Position numbers and translations under genes: made by a program
DNA from: Eubacteriales bacterium
GTDB lineage: Bacteria; Bacillota; Clostridia; Oscillospirales; CAG-272
Direction of reading: 5' to 3'
Length of the DNA: 64,000 nucleotides
Assembly: GCA_045632185.1 (NCBI GenBank)
Contig: JAZQWF010000056.1
Location: 28,168-92,167 of the forward strand
Shown here: positions 1 through 64,000 of the stretch, in pieces
Numbering within the stretch: position 1 is the first letter of the stretch
How the letters are laid out: each line of letters starts with the position of its first letter
The notes under the pieces: model-generated
The model's database searches: none
Told to the model about the DNA's origin: nothing
The model's input: the letters and a program-made list of their open reading frames with translations, nothing else

Positions 1-8
1 CATATATA

Positions 9-692
9 TCACACCTCGTTTTGCATTTGTGCGGAGATATAAGCCAAAATTGCACGATAGGCGCTGCTTGTCAGGTGGATACCGTCCTCGCTGTAACAGT
101 ATTCCTTTTTCAAAAATCCATTCGTATCGCGTAGCACGCTTTGCGTGTCTAAATAACGCAGATTTCGCTTTTGCGCCAGCGCGCGGATCACGCCGTTGGC
201 GTTATCGATCATCTCGTTCGTGATGCTTTTGCAATCCGCCGTGACAGGGAAGATTGATTGTAAAACGATCCTTGTTTTAGGGGAGGCGGTGCTGATCTCT
301 ACCAGCAGCTTTTCGTAATATTTGGCAAATACACTAAGATCGTTGCGGTAATAATAAACACCGTAATCGATCCCCAGAGTGACGATCAGCGTTTGCGGCT
401 GCACGCGTGCCGCGACCTGTGCGATCCGCTCCTCCTCGCCCGTATCGGGCGCTATGATCTTTGCGTGTGTGATGCGGCTGTCTAAATTCAGATAGCGTTC
501 CTTGGTCGCCCAGATCTGCGCGGGATCGACGTCGGCACGGCTTGCCATGTGCGCGGTGATCGAGTCGCCGAGAAAGATGAGCGAGGAGATCGGATCCTCG
601 CGCGTCGGCTCATCTGCGGCATTGGCGTGCTGACAGCCGCAAAAAAGCAACAAAAATGCCAGAAAAAGCAAAAAAATACGGTTGTAACGCAT
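9..692 (-). CDS. SGNH/GDSL-family hydrolase, probable lipoprotein
   Basis: 227-aa ORF. The signal peptide ends in a lipobox-like LLFCGC. There is a GDS block (FLGDSITAH) near the N-terminus and a DGIHLT block near the C-terminus, as in SGNH hydrolases. Confidence 0.8.
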   Translation of the reverse strand: MRYNRIFLLFLAFLLLFCGCQHANAADEPTREDPISSLIFLGDSITAHMASRADVDPAQIWATKERYLNLDSRITHAKIIAPDTGEEERIAQVAARVQPQTLIVTLGIDYGVYYYRNDLSVFAKYYEKLLVEISTASPKTRIVLQSIFPVTADCKSITNEMIDNANGVIRALAQKRNLRYLDTQSVLRDTNGFLKKEYCYSEDGIHLTSSAYRAILAYISAQMQNEV

Positions 693-735
693 CGGAAATC
701 CTCCTTGTATCGTACAACCGTATTATTCACGTATT

Positions 736-1167
736 TTATTTTTTATATACGCTGTGATATTTTGCTTCGTCGCGCTTGACGCGCTTGATGCGTGCCTTGA
801 TCGTCCAGATCGTGCCCATGATCAGGAAATAAACAACGGTGAAAAGCAGGAACAGGATCAGCATGACCGATCCGCGCTGCTGAGGATCCTTATTGGGCAG
901 ATAGAGGAAAAGAAAGGCGCCGCCAACCGTTAAAACGTAGTGGATCAAAGCTTTCCAGCCAAATCTGATCAGTGTATGGCGATAAACGGTGTTTGCAACA
1001 GAAAAGAAAAAGGCGAAAGGGAGAATGGAAAGCAGGATCACGGGTTGAACGCCGAGCGTGGTGTCAACGTTCAAAACAAAATATAAAAACAGGATAAAGA
1101 ATGTGGCCGCCGTGTAATACACACAAGTGGCAAGCGCGATCTTTTTCGCGTAGTCCTTTGAATTCAT
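736..1167 (-). CDS. small multi-pass membrane protein, function unknown
   Basis: I trimmed the track ORF 736..1305 to the internal ATG (MNSKDYAKK...), giving 143 aa with about 4 hydrophobic helices. The upstream part of the ORF reads like non-coding promoter DNA. Confidence 0.5.
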   Translation of the reverse strand: MNSKDYAKKIALATCVYYTAATFFILFLYFVLNVDTTLGVQPVILLSILPFAFFFSVANTVYRHTLIRFGWKALIHYVLTVGGAFLFLYLPNKDPQQRGSVMLILFLLFTVVYFLIMGTIWTIKARIKRVKRDEAKYHSVYKK

Positions 1168-1316
1168 AAAAAGCTCCTTGAAAACATCATTGCATACATT
1201 GTAGCATAAAACGCGCAAAAAGGCAAGAGAAAACGCGTAAAAAGGCGGGGATTTGTTGACATAAGGCGGAAAAAATGGTAAAATAATAGATAGATACCAC
1301 CGCAAGGAGGGACGAT

Positions 1317-3824
1317 ATGAAAAAGATTTTGGCTGTTGACGGCAACAGCATACTCAACCGCGCGTTTTACGGCGTGCGCCCGCTTTCTACCAAGGAGGGG
1401 CTGCCTACCAACGCGCTTTTCGGTATGGTCAATATTTTGGAGCGCAATTTGAATGCGGTAAAGCCGGATTTTTGCGCGATCGCATTCGATTTGAAGCACC
1501 CGACCTTCCGCCACGAAATGTACGATGCCTATAAGGCGGGCAGAAAGCCGATGCCCGAGGAGCTGGCAACCCAGCTGCCCCTTGCCAAGGAAACGGCAAA
1601 GGCGCTTGGATTTACGCCCTTGGAGCTTGCGGGCTACGAGGCGGACGATATTCTCGGTACGCTGGCAAAAATGGCGGAGGACGCGGATTTTGAGGCGTAT
1701 ATCCTGACAGGTGACCGCGACGCCTTGCAGCTGATCTCGGATCGCGTGCATATCCTGCTTGTGACCAATAACGATACCGTTTTGACGGGAAAAGAGCAGT
1801 TCCGCGAGAAATACGGCGTGGAAAGCACGCAATTTGTGGACGTTAAGGCGCTGATGGGAGATAGCTCGGACAACATTCCCGGCGTTCCCGGTATCGGCGA
1901 AAAGACCGCGCTGAAATTGATCGCCGAGCATGGCTCACTGGAAGGTGTTTACAACGATCTGCCCACGGCGCAGCTCACGCCCTCTGTGCGTCGCAAGCTG
2001 GAAGAGGGCAAGGACAGCGCATTTTTGTCGCAAAAGCTGGCTACTATCTACCGCGAGGTGCCGCTTTCGGGGGATCTGAGCGCTTATGCCTATGAGGGAG
2101 TGAACAAGCCGGATGCACTTGCGCTGTTTACGCGTTTTGAATTCCATAGCTTTATCAAGCGTATGGGGCTTGACGAGATCACGCCCGCCGCAAGCGCCGA
2201 GCAAGCACCGCTGCCCGAGGTTGTCGCGTGTGAAAATATCGCAGATCTGCCCGAGATCGTAGCGCTTGGCGTGTACGAGAGCGGAAATTTCTGCTCGGAC
2301 GGTGAAAGTATCCGTGAAATTACCGATGAAAGCTTAAAATGCTTGCTTGCAAGCAACAAAAAGATCGTTTGCCACGATGCCAAAAGCTTGTATAAGACGC
2401 TTGCAGCGAAGGGGATCAACTATCGCGGCGCGTATTTTGATACGATGCTGGCGTGCTACGTGTTGAACGCAGGCGAGGGTGCATTTGACCTTTCGCGCCT
2501 TTCTTTGCAGTATCTTGGCAGAACGCCTGCCGAGCCGCCGCACGATCTGCTCTCGGTGATGGCGCTTTACCGCGAGACAAGCGAGCGTATCACGCGCGAG
2601 GGTGCAGAGAAGCTGCTTTTTGACATTGAAATGCCGCTTTGCGCGGTGCTTGCCGATATGGAGCTTGTCGGCTTCAAGCTTAACCGCGAGGGGCTCGTGT
2701 CCTACGGCGAGCAGCTGACCACCGTTGCCGCTGAGCTTGCCGAGCGCATCTATTACCACGCGGGCGGGGAATTCAACATTCAATCTCCCAAGCAGCTGGG
2801 CGAGGTGCTTTTTGAGCGCCTTGGTCTGCCGCACGGCAAAAAGACAAAGACCGGCTATTCCACCAATGCAGAGGTGTTGGAGAAGCTTCGCCCCTATCAC
2901 GAGATCATTGAGGATATTTTGGATTACCGCCAGGTGACAAAGCTTAATAGCACCTACGCAGAGGGCTTGCTCAAACAGATCGAGGCAGATGGACGTATCC
3001 GCACCGTCTTCAAGCAGACGGGAACCGCTACGGGCCGCCTTTCCTCGGCAGAACCGAACCTGCAAAACATTCCGATCCGTACCGAGCTCGGCAAAGAGCT
3101 ACGGCGCTATTTTATTCCCGAAAAGAACGATTATTTATTGATTGACGCGGACTACTCGCAAATCGAGCTTCGTTTGCTGGCTGCACTCTCCGGTGACGAG
3201 CAAATGATCGGCGCGTTTGCAAGCGGCGAGGATATCCATACCGCCACCGCTTCTACCGTGTTCGGCGTACCGCGTGAGGCGGTCACCGCGGACCTCCGCA
3301 AGCGTGCAAAGGCGGTCAATTTCGGTATTCTGTACGGCATGGGCGCGTTCAGTCTTTCCGAGGATCTGCACATTCCCGTGGCGCGTGCCAAGGAGTATAT
3401 CGCCAGCTATTTCGCCGCCTATCCGAGCATTGACGCCTATCTCAAAGGCGTGATCGAGCAGGCGTACCGCGATGGCTTTGTGACCACGCTGTTCGGGCGC
3501 AGACGCTATATTCCCGAGCTGAAAATGCAGAACAAGAACATGCAGCACTTCGGTGAGCGCGTGGCGGTGAACAGCCCCATTCAGGGTACCGCCGCCGATA
3601 TCATCAAGATCGCAATGATCCGCGTGAGTGAAAAGCTGAAAGAAAGCGGGCTTGATGCACGCCTTGTGCTGCAAGTGCACGACGAGCTGATCGTGGAGTG
3701 CCACAAGGACGCGGCCGAGCAGGCCAAGGCCATTCTTGTTGCCGAAATGGAAAACGCCGTTTCGCTTGCCGTCAGGCTCAAAGTAGAAGCCGCCGTTGGC
3801 GAGAACTGGTATGATACGCATTAA
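1317..3824 (+). CDS. polA: DNA polymerase I
   Basis: 835 aa. It has an N-terminal 5'-3' exonuclease region (ILAVDGNSILNRAFYG) and Pol A family motifs (DYSQIELRLLA, RRxAKAVNFGILYGM, QVHDELIVE). An AGGAGGG ribosome-binding site precedes the ATG. Confidence 0.97.
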   Translation: MKKILAVDGNSILNRAFYGVRPLSTKEGLPTNALFGMVNILERNLNAVKPDFCAIAFDLKHPTFRHEMYDAYKAGRKPMPEELATQLPLAKETAKALGFTPLELAGYEADDILGTLAKMAEDADFEAYILTGDRDALQLISDRVHILLVTNNDTVLTGKEQFREKYGVESTQFVDVKALMGDSSDNIPGVPGIGEKTALKLIAEHGSLEGVYNDLPTAQLTPSVRRKLEEGKDSAFLSQKLATIYREVPLSGDLSAYAYEGVNKPDALALFTRFEFHSFIKRMGLDEITPAASAEQAPLPEVVACENIADLPEIVALGVYESGNFCSDGESIREITDESLKCLLASNKKIVCHDAKSLYKTLAAKGINYRGAYFDTMLACYVLNAGEGAFDLSRLSLQYLGRTPAEPPHDLLSVMALYRETSERITREGAEKLLFDIEMPLCAVLADMELVGFKLNREGLVSYGEQLTTVAAELAERIYYHAGGEFNIQSPKQLGEVLFERLGLPHGKKTKTGYSTNAEVLEKLRPYHEIIEDILDYRQVTKLNSTYAEGLLKQIEADGRIRTVFKQTGTATGRLSSAEPNLQNIPIRTELGKELRRYFIPEKNDYLLIDADYSQIELRLLAALSGDEQMIGAFASGEDIHTATASTVFGVPREAVTADLRKRAKAVNFGILYGMGAFSLSEDLHIPVARAKEYIASYFAAYPSIDAYLKGVIEQAYRDGFVTTLFGRRRYIPELKMQNKNMQHFGERVAVNSPIQGTAADIIKIAMIRVSEKLKESGLDARLVLQVHDELIVECHKDAAEQAKAILVAEMENAVSLAVRLKVEAAVGENWYDTH

Positions 3825-3861
3825 AAAATGCGGGCAGAATTCAATTCTGCCCGCATTTTTT
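3823..3861. terminator. bidirectional rho-independent terminator between polA and the NERD gene
   Basis: An 11-bp stem (GCGGGCAGAAT / ATTCTGCCCGC, 3830-3854) with a 3-nt loop is flanked by an A-run on one side and a T-run on the other. Confidence 0.85.
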
Positions 3862-4688
3862 CAATGTGTGGGGAAATTATAATTATTGTTAGGGGATATG
3901 GGGCGAGGAGAGTGTTTGAATTTGCATTTGGGATAGTTAGAACACCCATAAAACATTCCGTTGCTTCCGTTTCGCATCACTAATACGCCACCGCAGCGAG
4001 GACAAATACCGTTGGAAAGCTGGGCGGCTTTTTCTTTTATGTGCGCAACATGCTCCTCGTTAGTTGCAAAGGATTGATTTTGAAGTAACGTCGTATAAAC
4101 TTGATACATTTTATTGTTATCAAGCACAGGCGTTCCATAGCTGATATACCATTTCAATTTGCTTACAGGAATGGTATAAATGGAGGATATGTTTTGCGTG
4201 TTATTCTGAACAAAAACCACAAGCGAAAATACGGGTACATCGGGAATAAGCTTTTGAATTTGTTTCACATGTACTGCGTTTTGTTGAACAGGGCTGTAAA
4301 AGCTGTTTTTTACTTTTCCATAGTTTAATACCTGCGTCCATTCTTTTCGCGTATCATCACCGTAAACTTGTCCGCTATAATTTTTTGTTTCAATTACAAA
4401 AACACCGATCGAGTTGATAAGGATATGGTCTATCTGGGTGCTGAAACCGTTACCTTGAATGAGATAGTTGTTTAATACATATTGTGCGTTCGGGATCGTT
4501 TGGCCAATGATATTGGAAACAAGCATTTCTCCTGCTTCTCCTCTTAGAGCGCTGCTTCTTTCACGGGAAATATTGTTAGCTTTCTTGCCGGAAACATTGC
4601 TTTCCTTGTAAAGAATATAGATTATTGCCGTAAGCGCAGCAATTGCAATCAGGATGATCAGCGCCAATGCAAAGACGATAAAATCCAT
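3861..4688 (-). CDS. membrane-anchored NERD (nuclease-related) domain protein with a C-terminal C4 zinc ribbon
   Basis: 275 aa. There is an N-terminal TM helix (FALALIILIAIAALTAIIYILY). The central region resembles a NERD domain (GEMLVSNII...QIDHILINSIGVFVIETKNYSG). The C-terminus is a topoisomerase-type zinc ribbon (CPRCGGVLV...YGCSNYPKCKF). A TAGGAGA ribosome-binding site is present. The gene is visibly more AT-rich than its neighbours. Confidence 0.8.
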   Translation of the reverse strand: MDFIVFALALIILIAIAALTAIIYILYKESNVSGKKANNISRERSSALRGEAGEMLVSNIIGQTIPNAQYVLNNYLIQGNGFSTQIDHILINSIGVFVIETKNYSGQVYGDDTRKEWTQVLNYGKVKNSFYSPVQQNAVHVKQIQKLIPDVPVFSLVVFVQNNTQNISSIYTIPVSKLKWYISYGTPVLDNNKMYQVYTTLLQNQSFATNEEHVAHIKEKAAQLSNGICPRCGGVLVMRNGSNGMFYGCSNYPKCKFKHSPRPISPNNNYNFPTH

Positions 4689-4739
4689 TTATTTTGTCTC
4701 CTATATCGGTATAGATATTTAAAAATAGAGCAGATTGGA

Positions 4740-5963
4740 TCAATTTTTCGCATTGCGAATACACAAATTCAATACCAGTGCCACAACCGTAAGGGCAAGC
4801 AGCATGATGAAGGTCACCGTATAGCCGCCGCTGAGCTCAAGCACCTTGTTGGATGCGGTAGCAACAAACGAGCCGATCATAACCGTGAAGGTCATCAGCG
4901 CCATATTGTTCGAAAAATGCTTCATACCGAAGCGCGAGGAGGTAAATGCCGCGGTAATGGTGGGGCACGCGCCATAGGACATGCCCGTCAGGCACGCGCC
5001 GATGATGCAAAGCGGGAGAGAGGTTGCCCAAACCGCGCTCAGCGTTACCAGTGCAGCCCCGATGGTCAACAGATTGGCGCAGATCATCGTTTTGCGGCAG
5101 CCAATCACGTCAAATACCGCGCCCGTAAGGATACGCCCAAGACCGTTGCACACAGAAAGGATGCCGACAAGGGAAACGGCAAGTGCCTCGGGTGCGTTTA
5201 CCGACAGGGCAAGATTTTTGGCAAAGCTGATTACCGAGCTTCCCACGGCAGCAAGGAAGGAAATACAAAGAAAAGCCAGCCAGAACGCGGGGGTGCAAAG
5301 CATCTGCTTTGCCGTAAGATCCTGCGTTTTTTCCGTAGTTGCGGCTTTTTTGGCGGTTGCTTGGGGGAAAACAACGTCAGCACCGGGTTTTTTCAGCACG
5401 ATGCCCGCCGCAACAAGCACCACAAGGAGAGAGGCACCAAGCAGAATGTAGGTCACGCGCCAGCCAAGCGTGCTTTTGAACATCGCATCGGCAAGATTGC
5501 CAAGCACCAAGGCGGATGCGCCAAAGCCCATCATAAGGCACCCAGAGCAAAGTCCTTTTTTATCGGGGAACCAGGCGTTTACGGTGGCGATCACCACATT
5601 ATAGGCGATGCCGATACCAAGACCTGCAAGAACACCGTAGGTGAGGTACAAAAGCAGGACGGAGGCGTCCTTCAAGGCGGCTGTCAGCATAAAACCCGCT
5701 GCCGCAAAAACGCCTGCGGCAATCAGAGCCACGCGGTGTCCAAGGCGCTTTGAGATCTGTGCGCCCAAAAGTCCGCCGATGCAGAAAAACGTCATGGCAA
5801 GCGTGAAATTAAGCGCAAGATCGGATACACCCCAGCCAAATTCGGCGGATAAGGGGGAGTTCAATATGGACCAGGCGTAAAGCACACCGGCAAAAAGCAT
5901 AGCGACAACACCGATGACCATATACACCCATCTGATGGATAATTTTTGTTTGACTTCGTTCAC
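4740..5963 (-). CDS. MFS transporter, oxalate/formate antiporter (OFA)-like family
   Basis: About 12 TM helices. The N-terminal signature RWVYMVIGVVAMLFAGVLYAWSILNSPLSAEFGW is typical of OFA-family MFS proteins. I placed the start at the second GTG (5963), 8 nt after an AGGAG. The track ORF starts at 5972. Confidence 0.85.
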   Translation of the reverse strand: MNEVKQKLSIRWVYMVIGVVAMLFAGVLYAWSILNSPLSAEFGWGVSDLALNFTLAMTFFCIGGLLGAQISKRLGHRVALIAAGVFAAAGFMLTAALKDASVLLLYLTYGVLAGLGIGIAYNVVIATVNAWFPDKKGLCSGCLMMGFGASALVLGNLADAMFKSTLGWRVTYILLGASLLVVLVAAGIVLKKPGADVVFPQATAKKAATTEKTQDLTAKQMLCTPAFWLAFLCISFLAAVGSSVISFAKNLALSVNAPEALAVSLVGILSVCNGLGRILTGAVFDVIGCRKTMICANLLTIGAALVTLSAVWATSLPLCIIGACLTGMSYGACPTITAAFTSSRFGMKHFSNNMALMTFTVMIGSFVATASNKVLELSGGYTVTFIMLLALTVVALVLNLCIRNAKN

Positions 5964-5978
5964 AATAAACACTCCTGA

Positions 5979-7364
5979 TTAGTCTTGCTTCGGCGCAAGC
6001 AGCTTCAAAATTTCAAAAATAGAGCCGATGGGGATCAGCTGAATATCCGCCTTGATCTTGCGCTTTTCCAGATTTCTGGCGGGCACCACGGCGCGGTTAA
6101 AGCCAAGGCGTGCGGCCTCCTTGACGCGATGCTCCAAGCCGGAAACGGCGCGGCACTCGCCTGAAAGCCCCAGCTCGCCGATGGCAATGAGATCGTCCGG
6201 CACAGCGCGGTCGGTAAGAGAGGAGATCAGCGCCATCGCCACCGCCATATCGGAGGCGGGCTCGTCCAGATGCAAGCCGCCGATGACGTTCAAATACACG
6301 TCATTCTGCGAAAAGCGCAGTCCAAGACGCTTTTCCAGCACCGCAAGGATCAGACAAAGGCGGTTATAATCAATACCGTTTGAGGTGCGGCGGGGAGCAG
6401 GGAAGGTGGTGGGGGACACAAGTGCCTGAATTTCCGCGATCAGGGGGCGCGTGCCCTCCATCGTGCAAACGGCACAGTTGCCGGGCGTTTCCTTGGGTCT
6501 GCCGTCCAGCAACATTTCCGACGGATTTTCCACCTCGGAAAGCCCCTCGTCCATCATTTCAAACACGCCGATCTCGTTGGTGGAGCCATAGCGGTTCTTG
6601 ATCGCGCGAATGATGCGGTAGGTCTGCTGGCGCTCGCCCTCAAAGTAAAGCACTGCATCGACCATATGCTCCAAAACCTTGGGGCCTGCGATCGTGCCCT
6701 CTTTGTTGACGTGACCGACCAGAATGACCGAGATATTATCGGCCTTGGCGCGGTTGATAAAGGCAAGGGCGGTTTCCTTCACCTGCGTGACTGTGCCTTG
6801 CGTGGAGGAGATCGCGTTGCTGTAAATGGTTTGGATCGAGTCCACGATCAAAACCTCGGGTTTTACGCGCGAAATTTCCTCTAAGATATACTCAATATTC
6901 GTTTCGGTAAGGATAGAGAGGTTCTCACCCTGCACACCAAGGCGCTCAGCGCGCAATTTCAGCTGTCCGTCCGATTCCTCGCCGGATACATAAAGCACCT
7001 TACGGCGCGTCCCCACGATATCCGAGATCTGCATCAGCAGCGTGGATTTGCCGATGCCGGGCTCGCCCGCAAGCAGTACCACCGAACCAAGCACCAAGCC
7101 GCCGCCAAGCACGCGGTCAAGCTCGCCAAGTCCCGTGGCGGTGCGGATATAGGAGGGCATCTCCATTTCCTTGTAGGGAACGGCTTTACGCGTACCCTCG
7201 CGCGCGGTAAGGGCTCTGCGGGCGCTGGGAGCTTCCTTTGACGCTTGCTCCTCTACGTCCTCAACAAAGCTGTTCCACGCGCCGCACGTGGGGCATTTGC
7301 CCATCCATTTTGGGGAGCGCGCTGCACATTCCGAGCAAATGTAAACGGTTTTCAGTCCTTTCAT
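5979..7364 (-). CDS. radA: DNA repair protein RadA/Sms
   Basis: It has an N-terminal C4 zinc finger (CSECAARSPKWMGKCPTCGAWNSF), a Walker A motif (GEPGIGKST), a KNRYG motif and a Lon-like C-terminal domain. The start was moved to MKGLK (7364), which has a GGAGG 6 nt upstream. Confidence 0.95.
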   Translation of the reverse strand: MKGLKTVYICSECAARSPKWMGKCPTCGAWNSFVEDVEEQASKEAPSARRALTAREGTRKAVPYKEMEMPSYIRTATGLGELDRVLGGGLVLGSVVLLAGEPGIGKSTLLMQISDIVGTRRKVLYVSGEESDGQLKLRAERLGVQGENLSILTETNIEYILEEISRVKPEVLIVDSIQTIYSNAISSTQGTVTQVKETALAFINRAKADNISVILVGHVNKEGTIAGPKVLEHMVDAVLYFEGERQQTYRIIRAIKNRYGSTNEIGVFEMMDEGLSEVENPSEMLLDGRPKETPGNCAVCTMEGTRPLIAEIQALVSPTTFPAPRRTSNGIDYNRLCLILAVLEKRLGLRFSQNDVYLNVIGGLHLDEPASDMAVAMALISSLTDRAVPDDLIAIGELGLSGECRAVSGLEHRVKEAARLGFNRAVVPARNLEKRKIKADIQLIPIGSIFEILKLLAPKQD

Positions 7365-7417
7365 TTCGGCCTCCATGTCGTTTTCTGTCTTTATTATACA
7401 ACATTCTGTGTACCATT

Positions 7418-8128
7418 TCAAGTACACGCGCTCAAATTCTCGCAGATCGCATCAAATAAAGTGAGTGCCAGCTTTTGCTGATAAACGGTGCTACATAGCC
7501 GCTCGCACTCCGAAGGAGTGGATAAAAATCCGCACTCAACAAGCACTGCGGGTGTTCTTGCGTGCCGCAGGAGATAAATGCTGCTTGTCGCCGCCTTGAT
7601 CTTGCGGTTGTTGCTTGGTTGCAGATGCTCCTTTACGCTGTCCTGTATCTGCTTTGCCAGTATAGCGGAGCGCTCGTCGTTTTGCGAGTACCATACCTGC
7701 ACGCCCTCGCAAGTTTCCAGCGGAAAGGTGTTCATGTGGATACTGATAAGGACGCTGTTGGGATATTTTTCCGTGTATTTGACGCGATTTTCAAGGTCGC
7801 CCTGCTTTTTGTGGCCTTTGGGCGTGCCTGCATCATAGAGCAAGCGATCCTCGGTGCGCGTTTGCACCACCGAATAGCCCGCCCCGCGCAAAAGATCGGC
7901 AAGCATTCCCGCAACGGCAAGATTGAGATCCTTTTCCAGCGCGCCGTTCACCCCCGTGGCGCCGCCGTCCTCGCCGCCGTGTCCCGCGTCAATAAGGATC
8001 ACGGGGGAATTGCAATCCGTGCTTGCGCTGGCAAGCTCGGGGTGCTCCAAACGGTAAAAAAGCGAGGAAAAAAGCAGCCCGCAGCACACAAAAAGCGCAA
8101 AAAAAGAGATCCAATGTGAAGTTTTCAT
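7418..8128 (-). CDS. cwlD: N-acetylmuramoyl-L-alanine amidase (Amidase_3), CwlD-like germination-specific amidase
   Basis: 236 aa with a single N-terminal TM helix and Amidase_3 motifs (ILIDAGHGGEDGGATG, ISIHMN). Its size and architecture match CwlD of spore formers. Confidence 0.75.
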   Translation of the reverse strand: MKTSHWISFFALFVCCGLLFSSLFYRLEHPELASASTDCNSPVILIDAGHGGEDGGATGVNGALEKDLNLAVAGMLADLLRGAGYSVVQTRTEDRLLYDAGTPKGHKKQGDLENRVKYTEKYPNSVLISIHMNTFPLETCEGVQVWYSQNDERSAILAKQIQDSVKEHLQPSNNRKIKAATSSIYLLRHARTPAVLVECGFLSTPSECERLCSTVYQQKLALTLFDAICENLSACT

Positions 8129-8158
8129 ACGCGCCTCCTAAATTCTTAACACAAAATC

Positions 8159-8187
8159 TTGACGCAAATAGCGAATAGTGTTATAAT
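8159..8187 (+). promoter_or_regulatory. sigma70/sigmaA-type promoter of the metF operon
   Basis: TTGACG (8159-8164), a 17-nt spacer, then TATAAT (8182-8187). The leader to the metF ATG is only about 24 nt, which leaves no room for a riboswitch. Confidence 0.7.
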
Positions 8188-8210
8188 CTATGTATTAGGC
8201 AGGTGATAAT

Positions 8211-9089
8211 ATGAAAATTATCGAATTATTAAAAGAAAAAAAGCTTTCTATTTCCTTTGAGGTGTTTCCGCCCAAGACCGAGAGCAATTTTGAGGGGGTA
8301 AAGCGCGCGACCGAGCAGATCGCGGCGCTGCAACCCTCCTTTATGAGCGTGACCTACGGTGCGGGCGGCGGTACCAGTCAGTTCACCCTGGATATTGCCA
8401 AGAATATCATGGAGCAATACGCCGTGCCGAGCATTGCGCATCTGACCTGCGTGTCCTCTACGCGCCAAACGGTGCGCGAGCAGATCAAGCGGATCAAGGA
8501 GGCAGGCATTGAGAATATTCTTGCGCTGCGCGGTGATATTCCCGAGGAAAAGAAGAACGAGGATCGCTCGGGCTGGGACTACACCCACGCGGTGGATCTG
8601 GTGAGGGAATTGAAGGCAGAAAACCCCGATTTTTGCGTGGGCGGCGCCTGCTACCCCGAAATTCACCCCGAAAGCGCCGATCAGCGCACGGATATCCGTT
8701 ACTTAAAGGAGAAGGTGGACGCGGGCTGCGAGTTCCTGACCACACAGATGTTTTTTGATAACAATCTGCTGTATAATTTCCTTTACAAGATCCGCGAGGA
8801 GGGCGTGACCGTTCCCGTGATCCCCGGTATCATGCCGATCACCAACGGCAATCAGGTGGCGCGAGCCATCGCGCTTTCCGGCTCGTTCGTGCCGCAGCGC
8901 TTCAAGTCGCTTGTAGACAAGTTCGGCACCGATCCCGCCGCGATGAAGCAGGCGGGTATCGTCTATGCGACCGACCAGATCATCGACCTGTTCGCCAACG
9001 GTATCACGCACGTACACGTGTATTCGATGAACAAGCCCGACGTGGCACAGAGTATTCTGCGCAATCTGTCGGATATTCTTGGGAAATGA
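8211..9089 (+). CDS. metF: 5,10-methylenetetrahydrofolate reductase
   Basis: 292 aa. The N-terminus (SFEVFPPKT...SVTYGAGG) and the overall pattern are typical of MetF. It lies directly upstream of methionine synthase. Confidence 0.9.
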   Translation: MKIIELLKEKKLSISFEVFPPKTESNFEGVKRATEQIAALQPSFMSVTYGAGGGTSQFTLDIAKNIMEQYAVPSIAHLTCVSSTRQTVREQIKRIKEAGIENILALRGDIPEEKKNEDRSGWDYTHAVDLVRELKAENPDFCVGGACYPEIHPESADQRTDIRYLKEKVDAGCEFLTTQMFFDNNLLYNFLYKIREEGVTVPVIPGIMPITNGNQVARAIALSGSFVPQRFKSLVDKFGTDPAAMKQAGIVYATDQIIDLFANGITHVHVYSMNKPDVAQSILRNLSDILGK

Positions 9090-9562
9090 GCGTTTTGATC
9101 AAAACGGACGGTCAGAAAAAGGCGGTCTTTTGCACGTTTGATCTGCGGATTGAGGGGGATCTTTGCGATCTCGGTGTGATGCAGATACGCTCGCGCGATC
9201 TCGCCGCGCATCTTGCGGGATGCAAGCGCGTGATGGTGTTTGCCGCCACGCTGGGCGCCGTGTTTGACCGCGAGCTGCAAAAGAGCACGCGCCTCTCACC
9301 CGCCCGTGCATACGAGCTGCAAATGCAGGGCCTTCGTGAGATCGAGGCCTTTTGCGATACGCTTTGCGCAGAGCTTGCAAAACAGCAGGGGAGCGCGCTT
9401 CGTCGGCGTTTCAGCCCCGGCTATGGCGACCTTTCCTTGGAGGTGCAGCGCGAGATATTCCGCGTGCTGGATCCTGCCAAGCACATCGGCCTTTGCCTTA
9501 GCGACAGCTGCGTGATGACCCCCTCAAAATCAGTAAGTGCATTCGTGGGAGTGGAAGAATGA
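9086..9562 (+). CDS. stand-alone methionine synthase activation (AdoMet-binding) domain protein
   Basis: 158 aa. The C-terminal block RFSPGYGDLSLEVQREIFRVLDPAKHIGLCLSDSCVMTPSKSVSAFVG resembles the MetH reactivation domain. Its start overlaps the metF stop (ATGA), and its stop overlaps the metH start. Confidence 0.7.
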   Translation: MSVLIKTDGQKKAVFCTFDLRIEGDLCDLGVMQIRSRDLAAHLAGCKRVMVFAATLGAVFDRELQKSTRLSPARAYELQMQGLREIEAFCDTLCAELAKQQGSALRRRFSPGYGDLSLEVQREIFRVLDPAKHIGLCLSDSCVMTPSKSVSAFVGVEE

Positions 9563-11964
9563 ATAATTTTAAGTCTTTTTTGAATGAAAATATCGTCCTT
9601 TTGGACGGTGGTATGGGAACTCTGTTGCAGGCGCGCGGCCTTGCTGCGGGCGAGCTTCCCGAGCGCTGGAACATCTCGCACCCCGAGGTGATTGTGGATA
9701 TCCAGACGCAATATTTCAATGCGGGCAGCAACGTGGTCTGTACCAACACCTTCGGTGCCAATGCACTCAAATTTGCGGACGAGGAGCTGGAAGCGATCAT
9801 TGCCGCCGCGATCCAAAACGCGAAAGCGGCAAGAGAAAAAAGCACCGCACCGCAGCAAAAATTCGTGGCGCTGGATATTGGCCCTTCGGGCAAGCTGTTG
9901 AAGCCGCTTGGAGATCTGGATTTTGAGGCCGCAGTAGAGATCTTTGCCAAGACCGTACGCCTTGGCGTGAAGCACGGCGCAGAGCTTGTTGTGATCGAAA
10001 CGATGAACGACAGCTATGAAACAAAGGCGGCGCTGCTGGCAGCCAAGGAAAGCTGCGATCTGCCCGTGATCGTGACCAACGCCTATGGCGAGGACGGCAA
10101 GCTGATGACGGGGGCTTCTCCCGAAGCGATGGTTGCCTTGCTGGAAGGCATGGGAGCGGACGCCATCGGCGCGAATTGCTCGCTGGGCCCTGCGCAGCTT
10201 GTTGGCGTGGCCGAGGCACTGCTGCGTGCGGCAAGCGTACCCGTAGTCTTAAAGCCCAATGCGGGACTTCCCGTGCTGCGCGATGGGAAAACCGAGTTTG
10301 ACGTTACGCCGTCGCAGTTTGCCGAGATCCTTGCTGATCTTGCGTGCAAGGGATTGCGCGTCATGGGTGGGTGCTGCGGTACAACGCCCGCGCATATTAC
10401 CGCTTTGCGCGAAAAAACGGCAGGACTTGCGCCCGTGCCGCTTACGAAAAAGAACAAAACCGTCATTTCCTCCTATACCCACGTCGTGGACTTTGCCAAC
10501 GAGCCGATCCTGATCGGCGAGCGCATCAATCCCACGGGCAAAAAGCGCTTTAAGCAGGCGCTTATGGAAAAGGATATGGATTATATCCTGAACGAGGGCG
10601 TGAAGCAGGAGGAAAAGGGTGTTCACGTACTGGACGTGAACGTGGGCTTGCCCGATATTGACGAGGTAGAGATGCTGAAAAGCGCCGTTTGCGAGCTGCA
10701 AGCGGTCACGAACCTGCCGCTCCAAATCGACACCGCCGATCCTGCCGCCATGGAGGCCGCACTGCGCCGCTACAACGGCAAGGCGATGGTCAATTCCGTG
10801 AACGGAAAAGAGGAGAGCATGCGCGCGGTATTTCCGCTTGTCAAAAAATACGGCGGTGTTGTGGTGGCGCTGACCTTGGACGAGGGCGGTATTCCCGCAG
10901 ATGCCAAGGGACGCATCGCCATTGCCGAAAGGATCCTTGCCACCGCTGCAGAATACGGCATTGAAGGGAAGGATATCGTATTTGATACGCTGGCTATGAC
11001 TGTCAGCGCGGACAATCAGGCGGCAAAGGCCACGCTCGGCGCGCTTTCTCATATCAAAAAAGTGTTGAGATGCCACACCTCGCTTGGTGTATCCAACGTT
11101 TCCTTCGGTCTGCCGCACCGCGATGCGGTGAACGCGACCTTCTTTGCAATGGCACTGACAAGCGGGCTTTCCGCCGCCATTATGAACCCGTATTCCGCGG
11201 ATATGATGAAGACCTATTTTGCGTACCGTGCGCTGAACGGTCAGGACGAAAACTGCGCGGATTATGTTGCCGCAGCAGCCGAATTTGCCGTGCAAGCGCC
11301 CGTGTTGACGAGCGATGCACCGCAAAAAAGTGCCGAGGAATATGCCTCTGAGCTGCAAAAAGCCGTGATCAAGGGATTTAAGGAGCGTGCGGGGGAATTG
11401 ACCAAGGAATTGCTGAAAACCGCCTTGCCGCTTGATATTGTGAACGGCGAGATCATTCCCGCACTCAATGCGGTGGGGGACGGTTTTGAGAAAAAGACCG
11501 TTTATCTGCCCCAGCTGCTGATTGCCGCCGAGGCCGCCAAGCACGCCTGTGAGCAGATCAAATCCTGCCTGTGCGCCGCAGATGCGCCTGCGGAGAAGAA
11601 AGCCCCCTTCGTGATCGCCACCGTGCATGGTGATATTCACGATATCGGCAAAAATATCGTGAAGCTTTTGCTGGAAAATTACGGCTTTGCCGTGATCGAT
11701 CTGGGAAAGGACGTGCCGCCTGAGGCGGTCGTTGAGGCCGTGATCGCGCATCACGCGCCGATGGTGGGACTTTCCGCGCTGATGACCACGACCGTACCCG
11801 CAATGGAAGAAACGATCAAGCGGCTGCGCGAAAAAGCGCCGTGGTGCCGTATCGTTGTGGGCGGTGCCGTGCTGACAGCAGAGTACGCCGATAAGATCGG
11901 TGCAGATGCCTACGCCAAGGACGCGATGGAAACCGTGCGCTTTGCGCAGAGCATTGCAGAATAA
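9559..11964 (+). CDS. metH: methionine synthase (homocysteine S-methyltransferase + pterin-binding + B12-binding domains; no fused activation domain)
   Basis: 801 aa. It has the Hcy-binding region (LLDGGMGT...GGCCGTTP), a pterin-binding region, and the cobalamin-binding motif with the His ligand (ATVHGDIHDIGKNIV). Confidence 0.93.
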   Translation: MNNFKSFLNENIVLLDGGMGTLLQARGLAAGELPERWNISHPEVIVDIQTQYFNAGSNVVCTNTFGANALKFADEELEAIIAAAIQNAKAAREKSTAPQQKFVALDIGPSGKLLKPLGDLDFEAAVEIFAKTVRLGVKHGAELVVIETMNDSYETKAALLAAKESCDLPVIVTNAYGEDGKLMTGASPEAMVALLEGMGADAIGANCSLGPAQLVGVAEALLRAASVPVVLKPNAGLPVLRDGKTEFDVTPSQFAEILADLACKGLRVMGGCCGTTPAHITALREKTAGLAPVPLTKKNKTVISSYTHVVDFANEPILIGERINPTGKKRFKQALMEKDMDYILNEGVKQEEKGVHVLDVNVGLPDIDEVEMLKSAVCELQAVTNLPLQIDTADPAAMEAALRRYNGKAMVNSVNGKEESMRAVFPLVKKYGGVVVALTLDEGGIPADAKGRIAIAERILATAAEYGIEGKDIVFDTLAMTVSADNQAAKATLGALSHIKKVLRCHTSLGVSNVSFGLPHRDAVNATFFAMALTSGLSAAIMNPYSADMMKTYFAYRALNGQDENCADYVAAAAEFAVQAPVLTSDAPQKSAEEYASELQKAVIKGFKERAGELTKELLKTALPLDIVNGEIIPALNAVGDGFEKKTVYLPQLLIAAEAAKHACEQIKSCLCAADAPAEKKAPFVIATVHGDIHDIGKNIVKLLLENYGFAVIDLGKDVPPEAVVEAVIAHHAPMVGLSALMTTTVPAMEETIKRLREKAPWCRIVVGGAVLTAEYADKIGADAYAKDAMETVRFAQSIAE

Positions 11965-11970
11965 ACAAAA

Positions 11971-12000
11971 ATGGCGGACGCCGTAGCGTCCGCCATTTTT
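11971..12000. terminator. bidirectional terminator between metH and acpP
   Basis: Hairpin ATGGCGGACGC-CGTA-GCGTCCGCCAT, followed by TTTTT and preceded by an A-run. Confidence 0.85.
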
Positions 12001-12008
12001 ATGTTGGA

Positions 12009-12230
12009 TCAAAGTGCTTCCAGGTAATTTACCACGTCACCGACGGTGATAAACTTGTTGGAATCGGCATCGGAGATCTCGATACCGAACTTATCCTCAC
12101 ACATCATAACCAGGTCTGCAAGGTCGATCGAGTTGATACCAAGATCGTTGGCAAGCTCTGCGTCCATAGAGATGCTATCCTCGTCGATTTGAAGCTCTTC
12201 AACCAGCAATTCCTTCAATTTTTCAAACAT
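12009..12230 (-). CDS. acpP: acyl carrier protein
   Basis: 73 aa after trimming to MFEKLKELLVEE.... The phosphopantetheine-attachment motif DLGINSIDLADLV is present. The rest of track ORF 12009..12554 is promoter or antisense DNA. Confidence 0.85.
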   Translation of the reverse strand: MFEKLKELLVEELQIDEDSISMDAELANDLGINSIDLADLVMMCEDKFGIEISDADSNKFITVGDVVNYLEAL

Positions 12231-12331
12231 AATCAATTCCTCCCAATCCCTTTCGGGATAGTTATTGTTAACACTAATTATACCCAAAAAACAAAATTTG
12301 TCAATACTTTTGCAAAAAAACGCACTTTTGT

Positions 12332-12360
12332 TTGACTTTTCTCGCATCTTGTCGTATAAT
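12332..12360 (+). promoter_or_regulatory. sigmaA-type promoter upstream of comEC
   Basis: TTGACT (12332-12337), a 17-nt spacer, then TATAAT (12355-12360). Confidence 0.65.
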
Positions 12361-12390
12361 GATACAAAATGTTTTGGGGAGGGGAAAGAG

Positions 12391-14658
12391 ATGCGATTGT
12401 TTCGTTGCAGACCGTTGGCAACGGGCTGTGTGCTGTTTGTTTGCAGTTTGATCCTGGCGTATTTTTTGCCCCTTTCGTTGATATTCGGCTTCACGCTTGG
12501 CTTTGGTATCGCCGCGCTTTTGCTGCTTGTGTGGATACTGCTTCGCGGCATCACCTACCCTCGGCTCTTTCTTTTTCTTGCGTTGCTGGGGCTTTTCCTT
12601 GGCTCTTTTCGTACGCTGTGCGATCGCAACGGCGTACAAAAGCAATGGGAGGGCCTGCACGGCCAAACGGTAGAGGTTGAATTTACCGTAAAGGAGGTTT
12701 TGTACGCAAACTCCTACGGCGGTGAGCTTTTGGTGGATATTTGCCAAGTGGAGGAGCGTTCCTTTTCCGCTTGCGCTGTGCTGCGTGGGGAAGAAAATCT
12801 TCCGTTTTATACGCAGGACCGCATTCGGGCCGTCGTTGTGGTGCGCGAGCTGGATTTTGAGGCGTATTCCGATATCGCTGCATACTCCTACCGTGCGCAG
12901 GGCGCAAACGCTTTATTGATCTTGGAGGATACAGGAAGCACCGCTTTACTGGAAAGCGGCACCAACAGCATACAGACCCGCCTTTTGGATCTTCGCGCGC
13001 GTTTGTCGCATCGCATTTCCCGCACGGTAGAGGGCGAGCAGGGAAATCTGCTTGCTGCGATGCTACTTGGCAGCAAGGAGTTGCTTTCGGATCAGACTGT
13101 GCGTAATTTCCGCTTGTCCGGCGTTTCGCACCTGCTGGCTCTTTCCGGGCTTCATCTTGTTATTCTGGCAGGGCTGATAGAACGCTTTTTATATTTACTT
13201 GGTGCAGGCAGGAAATTAAGGATTGCCATACTTTTCCCGTTATGCCTTTTCTATCTTATGCTGACGGGCTGCAATTATTCCTTGCTGCGTGCGATGCTGA
13301 TGCTGGGATTTGTTTATCTGTCTGCTGTTTTTCGGGAGGATCAGGATCCCTTGACCTCCTTACTGATCGCGGCCTGCGGGATCCTTTTGTTTGCCCCATA
13401 CGCCATCTTTTCCATATCCTTCCAGATGACGGTACTGGCTACCTTCGGTATTTTGGCATTTATCAGAATACAATCTTTTTTCGGTTCGCTGCTGCCCAAG
13501 GGATCGCGTATGCCAACACGTCTTTTCTGGCGTTTCGTGCGCTTTTCTTGCAGCTCGCTAATGTTGAGCGTTTCCACCACTGTGGCACTATTGCCCGTGC
13601 TGTGGCTGGAAATCGGCTCTTATTCCTTGATGACACCGCTTTCCAATCTGATCCTGGTGCCCTTTGCGCCCCTGATCCTGCTTTGCGCGATCCTGGCACT
13701 TTTGCCACCGTTCTCCTTTATGGGAGGGGCGCTGGGCGCGCCCGCCTCGCTTCTTCTTTGGCTGGCAGAAAAGCTGGCCGACACACAGGCGGTGATATCC
13801 TTAAACGAGCCGTATATTCCGTTTATCGCGATCCCCACCGTGCTGATCAGCATTTTGCTGCTTATCATTGATTTGAAGAGAAAATACCCGCTTGCGATCC
13901 TGCCGGCCGCGCTTTGTATGATCGCGTTTGTCCTGATCTTTACTGTGTTTTCCGGCTTGGATCAAACCCTTGACGTCGTTTATAGGCAAAGCGGGAAGAA
14001 TGAGGGATTGGTGCTGGTACGCGGTTCTCAGGCGATGATCTGCGATATTTCCGGTACGGGCACAACGCAATTGCGTGCCGATTGGCGGGAGGCGCAAAAA
14101 AGGGGAGCGACCGAGCTTTCTGTACTGATGCTTACGCATTATCACAGCAAAAGCGTTGTAGCCCTCTCGCGCTTTTCGCAAAGCGTGATATTGCGCGAGA
14201 TCTGGGTGCCGTTGCCGCAGGACGAGAGCGAGCGGGAAATTTTAGCCGATCTGCTTCATGTGGCGATCAGACGGAAGATACAGGTCACGATTTTTGATGT
14301 GAACACGGATCTTACCGTATTTGATACGGGAATTTTGCGCATTTCCGATCGCCTTTATCGTTCCCGCTCGGCAGAGCCGGCGTTCTCGCTTTCGCTTACT
14401 TATGGTGCTGAGCAGCTGTGCTATCATACGGCGTCGTATGAGGAATATTGCTCGGCCATGGACATCGCGCATAGCTGCAACGCGTCGCATCTGATCCTTG
14501 GCTCGCACGGTCCTTTGCCGAAAAAGGGAACGGAGATCCCGGCGCCAAGTGCGCAAAGCATTGTGGTGGGGGATGCCGCCTATCTTGCATTCTATCATTT
14601 CCCGCAAGACAAGGAGTATACATTACAGCCAATCAGCTGTTTTTATCAGATGAAATAA
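12391..14658 (+). CDS. comEC: DNA internalization-related competence protein ComEC/Rec2
   Basis: 755 aa counted from MRLFRCRP (a GGGGAGGGGAAAGAG ribosome-binding site precedes it). It is polytopic, with the competence-domain block (SGVSHLLALSGLHLVIL) and a C-terminal metallo-beta-lactamase-like region (LMLTHYHSKS). Confidence 0.85.
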   Translation: MRLFRCRPLATGCVLFVCSLILAYFLPLSLIFGFTLGFGIAALLLLVWILLRGITYPRLFLFLALLGLFLGSFRTLCDRNGVQKQWEGLHGQTVEVEFTVKEVLYANSYGGELLVDICQVEERSFSACAVLRGEENLPFYTQDRIRAVVVVRELDFEAYSDIAAYSYRAQGANALLILEDTGSTALLESGTNSIQTRLLDLRARLSHRISRTVEGEQGNLLAAMLLGSKELLSDQTVRNFRLSGVSHLLALSGLHLVILAGLIERFLYLLGAGRKLRIAILFPLCLFYLMLTGCNYSLLRAMLMLGFVYLSAVFREDQDPLTSLLIAACGILLFAPYAIFSISFQMTVLATFGILAFIRIQSFFGSLLPKGSRMPTRLFWRFVRFSCSSLMLSVSTTVALLPVLWLEIGSYSLMTPLSNLILVPFAPLILLCAILALLPPFSFMGGALGAPASLLLWLAEKLADTQAVISLNEPYIPFIAIPTVLISILLLIIDLKRKYPLAILPAALCMIAFVLIFTVFSGLDQTLDVVYRQSGKNEGLVLVRGSQAMICDISGTGTTQLRADWREAQKRGATELSVLMLTHYHSKSVVALSRFSQSVILREIWVPLPQDESEREILADLLHVAIRRKIQVTIFDVNTDLTVFDTGILRISDRLYRSRSAEPAFSLSLTYGAEQLCYHTASYEEYCSAMDIAHSCNASHLILGSHGPLPKKGTEIPAPSAQSIVVGDAAYLAFYHFPQDKEYTLQPISCFYQMK

Positions 14659-14747
14659 CAAAATCCGACACCAAAGAGGATTTTTCGCATAGGATAGTAG
14701 CAGGAGCCCTATTCTGGCTCTGAGTTCCTAAAAGGAGGAATATTCCT

Positions 14748-15581
14748 ATGGCAGAAAACAAGTTTTCCTGCGGCGGTGGCGGCGCTTCGCGCGAGGCGTT
14801 CGGCATGGAGGTCGGCAGGATCCTGGACGCGTGCCGCGATCGGGATTGCTTTGAGGATATCCGTGTATATCTTTCCGCCTACGGCGAGGATCTCATCGCG
14901 CGCACGGGTAACGTGCGCGTAAAGAGCGCACGCATTTGCGGTGCGAATATCGTCACCGAGCCGGTACAGTTCAACAGCGGCTTTTACGCCGTTGACGTCA
15001 AATTCTATATCAGCGCAAGCTTTGAGGTGTGCGTGCCTCTTGGCACCGCACAGGAATTTGAAGGCGTGGCGGTGGTAGAGAAGCGCGTGGTGCTTTACGG
15101 CGGCGAGAGCAACGTTAACGTGTTCCGCAGCGCGGACGGCGGCAGCTATTGCAGCATTCCCGAATTCGTTTGCTGTGCAAAGAAGCACCCCGAGGCCGTG
15201 GTAGAGGTGCTGGATCCCGTGGTGCTTGGCGCACACATTGTGGACAGCGCTGACGAGTGCCATTGTTGCTGCTGCTTGTGCGATATCCCCGAGCAGATCG
15301 TGGGTCGCTTGGGCTGCTCGCTGGTGGACGGCGGCGAGGGGCGTTATCTGGCTGTTTCTCTGGGGCTTTTCTCGGTGGTACGCCTGGTACGCGACGGTCA
15401 GTTTATGGTGCAGGCAAGCGAATATTGTCTGCCCGATAAAGAGTGCATCTCGCAAAGCGAGAACGATCCCTGCTCGACCTTCCGTCAGCTGCCTTTCCCG
15501 GCGGCTGAGTTCTGTGCGGTGGCGGCAAGCGCGCCCGTGCAGACGCAAAACAGCGCAGGGCGCCGTTGCTGCGGCGGTTGA
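14748..15581 (+). CDS. cysteine-rich protein of unknown function (possible spore-surface protein)
   Basis: 277 aa. A strong AAAGGAGG ribosome-binding site lies 8 nt upstream. By my count there are 21 Cys, including a CHCCCCLC run and a C-terminal CCGG. I chose this over the antisense 311-aa ORF because of the ribosome-binding site and its more protein-like composition. Confidence 0.6.
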   Translation: MAENKFSCGGGGASREAFGMEVGRILDACRDRDCFEDIRVYLSAYGEDLIARTGNVRVKSARICGANIVTEPVQFNSGFYAVDVKFYISASFEVCVPLGTAQEFEGVAVVEKRVVLYGGESNVNVFRSADGGSYCSIPEFVCCAKKHPEAVVEVLDPVVLGAHIVDSADECHCCCCLCDIPEQIVGRLGCSLVDGGEGRYLAVSLGLFSVVRLVRDGQFMVQASEYCLPDKECISQSENDPCSTFRQLPFPAAEFCAVAASAPVQTQNSAGRRCCGG

Positions 15582-15637
15582 CCGATTTTTCCCCGGCGGA
15601 GCATACTCCGTCGGGGGATTGTTGTGAAGTATATTAA

Positions 15638-15666
15638 TTGACAAAAATATAGAATTATGCTATACT
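15638..15666 (+). promoter_or_regulatory. sigmaA-type promoter of the aldehyde dehydrogenase / ABC exporter unit
   Basis: TTGACA (15638-15643), a 17-nt spacer, then TATACT (15661-15666). Confidence 0.7.
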
Positions 15667-15694
15667 ATATGAATGATGAAAGCGAGGGAATAGC

Positions 15695-17080
15695 ATGCAA
15701 AGCGCACAGATCGAAGCGCTGCTTTTGGCGCAACGTGATTTTTTTGAAAGCGGAAAAACGCTTCCCGTAAAATTTCGTATGCAGGCACTGAAAAGCTTGC
15801 AAAAGAGCATAAAAGAGCGGGAAAAGGAGATCCTTGCCGCATTGCGCGCGGATCTTGGAAAAAGTGAATACGAGGGATATATGTGCGAGGTCGGCCTGGC
15901 ACTTTCCGAGATCCGCTTCATGTTGAAGCACGCGAAGAAATTCGCCAAGGAAAAGCGCGTACATACACCGATGGCGCAATTCGCCTCGAAAAGCTATCAA
16001 AAGCCCGTTCCCTTTGGCAACGTGCTGATCATGAGCCCGTGGAATTATCCCTTTTTGCTGACGGTGGGACCGCTTGTGGACGCGATCGCGGCGGGAAATA
16101 CCGCCATCGTCAAGCCCAGCGCATACTCGCCCGCCACCTCTGCCGTGATCGCACAGCTGCTGGCGGCGTGCTTTGCGCCTGAATACGTGGCCGTCGTGAC
16201 GGGAGGGCGTGCAGAGAACGCGGCGCTCCTGGCGCAAAAATTTGATATGATCTTCTTCACGGGCAGTCAGGAAGTTGGAAAAGAGGTTTTGCACCGTGCC
16301 GCAGAGCATCTTACCCCCGCTGTATTGGAGCTGGGTGGGAAAAGCCCCTGCATCGTGGACGAGAGCGCCGATATCCCGCTGGCGGCAAGACGCATCGTGT
16401 TCGGTAAATTTCTGAACTGCGGGCAGACCTGCGTGGCGCCCGACTATATCCTTTGCCAAAAGAGCGTAAAGCCAGCGCTGGTGAGCGCGATCTGCGCCGA
16501 GATCAAGCACCAATTCGGGGAAGAGCCGCTGAAAAACGCAGATTACGGCAAGATCATCTCTCCCAAGCACTTTGCCCGCGTTTGCGCGCTGATCGATCCC
16601 GATAAGCTCGTTTGCGGCGGAGAAATGTGCGAGGCGGAATGTCGCATCGCTCCCACAGTGATGGATCAAGTCACCTTTGAGGACGCGGTGATGCAGGAGG
16701 AGATCTTCGGCCCTGTATTACCGGTTCTGACCTTTGATAAGGTTGAGGAAATTCCCGCTATGATGGCGGACAAGCAAAAGCCCCTCGCGCTGTATCTGTT
16801 TTCTACAAATAAAAAAGCGATCAAGCTGATCACCTCCCGCGTGCGCTACGGAGGAGGTTGTATCAATGACGTTGTGATCCATCTTGCCACCGACCGCATG
16901 GGCTTTGGGGGCGTAGGGGAAAGCGGCATGGGTGCATACCACGGTAAGATCGGCTTCGATACCTTCACGCATCTCAAAAGCATCGTGAACAAGCGAAACT
17001 GGATCGATCTGCCGATGCGCTATCAGCCCTATAAAAAAGGCGGACTTTGCGAAAAGCTGCTGCGATTTTTCTTAAAGTAA
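15695..17080 (+). CDS. aldehyde dehydrogenase family protein (class 3-like, NAD(P)+)
   Basis: 461 aa. It has the catalytic-Glu motif ELGGKSPCIV, the catalytic-Cys region FLNCGQTCVAPDY, and the EEIFGPVLP motif. Confidence 0.9.
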   Translation: MQSAQIEALLLAQRDFFESGKTLPVKFRMQALKSLQKSIKEREKEILAALRADLGKSEYEGYMCEVGLALSEIRFMLKHAKKFAKEKRVHTPMAQFASKSYQKPVPFGNVLIMSPWNYPFLLTVGPLVDAIAAGNTAIVKPSAYSPATSAVIAQLLAACFAPEYVAVVTGGRAENAALLAQKFDMIFFTGSQEVGKEVLHRAAEHLTPAVLELGGKSPCIVDESADIPLAARRIVFGKFLNCGQTCVAPDYILCQKSVKPALVSAICAEIKHQFGEEPLKNADYGKIISPKHFARVCALIDPDKLVCGGEMCEAECRIAPTVMDQVTFEDAVMQEEIFGPVLPVLTFDKVEEIPAMMADKQKPLALYLFSTNKKAIKLITSRVRYGGGCINDVVIHLATDRMGFGGVGESGMGAYHGKIGFDTFTHLKSIVNKRNWIDLPMRYQPYKKGGLCEKLLRFFLK

Positions 17081-17092
17081 GGACAAAAAAGA

Positions 17093-18826
17093 ATGTTGAA
17101 ACGATTTTTAAGCTACTATAAGCCCCACAAAAAGCTGCTCGTGCTGGATATGCTGGCCGCACTGCTTATTTCGCTGACGGGTATGGTCTATCCCATCATC
17201 ACGCGAACCATGCTCAACGATTTCATTCCCAACAAGCTCTATACCTCCATCATCGTGGCGGGCTGTGTGGTGCTTGGACTTTACGTGCTACGCATGTTTT
17301 TGCGCTATTTCGTACAGTATTACGGCCACGTGATCGGTGTGCGTATGCAATCCCAGATGCGCCGCGATCTGTTTGGGCATCTGGAAAAATTGCCCTTCCG
17401 TTTTTACGATAACAACGAAACCGGACGCATTATGACACGCATCACCAGCGACCTTTTTGAGGTCTGTGAGCTGGCGCATCACGGCCCCGAGAACCTGCTG
17501 ATCAGCTCGGTAATGCTGGTGCTTTCCTTCGCGTATCTTTTGACCATTGATTGGGTTTTGACCCTGATCGTGTTTGCCTGTGTGCCGTTTTTGATCCTGG
17601 TTTCCTGGCATTATCGCAAGGCGATGAAAAGCGCCTTTAAGGAGCGCCGCAAGAGCAACGCGACCATCAATGCCGCTGTGGAGAGCAGTATTACGGGTAT
17701 CCGCGTGACGAAGGCGTACACCAACGCCGATCGCGAGATGGACAAGTTCGTCAAGGGGGATATCGAGTTTGTCAACTCCTCGCACGATGCCTATGATGCG
17801 ATGGCCAAATTCCATGCGTCAACCTCCTTTATTACCGACGTTTTTAACGTGATCATTTTGATCGCGGGCGGTCTGTTTTTGTATGCGGGACGCATCAATT
17901 TTGCGGATTATTCCACCTTTATCGTGTCCGTCAACCTCTTTATCAGCCCCGTGACCACGCTGATCGGCTTTATGGAGCAATTCCAGAACGGTGCCAGCGG
18001 CTTCAAGCGATTTGTGGAGATCATGGAGGAGGAGCCTGAGCAGGAAGCTCCCGACGCCAAGGAGCTTTCGGACGTGCAGGGCGTGCTGGATTTCAAGAAC
18101 GTTTCCTTCTATTACGATGACACCAAAGAGGTATTGCGCAACGTGGATCTGCACGTGGAAAAGGGCTGCAAGCTGGCGCTGGTCGGCCCCTCCGGCGGCG
18201 GAAAGACCACGCTTTGCCACCTGTTGCCGAACTTCTACCGCTTGGAGGAGGGAAATGGCAGCATCTGCATTGACGGGCAGGATATCCGCGACCTGAAACT
18301 GGATAGCATCCGCCGCAATATCGGCATCGTGCAGCAGGACGTGTTCCTGTTTGTCGGTACGATCCGCGATAACATTCTTTACGGCCGTCCCGATGCCAGC
18401 GAAGAGGAGATGATGGAGGCCGCCAAGCGCGCCAATATTCACGATTATATCATGACGTTGGAAAAGGGATACGATACCGAGATCGGTGAGCGCGGCGTCA
18501 AGCTTTCGGGCGGTCAGAAGCAGCGTCTTTCCATCGCACGCGTCTTTTTGAAGGATCCTGCGATCCTGATCCTGGACGAGGCAACGAGCGCGCTGGATAA
18601 CACCACCGAGGTGCTGATCCAGCAGTCCCTGGACGAGCTTTGCCGCGGCCGCACCACCTTGGTGGTGGCGCATCGCCTTTCTACCATTCGCAACGCGGAT
18701 GAGATCGCCGTTGTGATGAACGGACAGATCACCGAGCGCGGCACGCACGAGCAGCTGATGGAAAAGGGCGGCACCTACAAGGATCTTTACGCGCTGCAAT
18801 TCCGCGATAACGACACCTTTGAATAA
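17093..18826 (+). CDS. ABC transporter, fused permease/ATP-binding protein (type I exporter)
   Basis: 577 aa. A six-TM N-terminal half is followed by Walker A (GPSGGGKTT), the ABC signature (LSGGQKQRLSIAR) and Walker B (ILILDEATSALD). Confidence 0.9.
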   Translation: MLKRFLSYYKPHKKLLVLDMLAALLISLTGMVYPIITRTMLNDFIPNKLYTSIIVAGCVVLGLYVLRMFLRYFVQYYGHVIGVRMQSQMRRDLFGHLEKLPFRFYDNNETGRIMTRITSDLFEVCELAHHGPENLLISSVMLVLSFAYLLTIDWVLTLIVFACVPFLILVSWHYRKAMKSAFKERRKSNATINAAVESSITGIRVTKAYTNADREMDKFVKGDIEFVNSSHDAYDAMAKFHASTSFITDVFNVIILIAGGLFLYAGRINFADYSTFIVSVNLFISPVTTLIGFMEQFQNGASGFKRFVEIMEEEPEQEAPDAKELSDVQGVLDFKNVSFYYDDTKEVLRNVDLHVEKGCKLALVGPSGGGKTTLCHLLPNFYRLEEGNGSICIDGQDIRDLKLDSIRRNIGIVQQDVFLFVGTIRDNILYGRPDASEEEMMEAAKRANIHDYIMTLEKGYDTEIGERGVKLSGGQKQRLSIARVFLKDPAILILDEATSALDNTTEVLIQQSLDELCRGRTTLVVAHRLSTIRNADEIAVVMNGQITERGTHEQLMEKGGTYKDLYALQFRDNDTFE

Positions 18827-18831
18827 AAATA

Positions 18832-18860
18832 ACAGGGCGAGACTCATCTCGCCCTGTTTT
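18832..18860 (+). terminator. rho-independent terminator after the ABC exporter
   Basis: Hairpin ACAGGGCGAGA-CTCA-TCTCGCCCTGT followed by TTTT. Confidence 0.85.
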
Positions 18861-19051
18861 AATTATAAACTCTTGCAAATTCTACCTAGATGTGTTATAC
18901 TTACGATACCAACTGCAAGCTCAGCCGCATGCTGGAAAAGACCACGAACGGCGTCGTAGTAGCACTTGTTTTTTTGGCGACAGGTGTATATGTTGCCCCT
19001 GCAAGATAATTAATATTGGGAAACGCAGTTATTGAATTTTGGGAGATCATT

Positions 19052-19654
19052 ATGAAAAAAAGCAAATTTCTTTTTGTGATAGTTGTTTTGGTTGGATTAT
19101 CTGTGATTTTGAGCGTTTTTTTGATGACCAATTATTCCAGATACAAACTTTCGCCGGAGTTTTTAAAAATGTGGGTGGATTTATCTCCTGAAGAATTTAT
19201 TACTAACAAGGCCGATGTTTATCCTTTCACTTATGCTAAAATTGATGAAGAGGGAAACTTGATCTTGTGGCTCTCAAAAGATAATATTGCAGCGTGGAAA
19301 AATAATAGTTCGTCGATGCAAGTTCTTCAAAGAGTTTTGGGGGAAGACAGGGATATCGGTGTGCAAATCATTGAACCAGAAGATACCATTATGAAGGAGC
19401 TATATGAAAACGCTCATTTATGCGGATTAGAGGTGTCCGAGGATTACACTAAAATTTATGAATCGCCTGATGATAACCCACGCTATTTTGGTGCAACTAT
19501 TTCGGGATGTATACTGATGCAACTCCTGGAGGGAAAAGATTGCGATCAAATAAGTGTAGAATATACCATATTAAACGAAAAAGGGGAAATTACGAGATAC
19601 ATCATATGGCCAGATGACGTGAACGAAAATGGTGAACTTTTTTATTTATCCTGA
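19052..19654 (+). CDS. hypothetical N-terminally anchored protein, no recognisable domain
   Basis: 200 aa counted from MKKSKFLFVIVVLVG (GGGAG ribosome-binding site). It has a single N-terminal TM/signal anchor. Its codon usage is markedly AT-rich compared with the flanking genes. Confidence 0.5.
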   Translation: MKKSKFLFVIVVLVGLSVILSVFLMTNYSRYKLSPEFLKMWVDLSPEEFITNKADVYPFTYAKIDEEGNLILWLSKDNIAAWKNNSSSMQVLQRVLGEDRDIGVQIIEPEDTIMKELYENAHLCGLEVSEDYTKIYESPDDNPRYFGATISGCILMQLLEGKDCDQISVEYTILNEKGEITRYIIWPDDVNENGELFYLS

Positions 19655-19761
19655 TCCTTTGATAGTAATCACTATGTAGTAATCCCATAATTATTTCAGC
19701 CGCCCTTCGGGGCGGCTGTTTCAAAAGAAACGAGGCAGACCGTTTGGTCTGCCTCGGCTTT

Positions 19762-20739
19762 TTAATTTTCTGCTTCCTTGCGGTTTTTACGCCAGCGGAA
19801 GGGAGAGCACTGATAGCGCTCGCGGAATTGATTGTGGAAGAAGCTGGTGTTTTCATATCCTACGGCGATGATGATATCACCGATGGGCAGATCGGTCTGC
19901 TCCAAAAGACGAATGGCCTCGCGGAAGCGTTCCTCCTGTAATAATCTGCTGAACGTCGTGCCGCACAGCTCGTGTACACGCTTGGATAGATAGGGAACAC
20001 TGAGCCCCAGCTTGTCCGCCAGCTCGCTCAGCGTTGCAGTACGGAAATCGGTGCGCAGATAGTTCTCAATGCGGGCTTGCAAAAGCTCCGCATCCGAGCG
20101 GTGGCGTGCCGTGGTGATGGTACATTCGGGCAGCTCGGCAAAGTAGCGCAGGATCAGGGAAACGGTGTTTTTCAGCGTATCCACACCCGTGATATCGTTA
20201 CCGACCATCGCATAGCACAGGTTTTCAAACAGATTTTCAAGGGGCGGAACACCCTCGGTAGAAAACAGCATATATTCCGCCTCGCCGTTGGAACGGATAT
20301 TTTCCGCCATAAAGGAGGAAAGCGGAGAGGAGGGGGGCAGCGCGGAGGCCAGGGAGTGGAAGCACTCAGTGGCCAGCATCACGTTGATGGCAATATCGCC
20401 CTCTCGCGTTTTGCGAACGCTGTGCTGGGTGTGACGGTTGAGAAGCAGCATATCTCCCGCGCGCATCTTGACCTCGCGGTGCTTGATCACGTGCGTGACC
20501 TCGCCCGAGCAAACGTAGGTCATTTCCACATAGTTGTGACCGTGCGCAGGGAAGTCGGCAAAGCGGGTGTGGCGGCGCAGCGCGATCTGCTCGCCATCCT
20601 GCATCAATCGGTGGCTGTTCACGATAAATTCCTTGGCAAAGGCGGTATAAAGGCGCTTGTTGACGCGATTTTCGCCTTCCAGAATTCTTTTTTCTTCTTC
20701 GTTGATCTGAGATAGCTTGGATAAAATCTCTTCTCTCAT
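19762..20739 (-). CDS. AraC-family transcriptional regulator (cupin sensor + HTH), probable rhamnose regulator
   Basis: 325 aa. There is a cupin-like N-terminal half (HGHNYVEMTYVCSGE) and a C-terminal AraC HTH (IIAVGYENTSFFHNQFRERYQCSPFRWR). It is divergent from rhaA. Confidence 0.85.
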   Translation of the reverse strand: MREEILSKLSQINEEEKRILEGENRVNKRLYTAFAKEFIVNSHRLMQDGEQIALRRHTRFADFPAHGHNYVEMTYVCSGEVTHVIKHREVKMRAGDMLLLNRHTQHSVRKTREGDIAINVMLATECFHSLASALPPSSPLSSFMAENIRSNGEAEYMLFSTEGVPPLENLFENLCYAMVGNDITGVDTLKNTVSLILRYFAELPECTITTARHRSDAELLQARIENYLRTDFRTATLSELADKLGLSVPYLSKRVHELCGTTFSRLLQEERFREAIRLLEQTDLPIGDIIIAVGYENTSFFHNQFRERYQCSPFRWRKNRKEAEN

Positions 20740-20924
20740 ATAGCCCTCCCGCGGGTATAAATATACCCAATAATGCGATAGTTTTTCTCATTATAGCACA
20801 TATTTTTCCAAAAATCAAGTTCTTTTCTTAAAAAGTGGCCTTTTTTTGTGAAATAGTAGTTCTATATTTTGCCATTGTTTTATGATACAATTAAGATGAA
20901 AAATTATGTAAGGGGGTTCTCTAC

Positions 20925-22169
20925 ATGAACGTTTACCAATGGGCAAAAGAAAAGTACGCCGCACGCGGCGTTGATACCGAGGCCGCCATCAAAGCATTGC
21001 AGGATTTTTCCATCTCCATGCACTGCTGGCAGGGTGACGACGTTATTGGCTTTGACAGCAAGCAGGGCCTTTCCGGCGGCATTCAGACCACGGGTAACTA
21101 TCCGGGCCGTGCCACCACTCCCGCCGAGCTGATGGCAGATATGGACAAGGTGTTCTCCCTTGTCGGCGGCAAGCACAAGATCAACGTGCACGCTTGCTAC
21201 GCTATTTTTGAGGACGGCGAGTTCGCAGACCGCGACCAGCTTGAACCCAAGCACTTTGCTAAGTGGGTAGAGTACGCAAAGGCACGCGGCATGGGACTTG
21301 ACTTCAACCCCACCTTCTTCTCTCACCCCAAGGCGGCAAGCGGCCTGACGCTTTCCAACCCCGACGAGGATATCCGTAAGTTCTGGGTTGAGCATGGCAA
21401 GGCATGTATTCGCATTGCTTCTTACTTCGCTAAGGAAACCGGTATTCCTTGCGTGATGAATATCTGGATCCCCGATGGCTACAAGGAAATTCCCGCAGAC
21501 CGTATGGGTCCCCGCGCACGTTACGCACAGTCCCTGGACGAGATGCTGACCGAGCCCTTCGACAAGAACGAGGTTCTGATCTGCTTGGAGTCTAAGGTGT
21601 TCGGCATCGGCGTTGAGTCCTACACCGTCGGCTCCGCCGAGTTCACGCTCAACTACGTAAACCAGAAGGGACTTGTTCCGCTGATGGACAACGGCCACTA
21701 CCACCCCACCGAGGTGGTTTCCGACAAGCTTTCCGCTATGCTTGTATTCCACGATAAGGTTGCTCTGCACGTAACGCGCGGCGTTCGTTGGGATAGTGAC
21801 CACGTGGTTCGCTTTGACGACGAAACCCGCGAGATCGCAAAGGAGATCGTGGCAAGCGGCCGCATGAACGACGTTGCTGTGGCTCTTGACTTCTTTGATG
21901 CCAGCATCAACCGTATCGCTGCTTGGGTTGTCGGTATGCGCAACATGCAGCGCGCTATGCTGTCCGCTCTGCTTACGCCTCACGCTGACTGGAAGAAGGT
22001 ACAGGACGCAGGCGACTTCACCTCTATGCTTGCTCTTTCCGAGGAATTCAAGTCCATGCCCGAGTGCGTGGTTTGGGAGGAGTTCTGCAACCGTTGCGGC
22101 GTTCCCGCAGACGAGCAGTGGCTTGCTGAGGTCAAGAAGTACGAGGCCGAGGTTCTCTCCAAGAGATAA
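20925..22169 (+). CDS. rhaA: L-rhamnose isomerase
   Basis: 414 aa. The N-terminus (AIKALQDFSISMHCWQGDDV) and the overall sequence match the RhaA family. Confidence 0.9.
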   Translation: MNVYQWAKEKYAARGVDTEAAIKALQDFSISMHCWQGDDVIGFDSKQGLSGGIQTTGNYPGRATTPAELMADMDKVFSLVGGKHKINVHACYAIFEDGEFADRDQLEPKHFAKWVEYAKARGMGLDFNPTFFSHPKAASGLTLSNPDEDIRKFWVEHGKACIRIASYFAKETGIPCVMNIWIPDGYKEIPADRMGPRARYAQSLDEMLTEPFDKNEVLICLESKVFGIGVESYTVGSAEFTLNYVNQKGLVPLMDNGHYHPTEVVSDKLSAMLVFHDKVALHVTRGVRWDSDHVVRFDDETREIAKEIVASGRMNDVAVALDFFDASINRIAAWVVGMRNMQRAMLSALLTPHADWKKVQDAGDFTSMLALSEEFKSMPECVVWEEFCNRCGVPADEQWLAEVKKYEAEVLSKR

Positions 22170-22190
22170 TTCGTTACGTTTGCAACGCTC

Positions 22191-22221
22191 AAAACCCCCG
22201 AAATTCGGGGGTTTTTGCGTT
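22191..22221 (+). terminator. rho-independent terminator after rhaA
   Basis: Hairpin AAAACCCCCGAA-ATT-CGGGGGTTTT followed by a T-rich tail. Confidence 0.85.
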
Positions 22222-22412
22222 TTTGCTGCAATTTTCGGCCGCAAAGCGGGGAATTGTTGATTTTTGCAATCTTTTTATATGTAGAAAAAAATCAAAAAAA
22301 TTCACATTTTTTTCGGGAAATTACTTTACAAAATCCAAATTTTTTGATATACTATATTGCGTGATAAAATTTTTATCGTCTGCCTATGGCAGATATGAAG
22401 GAGTGTTGATTT

Positions 22413-23597
22413 ATGAGCCGTATGATCGGTACCGTTTCCCGTGGTGTTCGCGCCCCCATTATCCGTGGTGGAGATAACCTTGTTGATATCGTCACCGAGT
22501 CCATTTACGAGGCCGCTAAGGACGGTGGCTACGAGATCCGCAATCGCGATATCGTGGCGATGACCGAGTCCATCGTTGCCCGCGCACAGGAAAACTACGT
22601 CACTATCGACGATATCGCCGCAGATGTTCGCAACAAGTTTGGCGGCGAAACTGTGGGCATCATTTTCCCGATCCTTTCCCGTAATCGCTTCTCTGTATGC
22701 CTTACCGGTATTGCAAGAGGCGCAAAGAAGGTTGTTATCATGCTTTCCTACCCCTCTGACGAGGTGGGTAACCATCTGGTAAGCTTCGATGCCATCGACG
22801 CCGCAGGTATCAATCCTTACAGCGACGTGCTGGATATCAAGCGCTACCGCGAGTGCTTCGGCTATGAGAAGCACACCTTTACCGGCGTTGATTACGTAGA
22901 GTACTACGAGCAGCTGGTACGCGCCGAGGGTGCAGATTGCGAGATCATCTTCGCAAACGACGCTCGCGCTATTTTGAAGCACACCGATAACGTGCTTTGC
23001 TGCGATATTCACACCCGCGCCCGCTCCAAGAGATTGCTGAAAGCTGCTGGCGCAAAGAAGGTATTTGGCCTTGACGATATCATGTCTGCTCCCGTAGGCG
23101 GCAGCGGCTACAATGAAAAGTACGGTCTGCTTGGCTCTAACAAGGCAACCGACGACAAGGTAAAGCTTTTCCCGCGTGACTGCCAGGGCCTGGTTGAGGG
23201 TATTCAGGAGCGCGTTTTGAAGGATACCGGCAAGCTTGTTGAGGTTATGGTTTACGGCGACGGCGCATTTAAGGATCCCGTCGGTAAGATCTGGGAGCTG
23301 GCCGATCCGGTCGTTTCTCCCGCCTACACCAAGGGCTTGGAGGGAACTCCCAACGAGTTGAAGCTGAAATACCTTGCAGATAACGATTTTGCAAACCTTT
23401 CCGGCGAGGCACTCCGTGCCGCGATCGAGGAAAAGATCGCTCACAAGGACACCAAGCAGGAAGGCCAGATGGGTACTACTCCCAGACGCCTGACCGACCT
23501 GATCGGCTCTCTTTGCGACTTGACCTCCGGCTCCGGTGATAAGGGTACGCCCATCATCTATATCCAGGGCTATTTCGATAACTATACCACTGAGTAA
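22413..23597 (+). CDS. CofE / F420-0:gamma-glutamyl ligase-like family protein
   Basis: 394 aa. The recalled family resemblance rests on GLLGSNKA, YGDGAFKDP and a C-terminal SGSGDKGTPIIYIQGY block. This is assigned from memory of the family pattern, not from a search. Confidence 0.5.
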   Translation: MSRMIGTVSRGVRAPIIRGGDNLVDIVTESIYEAAKDGGYEIRNRDIVAMTESIVARAQENYVTIDDIAADVRNKFGGETVGIIFPILSRNRFSVCLTGIARGAKKVVIMLSYPSDEVGNHLVSFDAIDAAGINPYSDVLDIKRYRECFGYEKHTFTGVDYVEYYEQLVRAEGADCEIIFANDARAILKHTDNVLCCDIHTRARSKRLLKAAGAKKVFGLDDIMSAPVGGSGYNEKYGLLGSNKATDDKVKLFPRDCQGLVEGIQERVLKDTGKLVEVMVYGDGAFKDPVGKIWELADPVVSPAYTKGLEGTPNELKLKYLADNDFANLSGEALRAAIEEKIAHKDTKQEGQMGTTPRRLTDLIGSLCDLTSGSGDKGTPIIYIQGYFDNYTTE

Positions 23598-23651
23598 TAT
23601 CATTTTCCCCGCGATTTTCAAAGATCGCGGGGAATTTTTACGGAGAATTTT

Positions 23652-24308
23652 ATGCTTGATACGGTATTTTTGATCCTGCAATGCGTTGGCGTGTTTTCCT
23701 TTTCCATTACGGGTACGATCATCGCCATGCGCAAGAAAAATGATTTTGTGGGGGCGCTGTTTTTCGCACTTTTGACCTCGTTTGGCGGTGGAATTATCCG
23801 CGACGTGGTAACGGGGAACATTCCGCGCCTTTTCACCCAAAAAGATTATTACATCATGGCGATCGTTTGCATCGCGACCTCGCTTTTGTGCTTCCATCTG
23901 GCATTTATCGAGCCAATCGGTAAATTTATCGGTAAGCACCGACACAACTTCTTTGTGGAGCTGACGGATGCCATCGGTCTTTCCATCTTCTGCGTGCTTG
24001 GCGTAGACGCCACCCGAACAATGCTTGGCGAGGGAACGATACCGCTGATCCTGATCTTCGGCGGCTTTATTACGGGCGTGGGCGGCGGTATGCTGCGCGA
24101 TATCTGCTCGGCACAGATCCCCGCGATCTTCCGCAAGGATATTTATCTGATCCCCGCGGTGCTTGGCTCCACGCTTTACGTTTTTACATACCCCCACTGG
24201 CCGCATCTGTTGGCCGTTGTCGTGGCATCGGCGCTGATCATGACCATTCGTTTGTTGGCGTATTTCTTCAAGTGGAATATGCCGGTACATAAAGAAAAGG
24301 ACGCATAA
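23652..24308 (+). CDS. trimeric intracellular cation channel (TRIC / UPF0126, YadS-YicG) family membrane protein
   Basis: 218 aa with 7 TM helices. The glycine-rich motif is duplicated (FGGGIIRDV and GVGGGMLRDI). Confidence 0.8.
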   Translation: MLDTVFLILQCVGVFSFSITGTIIAMRKKNDFVGALFFALLTSFGGGIIRDVVTGNIPRLFTQKDYYIMAIVCIATSLLCFHLAFIEPIGKFIGKHRHNFFVELTDAIGLSIFCVLGVDATRTMLGEGTIPLILIFGGFITGVGGGMLRDICSAQIPAIFRKDIYLIPAVLGSTLYVFTYPHWPHLLAVVVASALIMTIRLLAYFFKWNMPVHKEKDA

Positions 24309-24321
24309 TGCGTCCTTTTTC

Positions 24322-25092
24322 TTATTTATTCTGATGCAGCACCTCAAAGCCGAGCACGGTGGCAGCAGAGGCAGCGGAAAGGGAACCGCGGAACTCTCTG
24401 CCGTAGTCGATGCGCACAGTCTGGTCGCAAAGTGCCATTACCTCGCGGGAAACGCCGCGTTTTTCGCCGCCAACGACCAATACAAGCGGTTTTTTCAGGT
24501 CTGCCTCGTACATGGAAACCGCGTCGCGGATACCCGCTGTTACGATACGATAGCCCAGCTTTTTCAGCTCGGTCAATGCCGTTAAGGGGTCGCCCGCAAA
24601 GACAGGAAACGCCTCGGAAGCACCCGCAGAGGCGCGTGCTACCACGCCCGCCGCAGAGAGCCAGTTACGCTCGCCGAGCAGAATGGCATCACACCCCGCC
24701 GCGTAAAGCGAGCGCAGAGCATAGCCGAAGTTATAAGGGTCCTCCAACCCTTCCAGATAGCACAAAAAGCCGTTTTTCGGCAGGTTTTGCGCGGTGGGGG
24801 CGGGAAGTGTGCGATCACCGCAAAGGGCGATCACGCCGCCGTGGGTGTTACCGATACAATTTTCCTCGATCGTGGCAGTATCCGTCAGCACAAGGGGAAT
24901 ACCCAGCTCGCGCGTTTTGGCCTGTAAAAAGCCGAATTCGCGCATTTTTTTCTCCTTTTTGGTACGGTCAAACCAGATCTCGTGGATCGGGCGATCATTC
25001 ACGCCCGCCGCCTTGGCTGCAAGCAGCGCGGAGATCGAGGTCATACCTTCCATTATATTAGACGGAACAAATCTTTTTTCTTCTTTGATCAT
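24322..25092 (-). CDS. TrmH/SpoU-family RNA 2'-O-methyltransferase (RlmB-like)
   Basis: 256 aa counted from MIKEEK. It has an N-terminal substrate-binding region and SpoU methylase motifs (LVVGGEKRGVS...IDYGREFRGSLSAASAATV). Confidence 0.85.
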   Translation of the reverse strand: MIKEEKRFVPSNIMEGMTSISALLAAKAAGVNDRPIHEIWFDRTKKEKKMREFGFLQAKTRELGIPLVLTDTATIEENCIGNTHGGVIALCGDRTLPAPTAQNLPKNGFLCYLEGLEDPYNFGYALRSLYAAGCDAILLGERNWLSAAGVVARASAGASEAFPVFAGDPLTALTELKKLGYRIVTAGIRDAVSMYEADLKKPLVLVVGGEKRGVSREVMALCDQTVRIDYGREFRGSLSAASAATVLGFEVLHQNK

Positions 25093-25182
25093 AATTACTT
25101 TCCTTTGTTCTTTTGCGCCGATGCGCCTCATAAGATAAGTATAGCAAATTTTTTGCAATTTTTCAACAGGGGAAAGGGAAAT

Positions 25183-25443
25183 ATGCTACATATTATAGAA
25201 GAAAATCGCTGCGAGGCGTTGGGGCGATATATTGTAAGCTATCAGGCGACCGTGCGTGACACCGCCGCAAAATTTCAGATCAGCAAAAGCACCGTACACA
25301 AGGATGTGACCGCCGTGCTGAAAAATATCAATCGCGGGCTTTATGAGGAGGTCAGTGCCATTTTGCAGAAAAACAAATCAGAGCGCCACCTGCGCGGCGG
25401 CGAGGCCACGCGAAAAAAATACGAGCGAAGCGGCAAAAAATAA
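25183..25443 (+). CDS. spoIIID: stage III sporulation protein D (mother-cell transcription regulator)
   Basis: 86 aa. The sequence MLHIIEENRCEALGRYIVSYQATVRDTAAKFQISKSTVHKDV...SERHLRGGEATRKKY matches the SpoIIID HTH family. A GGGGAAAGGGA ribosome-binding site is present. Confidence 0.9.
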   Translation: MLHIIEENRCEALGRYIVSYQATVRDTAAKFQISKSTVHKDVTAVLKNINRGLYEEVSAILQKNKSERHLRGGEATRKKYERSGKK

Positions 25444-25494
25444 ACGGGGAGGCGAAGAACCCGCCTTATTTGCTTTTTGGCTCATTTATAGATA

Positions 25495-25510
25495 CAATTA
25501 TACAAAATAC
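25495..25510. repeat. left direct repeat (attL core)
   Basis: CAATTATACAAAATAC, identical to 27803-27818. Confidence 0.95.
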
Positions 25511-25638
25511 GGTTTTTGTTTGACTTGAAAGTGGCGGGGGCGCCATTTCCTATCGCGCATTGCGCGGGCGCCTTTCCTTTCCGCCGCTGGGCGCGGGGCT
25601 TGCAACGAGCCAAACCATACAAAAACCCGTATTTTGTA
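25501..25638. repeat. imperfect inverted repeat: left att core paired with an inverted internal copy, enclosing an 83-nt loop
   Basis: Pairing was checked by hand. 25501-25512 pairs with 25627-25638 (12 bp), C25626 is unpaired, 25513-25519 pairs with 25619-25625 (7 bp), and 5 further pairs extend out to 25527/25611. Confidence 0.85.
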
Positions 25639-25771
25639 AGCACATCCGCGCTTCGGCGCGGGTGCGGTTAATTGCCGCGATTTCCGCCACTTGCCGCCGT
25701 CTGCGCGCGCGCGCCCCTCCTTCCCACTCTCCCGCCCGCTGGACAAATATTGCGATTGTGAAAAATCCCGC

Positions 25772-25800
25772 TTGACATTCCACACCAAGCGTGATATAAT
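25772..25800 (+). promoter_or_regulatory. near-consensus sigmaA promoter inside the element, facing rep
   Basis: TTGACA (25772-25777), a 17-nt spacer, then an extended -10 TGaTATAAT (25792-25800). Confidence 0.75.
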
Positions 25801-26138
25801 AAGTGTGCAGATATACCGCATGGTATAAACGCACGCCAAAGTCCACGATCGCGCGCAGGGCTGGGCGCTGTGATCGCGTGCGTAAGCCAAAGGGAGTTCC
25901 CGCAAGGGGGCTCCCTTTTCGCGTCCCCGCGTATGCGGGTATCTGCGCTCCCCCAGCGGGGGACGGGAGGGGGAGAAAACCCGCCCGCGGCGAAACGGGG
26001 TGCAGGGGTACCCCCTGCACGCAAGCCCCCTCGGGGGCACAGCGGAACGGGGGGGGAGGGCGCTCCGTTGCGCCCGTAACTCTCAATGGAGGATTGCAAA
26101 TCCATTACTTGATATATAGGACAGTATGTCATCAAATC
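25801..26138 (+). other. hairpin-dense GC-rich leader (candidate structured RNA or single-strand origin)
   Basis: There are successive stem-loops: GGGAG..CCC-GCAA-GGG..CTCCC (25893-25916), CCCGC-GTAT-GCGGG, CCCCC-AGC-GGGGG, GTGCAGGGG-TAC-CCCCTGCAC (a 9-bp stem) and GCCCC-CTCG-GGGGC. Translations in all frames are low-complexity G/R/P. Confidence 0.45.
26107..26115 (+). other. candidate rolling-circle nick site (phiX174-ori-like ACTTGATAT)
   Basis: There is a 9-nt identity to my recollection of the phiX174 origin core CAACTTG/ATATTAATAAC. The motif lies immediately 3' of a GGATT-GCA-AATCC hairpin and 24 nt upstream of the rep ATG. Confidence 0.3.
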
Positions 26139-26972
26139 ATGCAATTCCAGTCCAGCCAAAAACTAAATTCTTTTTCCGCCCCAGCGGAAAAATTCCACGC
26201 CCGCGCAAAGTACATTCCCGACGGAAACGGCGGCTTAAAACTCGCTATGGTTCAGGGCTTTACATTCCCGATGTTCAATCCCGACGCCGACGCCTCCGCC
26301 GTCAAAAAAAGCGGCGTTGCCGAGGATCCCGCCCCGCGCGATCCTACGGCTTCGCCCGCGCTTGCCGATGTTGAGCGCGCTTCCCGCCGCGCGAAAATTT
26401 CCGCTTTCGATAAAATCCTCTGCAATCCCGACCTTGACACCTTCGCCACATTCACCTATGCTCCCGATTTTGTGACCGATAAAGCCGATTGGGACGCGTG
26501 CTACCGCTATTTGAAAAATTGGCTTTCCAACCGCGTCCAGCGCGATGGCTTAAAATATGTGATTGTTCCCGAGCGTCACAAATCGGGGGATATTCATTTC
26601 CACGGGATTTTGAACAGCAGCGCGCTTGACCTTTCGCGCGCGGTGTCACCGAAAAGCGGCCGCCCGCTTTCCCACAAGGGCAACCCGCTTTTCAACATAC
26701 CCGATTGGCGCGGCGGCTTCACTTCTGCCGAGATTATTCAAGGCGGCGCGCAAGACCGCGAAAAAGTGGCAAAATATATTTTCAAGTACATGGGCAAGCA
26801 AGCGGGCGCGAAAGTCGGCGGGCGGTATATGCTTTCCGGCGGTGATCTTGTTTTGCCGACTTATGTTTACGAGCAGAGTATTGACGCGCTGCTTGACGGC
26901 ACCACGCCCGTTTATGATCGCGCCGTCGATCTTGGGGAGCGGGGTAAATATTTTGAGTACAGTTTTATTTGA
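26139..26972 (+). CDS. rolling-circle replication initiator, HUH superfamily I (two-tyrosine, Microviridae gpA/VP4-like)
   Basis: 277 aa counted from the first ATG after the structured region. Motif I is FATFTY, motif II is GDIHFHGIL (HUH), and motif III is KYIFKYMGK (Y-x-x-x-Y). The start codon is uncertain because no clear ribosome-binding site is present and the ORF stays open upstream to 25803. Confidence 0.75.
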   Translation: MQFQSSQKLNSFSAPAEKFHARAKYIPDGNGGLKLAMVQGFTFPMFNPDADASAVKKSGVAEDPAPRDPTASPALADVERASRRAKISAFDKILCNPDLDTFATFTYAPDFVTDKADWDACYRYLKNWLSNRVQRDGLKYVIVPERHKSGDIHFHGILNSSALDLSRAVSPKSGRPLSHKGNPLFNIPDWRGGFTSAEIIQGGAQDREKVAKYIFKYMGKQAGAKVGGRYMLSGGDLVLPTYVYEQSIDALLDGTTPVYDRAVDLGERGKYFEYSFI

Positions 26973-27109
26973 CAATGTGTCCCAAAAACGGGACGCAAAA
27001 TGCAGCCGCCCGCCGACGGCCGCCGCCCCCGGTGGTTGGCGGTGGGTGGAAGCCGCGCCCGCGCGGCAAAAACCCAGCCAAAAACAATTTAACAGTTTAG
27101 GAGTGTAAA

Positions 27110-27676
27110 ATGCAGAGCAAATACCTTGAAGCCCGCGAAATCTCCGCTTTGCGGCGTGAAGCGGGCGTAGAGTGGTTGCCGCTGGAAGTGGCATTTTTGA
27201 CGGGGCTGCGGATTGGTGATGTGCTGAAAATCCGCCCGTGTGATCTCACGCCGCAGGGCGTAGTTTACACGGCGGAAAAAACGGGCAAGCGTGGATTTGC
27301 GCCCCTGCCGCCAACGGTCTTGGCGGCGTTGCATAAAAATGCGCGGGGAGAATGGTGCTTTCCCTCGCCAAAGGCGAAAGGGAAGCACCTCACGCGCCAA
27401 GCCGCATGGCAACGCATAAAGAGAGCCGCCAAGCGCGCAGGGGTGGAGCCGCGCGGGGTGAGCCCGCACGCCCTGCGCAAAAGTTTTGCAGTGGAGCGCA
27501 TGCACACGGGGGGCTTGCAAGCGGTGCAGGCGGCGTTACAGCATGACAGCGCGGGTGTAACCGAGATTTACGCGCTTTCCGACTGGCTGACGGGGGAAAA
27601 CGCAAACAAGCCGCTTTTGCGCCGCGACCTGCAAGCCATTGCGACAAAAATTGCCGAGTTGCTTCGGGGGGGTTGA
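27110..27676 (+). CDS. tyrosine recombinase/integrase, catalytic domain only (188 aa)
   Basis: An AGGAG ribosome-binding site is present, and an in-frame TAG 12 nt upstream prevents any N-terminal extension. The catalytic signature is complete: Arg (LTGLRIGDV), Lys (EKTGKR), HxxR (SPHALRKSF), His (LQHDS) and the Tyr nucleophile (VTEIY). Confidence 0.85.
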   Translation: MQSKYLEAREISALRREAGVEWLPLEVAFLTGLRIGDVLKIRPCDLTPQGVVYTAEKTGKRGFAPLPPTVLAALHKNARGEWCFPSPKAKGKHLTRQAAWQRIKRAAKRAGVEPRGVSPHALRKSFAVERMHTGGLQAVQAALQHDSAGVTEIYALSDWLTGENANKPLLRRDLQAIATKIAELLRGG

Positions 27677-27802
27677 TTTTTGCGGGTTTCCGTGGTAACA
27701 TAGTGGGGAAAGGAGGTTGTCCTATAAAACAGCCATCTTCCTTTGGAGTTACCGCAAACAGGGGCGCTGTGCGCGCAGGTGGCGGCTTTTAATATGGCGG
27801 GG

Positions 27803-27818
27803 CAATTATACAAAATAC
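27803..27818. repeat. right direct repeat (attR core)
   Basis: CAATTATACAAAATAC. It is embedded in the perfect palindrome TATACAAAA-TACAAG-TTTTGTATA (27807-27830). Confidence 0.95.
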
Positions 27819-27966
27819 AAGTTTTGTATAAAAGAGGGGATCTAAAAAGGGCCTGAATACGGGGGTTTGGTGCGTCTGCGGCCTGATTTATGCTTGGGCG
27901 TGATATTCGGCCTGGATTTTTGATGGTTTTGCCTTCCTACGCAATTTTGATGTTTTTTGATCTGCT

Positions 27967-28108
27967 GCGTTAAAAATTTTTTCTTCAAACGATCAACACC
28001 CCGTACCGCACAATTATTTTTAACGTGCCTTTTTTCTTTGGAGCGCACTTACGGCATAAATTTTTCTTAAAAGCTTATTTTCAAAAAATGAGCGTTAAAA
28101 ATTTTTTC
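27967..28108. repeat. 17-bp perfect direct repeat pair GCGTTAAAAATTTTTTC (27967-27983 and 28092-28108) with inverted partial copies
   Basis: The two copies are exact and 125 bp apart. Partial inverted copies lie at 28016-28025 (ACGTTAAAAA on the minus strand) and 28144-28154 (GCTGCGTTAAA on the minus strand). Confidence 0.8.
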
Positions 28109-28443
28109 CTGTAACGGACTGTGCATCGTTTTTCATCATTTCATTTAACGCAGCAAAACGCCGCCGAGGCACCATCATATAAAATCCGAAAGCAATACAA
28201 ACATCACTTTGTAAAAAAATCCTTTTTCTTCTTTTTGTTAATGTTTTAACAATCAAAAGAAAAGCTTTGAGATTTTTATACAAAACAAAATCTTATAAAT
28301 TGTAAATAGTACCGATTTTTTCGTGTTTGTTCAAAAAAAGATTGCCCTTATTTTAGTTTTATGTTATAATATCTGCGTATGGTTGAAAGTATGCTTTACG
28401 GCAAGCTTTCCTATCAAAAAATTCATCGGAGGTTTACCGAATT

Positions 28444-28869
28444 ATGGCAATCAAAATGCGCGTACTTTACACCCCCACCAAGAAAAAACTGGCTGACATG
28501 GCCAATATCATCAAGGCAGAATACGCCCTGGACGTCAACGCTGTTGACAAGATCCTTCCCGCTTATTCCTGCAATAACGAGCGTATCGTGATCCTGATGC
28601 TCTCCCTCAAAGGCGAGCCCGACGATCAGCTCCGTCGTTTCTGCGGCGAGATGACCAAGGCACGTGCCAACAACACTGCCCTGATCATCAACGGTCCCGA
28701 GGCCGCTGCAAACCGCATGAAGGAGATCCTGGTGGCTGCCGGCACCAAGGTTGTTGACGAGGTATTCTACGTCAAGACCGCATTCCTTTCCTTCCTTGAC
28801 AAGATCACGGATGAGGAAAAGGCAGATCTGCTTGCTTGGACGCACCGCGTTGTTGACGGCTTGCAGTAA
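28444..28869 (+). CDS. hypothetical protein (alpha/beta, flavodoxin-like impression only)
   Basis: 141 aa. A GGAGG lies upstream, and a TTGCCC-17-TATAAT promoter sits at about 28343-28371. A strong terminator follows. I recognised no diagnostic motif. Confidence 0.55.
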   Translation: MAIKMRVLYTPTKKKLADMANIIKAEYALDVNAVDKILPAYSCNNERIVILMLSLKGEPDDQLRRFCGEMTKARANNTALIINGPEAAANRMKEILVAAGTKVVDEVFYVKTAFLSFLDKITDEEKADLLAWTHRVVDGLQ

Positions 28870-28888
28870 TCCGTTTGACACAAAAAAA

Positions 28889-28919
28889 GCCCTTGCCGAC
28901 GATGCGGCAAGGGCTTTTT
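28889..28919 (+). terminator. rho-independent terminator
   Basis: Hairpin GCCCTTGCCG-ACGATG-CGGCAAGGGC followed by TTTTT. Confidence 0.85.
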
Positions 28920-29065
28920 GCTATTTCAAAAAGTAAACATTTTGCAAAATTTCCCCTTCCCGCTTGCTCTTTTTTGCTTATTATGTTATACTATATGGGA
29001 TTATATTTCTAATCGCGAGCGATATGTACGCGCGCGATAAGTTTAAGCAAAGCGAGGTCTTACTT

Positions 29066-30277
29066 ATGAAGTATTTGGTTCTGATCCCCGACGGCATGGC
29101 TGACGAGCAGATCGAGGCACTTGGCGGCCTTTCCCCCATGCAAAAGGCACACAAGCCCGTGATGGACGAGCTGGCAAAAAGCGCGCTTGTTGGCACGGTT
29201 TCCAACGTTCCCGAGGGCATGGTTCCCGAGAGTGATACGGCAAATCTTGCCATTCTTTCCTACGATCCCAAGGAGTTTTCCAAGGGTCGTTCCCCGCTGG
29301 AAGCCGTCAGCATCGGCATCGAGATGCAGCCCGACGAGGTTGCCTACCGTTGCAACGTGGTAACGCTTTCCGATAACGGCGAGGATTACGACGATAAGAT
29401 CATTCTTGACCACAGCGCTGACGAGATCACCACCGCCGAGGCAGACGAGCTGATCAAGGCGTTGGAGGCCGAAATGGGCGACGAGATCAAGAAATTCTAT
29501 ACCGGTATCAGCTACCGTCATTGCCTGATCTGGAAGAACGGTAACGACAAGTACAATTTCAACCGTCCCCACGATATTCTCGGCCGCCGCATCGGCGAGT
29601 ACCTGCCCGATCAGGAAAACGGCAAGGAATTCTACGATCTGATGCGCAAAAGCTTTGATATTCTCAACCATCACCCCGTCAACGAGGCACGCCGTGCGCG
29701 CGGCTTGAAGCCCGCAAACTCCGCTTGGCTTTGGAGCCCCGGCAAGAAGCCGCAGCTTCCCTCCTTTGAGGAAAAATGGGGCTTAAAGGGTGCTGTGATC
29801 TCTGCCGTTGACCTGATCAAGGGCATCGGTCTTTGCGCCAAGATGCGCTCCATTGACGTAGAGGGTGCAACCGGTAACGTACACACCAACTACAAGGGTA
29901 AGGCAGACGCCGCCATCGAGGCATTCCGTGACGGTGCCGAGCTTGTTTACGTACACGTGGAAGGTCCGGACGAGTGCGGCCATCGCGCTGAGCTGGAAAA
30001 TAAGGTCACCTGCATCGAGCGTATTGACGCAGAGATCCTTGCGCCCGTGCTTGCTTACCTGCGCGAGTGTGGCGAGGACTTCAAGATCATGATCCTACCT
30101 GACCACCCCACGCCCATTCGTATTCGTACGCACACCATTCTCCCCGTTCCCTTCATGATCTACTCCTCTACCGAGAGCAAAAACGGTGTCGAGCAGTTCA
30201 GCGAGCAGAGCGCCGAGGCACAGAATTATTATGTGGAGAACGGCTATACTTTGATGGGGCTGCTGACGCAGAAATGA
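29066..30277 (+). CDS. cofactor-independent phosphoglycerate mutase family protein (ApgM-type; some homologues act as alternative homoserine kinases)
   Basis: 403 aa counted from MKYLVLIPDGMADE. It has metalloenzyme-superfamily blocks (HVEGPDECGHRAE, LPDHPTP). Confidence 0.8.
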   Translation: MKYLVLIPDGMADEQIEALGGLSPMQKAHKPVMDELAKSALVGTVSNVPEGMVPESDTANLAILSYDPKEFSKGRSPLEAVSIGIEMQPDEVAYRCNVVTLSDNGEDYDDKIILDHSADEITTAEADELIKALEAEMGDEIKKFYTGISYRHCLIWKNGNDKYNFNRPHDILGRRIGEYLPDQENGKEFYDLMRKSFDILNHHPVNEARRARGLKPANSAWLWSPGKKPQLPSFEEKWGLKGAVISAVDLIKGIGLCAKMRSIDVEGATGNVHTNYKGKADAAIEAFRDGAELVYVHVEGPDECGHRAELENKVTCIERIDAEILAPVLAYLRECGEDFKIMILPDHPTPIRIRTHTILPVPFMIYSSTESKNGVEQFSEQSAEAQNYYVENGYTLMGLLTQK

Positions 30278-30305
30278 TCGTCACACGCTCCGGAAAGGAG
30301 TTAAT

Positions 30306-30914
30306 ATGAGCAAAAAAACTGCCACTTCCGCAAAGGAAAAAGCCCATGCGGGTGCGATACACACCGTGTTTGATTACGTGGAAATGATGGTGTTTACCGT
30401 GGCCGCAGTGGTACTGCTTTTGTCCTTTTGCTTCCGTCTTTGCGTGGTAAGCGGCCCTTCGATGAACAACACGCTGCTCAACGGTGAAAAGCTGATCGTT
30501 TCCAATCTGTTTTACACGCCCGATACGGGAGATATCATCGTTTTTCATCAAACCAGCGACGTGAACGATAAGTTCAACGAGCCGATCGTCAAACGCGTGA
30601 TCGCTACGGGCGGCGAGTTCGTGAAGATTGACTACGCGCAAAACAAGGTTTACGTATCCTCGGATGACGAATTTACCGAGGACGAGGTGCTTGCCGAGGA
30701 TTATATCATTCCCGGAAAGCCGAATTATCTTTCCGCCGTTGCCAACGTCTACGTGTACGAGGTGCCCGAGGGGCATCTGTTCGTGATGGGCGATAATCGC
30801 CCCGTTTCTGCGGATAGCCGCTACGGCGCCGTGGACTTTGTGGACGAGCGCCGCGTGCTTGGTAAGGTGCTGTTACGCGTCACTCCCTTCACTAAATTCG
30901 GAAAGGTGGGATAA
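30306..30914 (+). CDS. lepB: signal peptidase I
   Basis: 202 aa with a TM anchor. The catalytic Ser box is SGPSMNNTL, the Lys box is KRVIATGGE, and the GDNRPVSADSR box is present. Confidence 0.9.
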   Translation: MSKKTATSAKEKAHAGAIHTVFDYVEMMVFTVAAVVLLLSFCFRLCVVSGPSMNNTLLNGEKLIVSNLFYTPDTGDIIVFHQTSDVNDKFNEPIVKRVIATGGEFVKIDYAQNKVYVSSDDEFTEDEVLAEDYIIPGKPNYLSAVANVYVYEVPEGHLFVMGDNRPVSADSRYGAVDFVDERRVLGKVLLRVTPFTKFGKVG

Positions 30915-30915
30915 T

Positions 30916-31800
30916 ATGCCGACAGATATCATTCAATGGTTCCCCGGTCATATGGCGAAAACCCGCCGTTTGATGAAGGAAAAATTAAAGGACGTGGACG
31001 TTGTGATCGAGCTTTTGGACGCCCGTATCCCGCAAAGCTCGCGCAACCCCGAAATTGAAAAGCTGACCGAGGGCAAGCCCCTTGTAACCCTGCTGAATAA
31101 GGCAATGCTGGCGGATCCCGCCGCGACCGATCGCTGGATCGCGCATTACCGCGAAAAAGGTCAGGTCTGCCTTGCTGTGGACTGTGTCAGCGGTAAGGGT
31201 ATGGATCAGCTGATGCCCGCCATTCGTAAAATTCTGGCGGAAAAGATCGCCCGCTACGAGCAAAAGGGTATGAGCGGCCGCCGCCTGCGCGCGATGGTCG
31301 TGGGTATCCCCAACGTGGGCAAATCCTCCCTTATCAACCGCCTTTGCGGCGGCAAAAAGGCGAAGGTGGAAAACCGCCCCGGCGTCACGCTTGCGCCGCA
31401 ATGGGTAAGCACCTCGTTAGGGCTTGATCTGATGGATATGCCCGGCGTTCTCTGGCCGCGATTTGATGACCGTAAGACGGGTGAAAATCTGGCTATTACG
31501 GGCGCCATCAAGGACGATGTGGTACAAATTGAAACCATTGCTATCGCGCTTTGTGCGCGCTTGCGCGTCATGTATCCCACACTTTTCGCTACGCGATACA
31601 AGTTCACCTGGGACGAGAAAACAACTGCCCTTTCCGATTACGATCTGTTCCTGTATATCGGCAGAAAACGCGGATTTTTGATCAGCGGCGGAGAAATCGA
31701 CACCGAGCGATGCGCCAATATGCTGCTGGATGAATTCCGCGCCGCGAAGATCGGCCGTATCACGCTGGACGGCGTGGAAAAGGAGGGCGGATCATGCTGA
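30916..31800 (+). CDS. rbgA: ribosome biogenesis GTPase A (YlqF/RbgA)
   Basis: 294 aa counted from MPTDIIQWFPGHMAKTRR. It is a circularly permuted GTPase (LLNKAMLAD ... VGIPNVGKSSLINRL). Confidence 0.9.
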   Translation: MPTDIIQWFPGHMAKTRRLMKEKLKDVDVVIELLDARIPQSSRNPEIEKLTEGKPLVTLLNKAMLADPAATDRWIAHYREKGQVCLAVDCVSGKGMDQLMPAIRKILAEKIARYEQKGMSGRRLRAMVVGIPNVGKSSLINRLCGGKKAKVENRPGVTLAPQWVSTSLGLDLMDMPGVLWPRFDDRKTGENLAITGAIKDDVVQIETIAIALCARLRVMYPTLFATRYKFTWDEKTTALSDYDLFLYIGRKRGFLISGGEIDTERCANMLLDEFRAAKIGRITLDGVEKEGGSC

Positions 31801-32393
31801 CTTACGAATTGGAGCAAGCGCTTGCAGACGAGGGCTTTGAACTTGTCTGCGGTGTCGACGAGGCAGGCCGAGGCCCGTTGTGCGGTCCCGTGGCGGCTGC
31901 CGCCGTCATTCTTCCCCGCGGTCTTGTGATCGAGGGGCTGAACGATTCCAAAAAGCTGTCGGAAAAGAAGCGCGAAGCGCTTTATGATGAGATCTGCAAA
32001 AATGCGATCGCGTATTCCGTAGTGCTTGGCAGCGTGGAGGAGATCAACGAAACGGATATCCTTTCCACTACCCTGCACGCGATGCGCACAGCCATTGAAA
32101 ATTTGGATCCCAAGCCGCAATTTGCCCTGATCGACGGCAATATTACGCGCGGATTTGAGCTTCCCTGCCGCGCCGTGGTACACGGCGACGCCACCTCTCC
32201 CTCGATCGCTGCCGCGTCCATTCTCGCAAAGGTCACGCGTGACCGCATTTGTGCCGAGCTGGACGAAAAATATCCGCAGTATGGGATCGGCAAGCACAAG
32301 GGATATGGTACCAAGGCGCATATGGACGCGCTGCGCGAGCACGGGCCTTGTGAGATCTACCGCACGAAATTTATCCGTTTTCTTGATAAATGA
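31794..32393 (+). CDS. rnhB: ribonuclease HII
   Basis: 199 aa. The motifs GVDEAGRGPLCGPV, DSKKLS and AASILAKVTRD are typical of RNase HII. Its start overlaps the rbgA stop. Confidence 0.93.
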   Translation: MLTYELEQALADEGFELVCGVDEAGRGPLCGPVAAAAVILPRGLVIEGLNDSKKLSEKKREALYDEICKNAIAYSVVLGSVEEINETDILSTTLHAMRTAIENLDPKPQFALIDGNITRGFELPCRAVVHGDATSPSIAAASILAKVTRDRICAELDEKYPQYGIGKHKGYGTKAHMDALREHGPCEIYRTKFIRFLDK

Positions 32394-32794
32394 TGTTGTT
32401 CAGTAAGCAGGATATCGGGAAATACGGCGAAAAATTAGCCGCCCGCTACTTAAAAAAGAAGGGATACCGCGTAGTCGGTAAAAATCTTCACTTCGGCAAA
32501 AACGAGCTGGATCTGATCGTAAAAAACAAGCAATTTCTGGCCTTTGTAGAGGTCAAAACGCGCAGCTACGAGAACGTTGAGGAGGCCGAGCAAAGCCGCC
32601 CTGCGCTTGCCGTAGATCAGGAGAAGCGCCTGCGCACCGTGCAAGCTGCCAAGGCCTATTTACGTGCCCATTCAACGCATCTTTGCCCGCGGCTGGACGT
32701 GGTGGAGGTCTACCTTGACCGTCAAAAGCGTTTGAAGCCCTTTAAGATCCATCATATCGAAGCCGCCTTTGCCGCAAACGGCAAAATACACTGA
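32390..32794 (+). CDS. yraN: YraN-family (UPF0102) endonuclease-like protein
   Basis: 134 aa. The pattern GEKLAARYLKKKGYRVVGKNLHFGKNELDLIV...LAFVEVKTR matches the family. The order rnhB then yraN is conserved. Confidence 0.85.
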   Translation: MMLFSKQDIGKYGEKLAARYLKKKGYRVVGKNLHFGKNELDLIVKNKQFLAFVEVKTRSYENVEEAEQSRPALAVDQEKRLRTVQAAKAYLRAHSTHLCPRLDVVEVYLDRQKRLKPFKIHHIEAAFAANGKIH

Positions 32795-32839
32795 TTTCAG
32801 TTAAAAATTCCTCACGGAAGAAGTATAAAGGAGTATGTT

Positions 32840-34324
32840 ATGAATTTCCAAAGCACCCGCGACGAAAGCGCCGCAAAATTCTCCGCCGCACAGGTCATCA
32901 AGCAGGGTCTTGCTGCTGATGGCGGCCTGTTCGTGCCCGAAACGATCCCCACGCTGACCGCTGACGAGATCAATGCCCTTTGCAAGGTGGATTACCCCAC
33001 CCGCGCCGCCAAAATTCTTGGCAAGTTCCTGACCGATTACACCGAGGAGGAGCTGCTGGCCGACTGTCGTGCCGCTTACGCTCCCACCTCCTTTGTGGGC
33101 GGTGCCGCTCCCCTGGTTTCTCTGGACGATACCGTCTATTCCATGGAGCTCTGGCACGGTCCTACCGCTGCATTCAAGGATATGGCGTTGCAGATCATGC
33201 CCCGCCTGCTCTCCCGCGCACTGGTCAAGACCGGCGAGGAGCGCACGGCCCTTATTCTCGTTGCCACCTCCGGTGACACGGGCAAGGCCGCTTTGGAGGG
33301 CTACAAGGATATCGAGCGCATCAAGATCGCGGTATTCTACCCCGAGAACGGCGTTAGCCGCGTGCAGAAGCTGCAAATGCAGACGCAGACCGGCGACAAC
33401 GTGTACGTTTGCGCCATCAACGGCAACTTTGACGATGCGCAGACCGGCGTGAAAAAGATCTTCTCTGATAAAGAGGCCGCCGATTACCTCAACGAGAAGG
33501 GCCTGTTCCTCTCCTCCGCCAACTCGATCAACTGGGGCCGTCTTGCACCCCAGATCGTGTACTACGTTTCCGCATACTGCGATCTTTTGAACGCAGGCCG
33601 TATCCAGATGGGCGATAAGATGAACGTGACCGTTCCCACAGGTAACTTTGGCAATATCTTTGCCGCTTACCTTGCCAAGCTGATGGGTCTGCCCGTTGGT
33701 CAGCTGATCTGTGCCTCCAACAAGAACAATATCCTGACCGATTTCCTTGCAAGTGGCACCTACGATCGCAACCGCGCCTTCCATCTGACCATGTCCCCCT
33801 CTATGGACATTCTGATTTCCAGCAACTTGGAGCGCCTTCTGTACTTCACTGCCGGCGCAAATCGCACCGCAGCTTACATGGCTTCTCTCAACAAGACCGG
33901 TGCTTACACCGTTGATGCTGACGTAAAGGCCGCGATCGACGCGTCCTTCAAGGGCTATTTCGCGGACGAGGAAAAGACGGCCGCTACCATTCGCGCAACG
34001 ATGGATAAGTACAATTACCTTGCCGACACGCACACCGCTGTGGCTCTTTCCGCTGCCAACGATTACATTGCAGAAACCGGTGATAAGACCCCCATGGTCG
34101 TGGCTTCCACGGCAAGCCCCTACAAGTTCGCTGCTGACGTATACACCTCTCTTTACGGCGAGCAGCCCACCGAGGCACTTGCGGCACTTGACACGCTTTC
34201 CGCAAAGACTGCTACCGAAATTCCTTACCCGCTTCGCGGCATCGGCGAGCGCACCGTGCGCTTCACCGACGTGGTGGCTTCCGACAAGATGTGGAATGCC
34301 GTTGTGAACTACGTAAACAAGTAA
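32840..34324 (+). CDS. thrC: threonine synthase (long form)
   Basis: 494 aa. The PLP-Lys region is LWHGPTAAFKDMALQ, and the GNFGNI motif is present. Confidence 0.93.
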   Translation: MNFQSTRDESAAKFSAAQVIKQGLAADGGLFVPETIPTLTADEINALCKVDYPTRAAKILGKFLTDYTEEELLADCRAAYAPTSFVGGAAPLVSLDDTVYSMELWHGPTAAFKDMALQIMPRLLSRALVKTGEERTALILVATSGDTGKAALEGYKDIERIKIAVFYPENGVSRVQKLQMQTQTGDNVYVCAINGNFDDAQTGVKKIFSDKEAADYLNEKGLFLSSANSINWGRLAPQIVYYVSAYCDLLNAGRIQMGDKMNVTVPTGNFGNIFAAYLAKLMGLPVGQLICASNKNNILTDFLASGTYDRNRAFHLTMSPSMDILISSNLERLLYFTAGANRTAAYMASLNKTGAYTVDADVKAAIDASFKGYFADEEKTAATIRATMDKYNYLADTHTAVALSAANDYIAETGDKTPMVVASTASPYKFAADVYTSLYGEQPTEALAALDTLSAKTATEIPYPLRGIGERTVRFTDVVASDKMWNAVVNYVNK

Positions 34325-34340
34325 TTTCAGCAAAAAATGA

Positions 34341-34365
34341 GAGTGGCGGCGCTTGGCGCCGCCAC
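34341..34365. terminator. bidirectional terminator between thrC and the DUF1540 gene
   Basis: Hairpin AGTGGCGGCGC-TTG-GCGCCGCCACT, with an A-run upstream and T-rich sequence downstream on the opposite strand. Confidence 0.8.
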
Positions 34366-34376
34366 TTTGAAAAAGA

Positions 34377-34556
34377 TCAGTCCTTTTTCGCCTTAAAAGT
34401 TGCGCAGATCGTTTCTGCACTGGAACAGGCAAAATTGGGGCCTACGTTGATCTTTGTTGCCGTGCAATGGCAATCGCCGGTGTGATACTGGCAGTTCTTT
34501 ACGTCGCAGGTAATCCCCTCGTTAATGCACTTTCCGTTCTTGCAATTCATATCCAT
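34377..34556 (-). CDS. DUF1540 domain-containing small Cys-rich protein
   Basis: 59 aa counted from MDMNCKNGKC (an AAGGAGA ribosome-binding site lies 8 nt upstream). The pattern ITCDVKNCQYHTGDCHCTATKINVG matches DUF1540. Confidence 0.7.
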   Translation of the reverse strand: MDMNCKNGKCINEGITCDVKNCQYHTGDCHCTATKINVGPNFACSSAETICATFKAKKD

Positions 34557-34643
34557 GGCTTGTATCTCCTTTCCTTGGATACTAACAGTATGCGGCACTT
34601 TGCGCTGAATTATTCTATCAAAATTCTGACGAAAGGAGCGCCT

Positions 34644-35366
34644 ATGTCACTTTTTACGATCGCAGATCTGCACCTTTCCGCAGCGACCGACCACCCGATG
34701 GACGTGTTCGGCTCGCGCTGGAAAAACTACACGCAAAAAATTGAAAAAAACTGGCGCGCCATCGTCACAGACGAGGATACCGTGGTGTTGCCGGGAGATA
34801 TCTCCTGGGCTATGAATTTGAGCGAGGCACGCGAGGATTTCGCTTTTTTGAATTCCCTCCCCGGTAAAAAGCTGCTGGGCAAGGGCAATCACGATTTTTG
34901 GTGGGAGACCGCCGCCAAGCTCCACCGCTTTTTTGCGGAAAACGGCTTCACCACGCTTTCCCTGCTTTACAACAACGCCTTCGTCGTGGAGGATTTCATC
35001 GTCTGCGGCACGAGAGGGTGGTTTTTGGAGGAGGAAAAGCAGCTGACCGTGGGCGAGGTGGACTTCGCCAAGATCCAAAACCGCGAGGCCATGCGCTTAA
35101 AGCTTAGTCTTGATGCCGCTAAGGCCCTGCAAAAAGAGGAGAATGCCGACAAGGAACTTCTGGTCTTTTTGCACTTCCCGCCCGTCTGGAACGGATTTGT
35201 GTGGCAGGAATTTATTGAGCTGATGAAGGAATACGGCGTGAAACGCGTGTTCTGCGGGCACATTCACGGCAAGTATAATATCCCCCGCACACAGGTGGTG
35301 GAGGGGTTGGAGATCACGCTGATCTCCTCGGATTTTTCGGATTTTATACCTTATATTATTAAATAA
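34644..35366 (+). CDS. metallophosphoesterase family protein
   Basis: 240 aa counted from MSLFTIADLHLS (AAAGGAG ribosome-binding site). The motifs DLH, GDISWA, GNHDFWW and GHIHG are present. Confidence 0.8.
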   Translation: MSLFTIADLHLSAATDHPMDVFGSRWKNYTQKIEKNWRAIVTDEDTVVLPGDISWAMNLSEAREDFAFLNSLPGKKLLGKGNHDFWWETAAKLHRFFAENGFTTLSLLYNNAFVVEDFIVCGTRGWFLEEEKQLTVGEVDFAKIQNREAMRLKLSLDAAKALQKEENADKELLVFLHFPPVWNGFVWQEFIELMKEYGVKRVFCGHIHGKYNIPRTQVVEGLEITLISSDFSDFIPYIIK

Positions 35367-35464
35367 CCGTGAAATCCGCGGATTTTTCCGCAAAGCACTT
35401 GACAAATGAAGGAAAAATTAGTAAAATATACTTTGTGAAATTTTCTATCTCCGGAGGAAGAAAA

Positions 35465-36943
35465 ATGAAATTGGTAAAAACTGAAAAGCTCGAACACAGC
35501 CAGTACGAGCTCCACATCGCTATCGACAAGGAAACCTTTGAGGCGGCCGTAACCAAGGCCTACCAGAAGGATAGCAAGAAAATGACGATCCCCGGCTTCC
35601 GTAAGGGCAAGGCCCCCCGCTCCATCATCGAAAAGATGTACGGCACGGGCGTGTTCTACGAAACCGCTATCAACGATCTCATTCCCGAGAACTACGAGGC
35701 AGCTGTGAAGGAAGCGGGCATCTCTCCCGTGGCACAGCCCGACTTCGACGTTGTTTCTCTTGATGAGAACGGCCTTGTGCTTTCCGCAAAGGTTTTCGTA
35801 AAGCCCGAGGTTAAGATCGCCGACTACTTCGGCATCGCTGCTACCCGCACTGTTGCTCCCGTTACCGACGAGGAGGTTGACGCTGAGATCAACACCGTTC
35901 GTGAGCGCAACTCCCGCGAGGCAGAGGTCCTTGGCCGCGCTGCTGAGCTTGGCGACACCGCTGTGATCGACTACGAGGGCTTCTGCGATGGCGTTGCTTT
36001 CGAGGGCGGCAAGGGCGAGGATTACGCTCTGAAACTTGGCTCCAACACCTTCATTCCCGGCTTCGAGGATCAGATCGTTGGCAAGAAGATCGATGAGGAG
36101 TTCGACGTTAACGTAACCTTCCCCACCGAGTATCACTCTGCTGATCTCGCCGGCAAGGAGGCAGTGTTCAAGTGCAAGCTGCACGCGCTTACCCGCGTAG
36201 AGCTGCCCGAGCTTGACAATGATTTTGCAAAGGACGTGTCCGAATTTGACACGATGGCTGAATATCGCGCTGATTTGAAGGCAAAGATCGAGAAAAGACA
36301 TGCTGACAGCGCTGAGAACGCCGTTAGCGAGCAGCTGATGGACGCTCTTATTGAGAAGATGGAGGCAGATATTCCTACCCCCATGTTCGACGCTGAGGTT
36401 GAGAACTCCCTTCGTGACTACGACTACCGTCTGCGTATGTCCGGTCTGGACCTTGCTACCTACACCAAGTACACCGGTCTTACCCTGGACGCTCTGCGCG
36501 AGCAGTTCCGTCCCCAGGCCGAGCGTCAGGTGAAGGCCCGCCTTGCTCTTGAAAAGATTGCTGAGCTGGAAAAGGTTGAGGTTACCGAGGACGAGATCAA
36601 TGCCGAGTACGATCGCGCAGCTTCCGCTTACAACATGCCTGTTGATCAGGTAAAGGCCGCTCTTCCCGCAGATGCTATCGTTGAGGATCTGAGAGTGAAG
36701 AAGACCGTGGATCTGATCCGCGAGAAGGCAGTTGTGACCGACGCCGCTCCCGAGGCAAAGAAGCCCGCCGCAAAGAAGACCACCGCGGCTAAGAAGACTA
36801 CCACCACCAAGTCTACCACCGCTAAGAGCACTACTGCTAAGAGCACCGCTGCTAAGTCTACTACCGCAAAGTCCACCACTGCAAAGAAGACTACCACGGC
36901 TAAGAAGACCACTGCAAAGAAAACTGAAACGGACGCAGAGTAA
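35465..36943 (+). CDS. tig: trigger factor with an atypical Lys/Thr/Ala-repeat C-terminal tail
   Basis: 492 aa counted from MKLVKTEKLEHSQYEL. It has the ribosome-binding motif GFRKGKAP and an FKBP-type PPIase region (IDYEGFCDGVAFEGGKG). It lies upstream of clpP-clpX. Confidence 0.93.
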   Translation: MKLVKTEKLEHSQYELHIAIDKETFEAAVTKAYQKDSKKMTIPGFRKGKAPRSIIEKMYGTGVFYETAINDLIPENYEAAVKEAGISPVAQPDFDVVSLDENGLVLSAKVFVKPEVKIADYFGIAATRTVAPVTDEEVDAEINTVRERNSREAEVLGRAAELGDTAVIDYEGFCDGVAFEGGKGEDYALKLGSNTFIPGFEDQIVGKKIDEEFDVNVTFPTEYHSADLAGKEAVFKCKLHALTRVELPELDNDFAKDVSEFDTMAEYRADLKAKIEKRHADSAENAVSEQLMDALIEKMEADIPTPMFDAEVENSLRDYDYRLRMSGLDLATYTKYTGLTLDALREQFRPQAERQVKARLALEKIAELEKVEVTEDEINAEYDRAASAYNMPVDQVKAALPADAIVEDLRVKKTVDLIREKAVVTDAAPEAKKPAAKKTTAAKKTTTTKSTTAKSTTAKSTAAKSTTAKSTTAKKTTTAKKTTAKKTETDAE

Positions 36944-37034
36944 TTCTCTCGCTCGTTGAAACCGTAGCCGCAACGAACCCGTTGCGGCTACACGCATCTA
37001 TTGAAAAAACACGAAAAACGGAGGTTTTTATACA

Positions 37035-37643
37035 ATGATGATGGATTTTAACCGCAAAAATGCACTTGTTCCCATGGTTATCGAGCAGACCGGCCACGGC
37101 GAGCGCTCCTTTGACATTTTTTCCCGTCTGCTGAACGATCGCGTGATCTTCCTTTCCGACGAGGTCAATGATGCCACCGCATCTCTTGTGGTTGCCCAGA
37201 TGCTGTATCTGGAAGCACAGGATCCCGATAAGGATATCGCCTTCTATATCAACAGCCCCGGTGGCTCTGTAACCGCAGGCATGGCCATTTACGACACGAT
37301 GAACTACATCAAGTGCGACGTGTCTACCATCTGCATCGGTATGGCGGCTTCGATGGGTGCTTTCCTGCTCTCCTCCGGCACCAAGGGTAAGAGATTTGCC
37401 TTGCCCAACAGCGAAATCATGATCCACCAGCCCTTGGGCGGCGCAAGAGGTCAGGCCTCTGATATCAAGATCCAGGCCGATCTTATTCTGCGCACCCGCG
37501 ATACCTTGAACCGCATTTTGGCCGAGAACACGGGCAATACGGTTGATCAGATCGCCAAGGATACCGACCGCGATAACTTTATGACGGCTGAGCAGGCACT
37601 TGCCTACGGCCTTGTAGATAAGGTTCTTGCACACCGCGCTTAA
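37035..37643 (+). CDS. clpP: ATP-dependent Clp protease proteolytic subunit
   Basis: 202 aa. The catalytic Ser region is [11 protein letters not shown] and the His region is IMIHQPLGG. Confidence 0.97.
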
Positions 37644-37664
37644 ATTTTTCTTTGAGGTAAACGA

Positions 37665-38996
37665 ATGCCGACGAACAACAACAATAAGGGCGAGCGTACC
37701 GCGCGCCATTGCTCCTTTTGCGGAAGAAACGAAAATCAGGCCAATTTCCTGATCCCCTCGCCCACCGGCCTTTATATCTGCGATTATTGCGTAGATGCGT
37801 GCGCAGAGCTGATCGACGACGCGATGGACGAGATGGACGCCACCGCAGAAGCGGGCTTTACGCTGGATACGCTTCCCCGTCCTTCCCAGATCAAGGCCAC
37901 GCTGGACGAATACGTGATCGGCCAAGATGAAGCCAAGATCGCCCTTTCTGTGGCGGTATACAACCACTATAAGCGTATTCTGTATGCCGATCAGAAGCAG
38001 AAAAAGAACGGCAAAGGCAAAAATGCTCCCGTACAGGACGATGATGAGATCGATCTGCAAAAAAGCAACGTGCTTTTGCTTGGCCCCACGGGTGTAGGTA
38101 AGACCTACCTTGCCCAGACGCTGGCAAAGACCTTGCAGGTTCCCTTTGCGATCGCAGACGCCACCACGCTGACCGAGGCGGGCTACGTGGGCGAGGACGT
38201 AGAAAATATCCTGCTGCGCCTGATCCAGGCGGCAGATTTTGATATTGCTCGTGCCGAGCGCGGTATTATCTATATCGACGAGATCGATAAGATCTCCCGC
38301 AAAAGCGAAAATCGCTCCATCACCCGCGACGTTTCCGGCGAGGGCGTGCAGCAAGCGTTGCTCAAAATTCTGGAAGGCACGGTTGCCAACGTTCCCCCGC
38401 AGGGCGGACGCAAGCACCCCAATCAGGAGTTCATTCACATCAACACAAAAAACATTCTTTTCATTTGCGGCGGCGCTTTTGAGGGGCTGGATAAGGTCAT
38501 TGACCGCCGTAAGGGCCAGCAGACCGTTGGTTTTGGCGGCGAGATCAAGAAAAGCGAGGAAAAGAAAAAGGAAGGCATCTTTAAGGATGTGCTTCCCCAC
38601 GATATCGTGAAATATGGCCTGATCCCTGAGCTTGTAGGCCGTGTTCCCGTGATCGTTTCGCTCACCGACCTTGACGAGGACGCACTGGTGCGCATCATTC
38701 GCGAGCCCAAGAGCTCGCTTGTGAAGCAATACACCAAGCTTTTCGAGATGGACGGCGTGAAGCTGACCTTTACCGAGGACGCGATGAAGGCCATCGCCAA
38801 GCTTGCCGTAGAGCGCAAGACGGGTGCAAGAGGTCTGCGTGCCATTATGGAAACGCTGATGCTTTCCACGATGTACGAGGTCCCCGCCCGCAAGGATATT
38901 GCCGAGGTACAGATCACGGCCGGGGCTGTAAACGGCACGGAAAAGCCGAAATATATCCTTCTGCGCGAGCTGGAAAGCGAAGCAGGGGAGGAATAA
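37665..38996 (+). CDS. clpX: ATP-dependent Clp protease ATP-binding subunit ClpX
   Basis: 443 aa. It has an N-terminal C4 zinc finger (CSFCGR...CDYCV), Walker A (GPTGVGKT), Walker B (IIYIDEIDK) and the GYVG pore loop. Confidence 0.97.
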
Positions 38997-39001
38997 AACG
39001 C

Positions 39002-39029
39002 AAAAAAGCCGACAAATGTCGGCTTTTTT
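39002..39029 (+). terminator. rho-independent terminator after clpX
   Basis: Hairpin AAAAAAGCCGAC-AAAT-GTCGGCTTTTTT. Confidence 0.85.
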
Positions 39030-39109
39030 GCGTTTATCGTTGCTTTTTTCCCCGCTTTGTGCTACAATATATGTAGTTTGATATTTCATTTCCCGAAAGG
39101 ATTTCTGAT

Positions 39110-40153
39110 ATGAGCGAAAAAAAGAAATTCGGCTTTTTTGCAAACGCCAACAGAGCCGATGCCGTAGCGGAAAGCTCCGAGCCCACGCTTGGCTATTTTT
39201 TCAAATTGCTTTGGCGCAAAAGCGGTAGATTGCTCTCCCTCAATCTGATGATGGTGGTGCGCTTTTTGCCTCTGGTTGCCATTTTGCTGATCTATCTGCT
39301 TGGGCAAAAGACCTATACGGTCACAAACCCCGTGTTCACCCCCTTGCTTGGCGTGCATCTGCTGGGCGGAACACAGACGGCAAACGCGTCTAACGTCACG
39401 ACTGCGCTGCTTGGCGTGTTTGGCGGGCAGCAAGAGGCCGCATTCCCCTCTGCCACGGCCATCGGCGTGATGATCGCGCTCCTTGTGTTCACAGTACTGA
39501 CCTGGGGCTGGCAGACGGTTGGCGGTGCCTACAACCTGCGCAGCCTGGTGCGCGGTGACTCCTGCTTTATCTGGTCGGATTATTTCTACGCCATCAAGCG
39601 CAACTTGAAGCAGGGCTTTATTTTCGGCCTGATCGACGTGCTTGCCATCGCGCTGCTGGTCTTTGACTGGTACTATTTCAATACGCTGGCGGGCGCCTCC
39701 TTCGCGTTCAGCATCATGTATTTCGTCATCATCATGCTGCTGATCATCTATGCCTCGATGCGCTTTTATATCTATCCGATGATGATCACCTTCGATCTTC
39801 CCATTCGAAAGCTGATCAAAAACGCCTTCATCTTCTCGATGCTTGGCATCAAGCGCAATTTGTTTGCCATTTTCGGCTTTATCCTTGTGGCGGGCATCAA
39901 CTTTGCGCTGATCTCTCCCGCGCTTTCTATCGGCTTTACCCTGCCCTTGATCCTGCCGCTGTTTTATCTGCCCGCGCTTGGCGGCTTTATATCTATGTAC
40001 GCAGCTTACCCGAATATCCGCCGTTATATGATCGACGGAAAGACCGAGCTCAGCGCCTACACCTTTGAGGAGGACGAGCCCGAGGAGGAAGCCGCAGAAG
40101 AATATGAAGCAGAGGAAGCGGAGCTTACTCCGCCTCCCCAAGAAGCCGACTAA
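39110..40153 (+). CDS. DUF624/YesL-like polytopic membrane protein with an acidic C-terminal tail
   Basis: 347 aa. It has hydrophobic helices and a YesL-like N-terminus (FFKLLWRKSGRLLSLNLMMVVRFLP). I preferred it over the antisense 351-aa ORF, whose composition is R/Q/H/D-rich and unprotein-like. Confidence 0.55.
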   Translation: MSEKKKFGFFANANRADAVAESSEPTLGYFFKLLWRKSGRLLSLNLMMVVRFLPLVAILLIYLLGQKTYTVTNPVFTPLLGVHLLGGTQTANASNVTTALLGVFGGQQEAAFPSATAIGVMIALLVFTVLTWGWQTVGGAYNLRSLVRGDSCFIWSDYFYAIKRNLKQGFIFGLIDVLAIALLVFDWYYFNTLAGASFAFSIMYFVIIMLLIIYASMRFYIYPMMITFDLPIRKLIKNAFIFSMLGIKRNLFAIFGFILVAGINFALISPALSIGFTLPLILPLFYLPALGGFISMYAAYPNIRRYMIDGKTELSAYTFEEDEPEEEAAEEYEAEEAELTPPPQEAD

Positions 40154-40808
40154 CAGTTACAAATTCATAGCCCAACTCTTGCAGCATCGGCAAAATACGC
40201 CGAAGCGCTGCGGGGGTTGGGCTGTTTTTGCCGATAAAATCGTGCATCAGAATGATCGCGCCATCCCTTGCGTTGCTTTTCACGTTTTCGCAGATCTCCC
40301 ACACGGGCGTATGCGCCCAATCCCGCGTGTCAATGCTCCAAAGCACGATCGTCATGCCATTTTGCTCGCAATAGCTTTTTACGTCCTCGCTGCAAACGCC
40401 CTCAGGCGGGCGGAAAAAGCGGATCTCGGTATTTCCAAGCCGCTCCAAGACCTGCTGACAGCTTTCAATATCCGCGCAAAGCTGCTCGCGGGAAAGCTTG
40501 GATACGTGAAAATGATTGTGCGTGTGATTTCCCAGCTCGTGCCCCTCCTCGCGGATACGCTTGATCAGATGCGGATAATTTTCCGCATTGGAGCCGACTG
40601 AAAAAAAGGTGGCACAAACACCGTATTCCTTCAAAATATCCAGTATTTGCGGCGTATAGCGCGGATGAGGCCCATCATCAAAGGTCAGCGCCACACGTGG
40701 CTTTTGAGTACCTCCCGCAAAGCTGTATACGATGCGTGCGGCATGCGTTGGCAAAATCAAGAAGCAAAGTAAAAGGCAGGCCAGAATAACGCTTATGATC
40801 CGCCGCAT
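40125..40808 (-). CDS. polysaccharide deacetylase (NodB homology) family protein
   Basis: 227 aa with a signal peptide. NodB motifs are present (ALTFDDGPHP, HELGNHTHNH, FRPPEG, ILMHD). Confidence 0.85.
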   Translation of the reverse strand: MRRIISVILACLLLCFLILPTHAARIVYSFAGGTQKPRVALTFDDGPHPRYTPQILDILKEYGVCATFFSVGSNAENYPHLIKRIREEGHELGNHTHNHFHVSKLSREQLCADIESCQQVLERLGNTEIRFFRPPEGVCSEDVKSYCEQNGMTIVLWSIDTRDWAHTPVWEICENVKSNARDGAIILMHDFIGKNSPTPAALRRILPMLQELGYEFVTVSRLLGEAE

Positions 40809-41575
40809 AGCTCCTCCAAGGTACCAAAGCGATAGCCCTGCGCCCGTAATTCGTCAATTACGACAGGCAAAACCTCAGCGTTGGTAGCCGACGTGGGGTG
40901 CAACAGGATCACCGCGCCGTTGTGAATGTTATCCATGATACATTGCAGCGCCTTTTGTCGACTTGGCTGGTTGTTGTTGTCCCAATCTGCGTAAGCAAAG
41001 CTCCAAAAAACTGTTTTGTATCCAAGATCCTTTACGCATTGCAGCATATCAAGCGAAAATTTGCCCTCAGGCGGGCGAAAATATTTTGCCATCTCTTCCC
41101 CTGTCAATGCGCTGTAACACGCCTCCAACGTCTGTATTTCCCCCTTGATCCTGTCCTTACTTGCCAGTGAGAGATCCGCGTGCGTGGCTGTATGGTTACA
41201 GACCGTGTGTCCCTCCCGCTGCATACGCCATATCAGATCCGGATTGGCTGTGATCAGGTGCTTCAACACAAAAAATGCGGCGCTTACCTGCTTTTCGCGC
41301 AAAACGTTCAGCACCTTTGCCACGTTGCCGTTCTCATAGCCCGCATCAAAGGTCAGATACACCACCTTATCCCCCTCCTGCGTGCTGTGGGCACGGTCTA
41401 TAAAAAATCCGTTATATTTCTCAACTATGCGAAGATCCTCGCCAAAGATGGGCTGTCTGTGCGCCTTATTTCGCACGGTATACCAGCTGACGGCGCCTGT
41501 GTCGGCGCTGATCTGCAAGACAAGCAAAAGCAGCGTCAAAAGCCATAAAAATACCCCTTGTGCCCCTTTTTTCAT
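40793..41575 (-). CDS. pdaA: polysaccharide deacetylase, PdaA-like (delta-lactam-biosynthetic de-N-acetylase)
   Basis: 260 aa counted from MKKGAQG. The block VVYLTFDAGYENGNVAKVLNVLREKQVSAAFFV...REGHTVCNHTATHADL parallels B. subtilis PdaA as I recall it. Confidence 0.75.
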   Translation of the reverse strand: MKKGAQGVFLWLLTLLLLVLQISADTGAVSWYTVRNKAHRQPIFGEDLRIVEKYNGFFIDRAHSTQEGDKVVYLTFDAGYENGNVAKVLNVLREKQVSAAFFVLKHLITANPDLIWRMQREGHTVCNHTATHADLSLASKDRIKGEIQTLEACYSALTGEEMAKYFRPPEGKFSLDMLQCVKDLGYKTVFWSFAYADWDNNNQPSRQKALQCIMDNIHNGAVILLHPTSATNAEVLPVVIDELRAQGYRFGTLEELCGGS

Positions 41576-41674
41576 CAAATCACTCCCTTCGGCATTTAGT
41601 TTTTGCAAAAAGAAGCGATCTCACCGCCACAATTTCTGTAAAAAAATATCCCGTGCGGCTGCACGGGATATTTT

Positions 41675-42355
41675 TTATTTGGAAAGACGGGATCTTGCCA
41701 CGTAAAACTCGTCAAAATGGCGATCGAGATAGCGCATCATTCTTGCCGCAAAGGTTCGCTTATTCTTGGCAAAAAACAGAGAGATGCGTTCCTGCTCGCC
41801 GGCAAAATTCTTTTTCAAATGATAGATGTAATCCGCCAGCTCACCGTCGCCGCATTCGCTGATCGCGCGGCACAGATAAGTGACGGTCTGCTCACTGGTT
41901 TCGCCAAAGATGGCAAGTGCCTCCTGCGGCTCGCGCGCAGAAAGCAAGGTCAGCATGTGATACATGACCAGCGGACGGAATTGCTCCTCTCCCTCCAACT
42001 GCAAGCGCAAGGGCTTGGGGATCTCTTGCCAGAGCAAGATCTCCTCGCTAAGGAAGGTACGCAGATAGTGAGAGATCGAGTCCTGCACGATATCGATATT
42101 CAGCTCCTCGCGCGGATAATTGCGGCCTCTTCTGCGGTCATACAGGAAATAATGTACCCGCCCCGCATCGCGGCGATTGCCCCAAAACAGCAGGAAACCG
42201 CCGCCAAGAAGGAAGATCACGATCAGTACGATCAAAAAGGCGCGCAGGCCCGTTGAAACGGTCAGTGCGGCAGGAATGAAAAGGAGAAAAGCCGCGAATG
42301 CGCATGAAAAAGCAATCTTTGTCGCATAATTTCTTAAAAAAGAGCTGATTTTCAA
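41675..42355 (-). CDS. hypothetical membrane protein (2 N-terminal TM helices + cytosolic domain)
   Basis: 226 aa with no recognisable motif. It is tightly packed downstream of pcrA. Confidence 0.5.
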   Translation of the reverse strand: MKISSFLRNYATKIAFSCAFAAFLLFIPAALTVSTGLRAFLIVLIVIFLLGGGFLLFWGNRRDAGRVHYFLYDRRRGRNYPREELNIDIVQDSISHYLRTFLSEEILLWQEIPKPLRLQLEGEEQFRPLVMYHMLTLLSAREPQEALAIFGETSEQTVTYLCRAISECGDGELADYIYHLKKNFAGEQERISLFFAKNKRTFAARMMRYLDRHFDEFYVARSRLSK

Positions 42356-42366
42356 AATATCCCTCC

Positions 42367-44772
42367 TCAGATTTTTTGTAATTTAGCGTATGTATGCATC
42401 AGCTTTTTCGTGCCGACGCGGTCAAAAGCGATCTCGTAAAGAACGTCTGCTGCGATCTTTTGTACGGAAAGGATCGTGCCCTCGCCAAAGGTGGCGTGCT
42501 TCACGCGATCCCCTGCCGCAAACACCTCGCGCTTCTGCGCGGGCTGGGCAGCTTGGGCACGGCCGACAGAGCTTCTCTCGGTCGCGGCAAAATTGCCCGG
42601 ACGAGCGCCCGACGCCTTTCCTGCGGCATAGCCGTAGCTCAGCGTTTGACGCTGCGGTGCTGCGGGACGCTCCAACAGCTCCTCGGGGATCTCCTTCAAG
42701 AAGCGGGAGGCGGGGTTATAGCTGGTGCGACCGTAAAGCATACGGTTCTGTGTGTGCAAAATATAAAGAGCTTCCTTTGCGCGTGTGATCGCCACGTATG
42801 CAAGGCGTCTTTCCTCCTCGATCTCGGCCTCCCCTTCCATGATCGTCTGCATACCGGGGAAAACGCCGTCCTCAAAGCCGGGCAGGAACACCTGCGGGAA
42901 CTCCAAGCCCTTCGCGCTGTGAATGGTCATCAGCACCACGGCATCTGCGCTCTCATCATAGCGGTCAACGTCCGCCACAAGCGCGTTGATCTCCAAAAAT
43001 TCAGTCAAGGAGGGCTCCTCGGCCTCCTCCTGGTACTGGATCACACCGGAAATAAATTCTTCCAGGTTGTCAAGGCGGTCGGCCTCTTCCTTGCCCATAT
43101 CGCGGATCATCTGGCGGTAGCCCGTGCGATCCAGCATTTCGTCCACAAAACGGTCCAGCGAGATCTCGTCAAGGCGAGCCGTCAGCGCATTGATCAGCGC
43201 GGTAAATTCCATCAGGGTCTTGGCAGAGCGGGAAAGCGCCACGTAAGAGGCGGCACGCTCCATGACCTCGAACATGCTGCAACCCTCGTAATTGGCGATC
43301 TCCTCTACGGCAGCAAGCGTCTTGTCGCCAAGGCCACGGCGCGGCTCGTTGACGATACGCAAAAGGCGTTCCTTATCATTGTGGTTGTTGATCAGCTGCA
43401 AATATGCCACGGTATCGCGGATTTCCTTGCGATCCGAGAAGCGCGTACCGCCCAGCATGCGGTAAGGCACCGCACTGCGTGCAAACGCGGTTTCCAAGGC
43501 CTGGGACTGTGCATTCGTGCGGAACAGCACGGCAAAATCGCGATAGCATTTCCCCTCGCGCACTTGCTTTTGAATTTCGTCAATAATCGCGCGTGCCTCT
43601 GCGTTCTGGTTTTCGGGATTTAATACGCGGATCTTGCAGCCCTCGCCATGGTCTGTCCAAAGCGTCTTTTTCATCGCCGCATCCTTGCTGTTGTGCGAGA
43701 TCACGGCGTTGGCTGCGTCCAGAATGTTCTGCGTAGAGCGGTAATTCTGCTCCAAGCGCACGATAGTGGCGTCTTTGAACACCTTATGGAAATTACGGAT
43801 ATTTTCAATGGTTGCACCGCGGAAGCGGTAAATGCTCTGATCGTCGTCGCCAACTACCATCAGGTTCTGGCTACCGGCCGAAAGCAGTGCTGTCAGGCGG
43901 AATTGCGCCACGTTGGTATCCTGATACTCGTCCACGGAAATATAACGGAAGCGGCGTTGATACAGATTTCGCACCTCAACATTTTCCTCCAAAAGCTTGA
44001 CCGTGCGGAAGATGATATCGTCGAAATCCAGTGCGTTGGAGGAAGCAAGGCGCTTCTGATATTCCTCGTATACCTTCTGTATCAGATTTTTCGGGAATTC
44101 GTTGCCAAATTCCGCTGCAAAATCCTCCGGAGAGATCAGCTTATCCTTGGCGCGGCTGATGGAGTTCATCACCGTTTTGATGGGAAGCTGTCTTTCGTCG
44201 ATATTCAGGGATTTCAGCACGGCCGAAATGGCCTTTTTGCTGTCGTCCGTATCGTAAACAGTGAAATTTTCCTGCAAGCCCGCTTCTGCGCGGTGACGGC
44301 GCAAAATACGCATGCAGATCGAGTGGAAGGTACCCACCCAAAGATCGTTGGCAACCTCCGGCTCGTCGGGGAAAGCGGCAGTCAAACGCGCCTTCATCTC
44401 CCCTGCCGCCTTATTGGTGAAGGTGATCGCCAGGATACGGTAGGCAGGTGCGGGATCGGCAGAAAACTGCAAAAGAAGCTGTTCCAGCATTTTTTCGCTC
44501 ATCGGCGCCTTCGCCGCCTGCTCCAAGCCCATTACGGTATACTCGTCCAGGTCAAAGGGCACGAAATTGCTGTGGTAAGCGTTACCAAAGCGAATGATGT
44601 AAGCGATACGGCGCACCAGCACCGTGGTTTTGCCGCTTCCTGCTCCGGCAAGGATCAGAAGCGGATCGTGAATATGATAAACGGCCTCGCGCTGGCGTTC
44701 ATTCAGCCCCGCGTAATAGCGGTCGAACAGCGCGCGCTTGGCGGCAAGATAGCGGGTTTGAAGCTGTGACAT
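42367..44772 (-). CDS. pcrA: ATP-dependent DNA helicase PcrA (UvrD family)
   Basis: 801 aa. Walker A is AGAGSGKTT, motif II is ISVDEYQDTN, and the TIHSAKGLEF and VAITRAKE motifs are present. Confidence 0.95.
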   Translation of the reverse strand: MSQLQTRYLAAKRALFDRYYAGLNERQREAVYHIHDPLLILAGAGSGKTTVLVRRIAYIIRFGNAYHSNFVPFDLDEYTVMGLEQAAKAPMSEKMLEQLLLQFSADPAPAYRILAITFTNKAAGEMKARLTAAFPDEPEVANDLWVGTFHSICMRILRRHRAEAGLQENFTVYDTDDSKKAISAVLKSLNIDERQLPIKTVMNSISRAKDKLISPEDFAAEFGNEFPKNLIQKVYEEYQKRLASSNALDFDDIIFRTVKLLEENVEVRNLYQRRFRYISVDEYQDTNVAQFRLTALLSAGSQNLMVVGDDDQSIYRFRGATIENIRNFHKVFKDATIVRLEQNYRSTQNILDAANAVISHNSKDAAMKKTLWTDHGEGCKIRVLNPENQNAEARAIIDEIQKQVREGKCYRDFAVLFRTNAQSQALETAFARSAVPYRMLGGTRFSDRKEIRDTVAYLQLINNHNDKERLLRIVNEPRRGLGDKTLAAVEEIANYEGCSMFEVMERAASYVALSRSAKTLMEFTALINALTARLDEISLDRFVDEMLDRTGYRQMIRDMGKEEADRLDNLEEFISGVIQYQEEAEEPSLTEFLEINALVADVDRYDESADAVVLMTIHSAKGLEFPQVFLPGFEDGVFPGMQTIMEGEAEIEEERRLAYVAITRAKEALYILHTQNRMLYGRTSYNPASRFLKEIPEELLERPAAPQRQTLSYGYAAGKASGARPGNFAATERSSVGRAQAAQPAQKREVFAAGDRVKHATFGEGTILSVQKIAADVLYEIAFDRVGTKKLMHTYAKLQKI

Positions 44773-44824
44773 GGCGTCCTCTCTTAATTTATGCTATATT
44801 TCTACTAAATTTGCAAAATGGGGG

Positions 44825-44857
44825 TGAAAAAGAGCCGGAAATTTTCCGGCCTTTTTT
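44825..44857. terminator. bidirectional hairpin terminator between the micro-ORF and pcrA
   Basis: Hairpin GCCGGAA-ATT-TTCCGGC (44834-44850), flanked by a T-run on the plus strand and an A-run (a T-run on the minus strand). Confidence 0.75.
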
Positions 44858-44985
44858 CAAGAGCGCTTGTTTTGGTTCTGCTCGGGCTTTTTCTGCCCCT
44901 TGCAGTTATTTTTGTTATTTTGCTCGTTTGGCTTGTTGCTTTGCTGATCGTTGCATTGATTTTGATTGCGGTTTTGCTCCTGCAT
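44857..44985 (-). CDS. unannotated 42-aa Gln/Asn-rich small protein (SASP-like impression)
   Basis: This was too short to appear in the ORF track. My hand translation is MQEQNRNQNQCNDQQSNKPNEQNNKNNCKGQKKPEQNQNKRS. An AAAGGAG lies 8 nt upstream of the ATG, and the hairpin terminator follows directly after the stop. Confidence 0.4.
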   Translation of the reverse strand: MQEQNRNQNQCNDQQSNKPNEQNNKNNCKGQKKPEQNQNKRS

Positions 44986-45057
44986 CGCTCATGCTCCTTT
45001 GTGTGTATTTGCGGCCTTGACCGCAACAGAAAGTTTGCACTAAAAGCAGGATTTTAT

Positions 45058-46461
45058 TCAATCAAACATAAATCTTTGCTTGATGGCGCTCAGAATGTTC
45101 GCAAGCAGGGTGGTGAAGATCACGGCGAAAAGCAAGGACGCGCAGAAATCAAAGGCCCAGAAGAATTCCAGCCAGCGCAGCCATTTGCTTGCGGGAAGCA
45201 CCTTCATATAATCGTACACAAAGGAGAAAAGCGCGGCGATCAAACCAAAGATAAAGGTGCGGATCAGTTCCCCGTCAAATTCCTCCAAAAACGCCTCGCG
45301 GCGGCGGGTTTCAAACGCAGAATTTTCGTTGATCGGGATATAACCACCCCATTTATCAACGATACGGCGCAAAAGAAGCAGCACCAGCACAAGCGCCCCT
45401 ATAAACACCAGCATTTCTACAAGTGCGCTGCCCCACATCAGATTGTAGGCGCGGTCGGCAAACTCGTTGTGCCCCACCTGCGCGTTGGCAAACTCCGCAT
45501 AAAAGGCGGAAGCAAAATGGGAGGAAAGCGTAGCGACGACGGCATAGGCAGCAGCCGCACAGGCAGCAATGATCCTTTGATTACGGGAAAGCGCATCGCT
45601 GAGCAACGCGCCCGCCAAAAGGCAGGCAGCCGCCAGCGCATCGGGAATGATGTTGTTAAAATCCAGATAGAAATCCGTCAGCAAAAACGCACCGACAGAC
45701 AAAAGCAAAAAGCAAAGGCGGTAACGGCGTGTTACGGCGTTGCCGGGATGCTTGGCGGCGATTGCCTGCTCTCTTTGCGCCAGTGTTGCGCGAAAATCGG
45801 TCTGCCCTTGCAGCAAACGGAAGTATTTTATGATTTTAACAAGATAAATAATGCCAAAAATCAGGATCACAAATGCCGCCATCAAGCGCATGATACCGAT
45901 GTATTCATACATGTTGATGTAATTGGGGCGCAATTCTCCGGAGGAGCCGGAAAGCGATGCAAACTCGGGAAGCACGCTCAAAATCTCGCGCAATACAAGG
46001 AAGAAAAGCGCATGGCGCATGATCTTTTCCGTCTTGCTTCTTTTGGTGCGGCCAAGCTCGGTGTAAAGCGGAGCGCACCCTTCCTTGACGGAAAGACCGT
46101 AAAAGCCGTCGAAAAGCGCACGGAATGCGGAAAATGCGAACCAAAGAAACAAAAGCGCGGCGGAAAAAGCGATCAGCAAAAGAGAGGTGGCCTTTTCATT
46201 GGCGGCAGAGGAACCCAGCACCACCAGCAGCAAAAGATCCTTGCCGGCGCAAACTGCCGCCAGCTTCAAGAATTTGCCGCGTGCCTCCTGCATAACGGAA
46301 CTGATGCGGGCTGCGCGGGAAAACCCAAAAAACACCAGCATGCAGCCGATAAAATCAGGGAAAAAGTCAAGTAAGGATATGGTAGGATTGAAAAAGAAGC
46401 AAAGCCCCGCCATTACCAGCAAAAAGCTCATACTTCTCTGCTTTTTTTGCCGTAACGTCAT
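45058..46461 (-). CDS. hypothetical polytopic membrane protein
   Basis: 467 aa with many TM helices. I preferred it over the antisense 518-aa ORF, which is K/R/G/Q-rich. Its start overlaps the upstream gene stop by 4 nt. Confidence 0.6.
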   Translation of the reverse strand: MTLRQKKQRSMSFLLVMAGLCFFFNPTISLLDFFPDFIGCMLVFFGFSRAARISSVMQEARGKFLKLAAVCAGKDLLLLVVLGSSAANEKATSLLLIAFSAALLFLWFAFSAFRALFDGFYGLSVKEGCAPLYTELGRTKRSKTEKIMRHALFFLVLREILSVLPEFASLSGSSGELRPNYINMYEYIGIMRLMAAFVILIFGIIYLVKIIKYFRLLQGQTDFRATLAQREQAIAAKHPGNAVTRRYRLCFLLLSVGAFLLTDFYLDFNNIIPDALAAACLLAGALLSDALSRNQRIIAACAAAAYAVVATLSSHFASAFYAEFANAQVGHNEFADRAYNLMWGSALVEMLVFIGALVLVLLLLRRIVDKWGGYIPINENSAFETRRREAFLEEFDGELIRTFIFGLIAALFSFVYDYMKVLPASKWLRWLEFFWAFDFCASLLFAVIFTTLLANILSAIKQRFMFD

Positions 46462-47069
46462 TTTTTATCCTCCTTCAAGGTGTCCTTCATTTTCTTGAAA
46501 TGCGCATCTGCCTTCAAATGCGAAAATTCCTCGCCCTGCGGGCAGACGTAGCGATAGCAAAGATAGATCAGATACATGTTCAAAAAGACGGTGATCAAAC
46601 GCAGCAGCACGGCAGGAAGCGCCAGATAGGACGCCGCCACGCCAAGAGGCAATCTTGCCGCAAGATCAAGCAGCTGTGCCGCCGCAAAAAAGATCAGTGC
46701 CCGAACCGCACCCGCCAGAAGACGCGCGTGTTCTAGCTCGCGGCAAAGCGAATAGACCGCAAACAGCCACAGTGCCGTGAAAAGCAGCGTAAAAACGAAA
46801 TAGATCCACTCTACCGCGGCAAATGCCGCGCCGACTGCCGGCATGGAAAATCCAAGCAATCCAAGGCCGTAGCACGCATAATACAGCGCAAACGGCAAGG
46901 AAAGAAGCGAGAAGAAGAAGGAAACGCGGAAATAGCGCTGATAGGGCGCCAGCTGCCAAAGGCCAAAGATCATCATGGGATAGCCCGCCAGCATCGCAAA
47001 GGACAGCGGCGAGTAGATCGACATTACGGAAACGAAGAAATATCCCACCAAAAACCAACCAAAGCCCAT
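46458..47069 (-). CDS. hypothetical polytopic membrane protein
   Basis: 203 aa with about 6 TM helices. It lies immediately downstream of secA and is translationally coupled to the 467-aa membrane protein. Confidence 0.55.
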   Translation of the reverse strand: MGFGWFLVGYFFVSVMSIYSPLSFAMLAGYPMMIFGLWQLAPYQRYFRVSFFFSLLSLPFALYYACYGLGLLGFSMPAVGAAFAAVEWIYFVFTLLFTALWLFAVYSLCRELEHARLLAGAVRALIFFAAAQLLDLAARLPLGVAASYLALPAVLLRLITVFLNMYLIYLCYRYVCPQGEEFSHLKADAHFKKMKDTLKEDKK

Positions 47070-47105
47070 TCTATTCCCCTCTCTTTCTCATAAAATCAGA
47101 AATTA

Positions 47106-49844
47106 TCAGTTATCGCTCTGCGTAGCGCCGCAGCACTTTTTGTATTTTTTTCCGCTGCCGCAGGGGCAAAGATCGTTGCGCCCCACGCGCTCGGCCTTTC
47201 GCACGATCACGGTCTTCTTCGCGATCGAGCCGTCGGTCAGGTTTTCTTTCAGCGGCTTTGCCACCTGCTCGCGCTTGATCGGCTGCGTGCGCGGCACCAC
47301 GGAAAGGATCATACGCACGGTTTCCGCGCGGATATCCGCCACCATTTCGTCAAACATATCAGAACCTTGCAGGCGGTATTCCACCACGGGATCGCGCTGT
47401 GCGTAGGATTGCAGGCCGATGCTTTCTTTCAAATCGTCCATCACGTCGATATGCTCCATCCAGTGACGGTCAACAGAGCGCAAAAGCACAGAGCGCTGTA
47501 CCTCTGCGTAAACCTCCTCGCCGAAAAGCTCCTTTTGTGCCTCGTAACGCTCATCTGCGCGCTCGTTGAGGTAGGATACAAGATCGCTTGGCTTCCACTT
47601 TTTGATCTTTTTCGCATCAAGCTCGCCTTTTTTCAAAAGGAAGCCCGCGTACTGCTCCTCCAAGCCCTCGATATTCCAGGTATCCGCCCCTTCGTTAGAG
47701 GTGAAGGTCGCAACTGTTTCCTCAAAGGAAAGGCGCATCATAGAGCGAATGGTTTCGCTGACGTCCTCGCCGTCCAGCACCTGGCGACGCTGTGCATAGA
47801 TCAAATTTCTCTGCTGGTTCATCACGTCATCGTAGGTAAGAACATATTTTCTGCGTTTGAAGTTGTTATCCTCAATACGCTTTTGCGCGTTCTGAATGGC
47901 GGAGGTCAGGATCCCTGCCCTGATCGGCTCGTCATCGGGAAGCCCCAAGCGGTCTACAAGACCGACAAGGCGCCCTGCGCCGAACAAACGGAGCAGATCG
48001 TCTTCCAGCGACAGGAAGAAGCGGGACTCGCCCGGATCGCCCTGACGTCCGGCGCGGCCGCGAAGCTGATTGTCGATACGGCGGCTTTCGTGACGCTCGG
48101 TACCAAGGATATAAAGACCGCCCGCCTCGCGCACCTTATCTGCCTCGGGAGCGATCTCCTTCTTAAAGCGCTCTACCAGCGTGCGGAAGGTTTCTCTGGC
48201 GGCACGGATCTCCTCGTCCTCAACGTCCACGGTACCCGTGGCATTATTGATCATTTCCTCGGTATAGCCGTTCTTGCGCATCTCGTTTTTGGCAAGAAAT
48301 TCGGGATTGCCGCCCAGCATAATATCGGTACCGCGTCCCGCCATGTTGGTGGAGATGGTCACGGCGCCGTATTTGCCCGCCTGTGCCACGATCTCGGCCT
48401 CGCGCTCGTGATGCTTGGCGTTCAGGACGTTGTGCGGAATACCGCGTTTTTTCAGCTTTGCGGAAAGCTCCTCGGACTTGTCTACGCTGACCGTACCCAC
48501 AAGCACGGGCTGCCCCTTCTTGTGACATTCCTCGATCTGCGCAATAATGGCATCGTATTTGCCCTTCGTGTTCTTGAACACGTAGTCGTTCTGATCCTTA
48601 CGGATCATCGGCTTATTGGTGGGCACCTCTACCACGTCAAGATTATAGATCTCGCGGAATTCCAGCTCCTCGGTAAGGGCGGTACCCGTCATACCGGAAA
48701 GCTTGCGGTACATACGGAAATAATTTTGGAAGGTGATGGAGGCAAGGGTGCGGTTTTCCTTCTGCACCTCAACGCCCTCCTTGGCCTCGATCGCCTGGTG
48801 CAGACCGTTGGAATAGCGGCGGCCGGGCATGATACGTCCGGTAAAGCTATCCACGATCATGACGCCGTTTTCGTTGACCACGTAATCCACGTCGCGCTGC
48901 ATTACGCCCCAGGCGTGAATGGCTTGCTTGACATGATGGGCGATCTCGGAATTGGCGGGATCGTTAAAGTTTTCCAGCCCGAAGAATTTTTCGGCTTTGG
49001 CGGCACCGCGGGGAGTGATCACACTGTTTCTTCCCTTTTCGTCCACCAGATAATCGGCCTCGATCTCGTCGGTTTCTTCCTTGTTGTCGATCTCCTTGCG
49101 CACAAGCTTGGTCATCGTACGCACCAGATTGTTCGCGCGCTCATAAAGATCGGTGGATTTCTGTCCCTGACCGGAAATGATCAAGGGAGTGCGCGCCTCG
49201 TCGATCAGGATCGAGTCCACCTCGTCCACGATGGCGAAAATATGCTCGCGCTGCACCATATCCTCTTTATACACGACCATGTTATCGCGCAGATAGTCAA
49301 ATCCGAACTCATTGTTCGTGCCATAGGTGATATCGGCGTTATATGCCGCCTTTTTCTCGGCGGGGTTAAGGCCGTGCACCACCACGCCGGTGGAAAGGCC
49401 CATAAAGGCATAAACGCGCCCCATTTCCTCGCTGTCGCGGCGGGCAAGATAATCGTTGACGGTAACAACGTGTACGCCACGTCCCGTCAGCGCGTTAAGA
49501 TAGGCAGGCATCGTAGCCATCAGGGTCTTACCCTCGCCCGTTTTCATCTCTGCAATGCGGCCTTGGTGCAAAAGGATACCGCCCAGCACCTGCACGTGGA
49601 ACGGACGCTTGCCAAGCACGCGGGCATCTGCCTCTCGCACGGCGGCGAAGGCATCACACAGAATATCCTCTAACGTTTCCCCTTGGGAAAGGCGCTTTTT
49701 GAGCGCAGGCGTTACAGCGGCCAGCTCCTCGTTGCTCATCTGCTCGTAGGTAGGCGCCAGCGCCTCAATGCGGTTGGCAAGGCGGCTGATCTTTTTGATC
49801 TGACGGCTACTGTAAGTGCCGAATATTTTTTTGAAAAGTCCCAT
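47106..49844 (-). CDS. secA: preprotein translocase ATPase SecA
   Basis: 912 aa counted from MGLFKKIFG (GGAGGG ribosome-binding site). It has the DEAD-like motor (MKTGEGKTL, DEVDSILIDEARTPLIISG) and a C-terminal zinc-binding tail (CPCGSGKKYKKCCG). Confidence 0.97.
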   Translation of the reverse strand: MGLFKKIFGTYSSRQIKKISRLANRIEALAPTYEQMSNEELAAVTPALKKRLSQGETLEDILCDAFAAVREADARVLGKRPFHVQVLGGILLHQGRIAEMKTGEGKTLMATMPAYLNALTGRGVHVVTVNDYLARRDSEEMGRVYAFMGLSTGVVVHGLNPAEKKAAYNADITYGTNNEFGFDYLRDNMVVYKEDMVQREHIFAIVDEVDSILIDEARTPLIISGQGQKSTDLYERANNLVRTMTKLVRKEIDNKEETDEIEADYLVDEKGRNSVITPRGAAKAEKFFGLENFNDPANSEIAHHVKQAIHAWGVMQRDVDYVVNENGVMIVDSFTGRIMPGRRYSNGLHQAIEAKEGVEVQKENRTLASITFQNYFRMYRKLSGMTGTALTEELEFREIYNLDVVEVPTNKPMIRKDQNDYVFKNTKGKYDAIIAQIEECHKKGQPVLVGTVSVDKSEELSAKLKKRGIPHNVLNAKHHEREAEIVAQAGKYGAVTISTNMAGRGTDIMLGGNPEFLAKNEMRKNGYTEEMINNATGTVDVEDEEIRAARETFRTLVERFKKEIAPEADKVREAGGLYILGTERHESRRIDNQLRGRAGRQGDPGESRFFLSLEDDLLRLFGAGRLVGLVDRLGLPDDEPIRAGILTSAIQNAQKRIEDNNFKRRKYVLTYDDVMNQQRNLIYAQRRQVLDGEDVSETIRSMMRLSFEETVATFTSNEGADTWNIEGLEEQYAGFLLKKGELDAKKIKKWKPSDLVSYLNERADERYEAQKELFGEEVYAEVQRSVLLRSVDRHWMEHIDVMDDLKESIGLQSYAQRDPVVEYRLQGSDMFDEMVADIRAETVRMILSVVPRTQPIKREQVAKPLKENLTDGSIAKKTVIVRKAERVGRNDLCPCGSGKKYKKCCGATQSDN

Positions 49845-49986
49845 AACAAGCCCTCCGATAAACAATAATACATATATTATACTACATATTACATTAAAAT
49901 TCTATATGTACGGCAAAAAATTTGCAAATAATTTTCCAAGCCCTTGCGCGGGAGCGAAAAATCGGCTATAATGATGCTAATATCAC

Positions 49987-50517
49987 GTGAAAGCGAGAAA
50001 AAACGTGTCAAAGATCAACATTGTACTTTTAGAGCCCGAGATCCCGCAAAATACGGGCAATATCGCACGCACCTGCGCCGCCACGGGCGCTTCTCTTCAT
50101 CTCATTCGTCCGATGGGCTTTGAGATCGATGACAAAAAGCTGAAACGCGCGGGGCTTGATTACTGGGATAAGCTGGATATCACCTATTATGACGGGCTGG
50201 CCGATTTCATGGCCCGCCACGAGGGCGCATGTATCTATTATTTCACCACCAAGGCCCCCCGCTGCTATACCGAGGTGACCTACCCCGACGAGGTCTTTAT
50301 TATGTTTGGCAAGGAGAGCGCAGGACTGCCCGAGGAGCTGCTGTTTGCCAACCGCTCGCACTGCGTACGCATTCCGATGCGGGAAACACTGCGCAGCTTG
50401 AACCTTTCCAATTCCGTGGCTATCGCGGTATACGAGATCCTGCGTCAGAGCGAGTTTGCCGATTTGCAGGAGGCGGGCACGCTTACCCGCTTTGATTGGA
50501 GCGACGCCCATGAATGA
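49987..50517 (+). CDS. trmL: tRNA (cytidine/uridine(34)-2'-O)-methyltransferase TrmL
   Basis: 176 aa from a GTG start; an alternative GTG lies 18 nt downstream. SpoU-TrmD fold motifs are present (LLEPEIPQNTGNIARTC, FGKESAGLP, LNLSNSVAIAVYE). Confidence 0.85.
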   Translation: MKARKNVSKINIVLLEPEIPQNTGNIARTCAATGASLHLIRPMGFEIDDKKLKRAGLDYWDKLDITYYDGLADFMARHEGACIYYFTTKAPRCYTEVTYPDEVFIMFGKESAGLPEELLFANRSHCVRIPMRETLRSLNLSNSVAIAVYEILRQSEFADLQEAGTLTRFDWSDAHE

Positions 50518-51541
50518 TAAGATCATGGTCGCAATGAGCGGTGGCGTGGACAGTGCCGTTTCCGCCGCACTTTGCGCAAAAAAATATACCGCCGCGGGCG
50601 TTACGATGCAGCACTTCACTGCTTGCGGTGAAAAGGACGCCGCAGATGCCGCCGCGCTTTGCGCGATGCTGGGTATTCCCCATTCCGTAGCGCATTTGGA
50701 AAAAGAGTTTGAAAAAGAGGTCATTCTCCCCTTCATCGCCGCCTACGAGGCGGGTGAAACGCCCAATCCTTGCGTGCTTTGCAACAAAAAGATCAAATTC
50801 GGCGCGTTGCTTGATTACGCGATCAAACGCGGCTTCGACCGCATCGCCACGGGACATTACGCCCGCATTGAGCATACCGACAGCCGCTCGCTTGTCCGTA
50901 TGGCAACAGATGCAAGCAAGGATCAGACCTATATGCTCTACTCCCTTTCGCAGGACGTGCTTTCCCGTGCGGAATTCCCGCTTGGCACGCTGACAAAGCC
51001 CGAGGTGCGCGAGCTTGCCACCTCGCTGGGCTTCCCGATGGCACAAAAGGGCGACAGTCAGGATATCTGCTTTATTCCGGACGGCGATTATGCCGCTTTT
51101 ATTGAAAGATTTACGGGAAAACGCCCCGAAAACGGTCAATTTCTCTCCACCGACGGTAAGGTGCTTGGCACGCACAAGGGCCAGCTGCACTACACCATCG
51201 GTCAGCGCAAGGGGCTTGGTATCGCACTTGGAGCGCCTGCCTACGTGGTGGCAAAATCCGCCGAGAATAACACCGTAACGCTTGGCACAAACGAGGATCT
51301 TTTCACCACCCGCTTGGTGGCCAAAAATATCAATTTTATCCCCGAGGATACCCTTGCCTCCCCGCGCAAGCTGCTTGCCAAGGTGCGTTACAGCCAGAAA
51401 GCCTCGCTTGCCCGCGTAGAGCAAACGGGTGCAGATGAGCTGACCGTAGAATTTGATACACCGCAGCGCGCCATTTCAAAGGGACAATCCCTTGTTCTTT
51501 ATGAAGACGATTACCTCTTTGGCGGCGGTATCATCTGTTAA
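50510..51541 (+). CDS. mnmA: tRNA 2-thiouridine(34) synthase MnmA
   Basis: 343 aa counted from MNDKIMVAMSGGVDSAV (PP-loop). The motifs CNKKIKFG and KDQTYMLY are present. Its start overlaps the trmL stop. Confidence 0.95.
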   Translation: MNDKIMVAMSGGVDSAVSAALCAKKYTAAGVTMQHFTACGEKDAADAAALCAMLGIPHSVAHLEKEFEKEVILPFIAAYEAGETPNPCVLCNKKIKFGALLDYAIKRGFDRIATGHYARIEHTDSRSLVRMATDASKDQTYMLYSLSQDVLSRAEFPLGTLTKPEVRELATSLGFPMAQKGDSQDICFIPDGDYAAFIERFTGKRPENGQFLSTDGKVLGTHKGQLHYTIGQRKGLGIALGAPAYVVAKSAENNTVTLGTNEDLFTTRLVAKNINFIPEDTLASPRKLLAKVRYSQKASLARVEQTGADELTVEFDTPQRAISKGQSLVLYEDDYLFGGGIIC

Positions 51542-51553
51542 AAGGAGTTTTTT

Positions 51554-52240
51554 ATGAAAATTCTGACGTTCAGTTATGATGATGGCACAAAACAGGATAT
51601 CCGCTTGGCGGAATTATTCCATCAATACGGTATGAAAGCCACCTTCAATCTCAATTCCGGCCTTTTCGGCCACGAAAAGGAGCTGATCCGCTGCGACGTC
51701 CCCGTGCGCTGGGATCAGGTACAGGCGGCAGACGTCAAGCATATCTACGCAGGACACGAGGTGGCGGCACACACGCTGACGCATCCTTTTCTCCCCAATC
51801 AAACGGATGAAGAGGTCATCCGCCAGGTAGAAAACGACCGCCTTGCGCTCTCCGAGCTTTGCGGCTATGAGGTCGTGGGCTTTGCTTACCCCGGCGGCGG
51901 CCAGAACCACGACGAGCGCGTGGTGGATCTGATCCGCAACAATACGGGCGTTCGCTATGCGCGCACCATTATCCCCTCCCTGAGCTTTGAAAATCAGGAG
52001 GATCTGATGACATTCAAACCCACCGTTCACCATTTCGCGGGCTGGGAGCAGCTTTTCGCACTTGGCGAGCAATTCCTTGCCCTCCCCGCCGACGCAGACG
52101 CGCTTTTCTACGTATGGGGACATTCCTTTGAGTTTGATATTTTCAACGACTGGGATCGCTTTGAGGAATTTTTGCAGATGATGGCGAACAAAAAGGATAT
52201 TCAATATCTGACCAACAAGGAGGCACTTTTACATGAATAA
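51554..52240 (+). CDS. polysaccharide deacetylase family protein (cytoplasmic type)
   Basis: 228 aa. NodB-like motifs are present (TFSYDDGTKQD, HEVAAHTLTHP, AYPGG). Confidence 0.8.
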   Translation: MKILTFSYDDGTKQDIRLAELFHQYGMKATFNLNSGLFGHEKELIRCDVPVRWDQVQAADVKHIYAGHEVAAHTLTHPFLPNQTDEEVIRQVENDRLALSELCGYEVVGFAYPGGGQNHDERVVDLIRNNTGVRYARTIIPSLSFENQEDLMTFKPTVHHFAGWEQLFALGEQFLALPADADALFYVWGHSFEFDIFNDWDRFEEFLQMMANKKDIQYLTNKEALLHE

Positions 52241-53147
52241 GCCCATTGAAAGAACGCGCGCAAACGGCAGTTCTATTGCCAAAACGCTTGCATACGACGT
52301 ATTTTGCGCGGTATTTGCAGGACTTGTCGTCGGTACAGCCTATCACTTCTTCCAGAACAGCAACGGCTTTGCACCGGGCGGCGTGGGCGGTCTTGCCACC
52401 ATTACGCACTATCTGGTACAAAGCGCCGTGCCGTGGTCGGTGCTGATGATCGCCTTCAATCTGCCCATCTTCGTGCTTGTCAGTGCCTTTATCAACAAAA
52501 AGCTGGGCCTGATGCTCAGCATTTACATGTGCGTGCAATCCTTCACCCCCGATCTGTGGGAGCTGTTCGGTATGCAGCCCTACTCGCTTGCCAACAGCGG
52601 CGAGGATTTCAACATCGTTTTTGCCTGTATCGCAACGGGTGTGATCTCCGGCTTCGGCTTTTCTTTGATGCTGCGCCGCTTCGGCGCCAGCGGCGGCACG
52701 TACGGCATTTCGGCGCTGCTCAAAAAAGCAAGGCCGGAAATGAACATTGCCTACGTATCCTTTATTCTGGACGCCTGCGTGGTTTTCGTGGCCTTTTTCG
52801 TATACGGCAATAAATTCACCCCCGCGCTTTGTACGCTGATGAACCTTTTTGTGGCCAATATCATCGTGGATCGCGGACTTGGCGGTATGAAAAACGGATA
52901 TAAATTTGAGATCATCACAGATCACCCCGACGAGATCGCCGCAGAGCTGATGCGTGAGCTAAAACACGGTGTGACCCAGATCCGCGTACGCGGTATGTAC
53001 TCGAATACCGACAAATATATGCTGATCTGCATCATCAACAAGCGTCAGATCGGCGAGATGATGAAGCTGTTGAAGCGCTATCCCAACACCTTCGCCAGCT
53101 TTGAAAAGGTCAACGAGGTATTTGGCAATTTCAAGCGAAAAGTATGA
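52233..53147 (+). CDS. YitT-family membrane protein (with C-terminal DUF2179)
   Basis: 304 aa. A polytopic N-terminal part is followed by a soluble C-terminal domain (GVTQIRVRGMYSNTDKYMLICIINKRQIGEMMKLLKRYPNTFASF). Confidence 0.8.
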   Translation: MNKPIERTRANGSSIAKTLAYDVFCAVFAGLVVGTAYHFFQNSNGFAPGGVGGLATITHYLVQSAVPWSVLMIAFNLPIFVLVSAFINKKLGLMLSIYMCVQSFTPDLWELFGMQPYSLANSGEDFNIVFACIATGVISGFGFSLMLRRFGASGGTYGISALLKKARPEMNIAYVSFILDACVVFVAFFVYGNKFTPALCTLMNLFVANIIVDRGLGGMKNGYKFEIITDHPDEIAAELMRELKHGVTQIRVRGMYSNTDKYMLICIINKRQIGEMMKLLKRYPNTFASFEKVNEVFGNFKRKV

Positions 53148-53169
53148 CCTTTTGAAAGCGAGATCTTCT

Positions 53170-53754
53170 ATGAAAACAAATATGAGTGGCTCGGCACTTT
53201 TCATGTATATCGTGATCTTCCTGTGTATTCTGCTTGCCGCAACCGGGCTTTGCGTGTATTACACGGGCGTGTGGACGCATGCAGCCGTACTGTGGACGGG
53301 TATTACCACCTTCACCATCCTCTACCATTTCGGCGGCAGGATCCTGCTTGGCAAGCTGACGCTTCACTTGCCGCTTAACCACCAGCACTTCTGGTTCCGC
53401 CAAAAGCGCTTTGAGCGAGAGCTTTATAAGCTGCTTCGCGTCAGAAAATGGAAGGAAAAGGTACTGACCTTTGATCCCGACGCCTTTGATCTTTCCAAGC
53501 ACACCTACGAAGAGCTGGTAAATACGATGACCAAGGCAGAAACAGATCATTGGATCAACGAGCTGCTTTCCCTTACCACCCTGCTTTTCGCCTTGCTTTG
53601 GGGGCATTTCTGGCTGTTTTTCGGCACCGCCGTGGCCGCCATGCTGTTTGATGCGCAATTTATTGTGGTACAGCGCTATAACCGCCCCGTTTTGTTGCGC
53701 GTGATCGCCGGGAAAAAGGCGCGCGAGGAAAAAAGAGCCGCACTCCACACCTGA
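53170..53754 (+). CDS. hypothetical membrane protein (possibly related to the CrtO-type acyltransferase family)
   Basis: 194 aa counted from MKTNMSG, with 4 TM helices. The central block YKLLRVRKWKEKVLTF...KAETDHW reminded me of the glycosyl-diaponeurosporenoate acyltransferase family, but the recall is weak. Confidence 0.45.
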   Translation: MKTNMSGSALFMYIVIFLCILLAATGLCVYYTGVWTHAAVLWTGITTFTILYHFGGRILLGKLTLHLPLNHQHFWFRQKRFERELYKLLRVRKWKEKVLTFDPDAFDLSKHTYEELVNTMTKAETDHWINELLSLTTLLFALLWGHFWLFFGTAVAAMLFDAQFIVVQRYNRPVLLRVIAGKKAREEKRAALHT

Positions 53755-53765
53755 AAGGAGCTACC

Positions 53766-54629
53766 ATGCAAAAGGATCTGTTTGGCAACACGCGCTATCG
53801 CGTGAATTTACATACGCACACCACGGTATCCGACGGTGCCGCCACGCCCGATGAGGCGATCGCGTGCTACCGCGACGCTGGCTACGATGCGCTGGCGTTG
53901 ACCGACCATTGGGCATTTGGTGAGAGCCGAATGGCAGAAAACGGGCTTTTGCTGCTTTCCGGCATAGAATACGATACCAAAACCATCACAAAAGACGGGC
54001 TTTTTCATATCGTCGGCATCGGTATGCAAAAAGATCCCTGCCTGCCGCGCGACGCCACCGTACAGGAAATGATCGATGGGATCAAGCGTGCAGGCGGCTT
54101 TGCGGTACTGGCTCACCCCGCCTGGTCACTCAATTCCCCCGAGCAGATCCTGCCGCTTCGTGGCGTAGATGCCACCGAAATCTATAACTCGGTATCCGGC
54201 GTACACATGTCCCGACGCCCGGACGCCTCTCTCATCGTGGATATGCTGGGCGCGCAAGGTCGCTTATACCCCTTACTTGCCTGTGATGATACGCATTATT
54301 ACGATAACGATGCCTTTGCCTCCTGGATCATGGTGCGTGCCGAGGCCTGCACGCAGGAAAAAATACTGGACGCACTTTATCGCGGAGACTTTTACGCCAC
54401 GCAGGGCCCGGAGGTACATCTGCACCGAGAGGGTGATGAATTCATCGTGACCTGCTCCCCTTGCAGGGAGATCGCGTTTCTTTCCGACCGCCCGTGGTCC
54501 AAGCGCATTTTCACGGGTGAGGGGCTGACGAAGGGCTATTATACCCTCATCGCAAATGAAAGCTTTATCCGCGTACAGATCACCGATGAAAACGGTAAAA
54601 TGGCGTGGACAAATCCCATCAGGATCTAA
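53766..54629 (+). CDS. PHP domain-containing phosphoesterase
   Basis: 287 aa. PHP motifs are present (VNLHTHTTVSDG, LALTDHW, LAHP, CDDTHY). Confidence 0.8.
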   Translation: MQKDLFGNTRYRVNLHTHTTVSDGAATPDEAIACYRDAGYDALALTDHWAFGESRMAENGLLLLSGIEYDTKTITKDGLFHIVGIGMQKDPCLPRDATVQEMIDGIKRAGGFAVLAHPAWSLNSPEQILPLRGVDATEIYNSVSGVHMSRRPDASLIVDMLGAQGRLYPLLACDDTHYYDNDAFASWIMVRAEACTQEKILDALYRGDFYATQGPEVHLHREGDEFIVTCSPCREIAFLSDRPWSKRIFTGEGLTKGYYTLIANESFIRVQITDENGKMAWTNPIRI

Positions 54630-54630
54630 C

Positions 54631-54666
54631 AAAAAAGAGGTGCAAACGCACCTCTTTTTTTGTTTT
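54631..54666. terminator. bidirectional terminator between the PHP gene and PBP1A
   Basis: Hairpin AGAGGTGC-AAAC-GCACCTCT, flanked by an A-run and a long T-run. Confidence 0.85.
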
Positions 54667-57039
54667 TTAAGCCCCCTCGCGCCGCTGCCAAAAGCTGTCC
54701 GCCGTGTGCATCTGACAAGCGTGATTATATGGCACAACGTCTTTTCCGATGCCGTATTTTTGCTTGCAATCGTATTTTACAGCATAATACGGTTCATTAT
54801 AGGTGAAATTTCGTCCCATATCAAGAGCGTTCCCGTCCCAGGTATAACCGGCGTCCTCCACGGCTACGGCATACGGAAAGCGCCTTTTCACACGCAAAAG
54901 CGCGGTCCTGAACAAACACTCGCAAGGGCAGCATTCCGTTGCGACACCGCCGTGATCGCAATACTCCACGCAAACGTGCCGATCGCATTTTTGTGCGGGC
55001 TCCGTTCCCTTTTTGAAATAGCCGTACTCCAATCGGTTGCCGCGCGGGTCCAGCAGGCACGCCTCGCACGGCAGCTTGCCGGAGTCCTTGCAATAGCGCA
55101 CTACAACGATATCATCCGGCGTTTCAAACTGCTTTTTTTGCGGCTCCCGCACAGAAAGCACCTCGCCCATTACCGCGTCAAATACGGCAAGCGCCGGATT
55201 TCCCTTTACGTCATTCAGCGGCTCCGGATACTCGTGTCCGTACCACACGCCGCAAAGCAGCTCCGGAGTGTAGCCCACGAACCATTTATCGCAATTTTTT
55301 CCCGTTGTACCCGTTTTCCCGGCAACGTCCGTCACGCGCTTTAAGGTCAGCGCTCGCCCAGTGCCGTCCTGCACAGCGCCGCGCAGCATCATCGTCAAGA
55401 TCGCGGCATCTGCCCGTTCCAACGCCCGCGTGCCGGCATCGCCGTTTTCCAAAAGCACGTTTCCGCGACTATCCTCCACGCGGTAAAAGCTCCGCGTTCC
55501 CGTATAAATCCCGTCATTTGCAAGCACCGTATATCCACCCACGACCTCGCGCAAGGTAACGCCCGTATGCTGCTGCCCCAGCGCCAGCGCCGCCGCGCCG
55601 AGATCGTTTTTCTCGCTCAGCGAGTAAAATCCAAGCTTTTCCTTCAAAAAAAGGTAGGAATTCCGCGCTCCCAGCTTTTGCAATATCTCTACGCAAACGG
55701 TGTTGACGGAATGCTTGACGGCCGTATTTACCGTGGTGAGCCCGCGGTAGATATTCGGTGCGTTGCGTGGCCAAGGCGCGCCGTTTTCCTTGAAATTCAG
55801 CGGAATATCGTCAAAAACTGTACCGTAGGTGATCAGATTGCGGGCAAGTGCGGGTGCATAAACGGAAAGCGGCTTGATCACAGAGCCCGACGGGCGCTTG
55901 CTATCTGCGGCAAAGCTTTGCACGCGATTGGAGGATTTTTGCCCGATCCCGCCCGCTACGGCAAGAATATCACCCGTATGCGGATCCACCAGTAAAAGCG
56001 CGCTCTGCGCCCGCTTTTCGCCCTTGTGCAACGGGAAATTTTCCTCTTTTTCATAGTAATCACTTACGATCCTTTGCAATTCGGGTGAGATCGCCGTATA
56101 GATTTTAAGCCCTCCGCAATACAGCATACGTGATGCTGCTGCCTCGCTCATTCCCTTTTGCGCCACCAGTGCTGCGATGACGTCATTGATCACCATATCC
56201 GCATACCAGGAATTTACCCGCCCTGCACGCGCCCGCTCGTTGACGCGCAAGTCCGTTCCAACGGATATTGCCTGCAAATACGTCTGCTCGTCTATACGCC
56301 CTTGGCCCCGCATCTCACCAAGGATCACGTCGCGTCGCGCACGGTTATTTTCCGCGTGGCGCACGGGATCGTATTTGGCGGGATTGTTGGTGATCGCCGC
56401 AATGGTCGCGGCCTCTCTTGCATCCAGCTCCGCCGGCTCCTTGGAAAAATATACGTTTGAGGCGGTGCGCACACCGTAGCAATTCTGAGCCAGATTTACC
56501 ACGTTCAGATATTGCTCTAATATTTCTTCCTTGGATAGCTTTTTTTCCAGATCTGCGGCGCGCAATATCTCCTCCACCTTGCGACGCACGCTGCGCTCGC
56601 TGTCCCCTGTCAAATTTTTTACCAGCTGCTGTGTGATGGTAGAGCCGCCAAAGCTCCCACCACCGCGTGCATATTGCCATACGGCCGCGCCGGTACGCCG
56701 CCAATCGATCCCGGCATGCTCAAAAAAGCGCTTATCTTCAATGGAAATAAAAGCGTCGATCAGATGCGGCGACATTTCCGAGAGCGGACACCACAGCGCA
56801 TTTTCGTAGCCGCTGACACGGTCGTCCGCAAGCTCGCACGCGTTCCCCGCGCTATCATAATAGTATAAGCGCGTCGTGCGATCGCCGGATAACAGCATCC
56901 CCTCGTCTATTTCGCCGTCCAGCGCCGTTCCCGCCCAGAAACCAAGCCCCAGCACAGCGAAAACGCCAATAACCGTTAACACAAGTCTTGCCGATAAATA
57001 AAAACGCAAAAGTCCCCTTCCGAATTTTCTAAACCACAT
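54667..57039 (-). CDS. class A penicillin-binding protein (PBP1A: glycosyltransferase + transpeptidase) with a Cys-rich C-terminal extension
   Basis: 790 aa counted from MWFRKFGRG (TM anchor). GT51 motifs are present (EDKRFFEHAGID, GGSTITQQLVKN), as are the transpeptidase motifs SVIK, SVN and KTGT. Confidence 0.9.
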   Translation of the reverse strand: MWFRKFGRGLLRFYLSARLVLTVIGVFAVLGLGFWAGTALDGEIDEGMLLSGDRTTRLYYYDSAGNACELADDRVSGYENALWCPLSEMSPHLIDAFISIEDKRFFEHAGIDWRRTGAAVWQYARGGGSFGGSTITQQLVKNLTGDSERSVRRKVEEILRAADLEKKLSKEEILEQYLNVVNLAQNCYGVRTASNVYFSKEPAELDAREAATIAAITNNPAKYDPVRHAENNRARRDVILGEMRGQGRIDEQTYLQAISVGTDLRVNERARAGRVNSWYADMVINDVIAALVAQKGMSEAAASRMLYCGGLKIYTAISPELQRIVSDYYEKEENFPLHKGEKRAQSALLLVDPHTGDILAVAGGIGQKSSNRVQSFAADSKRPSGSVIKPLSVYAPALARNLITYGTVFDDIPLNFKENGAPWPRNAPNIYRGLTTVNTAVKHSVNTVCVEILQKLGARNSYLFLKEKLGFYSLSEKNDLGAAALALGQQHTGVTLREVVGGYTVLANDGIYTGTRSFYRVEDSRGNVLLENGDAGTRALERADAAILTMMLRGAVQDGTGRALTLKRVTDVAGKTGTTGKNCDKWFVGYTPELLCGVWYGHEYPEPLNDVKGNPALAVFDAVMGEVLSVREPQKKQFETPDDIVVVRYCKDSGKLPCEACLLDPRGNRLEYGYFKKGTEPAQKCDRHVCVEYCDHGGVATECCPCECLFRTALLRVKRRFPYAVAVEDAGYTWDGNALDMGRNFTYNEPYYAVKYDCKQKYGIGKDVVPYNHACQMHTADSFWQRREGA

Positions 57040-57084
57040 AAAAAAACACCCCCGCTCATTGCAATTTTTCGCAATGATCGGGGG
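57040..57084 (-). terminator. rho-independent terminator of dnaE, abutting the PBP1A start
   Basis: On the minus strand the hairpin reads CCCCCGATCATTGC-GAAAAATT-GCAATGAGCGGGGG and is followed by TGTTTTTTT, which runs directly into the PBP1A ATG. Confidence 0.75.
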
Positions 57085-57124
57085 CTTCATTCTGCATATT
57101 TTATGGTGACTTTTGCGCTTTTTG

Positions 57125-60100
57125 TTATTTGGGGACAACGTTTTCAGCACCGAGAATTTTTTGCAGCTCGCGCAACGTATACGGGGTGCAATCAAATCCC
57201 ATTTCCTGCTTGTGATAGGTCTTTGTGGACGCGTCAAACACGGAAACGGGGGTATTTCCTTCAAAAATGTCCAGCAAATTTTTGGCGCGCAGGAACACAT
57301 CGGACACAAGATCCGGCACGCGCAAATACAAAATTTTCACGTTTTGAGGCGTCACAGACGCCGCTTTTGCGGAATTTGGTGCCTGTATGGGCGCTTTTTG
57401 CACGGGCTGCGGACGATTTTTCATCGTTTCGTTGTCATAAAGCTCCTCTATGCGTGAAACCATGATCTTGGGATTTTCCTCCTCACGCACGGAAAGATTG
57501 CCCTCCACGCGCACAACGCAATCCTCGCGCAGCACGTGACCGTAATCCTGCATAGCTTTCGGGAAAACGATGCACTCGATCTCGGCGTAGCGATCCTCTA
57601 CGGTAAAGAAGGCCATTCTCTCGTCGCGCTTGGTCGTTTTGCGGGTGATGGAGGTAATAATCCCCGCCACGCTGACGCGTGTGCGGTCTGCCATCACAAG
57701 CTCGCCCTCCGTATCCGTTTCCAAAACGTCACGGATCTGCGTGATGCCGGGCGCGGAAAGCGCCGTGGAAAAGCCGTCCAGCAAATGCCCCGAGAAATAC
57801 ATGCCCGAGGCCTCCTTTTCCTGCATCAAAAGCTCACGCAAGGAAAATTCCGGCAGCTGCGGGTACTCGATCTGCGGGCGTTCTACCCCGCCCATCGAGA
57901 AAATATCCAGCTGGCCTGTCAGCTCCGCACGTCCGCGGCTCTGAATGCGCTCCAAAAGCTGATCGCACACGGCAAGCAAACGACTGCGATAAACACCGAG
58001 CGCATCAAATGCGCCCGCCTTGATCAGCGCTTCGATCTGGCGCCGGTTCAAGTCCGAGCCGACCAAACGCTCCAAGAAATCATCAAAGGAGGTATATTTT
58101 CCGCCTTGTGCGCGTTCGCGCACAGCATTTTCAAGGAAATTTCTGCCCACGTTCTTCAAAGCAAGCAATCCGAAGCGGATATGATCGCCGCTGACGTGGA
58201 AATCCGCATTGGAGGCGTTGATATCCGGCGGCAGCACACGCACGCCGTATTTCCCTGCATCTGCAATATATTCCGCGATCTTGGGCATATTTCCAAGCTC
58301 GGAGGTCAGCAGCGCGGCAAAATACGCCTTGGGATAGTGCGCTTTGAGATACGCGGTGCGATAAGAGATCACAGCGTATGCCGCAGCGTGGCTCTTGTTG
58401 AACGCATAATGCGCAAAATCAGCCATATCCGCAAAGATCGCCTCGGCATCCTCTGCGGCAATACCGTTTTTCGCGCAACCGGCAAGGAACGCTTCGCGTT
58501 CCGCCTCCATCACGCCCGCCTTTTTCTTGGACATGGCGCGACGCACCACATCGGCGTGGCCGAAGGTATAGCCCGCCAGCTCGCGGAAGATCTGCATCAC
58601 CTGCTCCTGATACACCACACAGCCGTAGGTATTTTTCAAAATCGGCTCCATGGCAGGCGCGCGATAGGTGATCTTTTCCGGATTTTTTCTGTTTTCAATG
58701 AAGGTGGGAATGGAATCCATCGGGCCGGGACGGTAAAGCGCGATCGCCGCCACAATATCCTCAAAGGAGGAGGGCGCCAAATTCATCAGCATTTGCCGCA
58801 TACCGCCGGATTCCAGCTGGAAAAGCCCCGTTGTGCCGCCTTTTGCGATCAATTTATAGGTCGCGGGATCGTCCAGCGGGATCTTTTCAATATCAAAGCT
58901 CGGCTCGCTTTCGCGGATCTGCTGCACCGCATCGTTGATGATGGTCAGATAGCGCAGACCAAGGAAATCAAATTTCAAAAGTCCCAGCTCCGCAATGGTA
59001 TCCATATCGTATTGCGTCAGCGTTGCACCGTTACTGGTAGCAAGGGGCAGATACTCGGAAAGCGGACGCTCGGTGATCACCACGCCTGCGGCGTGAATGG
59101 AAAGATTGCGCGGCATTCCCTCCAAGGCCATTGCGAGGTCGATCAGGCGTTTATACTCGCTATTTCCCGTATAAAGTGCCTTCAAATCAGGCAATTGCAA
59201 CGCATGTGCAATGGTAATGCCCAGCTCGCGCGGCACGGCCTTGGCCACCGCATCTACGTCGGAATACGGCATGCCCAGCACACGTCCCACGTCACGGATC
59301 GCCGCACGTGCCGCCAGCGTACCGAAGGTCACGATCTGGCACACGCGCTCTCTGCCGTACTTTTCGGTCACGTAAGCGATGACCTCCTCGCGGCGGTTGT
59401 AGCAGAAATCCATATCAATATCGGGCATACTGACGCGCTCGGGGTTCAAAAAGCGCTCGAACAGCAGATCGTGATACAGCGAATCCACGTCGGTAATGCC
59501 AAGGAAAAAGGCCACAATGCTCCCCGCACCGGAGCCACGGCCGGGTCCTACGGGGATCTTGCGCGAGCGGGCGTAGTTGACGTAATCCTGCACGATCAGG
59601 AAATAGTCTGCGTAGCCCATCTTCACGATCACGGAAAGCTCATATTCCATGCGGTCCAGATACTCCTGCTCGCTATGACGGTCAAAATGAAGCAGTCCCG
59701 CATTCTTTCTGGCCTCGTACCCTTGCGCGGCCAAGGCGCGCAAATGCGTTTCGGCGCTCTCACCCGCAGGGCACGGGAATTTTGGAAGATGCGTCTTGGA
59801 AAAGTCAAAATCAAAGTTACAGCGCGCGGCGATCCTGGCGGTATTTTCGATCGCGCCCGCGTATCTGCCGAACAGCATTTCCATTTCATTGCCGTCCTTA
59901 TAGTAAAACTCATCGGTTTCAAATCCGATGGGGCGGCCGTTGTCCAGCTGGTTGTTCGTCTGGATGCAAAGCAGCACCGCTTGCATCTCGGCATCGCTTC
60001 TGCGCAGGTAGTGGCAATCGTTCGTTGCCACCAGCGGAAGGTCGCAATCCTCGGCCAGCTTCACAAGGTCGGGAAGGACCTGTTTTTGCTCTTCAAGGCC

Positions 60101-60631
60101 GTGGTTTTGCAATTCTATATAAAAATTGTCCTTTCCAAAGATAACAGACAACTCTTTTGCATAGTTGCACGCAGAGGTATAATCCCCACGCAAAAGCAGC
60201 TGCGGGATACGTCCGGCAAGACAACCGGACAGCGCGATCAATCCCTCGTGATGGTCGCGCAGCAATTCCAGATCCACGCGCGGCTTGCTGTAAAATCCCT
60301 CAGTGAAAGCGCGGGAAACAAGGTGTGTGAGATTGCGATATCCGACCTCGTTTTCGCAAAGCAGCACCAGATGATGGGGGTGCGCATCACCGCTCCCCTT
60401 TTCAAAGCGAGTGCGCGGAGCCACGTAGATCTCGCACCCGATGATCGGCTTGATCCCCTCGCGCTTGCAAGCGCGGTAGAACTCCACCGCCCCGTACATC
60501 ACGCCATGATCGGTCAGGGCCACGGCGGTATGGCCGCACTCCTTGGCGCGCTTCGGGATCTCGCTCGTGCGGCAAGCGCCGTCCAACAAGCTGTATTCGC
60601 TATGCAAATGCAAATGGACAAAATCCGACAT
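57125..60631 (-). CDS. dnaE: DNA polymerase III alpha subunit (DnaE type)
   Basis: 1168 aa counted from MSDFVHLHLHSEYSLLDG (PHP domain). It has the polymerase core (PDIDMDF) and a C-terminal OB fold. Confidence 0.97.
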   Translation of the reverse strand: MSDFVHLHLHSEYSLLDGACRTSEIPKRAKECGHTAVALTDHGVMYGAVEFYRACKREGIKPIIGCEIYVAPRTRFEKGSGDAHPHHLVLLCENEVGYRNLTHLVSRAFTEGFYSKPRVDLELLRDHHEGLIALSGCLAGRIPQLLLRGDYTSACNYAKELSVIFGKDNFYIELQNHGLEEQKQVLPDLVKLAEDCDLPLVATNDCHYLRRSDAEMQAVLLCIQTNNQLDNGRPIGFETDEFYYKDGNEMEMLFGRYAGAIENTARIAARCNFDFDFSKTHLPKFPCPAGESAETHLRALAAQGYEARKNAGLLHFDRHSEQEYLDRMEYELSVIVKMGYADYFLIVQDYVNYARSRKIPVGPGRGSGAGSIVAFFLGITDVDSLYHDLLFERFLNPERVSMPDIDMDFCYNRREEVIAYVTEKYGRERVCQIVTFGTLAARAAIRDVGRVLGMPYSDVDAVAKAVPRELGITIAHALQLPDLKALYTGNSEYKRLIDLAMALEGMPRNLSIHAAGVVITERPLSEYLPLATSNGATLTQYDMDTIAELGLLKFDFLGLRYLTIINDAVQQIRESEPSFDIEKIPLDDPATYKLIAKGGTTGLFQLESGGMRQMLMNLAPSSFEDIVAAIALYRPGPMDSIPTFIENRKNPEKITYRAPAMEPILKNTYGCVVYQEQVMQIFRELAGYTFGHADVVRRAMSKKKAGVMEAEREAFLAGCAKNGIAAEDAEAIFADMADFAHYAFNKSHAAAYAVISYRTAYLKAHYPKAYFAALLTSELGNMPKIAEYIADAGKYGVRVLPPDINASNADFHVSGDHIRFGLLALKNVGRNFLENAVRERAQGGKYTSFDDFLERLVGSDLNRRQIEALIKAGAFDALGVYRSRLLAVCDQLLERIQSRGRAELTGQLDIFSMGGVERPQIEYPQLPEFSLRELLMQEKEASGMYFSGHLLDGFSTALSAPGITQIRDVLETDTEGELVMADRTRVSVAGIITSITRKTTKRDERMAFFTVEDRYAEIECIVFPKAMQDYGHVLREDCVVRVEGNLSVREEENPKIMVSRIEELYDNETMKNRPQPVQKAPIQAPNSAKAASVTPQNVKILYLRVPDLVSDVFLRAKNLLDIFEGNTPVSVFDASTKTYHKQEMGFDCTPYTLRELQKILGAENVVPK

Positions 60632-60651
60632 TTTCTTCCCTTTCCCCACCC

Positions 60652-61530
60652 TTAATCGGCGGATTTTTTCTGTTCTTGTGCTTCTTCCTTAGCCAGTGCC
60701 TCGGCACCTGCGGCCAGAATTTTTTGCAAACGGTGATTAAGCCCCGATTTGGTAATGGGGGGATTGTGTAAATAAGCCAGCTCTTTGAGCGAGGCGGAGG
60801 GATTTTCCACGCGCAGCGTGGCCGTTTCTTGCAGCTCCGCCGGCAATTCCGGCAACAGGTTCATACGCTTTAACACCTCAATCGCATCACGCACGCGGGC
60901 AGAGGCGTCCACAGCACGGGCAATATTGCTGGTTTCGCAGTTGGTAACGCGATTTTCCGCATTTTTGATCTCATGCTCGATCTTGGCATTGATCAATCCG
61001 AACAGGGATTGATTGGCCCCTAAGGTGCTCAGCATATCCTCGATCACATTACTATTCTTGATATAGATACCAAGGCCGCCGCCTTTTAACTTGCGGCACC
61101 CTGCATTCCATTCCTTTTTTTCCAGCAATTCCGCCAAAAAAGCCACCTTTTCGGGATTGGAAAGACGAAATTCCAAGTGATATCCCTTCGCAGGATCGGT
61201 GGCAGAGCCGCAGGAAACGAAAAGTCCGCGCAAAAAGTTAGCCGCGCAATGCTCACAGGCAAAAACGGGCGGATTTTGATATTCTGCGTAAAGCTCTGCG
61301 GAGGGAAAAAGCAATGCGGTACCGTTGAGCAGCGCTGTTCGGCGGTATTGCTCACGGAACGCTTGCGCACACTCACGGCGCGCCGCTGCACCCGAAAGCA
61401 CCAGCACAAGACAGTTTTCACGCAGCTCGCGCACGTCATACAGCAGTCCCTGCGCATAGGCGCGACGGCAGCATTTGCCACGCGGTGCGCCGTCAATCAG
61501 TTCTTCCTTTAAAATAAGTGAATAATTCAT
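60652..61530 (-). CDS. whiA: DNA-binding protein WhiA
   Basis: 292 aa. There are degenerate LAGLIDADG-like repeats and a C-terminal HTH (LKELAYLHNPPITKSGLNHRLQKI). Confidence 0.9.
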   Translation of the reverse strand: MNYSLILKEELIDGAPRGKCCRRAYAQGLLYDVRELRENCLVLVLSGAAARRECAQAFREQYRRTALLNGTALLFPSAELYAEYQNPPVFACEHCAANFLRGLFVSCGSATDPAKGYHLEFRLSNPEKVAFLAELLEKKEWNAGCRKLKGGGLGIYIKNSNVIEDMLSTLGANQSLFGLINAKIEHEIKNAENRVTNCETSNIARAVDASARVRDAIEVLKRMNLLPELPAELQETATLRVENPSASLKELAYLHNPPITKSGLNHRLQKILAAGAEALAKEEAQEQKKSAD

Positions 61531-61532
61531 GC

Positions 61533-62438
61533 TCAGTTTGAAATGATCCTGATCTCGCTTTCAAGGATCATTCCCCTTTCCTTTTCTGCTTTTTTCTGTA
61601 TTTCCTGCATCAATTTTTTGACGTCTGCGGCGCTTGCATCGCCTCGGTTCAGGATAAATGCGGCGTGCTTTTGCGACACCTCAGCTCCGCCAATACGCAG
61701 TCCCTTGCACCCCAGCTCATCTAAAAATTTTCCAATGGAAATTTCCTCGCAGGGGCGCTTGAAAGCGCAGCCCGCGCTTGGCAAATTCAGGGGTTGTGCC
61801 TCTTTCCTGAGCGCCTTTAAGCGCTTTATTTCGGCAAGCAGATCGCACGGATCCGCATTGCCGTTCAATGTAAGCTCCGCGCTCAAAAACAAGGCGTTTT
61901 TGTATTGATTTCCGCAATTTCTATACAATGCGTTCTTTTGGAAATTAAAATCGGTTTTTATTTCACCCGTGGTTAAATACAAGAGCTTCACGCATTTCAC
62001 AACGTTTGAAAGCTGTTTCCCATGCGCCCCCGCATTCATGGCAAGTGCCCCACCAAGTGTGGCCGGAATACCGCAAAGCTCTTGTATTCCCGAAAGGCCG
62101 TGACGGGCGGCGACGTTGCAGATCAGCGGCAAGGAGGCGCCGCAGCCGGCGCGGACCCCCTTTGTTAAGACGCGGATATTGTGAAGCGCTGCCGTGCGGA
62201 TCACCGCAAGGTGAAGATAGCCGTCCTCAAACAGCACGTTGCTTCCGTTTCCCAGAATTTCAAAGGGATAATCCCCCCGCTTGCAAAGCGCGATCGCTTC
62301 GCACAATTCCCCCTCACAGCGCGGCTCGATCACAAGCGCCACCGTACCGCCGATGCGAAAGGTGCACAGTTCTCTTGCCGATACGTCTGCACGACACGGA
62401 ATATCCCGTTCCTTTAACCTCTTTTCAAGCGCCCTCAC
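61533..62438 (-). CDS. murB: UDP-N-acetylenolpyruvoylglucosamine reductase
   Basis: 301 aa. It has the FAD-binding region (FRIGGTVALV...ILGNGSNVLF) and a C-terminal MurB domain (PSAGCAFKRP). Confidence 0.93.
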   Translation of the reverse strand: MRALEKRLKERDIPCRADVSARELCTFRIGGTVALVIEPRCEGELCEAIALCKRGDYPFEILGNGSNVLFEDGYLHLAVIRTAALHNIRVLTKGVRAGCGASLPLICNVAARHGLSGIQELCGIPATLGGALAMNAGAHGKQLSNVVKCVKLLYLTTGEIKTDFNFQKNALYRNCGNQYKNALFLSAELTLNGNADPCDLLAEIKRLKALRKEAQPLNLPSAGCAFKRPCEEISIGKFLDELGCKGLRIGGAEVSQKHAAFILNRGDASAADVKKLMQEIQKKAEKERGMILESEIRIISN

Positions 62439-63127
62439 TCGCCAAGCACCAGGGAGATCAGCTCCTCGGGTGCTGTGATCGTGTAGGTGATGGGAAGGTC
62501 TGCGGGTGCGGGCTTTCCGGCGGGATTGAACCAGCAGGTATCAATTCCCGCACCGATGCCGCCGCGTATATCGGAGGAAAGCGAATCCCCTACAACAAGC
62601 GCTTTTTCGCGCTCAAAGTGTGGAATACGCGCCGCAACGGTATCAAAATAGAGCAAGCTCGGCTTTTCTGCGCCGATCTCCTCGGAAATAAAGATCTCCT
62701 GCACGAGCTTTCGCAAGGGAGAGGGCTCAAAGCGTCCGCGCTGTACCGAGGCGATGCCGTTGGTGATGATATACAGCTTGCAATGCTTGGCAAGCTCACG
62801 ACAAGCTTCCAGCGCTCCCGAAATCAGATATCCTTTCGTAGAAAGGGCGTCGGTATAACCGGTGGCAAGGCGCGGTACGTCGATCTCAAACCCATAATGA
62901 CGGCAAAATTCCGCAAAGCGGGCCACGCGAAGCGCAGATTTTTCGATCTCTCCGCGTTCCAGCATCTTCCAGAAGCGGTCGTTGATGGTGCTGTAAGTGG
63001 CGACCATCTCCTCGTTCGGCTCAATTCCCGCCGCACGGAGCGCATCGCACAGTGCGTCATGCTCGCAGCGCGCAAAATCAAACAGCGTTTGGTCTGCGTC
63101 CAGCAGCAAAAACTCGTATTTTGCCAT
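62435..63127 (-). CDS. HAD-superfamily hydrolase (subfamily IA, YjjG-like)
   Basis: 230 aa. Motif I is LLLDADQTLFDF, motif II is ITNG and motif IV is VGDSLSSDI. Confidence 0.85.
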   Translation of the reverse strand: MAKYEFLLLDADQTLFDFARCEHDALCDALRAAGIEPNEEMVATYSTINDRFWKMLERGEIEKSALRVARFAEFCRHYGFEIDVPRLATGYTDALSTKGYLISGALEACRELAKHCKLYIITNGIASVQRGRFEPSPLRKLVQEIFISEEIGAEKPSLLYFDTVAARIPHFEREKALVVGDSLSSDIRGGIGAGIDTCWFNPAGKPAPADLPITYTITAPEELISLVLGE

Positions 63128-63273
63128 ATTCTATCACCTGCCTTTTTCTCATTATAACGGATTTTGCCGAAAAATTCAATACAAATCGCCAAGTTTCTCA
63201 TTTTTTGTATTGCAATATATTAAATTTTGTAGTATAATATACGATGTATATTTTTATTCAGGAGGTTGCTGAT

Positions 63274-64000
63274 ATGTCTAAGATGAAAAATGAGATCCGT
63301 GTTGGTCTTGTCGGCTACGGCTTCATGGGAAAAACGCATGCATGGGCGATCGCCAATCTCCCCTTTTTCTTTGAGGAGCTCCCCTTTACCGTAAAAATCA
63401 CAGGAGTGGTCACGCGCTCGATGGAAAAATCCGAAGCCGTGGCAAAGGCACTTGGCGCAACTGCTTATGAGAGCGAGGACGCGCTGATCGCCTCTGACGT
63501 AGACGTGATCGATATCTGTACGCCCAATATCTGCCACGCCGATACCGCGCGCAAGGCCTTGCTTGCCGGAAAGCATCTTTATTGCGAAAAACCGCTGGCC
63601 GACACGCTTGCAAACGCCAAGGAAATGGCCGATCTTGCCGAAAAATCGGGTAAGATCTGCACGGCGGTCTTCAATAACCGCCATATGGCGGCCGTCTGCC
63701 GCGCCAAGGAGCTGATCGATGAGGGACGACTTGGCCGTATCCTCACCTACCAATTCGATTATCTGCACAATTCCTGTGCCGATCCCGAAAAAAAGGCCGG
63801 CTGGAAGCAGACCGCCGAGATCTGCGGCGAGGGCGGCGTGCTGTTCGACCTCGGATCTCATATTTTAGACCTTGCCGTATTCCTTTGCGGCACGATCAAA
63901 GCCGTCAACGGCAAAAGCCAGATCGCATTCCCCACCCGTACGGGCATGGACGGCAAGCCCTGGCAAACGGACGCCTCCGAGGCGTTTTATATGCGCACGG
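63274..64000 (+). CDS. Gfo/Idh/MocA-family oxidoreductase (3' end beyond the window)
   Basis: This is absent from the ORF track because there is no stop within the window. My hand translation from the ATG at 63274 (AGGAGG ribosome-binding site) is MSKMKNEIRVGLVGYGFMGKTHAWAI...DVIDICTPNICHAD...GKHLYCEKPLA, showing a Rossmann fold and the EKP motif. Confidence 0.85.
   Translation, partial: MSKMKNEIRVGLVGYGFMGKTHAWAIANLPFFFEELPFTVKITGVVTRSMEKSEAVAKALGATAYESEDALIASDVDVIDICTPNICHADTARKALLAGKHLYCEKPLADTLANAKEMADLAEKSGKICTAVFNNRHMAAVCRAKELIDEGRLGRILTYQFDYLHNSCADPEKKAGWKQTAEICGEGGVLFDLGSHILDLAVFLCGTIKAVNGKSQIAFPTRTGMDGKPWQTDASEAFYMRT

Follow-up and report, generated by a model that had tools for sequence, protein, structure and literature searches.

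A probable 2.3-kb integrative rolling-circle mini-replicon carrying its own Xer-like recombinase at a candidate dif-like site of gut Clostridia

Introduction

The 64,000-nucleotide window considered here (the whole stretch of DNA that was analysed) contains, next to spoIIID, a 2.3-kb block that had been predicted from its letters to be a minimal integrated mobile element. Such an element, with two genes on 2.3 kb, would come near to the smallest conceivable replicon that both replicates itself and integrates site-specifically, and the locus raises the question of what this block is, how it would enter the chromosome and what kind of site it occupies. The block is likely to represent an integrative rolling-circle mini-replicon of 2308 bp, integrated and intact, whose family alternates between a circle of 2.2-3.2 kb and a chromosomal copy. 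Our best reading of its nature is an inovirus-related mini integrative replicon that is IMEX-like, yet carries its own Xer-like recombinase.

Results

Architecture of the element and its neighbourhood

The block is bounded by two exact copies of the 16-mer CAATTATACAAAATAC on the + strand, at 25495-25510 (left copy, the attL crossover region) and 27803-27818 (right copy, the attR crossover region), spaced 2308 bp start to start, and no further copy occurs in the window at up to two mismatches (0.02 expected). Its left neighbour is spoIIID (PF12116, E 5e-32) and its right neighbour, at 28444, encodes a 141-aa protein without a family match. The gene content consists of rep (26139-26972) and int (27110-27676), which match PF23343 and PF00589, respectively, and further conserved genes are absent. 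The original prediction had described these repeats, neighbours and two genes, together with about 630 bp of ORF-poor, hairpin-dense DNA, and all of them were borne out. It had also described the block as much richer in GC than its surroundings, which holds in part: with 57.6% GC in its interior, against 53.0% for the window and 57.2% for the best of the other 2308-bp stretches, it is the GC-richest stretch of the window, yet it exceeds host coding DNA by only about 2 sd, and the contrast looks strong mainly because the comparison is with the AT-rich intergenic DNA immediately flanking the block (34-45% GC).

Long mechanical ORFs are present on the minus strand of the 5' part (25498-26159) and were rejected as genes. 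Substitutions relative to two relatives fall evenly over the codon positions there (18/19/15), whereas rep has 3/2/28 and int 11/4/46; the 5' part is therefore judged to be non-coding. A second comparison of rep gave 11/4/67, and this third-position bias indicates that both rep and int are under purifying selection. The 5' part is rich in hairpins, with DNA fold z-scores of -6.1 (25800-26140) and -4.1 (25488-25650). Within it lies a consensus sigma-70 promoter (25772-25800, + strand; TTGACA, a 17-nt spacer and TATAAT, 12 of 12 consensus positions) with a TG just 5' of the -10 box, oriented toward rep. The promoter is followed by a GC-rich run of perfect hairpins on the + strand (25800-26100; fold z = -6.1, substitutions without codon periodicity) whose role could be that of a single-strand origin, of a leader or of a packaging region; Rfam gave no family above threshold for this run, only sub-threshold chance matches.

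Searches for other functions within the element found no relaxase/oriT or FtsK-like transfer gene paired with the integrase, no Zot/pI morphogenesis ATPase or coat proteins, and no capsid gene (Microviridae VP1). The nucleotide sequence of the element had no match in phage and plasmid collections.

Empty site and circular form

Both of the tests most directly bearing on mobility, namely the search for an empty site and that for a circular junction, were positive and support a minimal integrated mobile element as predicted. The empty allele ...CACAATTATACAAAATACAAGTTTTGTATAAAAGAGGGGAT... was found in four metagenome contigs from four samples (L063, L064, L065 and L067) with flanks about 96% identical to those of the window; each has a single copy of the repeat and, when aligned with the window, passes directly from 25457 to 27803. 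Near-conspecific genomes thus differ in whether this precise site is occupied. More distant relatives (L068-L073) show an empty site too, in the same synteny. The empty site was reached only via SpoIIID homologues, as contigs of the 141-aa neighbour end before the site; there were no exact-protein records for the SpoIIID of the window or for a 218-aa neighbour.

The predicted circular junction ...GGCGGGGCAATTATACAAAATGCCCGTTTTGTTTGACTTG... was found in a 93%-identical metagenome contig (L001), which is a circular permutation of the element spanning its right end, core and left end. Circular relatives number 13, comprising one contig with a 30-nt terminal overlap (L002) and 12 contigs with overlaps of 141, 77 or 127 nt, which equal the assembler k-mer length. 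We regard the element as genuine and probably still mobile. SPAdes coverage of 2-8x does not point to a high-copy plasmid. Terminal overlaps can also come from tandem chromosomal copies, and such arrays exist (L024, L059).

Rep and its origin

The rep gene encodes a 277-aa HUH rolling-circle initiator on the + strand, which matches PF23343 (REP_ORF2-G2P; E 1e-13, above the cut-off) and phrog_3419. Its motifs FATFTY, IHFHGI and KYIFKYMGK, the last with two tyrosines, are invariant across 28 homologues. Directly upstream of rep lies a predicted double-strand origin, ATTACTTGATATATAGGACAGTATGTCATCAA (26104-26135, + strand), with a conserved CTTGATA. This heptamer is exact in 33 of the 51 Rep loci at the same position, directly upstream of rep, and nearly all others have one-base variants (by our estimate about 49 of 51 are exact or one base off, including an inovirus prophage, L025). 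The origin block resembles the nick sites of phiX174 and pC194, and we infer nicking at CTTG^ATA, between 26111 and 26112.

The original prediction had proposed comparing Rep with Microviridae profiles. The closest phage Reps come from Inoviridae instead: the matches in the phage collection were all records named bajarodino or Dulem virus, and the three that were checked are annotated as Inoviridae. The Reps of 1.4-kb cryptic staphylococcal plasmids are 28-32% identical to that of the element. The Rep profile had no match among PDB sequences, and neither single-sequence nor profile searches found a Rep relative in IMG/VR, a result that is uninformative for contigs of 2-3 kb without hallmark genes.

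A catalytic-domain-only recombinase

As had been predicted, the 188-aa product of int (+ strand) belongs to the tyrosine recombinases (PF00589, the Phage_integrase profile, E 6e-19) and comprises the catalytic domain only. It aligns to residues 136-278 of XerD, with Int residue 24 corresponding to XerD 136 and the catalytic residues R34, K57, H120, R123, H145 and Y154 aligned with XerD R148...Y279. This hexad is invariant in 32 homologues, all of 185-227 aa, and the 120 best homologues measure 138-227 aa, nearly all of them 185-227 aa. The AF2 model of Int (pLDDT 91.7) has XerH and XerA as its top fold matches (TMq 0.7, TMt 0.4), the lower target score reflecting that the model covers the catalytic domain alone of the full-length Xer structures. 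The N-terminal core-binding domain found in XerC, XerD, XerH, XerS and XerA is absent from Int. A weak match to the tyrosine invertase family was also seen.

A second site and a predicted folded attP

The attL core (25495-25522, + strand) consists of a 13-nt left arm CAATTATACAAAA, the spacer TACGGT and an element-type right arm TTTTGTTTG. In relatives the layout is TATACAAAA, a spacer of 6-10 nt and TTTTGT, and the right arm TTTTGTTTGAC is common to the window element, L001, L029, L054 and an inovirus at L062. The core is kept in elements whose Reps share just 35-55% identity with that of the window. The left arm of attP is the host arm itself and its right arm reads TTTTGT(T/A)..., so attP mimics the arms of the host site. 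Identity between attP and attB is limited to the left arm and 1-3 nt of the spacer, and this one-sidedness was found in 7 of 8 integrated elements. The double-stranded attP core does have two arms, and with a recombinase of its own the element would not require host Xer, which counts against our best reading.

A second, inverted recombinase-type site (CCATACAAAA-ACCCGTA-TTTTGTAAGC; an inverted repeat of 17 nt, 94% complementary) lies at 25615-25641 on the + strand, and every family member that was examined has such a site 50-150 nt from the core. The spacer ends of the two sites covary (P <= 1e-4; 16 partly related elements): in the 93%-identical pair, L001 has TGCCCG and CGTGCA where the window has TACGGT and ACCCGTA, both having changed together. 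The + strand from 25501 to 25638 is predicted to form a long imperfect hairpin in which site 1 pairs with site 2 (DNA fold -38.3 kcal/mol, z = -4.1), and the same pairing is predicted in all 13 elements folded (z from -4 to -11). The stems of this hairpin reproduce the host-site arms and its unpaired bubble coincides exactly with the spacer; the pairing extends into the intervening DNA. On the basis of these fold predictions, the hairpin is a candidate for a folded attP.

Family and connection to inoviruses

The original prediction could place this element in no described family, and we likewise found none that it fits; however, it is no lone element but one member of a large family. Searches gave 473 clusters for Rep and 484 for Int in that family, the majority from contigs of 2-3.5 kb, and 79 clusters at 50% identity with E <= 1e-30; the family occurs in gut Clostridia as circular contigs of 2.2-3.2 kb and as integrated copies. 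Seven Rep loci (L009-L014, L020) were left out of the att analysis, having a full-length integrase and no TATACAAAA cores, and represent a different element type. Literature on the motif, on IMEX in Clostridia and on Rep-plus-recombinase mini-elements yielded no description of the element, and the family is apparently undescribed. It occurs in gut Clostridia of animals and humans and escapes the pipelines used for annotation and virus detection.

Two inoviruses occupy the same site as the mini-elements. One is a prophage (L025) with Zot (PF05707), the same Rep family and the same origin block, without an integrase. The other, at L062, likewise has Zot and no integrase; it lies in tandem with a mini-element and has the second-site sequence in common with the mini-elements. 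As these integrase-less inoviruses have the same flanking repeats, a host or trans-acting recombinase must act at the site. No packaging signal common to inoviruses and mini-elements was found, only the origin block and site 2 recurring, and since no Rep relative was found in IMG/VR either, encapsidation of the mini-elements is unsupported.

The host attachment site

At attR the insertion leaves the host palindrome reconstituted as CAATTATACAAAA-TACAAG-TTTTGTATAAAAG (27803-27834, no strand assigned), a candidate dif-like site. Its sequence is that of the L063 empty site and is one base off those of L064, L065 and L067. The palindrome has a 13-6-13 layout with perfect 13-nt arms, CAATTATACAAAA-N6-TTTTGTATAATTG, and occurs at the same syntenic place in many genera, about 50 nt past the stop codon of spoIIID; in many genomes coaX begins 55-85 nt further on. 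Across the 64-kb window GC skew is +0.040 to the left of the site and -0.043 to its right; the cumulative skew reaches its maximum in a plateau at 20.4-33.1 kb, which includes the palindrome, and 10000 block permutations never gave a value as high as that observed. Gene orientation within the window shows no switch at the palindrome. In the short flanks of ten other loci the skew is mixed, local gene orientation dominating there.

From one 64-kb skew profile, the architecture and conservation of the site and its use by integrase-less phages, we think that the palindrome is probably a previously unreported dif-like site at the replication terminus. The att site of the element would thus flag such a site in uncultured or poorly studied gut bacteria. 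The window has no match to the canonical dif pattern of Firmicutes, and no host recombinase gene lies near the palindrome.

Discussion

How could so small an element replicate, integrate and spread? In our best reading, Rep would nick the + strand at CTTG^ATA upstream of rep, and rolling-circle replication would release + strand circles. The host palindrome would be a chromosomal dif-like site read by a host Xer-type recombinase, and integration would be an exchange at the left arm only. The probable substrate is the folded + strand attP, in which, as in CTXphi, the core pairs with the inverted site some 100 nt from it, and replication would then resolve the integration intermediate. The XerD/XerH-like recombinase of the element would join or control the reaction, either as an active subunit or by freeing integration and excision from host activation. 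Because the element has no transfer genes, its probable route of horizontal spread would be to travel in related inoviruses, like RS1, TLCphi and pDolos.

A more far-reaching version of this scheme can be put forward only tentatively. The palindrome CAATTATACAAAA-N6-TTTTGTATAATTG could be where an as yet unrecognised Xer system with a single recombinase resolves chromosome dimers in Oscillospirales-type Clostridia of the gut, and also a landing pad for single-stranded DNA elements that include integrase-less inoviruses, possibly microviruses, and the mini-elements as inovirus satellites. Int could then act as an active subunit within the host Xer synapse on the folded + strand attP, with a single strand exchange that needs no FtsK. 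If true, such FtsK-free hijacking of a host Xer synapse would be a strategy undescribed for any IMEX.

The role of the host is where the main alternatives diverge. The element could be a self-sufficient integrative cryptic plasmid, in which Int alone, like Cre or FimB, carries out ordinary recombination of attP and attB as double-stranded DNA, without a helper phage, and in which the palindrome is a conserved terminator- or operator-like hairpin rather than dif. The complete catalytic hexad and the two arms of double-stranded attP would suit this, recombinases of ~200 aa exist, and the weak tyrosine invertase match of Int points the same way; beyond skew, moreover, dif has no recombinase-independent support, and the place of the palindrome between spoIIID and coaX would agree with a terminator or operator. 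We nevertheless find this reading rather unlikely, given that integrase-less inoviruses with the same repeats sit in the same site, that the palindrome is at the skew switch, and that identity ending 1-3 nt into the spacer, together with attP spacers of 6-10 nt, is awkward for two exchanges. It also gives the covarying inverted partner site no role. That partner would have a role of another kind if the site 1-site 2 hairpin were a single-strand origin or an inovirus-type packaging signal and not a recombination substrate. Rolling-circle replicons need a structured single-strand origin, and in filamentous phages a long imperfect hairpin is the packaging signal; the pairing that runs on into the intervening DNA would agree with this. 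We find this reading rather unlikely as well, since the stems reproduce the host-site arms and the bubble falls exactly at the spacer, and the separate hairpin-rich region at 25800-26100 could itself be the single-strand origin.

Two further explanations are much less probable. A decaying inovirus or microvirus prophage remnant, immobile after loss of its structural genes, would account for a Rep family and an att module in common with inoviruses. This is very improbable in view of purifying selection on both genes, a two-gene layout that hundreds of diverged members and 13 circular contigs have in common, exact repeats, and presence/absence polymorphism where the flanks are about 96% identical. 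A transposon of the HUH class (IS91 or IS200 type), with the 16-bp repeat as its target-site duplication, would explain a two-tyrosine HUH enzyme and equally predicts an empty site with one copy of the repeat. We regard it as the least credible of all, as the repeat core belongs to the element in circular forms, every insertion lies at one conserved palindrome and a tyrosine recombinase is always present. Both explanations were rejected.

Among the known systems, CTXphi offers a close parallel to an inovirus-related, IMEX-like replicon. In this IMEX (integrative mobile element exploiting Xer) of Vibrio cholerae, attP is made up of two dif-like sites in inverted orientation, separated by about 90-100 nt, which fold into a hairpin (PMC5357621, PMC3442271). 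Like CTXphi, the element is a rolling-circle single-stranded DNA replicon in a terminus recombinase palindrome (its terminus site being predicted), has an inverted site pair forming a hairpin (in its case an in silico prediction), has host-site homology on one side of the overlap and occurs in tandem arrays with related elements. CTXphi, however, encodes no recombinase and uses XerC/XerD, at a dif that is asymmetric, whereas the element has its own recombinase and a perfect palindrome with 13-nt arms; it also lacks the coat and morphogenesis genes of CTXphi, and its hosts are Gram-positive gut Clostridia. An IMEX encodes no recombinase of its own and depends on host Xer; the element departs from this feature, which the inoviruses at L025 and L062 do show. 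A predicted folded attP like that of CTXphi, together with a recombinase reduced to its catalytic domain, raises the question of whether Int acts alone or joins host Xer subunits. In addition, a 2.3-kb module that replicates and integrates itself at a 32-bp target could become a tool for the genetic manipulation of recalcitrant Clostridia.

Satellites of filamentous phages provide a second comparison. TLCphi carries its own factor, XafT, which modifies Xer recombination (PMC6744903, PMC9226527), and pDolos is a rolling-circle plasmid packaged by an inovirus (10.1101/2023.11.28.569023). RS1, TLCphi, pDolos and the element are all small, inovirus-associated Rep replicons without morphogenesis genes; the element has its Rep family, origin block and site 2 in common with inoviruses, and in the L062 tandem it is integrated beside an inovirus at the same site, as RS1 and TLCphi satellites are. 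For the element, packaging by a helper is hypothetical. Its accessory protein is a recombinase domain and that of TLCphi an activator; pDolos, unlike the element, is not integrative, and RS1 and TLCphi are larger than its 2.3 kb and two genes.

The individual parts of the element also have counterparts elsewhere. The Reps of phiX174 (gpA), the pC194 family and the 1.4-kb staphylococcal plasmids have HUH and YxxxY motifs as does the element's Rep, and the phiX174 and pC194 replicons bear CTTGATA in their origins as here; unlike the element, none of these replicons has a recombinase or integrates. The pSAM2-type AICEs, integrative rolling-circle plasmids and streptococcal IMEs resemble the element in having both an HUH Rep and a tyrosine integrase and in switching between circle and integrated copy. 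They are, however, at least 10 kb in size, with a full-length integrase, an excisionase and transfer or mobilisation genes, none of which the element has, and they target tRNA or protein genes, which the element does not. Among single-recombinase Xer systems (XerH/difH, XerS/difSL, XerA), XerH and XerA give the best fold matches to Int; XerH, XerS and XerL are, however, twice as large as Int, which is element-borne. The att site of a mobile element has revealed dif before, for LME-1 and XerL in Legionella (PMC9765430, PMC5357621), and the att sites of LME-1 and of the present element both point to a near-palindrome located at the terminus. The arm pattern of the element's site, ...TTAT.(C)AAAA-N6-TTTT..., resembles the difH arm AGTTATGAAAA.

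Results

The 16-nt sequence CAATTATACAAAATAC occurs exactly at 25495-25510 and again at 27803-27818, and the 64-kb window holds no further copy at up to two mismatches (chance expectation 0.02), as expected from the original prediction of a block bounded by 16-bp direct repeats. The interior plus one repeat makes a unit of 2308 bp, the size foreseen for the circle, and it interrupts the gap between spoIIID (25183-25443; PF12116, E 5e-32) and the gene at 28444 for p141, a 141-aa protein with no family assignment. At 57.6% GC, compared with 53.0% for the window and 34-45% for the adjoining intergenic DNA, the unit is matched by no other 2308-bp stretch in the window. Pfam matches agree that it carries two genes, rep (26139-26972; 277 aa; PF23343 and PHROG 3419) and int (27110-27676; 188 aa; PF00589, catalytic domain only). 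The 630-bp 5' part, described from the outset as ORF-poor and hairpin-dense, is non-coding, because substitutions in its long mechanical ORFs (25498-26159) are spread equally across all frames relative to two relatives, L001 and L002; it contains a perfect sigma-70 consensus promoter (25772-25800) and, 3' of this, a 300-nt GC-rich hairpin run (fold z = -6.1). In the genes, substitutions relative to the same relatives fall mainly in third codon positions (3/2/28 and 11/4/67 by position in rep, 11/4/46 and 2/3/20 in int).

The insertion is site-specific and polymorphic for presence and absence. Among contigs reached via SpoIIID homologues, four from separate metagenome samples (L063, L064, L065 and L067) are approximately 96% identical to window positions 24328-25457, after which the alignment jumps to 27803 and runs on into the window's downstream DNA. 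The empty site in L063 reads ...cacaattatacaaaatacaagttttgtataaaagaggggat... with a single repeat copy, and L064, L065 and L067 each show a single-base difference from it. The site is likewise unoccupied in the more distant L068-L073 (SpoIIID approximately 91% identical, gene order kept). Relatives also exist as circles with the attP junction, which in the window's element would read GGCGGGGCAATTATACAAAATACGGTTTTTGTTTGAC upon closure. L001, a 2244-bp contig, is 93% identical over its first 1793 nt to window positions 26033-27816 and then crosses the shared core and proceeds into sequence equivalent to 25495-25951, so that it spans the junction (...GGCGGGGCAATTATACAAAATGCCCGTTTTGTTTGACTTG...). 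The L002 contig, whose Rep is 97% identical, closes into a circle through a 30-nt overlap of its ends. Both the empty allele and the circular junction that the original prediction called for were therefore found, and its interpretation of the block as a genuine element is supported.

Clustering at 90% identity gave 473 Rep and 484 Int homologue clusters, and of the top 120 Rep clusters roughly three in four are on contigs of 2.0-3.6 kb. Thirteen fetched contigs have terminal overlaps equal to an assembler k-mer (30, 77, 127 or 141 nt) and unit sizes of 2.17-3.17 kb, and all 13 contain rep, int and the core TATACAAAA...TTTTG. Integrated relatives with Reps just 35-55% identical to that of the window have flanking repeats containing (C)AATTATACAAAA and units of 2.8-4.4 kb; the genes, the att module and the origin module are conserved. 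All 24 genome matches were gut MAGs, 23 of them labeled Clostridia, Eubacteriales, Oscillospiraceae or Ca. Flemingiibacterium and one a 3-kb circular contig binned as Bacteroidales. The literature yielded no paper describing such elements, in agreement with the initial failure to place this one in a described family.

Rep matches PF23343 (REP_ORF2-G2P) with E 1e-13 and PHROG 3419, a rolling-circle initiator family, and its motifs FATFTY, IHFHGI (HUH) and KYIFKYMGK, with tyrosines four residues apart, are invariant in a 28-homologue alignment. A comparison of Rep with Microviridae profiles had been suggested; none of the 25 phage-collection matches came from Microviridae. All were from bajarodino or Dulem viruses, gut viruses of 5-9 kb, at 27-36% identity, and for the three phage records examined (H1-H3) the annotation is Inoviridae, with Zot present. 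Plasmid-collection matches were cryptic plasmids of 1.4-2.3 kb from Staphylococcus and Macrococcus (H26-H50, e.g., NC_013451.1), whose Reps, mostly annotated as hypothetical, are 28-32% identical. Directly 5' of the rep start codon, on the + strand, lies the block ATTACTTGATATATAGGACAGTATGTCATCAA (26104-26135). CTTGATA occurs exactly at this position in 33 of 51 Rep-bearing loci, and nearly all the others, including the inovirus in L025, have a one-base variant (CTTGATT or CTAGATA), giving an estimated 49 or so of 51 in total. The origins of phiX174 and of the pC194 family contain CTTG^ATA, and by analogy we predict that the block is the double-strand origin. Rep would then nick the + strand between 26111 and 26112 (within TTACTTGATATATAGG), and the displaced strand would be the one folded in the att analysis described below.

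Int aligns to residues 136-278 of E. coli XerD, and R34, K57, H120, R123, H145 and Y154 are invariant among 32 diverse homologues. Its AlphaFold model (pLDDT 91.7) matches XerH, XerA, lambda Int and XerD, in each case only their catalytic domains, since the TM-score is approximately 0.7 when normalized to the query and approximately 0.4 when normalized to the target. Int's small size is a family trait, because nearly all of the best 120 of the 484 homologue clusters encode 185-227 aa (two fragments are shorter). Past the tyrosine, residues 154-188 (27569-27676) carry a family-specific motif, Y-A-L-S-D-W-x-T-G-x-N-A-x-x-P-L-x-R-x-D, in which D158, W159, G162, N164, P168, R171 and D173 are invariant and which is followed by an amphipathic helix. 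This motif was not seen in the XerD alignment and may mediate subunit contacts in place of the missing N-terminal domain.

In the attP core at the element's left end (site 1), the left arm is followed by 6-10 nt of spacer and then TTTTGT(T/A)... In seven of eight integrated elements, attP and attB share the 13-nt left arm and just 1-3 nt of spacer, these nucleotides being TAC for the window's element and, for others, TGC, TG, T, GGA, GAT or TT. All elements examined have a second arm-spacer-arm site 50-150 nt from the core, which in the window is CCATACAAAA-ACCCGTA-TTTTGTAAGC (site 2; 25615-25641), an inverted partner with spacer ends complementary to those of the core site. In a covariation test on 16 elements, which are partly related, the complementary run from each side averaged 2.1 within elements, compared with 1.35 and 0.61 in shuffled pairings (P <= 1e-4). 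Between L001 and the window, both spacers shifted jointly, from TGCCCG/CGTGCA to TACGGT/ACCCGTA. In predicted folds of the + strand DNA, all 13 elements folded showed site 1 and site 2 paired with each other (z = -4 to -11), leaving a bubble of 2-4 nt within the spacer.

On the host side of attR, the right boundary with its rebuilt palindrome, and in the empty sites lies a conserved palindrome with the consensus cAATTATACAAAA-TGCAAA-TTTTGTATAATTg and the general form TATACAAAA-N6-TTTTGTATA; the window's species has TACAAG as its spacer and a right arm that finishes in ...TATAAAAG. In many genera it stands 3' of spoIIID and 5' of coaX and/or the p141 homologue, where the surrounding intergenic DNA is no longer alignable. 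Cumulative G-C in the window climbs, levels off on a plateau between 20.4 and 33.1 kb and drops thereafter; skew is +0.040 to the left of the element and -0.043 to the right, and in 10000 block permutations the observed value was never attained. Ten other loci gave mixed skew over their short flanks. In Firmicutes, a switch from + to - skew marks the replication terminus.

The same palindrome is occupied by two integrase-less inovirus prophages, so the site is common to these and to the mini-elements. In a Clostridia MAG from goat caecum, a prophage of approximately 4.9 kb next to coaX (L025:5639-10560) encodes a Rep of the mini-element family, Zot (PF05707) and coat-like and pIII-like proteins, with no integrase; its flanks are AATTATACAAAATGGAAATT and its genes run opposite in orientation to those of the mini-elements. 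L062:3635-12620 is a tandem array in which an integrase-less inovirus (repressor, Zot, Rep_trans-type Rep; attL TTATACAAAA-TATACACAG-TTTTGTTTGAC) is directly followed by a 3.05-kb mini-element with rep, a 70-aa ORF (weak Lar-like match), int and a minus-strand ORF of 141 aa, an arrangement that recalls the CTXphi-RS1-TLC arrays. Two GenBank phage genomes each contain half of the site: a Microviridae genome from yak faeces has the left arm with 2 further nt, CAATTATACAAAATG (L076:3598-3629), and Inovirus bajarodino virus 50 has the spacer and right arm, GCAAATTTTGTATAATT (L075:3225-3255). No integrase is annotated in either one, so this host site may also be used by other gut ssDNA phages.

Discussion

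The predicted folded hairpin of sites 1 and 2 matches the architecture of CTXphi attP(+), in which two inverted sites lie 90 nt apart with homology on the XerC side only, and a single strand exchange is resolved by replication (PMC5357621, PMC3442271). By this model, Rep would cut at CTTG^ATA and yield + strand circles, a dif-like duplex would form as the core folds onto its inverted partner, a recombinase would swap the left-arm strand with the host palindrome, and replication would finish the integration. Int, an XerD/XerH-like catalytic domain with no core-binding domain, could act as the sole catalytic subunit or as the partner of host Xer subunits, and hitch-hiking in related inoviruses could spread the element horizontally. 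Alternatively, the hairpin could serve as a single-strand origin or packaging signal.

The host palindrome is best read, although not proven, as a dif-like, Xer-type site, because it is a conserved palindrome of recombinase style, lies at the apparent terminus and is used by elements devoid of a recombinase. Its arm pattern resembles that of difH (AGTTATGAAAA; PMC5357621), and LME-1 exposed the Legionella dif by the same reasoning (PMC9765430). The window contains no canonical Firmicutes dif pattern and no recombinase gene other than int. In the main rival model, the element is a self-sufficient integrative plasmid, and recombination is of the ordinary double-stranded kind at a host site other than dif. 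This would account for the presence of int, but prophages without an integrase in the same palindrome, homology on one side only and the covarying partner site are left unexplained. The most fitting placement of the element is as a novel variation on the theme of filamentous-phage satellites and IMEX (integrative mobile elements exploiting Xer). It departs from the IMEX definition in one tested feature, as it encodes a recombinase. The element is neither an inovirus nor a microvirus, and neither an IME, an AICE nor a transposon.

Several related loci differ in content. Seven contigs (L009-L014 and L020; e.g., L010:5947-7745) combine the same Rep family and origin block with an overlapping full-length integrase of approximately 300 aa that has a SAM-like N-terminal domain, and with several upstream genes; they lack TATACAAAA cores and are a distinct element type, whose integration site presumably lies elsewhere. 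L002 has an additional 61-aa gene resembling the exonuclease VII small subunit (XseB-like; L002:1401-1586; PF02609, E 2e-19) in the rep-int gap, where the window's element has only a spacer of approximately 140 bp. In L024, a 93-bp stretch ending in the core is present in three copies (5003-5095, 8734-8826 and 11072-11160), one on the element's left, one at attR and one downstream of the p147 gene, where a further element copy starts. In L059 and L060, 80 nt of the host-left flank are likewise repeated. Such repeats suggest either tandem or nested insertions or assembly paths that mix circular and integrated forms.

The host locus itself also varies. In L019, L024 and L026, coaX and membrane-protein genes stand between the site and the p147 homologue, and L025 and L051 keep most of this interval; in the window's species the stretch from spoIIID to p141 has none of these genes, and approximately 600 bp of AT-rich, ORF-free DNA is left at 27819-28443. 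In a near-conspecific empty-site contig (L066:1060-1090), a deletion starts directly 3' of ...ATACAAGTTTTGT, takes the outer right arm and approximately 57 nt of flank, and ends where the sequence picks up at GGCCTGATTTATG; it may be the scar of an aberrant recombination at the site. Genomes with coaX have a further half-site, AATTATACAAAAT, 3' of that gene. Another TATACAAAA lies at 28268-28300, approximately 170 nt 5' of the p141 gene, at a position conserved in relatives, and in L070 the sequence at the matching position, ATACAAAACGAAATATGGCGTTTTGT, resembles an arm-spacer-arm site in which the spacer is 12 nt long.

Follow-up and report, generated by a model that had tools for sequence, protein, structure and literature searches.

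The inverted repeat at the left end of a small integrated element, in the 64-kb stretch of DNA analysed here (hereafter the window), probably serves a minimal integrative replicon as its attachment site, and it would work as a folded hairpin similar to the attP(+) of CTXphi. A folded attP of this kind had been claimed in an earlier note on this DNA. The claim is supported by the conservation of the paired sites in all 30 elements compared, the covariation between their arms, an exchange confined to one border of the spacer, an inovirus-type Rep, a target with the look of a dif, and the better folding of the strand that is predicted to be displaced during replication.

Gene content and boundaries of the element

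The integrated element is 2.3 kb in length (positions 25497-27832 of the window), carries the hairpin at its left end, and is bounded by the direct repeat AATTATACAAAATAC at 25497 and 27805/6. Its left flank contains the host gene spoIIID (25183-25443, + strand; Pfam SpoIIID, 2.5e-31), which is also syntenic with the target site in several other hosts. A terminator-like hairpin of spoIIID occupies 25449-25467 and ends 30 nt before the target site. The left junction, attL (25497-25524, + strand), is termed the outer site below and forms the 5' half of the hairpin base. Core matches and a comparison with the attP of a free form, L049, identify it as a hybrid site, in which the left arm, ATTATACAAAA, comes from the host and the spacer, TACGGT, and the right arm, TTTTGTTTGAC, come from the element. 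At the right junction, attR (27805-27832, + strand), the host site is restored as ATTATACAAAA-TACAAG-TTTTGTATAAA, with an 11-6-11 layout and palindromic arms.

Only two genes are present, rep followed by int, both on the + strand. Neither is a structural (virion) gene, and neither encodes Zot or RstB. Downstream of the hairpin and facing rep is a TG-extended promoter of the sigma-70 type (25772-25800, + strand) with 12 of 12 matches to TTGACA-17-TATAAT. The approximately 470 nt at 25640-26100 contain further GC-rich hairpins.

The first gene (26139-26972, + strand) encodes a 277-aa HUH rolling-circle initiator that matches Pfam PF23343 (REP_ORF2-G2P, 1e-13) and a PHROG described as 'rolling circle DNA replication initiation'. 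The motifs H153-F-H155 and Y213-I-F-K-Y217 (Y-x-x-K-Y) are invariant in 30 sequences. The nearest annotated relatives of this Rep belong to gut Inoviridae that also carry Zot and RstB-like genes, and assignment to a Microviridae-like group was dropped for this reason.

The second gene (27110-27676, + strand) encodes a tyrosine recombinase of 188 aa (Pfam PF00589, 6e-19) that consists of the catalytic domain only. The Pfam match begins at residue 25, and the N-terminal core-binding domain is missing. Among 29 sequences, the catalytic residues R34, K57/K60, H120, R123 and H145 are invariant, and Y154 is conserved in at least 90%. The best PDB match is XerD (4e-13), while the match to IntI4 is weaker (2e-4). 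The length of the family is uniformly 185-227 aa, and int follows rep in nearly all members.

Structure of the hairpin

Base-by-base checking found 12 of 12 Watson-Crick pairs between 25501-25512 and 25627-25638 and 7 of 7 between 25513-25519 and 25619-25625, with C25626 left unpaired. Between 25520-25527 and 25611-25618, 5 of 8 positions are paired, the exceptions being a T.T mismatch at 25520/25618 and A.C and C.A mismatches at 25523-4/25614-5. In total, the stem has 24 Watson-Crick pairs over 27 positions and encloses a loop of 83 nt (25528-25610) that is 69% GC and includes the palindromes CGCGCATTGCGCG at 25554 and GGCGCC at 25539 and 25567. The earlier note had described this pairing, with its unpaired cytosine and its GC-rich, palindromic loop, and the description proved exact.

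The 5' arm (25501-25527, + strand) was recovered by the repeat search, by folding and by the base-by-base check, and the repeat search of the window returned both stem arms independently. The loop, or inter-site segment (25528-25610, + strand), is self-complementary and extends the stem. The inner inverted partner site, ACCATACAAAA-ACCCGTA-TTTTGTAAGCA, occupies 25611-25642 (+ strand), of which 25611-25638 form the 3' arm of the hairpin. A 19-nt core common to the sites occurs three times in the window, with 0.00 occurrences expected by chance: in attL at 25501, in the inverted inner copy at 25620-25638, and in attR at 27809. Read as its reverse complement, the inner copy is TACAAAA-TACGGGT-TTTTGTATGGT. 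Its spacer, TACGGGT, resembles the element spacer TACGGT of attL rather than the host spacer TACAAG of attR, which bears out the claim that the inner copy has a spacer of the element type.

Folding of 25480-25660 as ssDNA, which had been suggested for both strands, recovered the stem 25501-25527/25611-25638 in the minimum free energy (MFE) structure each time. The + strand folds at -45.1 kcal/mol (z = -5.06), and none of 200 shuffles was as stable. The - strand folds at -41.2 kcal/mol (z = -3.6). A search of the hairpin against Rfam returned only sub-threshold chance matches. The extrahelical base had also been likened to the bulged bases of integron attC sites, but this likeness fails because the position of the bulge varies among relatives. 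The outer spacer of the relatives is 6-8 nt and the inner spacer 6-7 nt, and the excess bases fall on either strand. The spacers merely differ in length, and the single extrahelical base is therefore not a conserved feature.

Conservation and covariation of the paired sites

The comparison covered the 30 elements, some of them free circles, in which sites were identifiable. Retention of the inner copy in homologues, which had been proposed as a check, was found throughout: an inverted partner of the crossover site is present in 30 of 30 elements. In general form, the outer site is ATTATACAAAA-N6-8-TTTTG... and the inverted partner is ...CAAAA-N6-7-TTTTGTAAGC. The gap between the two sites is 2-134 nt, corresponding to a start-to-start distance of 29-162 nt, and the sites pair with each other in the MFE folds of all 30 elements. 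Position by position, the left-arm duplex is exactly 7 bp (TACAAAA/TTTTGTA) in this set, and beyond it the strands fork into two tails, ATTA and AAGC, that are conserved but do not pair. In the right arm, conservation is limited to TTTTG(T/C), and the positions further out vary yet stay complementary to the partner. Ten elements have a T.T mismatch at arm position +7.

Compensatory changes between the arms had likewise been sought, and they are abundant. The 30 site pairs were aligned in a fixed register and compared with 500 shuffles and with a control in which the partner was slid out of register. Paired cells made up 81.9% of the alignment, compared with 71.2% in the shuffles, and 0 of 500 shuffles were as high; since the elements are related, the shuffle figures, like the Wilcoxon value given below, overstate the significance and are not true probabilities. 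Cells that had changed on both sides numbered 112, compared with 40 +/- 5 in the shuffles, and the covariation score was 0.308, compared with 0.122 in the shuffles and no more than 0.09 once the partner was slid. Neither the slid-partner control nor the large number of distinct pair types is affected by the kinship of the elements. Matched arms include TTTTGCCCCAG/ATGGGGCAAAA, TTTTGTACGGC/GCCGTACAAAA and TTTTGCTGA/TCAGCAAAA. Where the host arms are divergent (TTTGAACAAAA in L058, TTTCAACAAAA in L001), the inner right arm becomes TTTTGTT. At the level of sequence, covariation of this kind proves selection for complementarity, and it is silent on which form of nucleic acid folds. Cruciform extrusion from supercoiled dsDNA would yield an equal signal.

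The spacers follow a different pattern. Four to five pair types occur at their last two positions, which pair in 25 and 30 of the 30 elements, while the middle positions pair in just 60-73%. At the second position, the A.T pair of the window is replaced by G.C in L049, a compensatory change between close relatives. The two spacers of an element are unequal in length in 20 of the 30, and in 29 the shorter spacer has the 6-nt length of the host spacer. The outer spacer, at which crossover takes place, is 7-8 nt in 17 of the 30, compared with 6 nt in the host site. A shorter spacer of 6 nt fits a hairpin with surplus bases looped out rather than a duplex outer site recombining with a 6-bp spacer.

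These patterns bear on whether the element might instead integrate as duplex DNA. Int would then join the double-stranded outer site to the host site, and the inner copy would be a second duplex site for Int or Xer, with an accessory or architectural function or a role in multimer resolution or the control of excision. The complete catalytic tyrosine recombinase encoded by the element fits equally well with such a route, and the inner site itself has the form arm-6 nt-arm. Elements that possess both a rolling-circle Rep and an integrase and integrate as dsDNA are also known, for example the actinomycete pSAM2. However, a protein-binding site would be expected to conserve its sequence, whereas the variable arm changes freely and remains complementary. 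In addition to the mismatch in spacer length, the spacing of 2-134 nt argues against two bound duplexes. In six elements (L012, L013, L016, L034, L035 and L045), the gap shrinks to 2-6 nt, the sites make up a plain stem-loop, and two duplexes could hardly be bound so close together. Moreover, the partner may lie on either side of the crossover site: in a permuted subfamily (L041, L042, L047 and L028) it is found on the opposite side and forms an identical duplex, and in the integrated copies of this subfamily it sits about 135 nt in from the right end. Integration through duplex sites thus seems rather unlikely.

Junctions and the point of exchange

The junctions of integrated copies are consistent with the proposed hairpin. 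A host-type site forms attR in every integrated locus and is intact in nearly all of them; in L059, its right arm has diverged. In the window, attL and attR have in common the left arm plus TAC (TACGGT vs TACAAG). In the permuted subfamily, the free element L041 has the attP spacer TTCCAG, and the integrated L042 has TTCCAG in attL and TGCAAA in attR. In both cases, identity between the element spacer and the host site is confined to one side. These junctions imply a putative exchange of the Rep-sense strand at the border of the left arm and spacer, by which an intact host site would be restored on the right. Free copies may be regenerated either by excision between attL and attR or by replication from tandem copies.

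Strand polarity, the predicted nick and other possible functions

A predicted double-strand origin, TTACTTGATATATAGGACAGTATGTCATCAAA, lies at 26104-26135 (+ strand), just 5' of rep. It belongs to a 32-nt motif, TTACTTGATATATAGGACAGTAT..., that recurs with no more than 6 mismatches in 34 loci, the Reps of which have only about 50% identity. In each of these loci, the motif is on the Rep-sense strand immediately 5' of rep. The motif has ACTTGATAT in common with the origin of phiX174, in which the annotated nick, A4306, lies in AACTTG/ATAT, and TTACTCGATAT is found 5' of the rep gene in a related inovirus. The comparison with phiX174 is retained for this 9-nt nick motif only, since the nearest relatives of the Rep are Inoviridae and not Microviridae. 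Based on the 9-nt resemblance, the inovirus motif and the conservation on the Rep-sense strand, the nick is predicted to fall between G26111 and A26112, with displacement of the + strand.

The structure of the hairpin is biased toward this strand. The Rep-sense strand folds more stably in 25 of the 30 elements, by a mean difference of 1.65 kcal/mol, with a Wilcoxon p of 7e-4 that is overstated for elements that are related. At arm positions +7 to +9, the Rep-sense strand contains 14 G.T pairs and 1 A.C.

The same bias would be expected if the hairpin were primarily a single-strand origin, or a packaging signal for a helper filamentous phage, that merely overlapped the attachment site. Rolling-circle replicons need a single-strand origin, and filamentous phages are packaged via an ssDNA hairpin. 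The nearest annotated relatives of the Rep, as noted above, are gut Inoviridae, and inoviruses of gut Clostridiales exist (PMC8530359). However, such a function leaves unexplained both the mimicry of the host target, in its arms and 6-nt spacer, and the tracking of variants of the host site. The upper stem is the part most variable in length and sequence, and the other GC-rich hairpins upstream of rep could serve as a single-strand origin. In addition, a protein search of IMG/VR found no relatives, and the sole DNA-motif match, L055, was unrelated. An origin or packaging signal as the primary function is therefore considered improbable, although either could coexist with a function in attachment.

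An invertible switch of the FimB/FimE type is far less probable still. FimB and FimE are approximately 200 aa in length, consist essentially of the catalytic domain, and act on short inverted repeats. The recombinase described here, with about 190 aa and no N-terminal domain, is similar, and two inverted sites do flank a segment. In the Fim system, however, a promoter segment is inverted, while here the outer site is demonstrably an integration junction. The segment does not include the strong promoter, is collinear between the window and L049, and is itself palindromic and without conserved content. A switch was ruled out because the six elements with nearly abutting sites have no segment to invert. 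Finally, a chance palindrome or transcription terminator with no role in recombination is scarcely credible: while the stem is AT-rich, intergenic and, in the circular form, downstream of int, it is conserved and covaries across 30 elements, its core is not expected even once by chance, its fold has a z of -5, and no U-tract directly follows a GC stem.

Free and integrated relatives

Relatives of the two proteins are numerous, with 473 cluster representatives for Rep and 484 for Int, and almost every one lies on a gut-metagenome contig of 2.2-3 kb. Eleven of the contigs that were fetched have terminal overlaps equal to the k-mer size of the assembler (141, 127 or 77), and they are therefore read as circles of 2.2-3.2 kb. 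L049, with 93% identity to the element in the window, is circularly permuted and contains a closed attP junction, GGGGCAATTATACAAAATGCCCGTTTTGTTTGAC. Closed junctions are also present in L029 and L050. Such a junction can alternatively arise from tandem integrated copies, and L058 contains a 96-nt remnant of an adjoining copy of the element. Integrated copies were found in metagenome-assembled genomes labelled Eubacteriales, Oscillospiraceae, Ca. Flemingiibacterium and Clostridia. Among relatives of Rep without the mini-Int (L004-L009 and L017), no recognisable pair of sites was found. Literature searches, whose coverage was incomplete, so that an earlier description is possible, returned no description of this family. 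Among the papers listed, those with IMEX (integrative mobile elements exploiting Xer) in the title or abstract do not mention Clostridia.

Nature of the target site

The target is a 28-bp site with an 11-6-11 layout and palindromic arms that is conserved across clostridial hosts and genera. In other hosts, the usual right junction is ATTATACAAAATGCAAATTTTGTATAAT. The arms are conserved, while the 6-nt host spacer varies (TGCAAA, GGAAAA, GATAAA, CTTTAA and others). The full site occurs once in the 64-kb window. Its dif-like nature went unrecognised in the earlier note.

GC skew was compared between the two flanks of the site. In the window, the skew of the + strand is +0.040 to the left of the element and -0.043 to the right, and the cumulative maximum lies on a plateau at 28-32 kb. 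With 10-kb flanks, L058 has a skew of +0.107/-0.035, and its genes change from the + to the - strand at the element, while L059 has a weak skew switch. In L061, no GC-skew switch was found within +/-10 kb. Twelve loci with flanks of at most 4 kb give a noisy pooled skew of +0.016 on the left (z = 1.6) and -0.011 on the right (z = -1.1). Remnants of other elements are stacked at the target site.

Based on the 11-6-11 layout, the conserved arms with a variable spacer, the skew switches, the stacked remnants and the XerD-like Int, it is probable that the target is a dif of an unconventional type in these Clostridia. The assignment is weakened by the synteny of the site with spoIIID in several hosts and by the lack of a skew switch in L061. 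This type of site is absent from the predicted dif list of Kono et al. and is unlike the canonical Firmicutes dif, of which there is none in the 64-kb window. Neither was a host tyrosine recombinase gene detected in the window. An empty site in the same species was sought through exact-protein look-ups of SpoIIID and a methyltransferase, which are not on record, and through the right-flank gene, for which the matching contigs break before the site. The conclusion on the hairpin is independent of the dif assignment.

A model for integration

The structure, conservation and covariation described above, all established in silico, suggest the following sequence of events. Rep would nick the + strand at TTACTTG/ATAT upstream of rep, and rolling-circle replication would release circles of the + strand. 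Within these circles, the outer and the inverted inner sites would anneal, assisted by the GC-rich stem between them. The base of the hairpin would mimic the 28-bp host site, with the 7-bp left-arm duplex followed by the fork, the spacer paired at its ends only, and the right arm free to vary as long as complementarity was kept. A tyrosine recombinase, which may be the catalytic-domain-only Int, a host Xer protein or both, would then cleave the + strand at the border of the left arm and spacer and exchange it with the host site. This exchange would be stabilised by 1-5 nt of spacer identity, TAC in the window. Because the rest of the spacer is heterologous, no second exchange would follow, and by analogy with CTXphi the resulting pseudo-Holliday junction would be resolved by replication. 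The product would contain the host arm and element spacer at the left end, the partner site about 100 nt inside it, and a regenerated host site on the right.

A more extensive reading is offered tentatively, as one that may well not hold in every part. According to it, the elements constitute a large, undescribed, inovirus-derived family of 2.2-3.2 kb in gut Clostridia that integrates as folded ssDNA into a palindromic, non-canonical dif, with a self-encoded mini-recombinase that either performs the reaction or assists in it.

Relationship to known systems

The closest parallel is with CTXphi, in which two inverted dif-like sites located 90 bp apart fold in the (+) ssDNA into attP(+) (PMC4246890). 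XerC exchanges one pair of strands at the border of the central region, where pairing sets the specificity, while non-homology on the opposite side prevents a second exchange and the junction is resolved by replication (PMC4246890). The CTXphi prophage cannot excise and is instead re-released by rolling-circle replication from tandem copies (PMC4246890). A small loop and mismatched thymines within the arms are further features of attP(+) (PMC3442271). The element in the window is similar to CTXphi and the other IMEXs of this type (RS1, YpfPhi and CUS-1Phi) in possessing an inverted pair of target-like sites, with a spacing of about 90 bp there and 2-134 nt here. Other common features are arm mismatches that include T.T, an imperfectly paired central region, one-sided identity with the host spacer, and a rolling-circle Rep of the filamentous-phage type. 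Exchange of one pair of strands, regeneration of the host site and location of the partner inside one end, which here are deduced from the junctions, are likewise common to both.

Despite these similarities, there are clear differences. IMEXs by definition use the host XerCD, while this element encodes its own tyrosine recombinase. Its host is a Gram-positive clostridial bacterium, it is only 2.3 kb in length and lacks virion, Zot and RstB genes, its target, with palindromic arms, differs from a canonical XerCD dif, and a permuted subfamily exists. Since it encodes its own recombinase and also lacks virion genes, we therefore call the element a variant of the CTX-type folded-attP mechanism and not a strict member of the IMEX family.

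Resemblance to other systems is more limited. The IMEXs of the VGJphi and TLCphi types also integrate at dif with one-sided spacer identity. However, they possess a single duplex attP of 28-29 bp without an inverted partner. TLCphi and RS1 are satellites that have a replication module and no morphogenesis genes (PMC4246890). In integrons, recombination between attC and attI involves the action of IntI on a folded single strand, the exchange of one pair of strands and resolution by replication (PMC4792948). Recognition of attC is attributed to conserved extrahelical bases and to the I2 helix specific to IntI (PMC7790495). A folded single strand as the substrate of a tyrosine recombinase is proposed here as well, but the bulged bases vary in number and strand, and the Int is a bare, XerD-like catalytic domain. 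In Legionella, the abstract of the work on LME-1 describes an element whose integration similarly pointed to an unrecognised, non-canonical dif/Xer system, and this abstract mentions no folded attP, rolling-circle Rep or mini-recombinase (PMC9765430).

Implications

The CTXphi-type and integron systems have shaped ideas of how ssDNA that arises in replication, conjugation or phage infection is taken into genomes. To our knowledge, tyrosine recombination of folded ssDNA is known from very few systems, namely the CTXphi-type phages and integron cassettes. If the proposed mechanism is true, the elements described here would represent an independent, Gram-positive counterpart of CTXphi integration and would show that the strategy is general. 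They would also be the first elements to combine a folded-ssDNA attP with a mini-recombinase of their own. If the target is indeed a dif, the site at which chromosome dimers are resolved in many uncultured Clostridia would be identified, and it would be unlike the canonical dif of the Firmicutes.

With two genes, hundreds of natural variants and a natural permutation of the side on which the partner lies, the family constitutes a compact model of this process. The rules of the hairpin can be read from covariation and include the 7-bp arm, the 6-nt length of the shorter spacer strand and the tolerated T.T mismatch. The family also raises a testable question, which is whether a recombinase without a core-binding domain acts alone on the hairpin or partners with the host Xer.

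Region Upstream of rep

The HUH rolling-circle initiator of the integrated element is preceded by a perfect TG-extended promoter, TTGACA-17-TATAAT, which lies on the forward strand at positions 25772-25800, approximately 340 nt before the start codon of rep. Downstream of this promoter, a region of about 300 nt (25800-26100) is occupied by GC-rich hairpins and contains no convincing ORF. This stretch may act as the single-strand origin, encode a small RNA or form a long structured leader. A G-tract, GGGGGGGGAGGG, is found at 26050-26062, slightly upstream of the predicted double-strand origin. Among the loci compared with the window (L-numbers), the relatives L019, L026, L030, L033, L038 and L044 have a G-tract reading GAGGGGCGGGGGGGTG that precedes the nick motif by about 45-60 nt. 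The tract may bind Rep or form a G-quadruplex.

Homologues of Rep with 45-54% identity are also encoded in Clostridia MAGs (L004-L009, L017 and L022). These loci possess neither the mini-recombinase nor the CAAAA-N-TTTTG site pair, and they may represent other element types or decayed copies. In L022, a single target-like site is located 360 nt upstream of its own rep.

Element and Host Recombinases

In Int, the tyrosine recombinase of the element, the tail beyond the catalytic Tyr is strongly conserved across residues 158-173 (27581-27628), with D158, W159, T161, G162, P168, R171 and D173 being invariant. This tail is a candidate surface for contact with a partner subunit or with a host Xer. 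In L050, a close relative that is 87-94% identical, rep and int are separated by an insertion of about 200 nt (1388-1586), within which a 61-aa ORF has a precomputed Pfam match to Exonuc_VII_S.

A phmmer search with Int as the query detected no second tyrosine recombinase gene in positions 1-64000. Therefore, the host Xer, if single, is not encoded beside the putative dif. In this respect the site would differ from those of XerS and XerH, which are encoded next to dif. Directly to the right of the regenerated target site is an AT-rich region of about 600 nt with no long ORF (27850-28440), and the GC content of 0.417 at 28001-29000 is the second lowest among the 1-kb bins of the window. Contigs from other samples end within the counterpart of this region, and L052, for instance, begins with about 430 nt left before the next gene.

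Orientation and Stacking at the Target

Because the arms of the target are palindromic, its polarity is set by the 6-nt spacer alone. This spacer is flipped among hosts, for instance TGCAAA versus TTTGCA when read relative to spoIIID. With respect to the spoIIID/SpoU-methylase flank, the element has one orientation in the window and L039 and the opposite one in L010, L012, L014, L059 and L061.

In L058, a perfect direct repeat of 96 nt (8911-9006 and 12007-12102), made up of the element's final 83 nt together with the left arm, directly adjoins the left side of attL, the left junction. Such a repeat is what a tandem copy that has since been lost leaves behind. Additional target-like sites, such as TTTATACAAAATCTGCCTTTTGTAATTT, 80 nt leftward, adjoin the target or attL in L042 (3414-3522), L048 (2963-3071), L002 (3456-3484) and L047, where they are present in duplicate (3901-4009 and 7300-7408). 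Their appearance suggests that other elements have stacked on the same target and either left remnants or formed arrays, much as at the dif site of Vibrio cholerae.

Follow-up and report, generated by a model that had tools for sequence, protein, structure and literature searches.

The 367 nt analysed here (25772-26138 of the window, which denotes the whole 64,000-nt stretch of DNA) belong to an element of 2,308 bp that is integrated in the window at 25495-27802 and whose features are collected in Table 1. Its gene set consists only of rep, which encodes a rolling-circle initiator, and a truncated integrase gene, and about a quarter of its DNA is structured and non-coding. Rep matches Pfam PF23343 (REP_ORF2-G2P, 1.1e-13) as well as rolling-circle initiation families of PHROG, and the HFH and YxxKY motifs are visible in its translation. 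Its family is PF23343, not Rep_1 or Phage_GPA, to which it is related at the superfamily level only. Of the XerD/XerC models, the integrase covers the C-terminal half only. Copies of the element exist both integrated and as free circles, the latter in gut metagenomes, and in the circular contigs both flanks are joined at a single att site. Public data yielded 473 Rep homologues at E<1e-10, most of them from contigs 2.2-3.0 kb long. Scans of viral contigs for the element returned essentially nothing (one distant Rep), and blastn of the whole element against PLSDB plasmids and phage records gave no match. The carrier seems to represent a very abundant and so far undescribed family of tiny replicons (2.2-4.4 kb) in gut Clostridia.

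Table 1. Features of the integrated element, with the region 25772-26138 in detail (positions in the window)
Feature	Position	Strand	Basis or remark
attL CAATTATACAAAATACGGTTTTTGT	25495..25519	+	direct repeat with 27803-27827
Promoter P1	25772..25800	+	TTGACA (25772-25777), 17-nt spacer, TG (25792-93), TATAAT (25795-25800); sigma-A/sigma-70 consensus with extended -10 (TGaTATAAT)
sRNA-1, ~113 nt	25807..25919	+	promoter-to-terminator unit, covariance model, covariation
sRNA-1 hairpin P1	25812-25827	+	
sRNA-1 long hairpin P2	25829-25883	+	
5'-side internal loop of hairpin P2, CAAAGUCCAC	25837-25846	+	
Apical loop of hairpin P2, AGGGCUGG	25857-25864	+	
Apical-loop segment GGCUGGGC	25859..25866	+	complementary to rep codons 4-7; predicted to pair with 26150-26157
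sRNA-1 intrinsic terminator	25889-25919	+	GC hairpin and U-tract
Hairpin GGGAG..CCC-GCAA-GGG..CTCCC	25892-25915		
GC-rich hairpin spacer	25920..26104	+	70% G+C
H1 CCCGC-GTAT-GCGGG	25926-25939	+	
H2 CCCCC-AGC-GGGGG	25950-25962	+	
H3 GTGCAGGGG-TAC-CCCCTGCAC	26000-26020	+	
H4 GCCCC..GGGGC	26025-26038	+	
GCGGAAC motif	26042-26048	+	
Hairpin GGAG-GGCG-CTCC	26055-26066		
H5	26058-26075	+	
Double-strand origin block TTACTTGATATATAGGACAGTATGTCATCAAAT	26105..26137	+	conservation, CTTGATA
CTTGATA	26108-26114	+	predicted nick between G26111 and A26112
rep, HUH rolling-circle initiator, 277 aa	26139..26972	+	Pfam PF23343, PHROG
Antisense target GUCCAGCC in rep	26150-26157	+	
Small tyrosine integrase, 188 aa, catalytic domain only	27110..27676	+	Pfam Phage_integrase at 6.4e-19
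Second promoter P2	27673-27701	+	belongs to the element, outside 25772-26138
sRNA-2, second small terminated transcript (predicted)	~27708-27790	+	adjoins att site
attR CAATTATACAAAATACAAGTTTTGTATAA, palindromic	27803..27831	+	

The region consists of four separate parts, namely promoter P1, the gene of a small RNA (sRNA-1), a hairpin spacer and a 33-nt origin block, and not of one leader. An earlier note on this DNA had described a near-consensus promoter driving a single structured leader of ~330 nt. The promoter turned out to be perfect: it matches the consensus at 12 of 12 positions and also has the TG of an extended -10, and an equivalent promoter was found at the equivalent place in ~30 related loci. 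Perfect TTGACA-N16-18-TATAAT sites occur only twice in the 64-kb window, against 0.02 expected from shuffles, and promoter P1 is one of the two. The single leader, on the other hand, was not borne out, as a conserved intrinsic terminator is predicted to stop transcription from promoter P1 after ~113 nt. This terminator had been missed: the first hairpin of the earlier note, with its GNRA-type loop, is indeed present, and together with TTTT at 25916-25919 it forms the terminator. All six hairpins that had been listed were recovered, each within 1 nt of its reported place. The 5' third is a conserved structured RNA with covariation, namely sRNA-1, whereas the other five hairpins lie downstream of the terminator, in the spacer. 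For 25807-26138 as a whole, the folding energy of the + strand is -168.7 kcal/mol (z = -5.8 relative to dinucleotide shuffles); z is -3.5 for the - strand.

Promoter-to-terminator units of 100-150 nt, each with an intrinsic terminator, are present in all 30 compiled loci, and the conserved terminator ~113 nt after promoter P1 therefore points to a separate small RNA gene. A covariance model (R2) built without the window's own sequence had its sole match in the 64 kb at 25807-25889 (78.4 bits, E 1.5e-15); a first model from seven close copies was too narrow, and one iteration with filters off was used. In the model-guided alignment of 20 copies, 92% of cells were paired, compared with 58.9 +/- 2.0 in shuffles (none of 500 shuffles equalled the observed value) and 24-46% in slid controls. 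Double changes numbered 112 versus 32 in shuffles and affected 17 of the 18 pairs. The 8-bp outer helix is 98.7% paired, contains many G-U pairs and shows compensatory change in seven of its eight pairs. Moreover, RNAalifold on a plain MAFFT alignment recovered the helices of hairpin P2, with compensatory change in 14 of 17 pairs, and independent single-sequence folds agree on the architecture of hairpins P1 and P2. When 18 divergent sRNA bodies were aligned with plain MAFFT, their 3' half came out misaligned, and this alignment was therefore left out of the pair counts. With a conserved promoter, a terminator and a covarying fold, sRNA-1 is, as far as comparative sequence analysis can define one, an independent small RNA gene. 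Its RNA family is absent from Rfam: the Rfam scan that the earlier note proposed gave no match for the region, and only sub-threshold chance matches were seen, with nothing at the gathering threshold in the window, at E<=10 in 25000-27000 or at E<=0.05 in 12 related loci. A match to int-alpA was rejected as chance (22 bits versus a cut-off of 35.8, on the wrong strand).

Between the sRNA-1 gene and rep lie the strand-biased hairpin spacer and then the highly conserved block with the putative nick sequence CTTG/ATA. The conservation of folds in homologues that the earlier note had proposed to examine was found here as well as in the sRNA-1 pairs: in seven relatives, the spacer hairpins are retained through compensatory changes, such as CCCGC/GCGGG to CCCUGU/ACAGGG and GCAG/CUGC to GUUG/CAAC. 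These changes were read directly from the alignment (A2), because hairpin registers shift between sequences and column-wise pair counting was abandoned. Among relatives, the spacer varies from 68 to 666 nt, some being only 68-73 nt long; its + strand is more stable than its - strand in 23 of 29 loci, and in 16 of the 29 spacers a GCGGAAY motif comes after a hairpin. Folded as single-stranded DNA, the window's spacer gives z = -3.1 on the + strand and -2.6 on the - strand, and the strand bias and compensatory changes also fit an RNA-level structure.

In 16 of 19 genomic loci, the 33-nt block shows 85-97% identity, compared with only 38-55% for Rep, and the block was found in most metagenomic loci too. 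CTTGATA, which is the conserved double-strand origin nick site of pC194-type Rep proteins (PMC10378824), is conserved beside rep in nearly all loci. Nine consecutive bases, ACTTGATAT, are common to the block and the 30-nt origin sequence of phiX174/G4, which is located inside gene A. The 3' end of the region is thus recognisable from its sequence as a double-strand origin with a predicted nick site, and it resembles origins of the pC194/phiX174 type in these nine bases and in having CTTGATA adjoin an HUH Rep gene; it differs from them in that its Rep belongs to PF23343 and in that the rest of the block, TAGGACAGTATGTCATC, is specific to this replicon family. It is worth noting that these last 33 nt, which the earlier note overlooked, are the most conserved sequence of the entire element.

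The rolling-circle context, which the earlier note had supposed and which the HUH Rep and adjoining nick sequence bear out, makes a single-strand origin possible. Within the region, such an origin is possible for the spacer only. Like ssoA and ssoU, the spacer is non-coding, hairpin-rich and strand-biased, lies just upstream of the nick site and is very variable among relatives. In contrast to them, it lacks similarity to plasmid records, has no obvious promoter-like hairpin and is without CS-6 (TAGCG[TA] occurs in two of 29 spacers, against 3.2 expected by chance). The spacers of only 68-73 nt in some relatives also speak against such an origin. It is a weak idea that these hairpins, on the + strand once displaced, provide a single-strand origin at which lagging-strand synthesis is primed, or that they instead form a structured 5' UTR of rep. 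An equally good single-strand-origin candidate is a large imperfect palindrome at 25495-25640, outside the coordinates covered by the earlier note.

The suggestion of a regulatory or antisense role for a structured RNA gained support from the loops of sRNA-1, which are complementary to the start region of rep. In the window, GGCUGGGC and GUCCAGCC match over six Watson-Crick pairs with G-U and G-C extensions, that is, over 6-8 bp only. The apical-loop segment has a mean unpaired probability of 0.97, and the loop-target duplex energy is -15.7 kcal/mol versus -8.6 +/- 2.1 for shuffled loops. In the ensemble of sRNA folds, the segments involved are for the most part free of internal pairing, and the complementary segments fall in unpaired loops and on the rep start codon or first codons. 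Loop and start region change together in at least nine sequence versions. The pairs (sRNA-1 loop/rep start) include UGUCCAC/GUGGACA in locus L026, UUACCCAC/GUGGGUAA in L027, CAUCCAC/GUGGAUG in L014 and L015, UGUCCAU/AUGGACA in L036, GGCUGG/CCAGCC in the window, L049 and L021, GGACUGG/CCAGUCC in L023, UGGCUGG/CCAGCCA in L022, and (A)UUGGAUUGG/CCAAUCCAA(U) in L052 and L053. RNAduplex of the entire sRNA against the rep start was too noisy, giving long interrupted duplexes, and a test of the longest contiguous complement was used in its place. The longest complement to the cognate rep start averaged 6.60 nt, compared with 5.58 nt for non-cognate starts (permutation p<2e-4, a value that overstates independence because the sequences are phylogenetically related), and 15 of the 30 loci have a complement of at least 7 nt. 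Five control windows inside rep gave p = 0.2-0.7, with one at 0.014, and the sense-orientation control gave p = 0.09. The covariation is specific both in place (the start region of rep) and in orientation (antisense).

Several observations limit this picture. A complement of at least 7 nt is missing in several members (L001, L008, L024, L043, L057 and L058), and the internal-loop motif G-W-C-C-R is conserved even in members without a complement to it at rep; the antisense reading leaves this motif unaccounted for in the window's own clade. Flanking G-U and A-C combinations numbered 9 and 6, respectively, which RNA-level pairing and a DNA-level inverted repeat fit alike. Pairing of the internal-loop GUCC with GGAC of the origin block was rejected, since relatives with GACC loops retain GGACAG. 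No consistent sRNA-1-complementary site was found in int.

Overall, it is fairly well supported by these comparisons that sRNA-1 acts as an antisense repressor of Rep synthesis, located on the same strand as its target and upstream of it. By base-pairing to the start codon or the first codons of rep, unpaired loops of hairpin P2 would hinder ribosome binding. As sRNA-1 would be made from a strong constitutive promoter, its level should track the copy number of the element and would therefore exert negative feedback on replication; it would also keep Rep low during the integrated state. A promoter scan detected no + strand promoter between promoter P1 and rep; rep is therefore probably transcribed by polymerases that read through the sRNA-1 terminator, which would place regulator and target in one transcription unit. 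Alternatively, rep may be transcribed from a weak promoter inside the origin block, giving a leaderless mRNA. On the - strand, 26100-26400 holds no promoter-like site facing the rep start. We put the probability that the region combines the control functions and the origin of an integrative rolling-circle replicon of 2.3 kb, with sRNA-1 as an antisense repressor of Rep, at roughly 0.6.

Other accounts of the region were weighed against this one. The whole stretch from promoter to rep might be a cis-acting leader of the riboswitch or attenuator kind, with a fold that senses a signal, a terminator whose formation sets rep transcription and no function in trans. Such a leader would agree with the conserved folded domain, with the terminator between promoter and gene, and with promoter P1 being the only recognisable + strand promoter upstream of rep. 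We nevertheless consider it distinctly unlikely, for there is no antiterminator potential (the complement between RNA body and terminator 5' arm averages 4.27 nt versus 4.52 nt for shuffled arms, and reaches 7 nt in none of 30 loci), the distance from terminator to rep varies between 68 and 666 nt, and the covariation of the loops with the rep start region is left unexplained. It is unlikely, too, that sRNA-1 is real and serves a role other than Rep control, be it as an integrase cofactor or directionality signal, as a partner of Rep at the origin or as a regulator of host genes, the matches at rep then being protein-bound DNA inverted repeats or chance. The unexplained conservation of G-W-C-C-R would suit such a role, as would an integrase reduced to its catalytic domain, a second small RNA with a related CUGUCC motif beside the att site, flank counts that do not separate the RNA from the DNA level and the lack of clear complementarity in some members. 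It is opposed by the placement of the complementary segments in unpaired loops and on the start codon or first codons, by their covariation in at least nine versions and by the specificity of the signal for start region and antisense orientation; in addition, no complementarity of sRNA-1 to the att core was found.

A purely DNA-level role, in which the hairpins of 25807-26104 jointly form a single-strand origin of the displaced + strand and the promoter is incidental or serves rep only, is very improbable. In its favour, the hairpins directly precede the nick site on the putative displaced strand, which is where rolling-circle plasmids usually have their single-strand origins (PMC5714925), and the + strand folds better than the - strand. 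The 5' third, however, is bounded by a conserved strong promoter and a U-tract terminator, which are RNA-level signals, and its helices contain many G-U pairs; CS-6 is absent, and similarity to known plasmids was not found. Least of all does the region encode an N-terminal extension of Rep, a reading with practically no probability left. Every frame is open in 25772-26138, as the earlier note had stated, and an ORF in the rep frame runs from GTG 25803 to the rep stop codon (25803-26972). In six of seven relatives examined, though, stop codons 27-258 nt before the rep ATG close this frame (L052 is the exception, with 420 nt open), and indels are not multiples of three. The terminator would lie inside the supposed coding region, and Rep homologues begin at the downstream ATG (26139 in the window). 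Comparison with relatives thus refutes the extension that the earlier note had named as evidence against its reading, and its view of the region as non-coding holds, because the upstream frame is closed in relatives and the ORFs of the region, searched against protein families, gave no match.

With antisense repression of Rep as the preferred reading, sRNA-1 can be compared with known systems. The C4 RNA of phages acts through short complementarity of its loops to target mRNA near the translation start. sRNA-1 resembles it in being encoded upstream of its putative target, in the same direction and probably within one transcription unit, and in the short loop complementarity near a translation start. 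C4 is described in PMC8198154, with reference to Citron and Schuster (1990), as an antisense RNA of phages P1 and P7 from the immI operon c4-icd-ant. The two differ in that sRNA-1 has no homology to C4 in sequence or structure (no Rfam match in the window or the 12 related loci), is directed at a rolling-circle rep instead of an antirepressor operon, and by its sequence ends at its own terminator, whereas C4 is cut out of the operon transcript. The CI RNA of satellite phage P4 is likewise small and sense-encoded in the operon leader of a small integrative replicon and pairs with sites on the same transcript; it causes premature transcription termination and controls immunity. sRNA-1 shares with it the position in a leader, the sense orientation and, probably, pairing sites on its own transcript, and differs in that its predicted target is the rep start region and its replicon is of the rolling-circle type and five times smaller than P4. 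Countertranscribed RNAs such as RNAII of pMV158 and RNAI/II of pT181 are small, constitutive and terminated, pair with the rep mRNA start and set copy number; their genes overlap the target on the other strand, which makes the complementarity complete. Likewise a small terminated RNA, sRNA-1 would also pair with the rep start region, but it lies on the same strand as rep, ~290 nt upstream, and has a loop complementarity of only 6-10 nt.

Antisense control of rep is a textbook principle of rolling-circle plasmids, the regulator normally being a countertranscript. To our knowledge, the same-strand layout is known from the immunity of phages P1/P7 and P4 and not from plasmid copy control. What would be new here is that the regulator has a structured small RNA gene of its own in the orientation of rep, and that it would act through a handful of loop nucleotides co-evolving with the start of that gene. 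With its defined promoter, terminator, origin, att site and integrase, the element could also be turned into a very compact vector, for shuttling or integration, in gut Firmicutes that are difficult to engineer. As regards annotation, the locus illustrates that a "long structured leader" can conceal an RNA gene, a terminator and an origin.

Integrative mobilizable elements that combine phage-type rolling-circle initiators (PHA00330, Rep_2) with a tyrosine integrase have been described (PMC5704250). The present element resembles them in being small and integrated and in pairing a tyrosine recombinase with a rolling-circle initiator that possibly serves maintenance and transfer (PMC5704250). It differs from them in its far smaller size (2.3 kb), in the absence of a coupling protein or cargo, in its abundance as a free circle and in its two small RNA genes, of a kind not described in PMC5704250. 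The unit of promoter P2 and sRNA-2 is conserved in at least 13 loci. Its RNA carries a CUGUCC motif related to the sRNA-1 motif, and its segment UGUCCUAUA (27718-27726) is complementary to a segment of the origin block, TATAGGACA (26115-26123). When the element is circular, sRNA-2 would lie upstream of sRNA-1 and rep on one transcription axis, and in the integrated form it would be separated from them, so that the pair could sense the state of the element. One could therefore imagine a two-sRNA circuit, with sRNA-1 acting on the rep start and sRNA-2 on the origin block and rep 5' UTR at UAUAGGACA, which would distinguish excised from integrated copies and couple replication to recombination. 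The GUCC motif conserved in both RNAs would perhaps be read by Rep or by the integrase, which lacks a core-binding domain. We regard this circuit as a long shot. If true, it would be an RNA-based state switch, for which we know of no described counterpart in plasmids. The start region of the integrase gene is nearly invariant, and its similarity to sRNA-2 is in the sense, not the antisense, orientation.

Comparison of 58 related loci revealed a constant order of parts in the att-to-rep stretch: two att-like half-site pairs, a GC-rich segment, a strong promoter (TTGACA-17-TGnTAnnnT), a predicted transcript of 100-150 nt closed by a classic intrinsic terminator, a spacer of 68-666 nt, a conserved block of ~30 nt and the rep start codon. 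The single ~330-nt structured leader proposed in the earlier note is therefore not upheld, as the promoter transcript meets this terminator first and five of the six hairpins lie in the spacer. The promoter (P1) is as strong as had been claimed, with 12 of 12 consensus positions and an extended -10; only two perfect sites of this kind occur in the 64-kb window (0.02 expected), the other one on the - strand. All six stem-loops described for the leader are present (offsets of 1 nt or less), and 25807-26138 folds with z = -5.8 on the + strand versus -3.5 on the - strand. The "GNRA-loop" hairpin does exist, but together with its TTTT it is the intrinsic terminator of a predicted small RNA (sRNA-1) and not a leader stem-loop. 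The description of the region as non-coding stands, since in-frame stops and indels in relatives, the lack of a family match and the internal terminator rule out an N-terminal Rep extension. The Rfam search suggested in the earlier note gave no match for the region.

The -35 box of P1 overlaps an inverted repeat (CGCTTG / CAAGCG), which covaries in relatives (CACGCTTG/CAGGCGTG and CCCCTTG/CAAGGGG) and reads on the - strand as a hairpin followed by a T-run. The motif GACAAATATTGCGATT, ~15 nt 5' of the -35 box and kept among close relatives, may be an operator or UP-like element.

Features of the element and its surroundings (window positions)
Feature	Position	Strand	Remark
Distant perfect promoter	12277-12304	-	TTGACA-N16-TATAAT
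Element	25495-27831		attL, non-coding module, rep, int, attR
Left direct repeat	25495-25519		CAATTATACAAAATAC...
Second att-like site	25617-25640		inverted
Conserved motif	25742-25757		GACAAATATTGCGATT
-35 inverted repeat	25769-25791
Promoter P1	25772-25777, 25795-25800	+	TTGACA, 17-nt spacer, TG, TATAAT
sRNA-1	25807-25919	+	~113 nt
sRNA-1 pairing segment	25859-25866	+	GGCUGGGC
Terminator hairpin	25892-25915	+
Spacer	25920-26104		hairpins H1-H5
Origin block	26105-26137		TTACTTGATATATAGGACAGTATGTCATCAAAT, with nick sequence CTTGATA
Segment facing sRNA-2	26115-26123		TATAGGACA
rep	26139-26972		HUH rolling-circle initiator, Pfam PF23343
Segment facing sRNA-1	26150-26157		GUCCAGCC
rep-int intergenic	26973-27109		GC-rich, ORF-free
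int	27110-27676		tyrosine recombinase, 188 aa; matches catalytic half of XerC/XerD models only
sRNA-2 unit	27673-27790	+	promoter TTGATT-17-TGgTAACAT
sRNA-2 pairing segment	27718-27726	+	UGUCCUAUA
Right direct repeat	27803-27831
Region beyond attR	27832-28440		450-nt AT-rich stretch (~35% G+C), no ORFs
Third att-like copy	28276-28321		degenerate

Single-sequence folds of 25 family members share one design of sRNA-1, namely a short 5' hairpin (P1), a long hairpin (P2) and the terminator. In hairpin P2, the outer helix (8 bp) is set apart from the inner one by a loop of ~11 nt that lies on the 5' side only (loop consensus C-n-u-n-w-G-W-C-C-R-y). RNAalifold also returned both P2 helices when given a standard MAFFT alignment of 12 members, and 14 of 17 pairs showed compensatory changes. 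In addition, a covariance model (R1) was built from seven close copies and iterated once, with the window left out of the build; the resulting model (R2) matched 20 copies among the other loci, whereas within the window it matched 25807-25889 alone (78.4 bits, E 1.5e-15). The 20-copy alignment, which leans towards structure because it was fitted to the model but agrees with the MAFFT result, bears out the covariation sought in the earlier note: 92.0% of its cells are paired (98.7% in the outer helix) versus 58.9 +/- 2.0% in shuffles, both sides have changed in 112 cells versus 32 +/- 5, and sliding the partner by 1-3 columns left 24-46% paired. G-U pairs are frequent in the helices, and thus the folded strand is the + strand. 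No antiterminator potential was found in the sRNA-1 units, which makes a classical attenuator unlikely.

A scan of whole elements for complements of the internal loop found no consistent site, except in the related loci L026 and L027. In these two, the complement coincides with the rep start codon, directly 3' of the origin block, and loop and target have changed in concert. Setting the loops beside the start regions and then computing the longest Watson-Crick complement pointed to two arrangements. One clade matches rep through the internal loop, which faces the start codon plus codons 2-3, and the clade that includes the window does so through the P2 apical loop, which faces codons 4-7.

Complementarity between sRNA-1 loops and the rep start in related loci (L numbers)
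Locus	sRNA-1 loop	Loop sequence	rep sequence
L026	internal	UGUCCAC	GUGGACA
L027	internal	UUACCCAC	GUGGGUAA
L014, L015	internal	CAUCCAC	GUGGAUG
L036	internal	UGUCCAU	AUGGACA
L010, L006	internal	one G-U each
window, L049, L021	apical	GGCUGG	CCAGCC
L022	apical	UGGCUGG	CCAGCCA
L023	apical	GGACUGG	CCAGUCC
L052	apical	UUGGAUUGG	CCAAUCCAA
L053	apical	AUUGGAUUGG	CCAAUCCAAU

Some family members have no clear match to the rep start. The longest complement averages 6.60 nt for cognate and 5.58 nt for non-cognate pairs (0 of 10,000 permutations, a test that overstates independence because of kinship among the sequences). The effect is gone in control 45-nt windows inside rep (p = 0.2-0.7; one window 0.014) and in the sense orientation (p = 0.09). 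Within the sRNA-1 ensemble, the complementary segments stay largely unpaired. In the window, the match between GGCUGGGC and GUCCAGCC is short; the apical loop has an unpaired probability of 0.97, with a duplex energy of -15.7 kcal/mol versus -8.6 +/- 2.1 for shuffled loops.

We read sRNA-1 as a putative same-strand antisense repressor of Rep translation. The matches might instead represent a DNA-level inverted repeat, with which the counts in their flanks (G-U 9 versus A-C 6) are compatible too. Since no other + strand promoter was detected between P1 and rep (nor a - strand promoter facing the rep start), the rep mRNA would most simply arise by read-through of the sRNA-1 terminator; regulator and target would then belong to a shared transcription unit, an arrangement known from phage P1 (c4-icd-ant operon). 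A leaderless rep mRNA from a weak promoter within the origin block is also possible, and the absence of a Shine-Dalgarno sequence from rep is in its favor. The rep start codon lies 8-12 nt past the origin block in all loci, so that there is overlap between the nick site and the translation start region. As for antisense repression by sRNA-1, the P1/P7 C4 and P4 CI RNAs have the same layout (same strand, upstream, loop-sized complementarity); membership of the C4 family fails on homology (Rfam, window region and 12 related loci). The pMV158 and pT181 countertranscripts are laid out differently, and their class is ruled out by strand. In its proposed logic, the module resembles plasmid copy-number control by antisense RNA.

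The origin block is 85-97% identical across loci whose Rep proteins share only 38-55% identity, and it contains ACTTGATAT, as does the 30-nt phiX174/G4 origin (confirmed at 4299-4328 within gene A). The phiX174 origin is cut after the G. Here, the nick is predicted to fall on the + strand between G26111 and A26112, so that the + strand would be displaced. CTTGATA has been reported as the conserved double-strand-origin nick site of pC194-type replicons (PMC10378824). At the superfamily level, the origin can be assigned to the CTTGATA group.

The five spacer hairpins are kept in seven close relatives by compensatory changes (CCCGC/GCGGG to CCCUGU/ACAGGG in H1, GCAG/CUGC to GUUG/CAAC in H3); H2 is found in only some of the relatives. 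In 23 of 29 loci, the spacer is more stable on the + strand than on the - strand, and 16 of 29 spacers, which belong to different clades, share a hairpin followed by GCGGAAY. Because of these compensatory changes, the strand bias and the recurrent motif, selection is taken to act on the + strand in single-stranded form, be it read-through RNA or displaced DNA. The spacer adjoins the nick site on its upstream side, the classical place of a single-strand origin (PMC5714925). It is nevertheless doubtful that the spacer is such an origin, as raised in the earlier note: the CS-6 motif is absent, known plasmids offer no resemblance, the spacer is only ~70 nt long in some relatives, and the palindrome at 25495-25640 folds better still as single-stranded DNA (z = -4.8, + strand). 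Two att-like sites can fold, together with the conserved segment that separates them, into this imperfect palindrome of ~140 nt, which is reminiscent of the CTX phage attP in its folded form or of a pal-type single-strand origin. Its second att-like site lies ~100 nt inside attL and is followed by a hairpin and GGTTAATTG. Moreover, the + strand of the spacer (25950-26060) and of related spacers contains G-tract runs such as GGGGGACGGGAGGGGGAG and, in locus L001, GGGGCGGGGGGGCTGATGGGAAGGGG; in some relatives these runs fit G-quadruplex patterns.

The region belongs to a 2,308-bp element delimited by direct repeats and inserted with spoIIID (end 25443) on one side and, on the other, host genes that encode a 141-aa protein, a phosphoglycerate-mutase-like enzyme and a signal peptidase. 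The reconstructed attB, downstream of spoIIID, is a perfect palindrome (TTATACAAAA-TACAAG-TTTTGTATAA). The integrase has no core-binding domain, a lack shared with FimB/FimE-size recombinases. Rep homologues number 473 at E<1e-10, nearly all on 2.2-3.0 kb contigs, and the related loci come from metagenome-assembled gut Clostridia (Eubacteriales, Candidatus Flemingiibacterium, Oscillospiraceae). Since terminal repeats equal the assembler k-mer size, several contigs are circles of 2,170-2,609 bp, in which the region downstream of int connects to the leader side via one att site. Integrated copies with identical right-hand host neighbors were also found. Because of its rep and int content, its free circles (2.2-2.6 kb in metagenomes, with relatives up to 4.4 kb) and its integrated copies, the element is a minimal integrative rolling-circle replicon. 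Streptococci are known to harbor small integrative elements that combine a tyrosine integrase with a rolling-circle initiator of phage type (PMC5704250); these are larger than the 2.3-kb element, and no such RNAs are described in that review.

The AT-rich stretch beyond attR ends at the third att-like copy, which in other loci lies ~840 nt past attR. The stretch could be what is left of a tandem element, or a satellite. Between rep and int, close relatives (L021, L049, L050/L051) carry an ORF of 55-83 aa with a weak Exonuc_VII_S Pfam match. A second conserved promoter overlaps the int stop codon and precedes a predicted RNA of ~83 nt (sRNA-2), with the 5' start GAAAGGAGG, a CUGUCC hairpin and a terminator just 5' of the att core. 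At least 13 related loci carry this unit, whose UGUCCUAUA is complementary to TATAGGACA of the origin block, both sequences being invariant.
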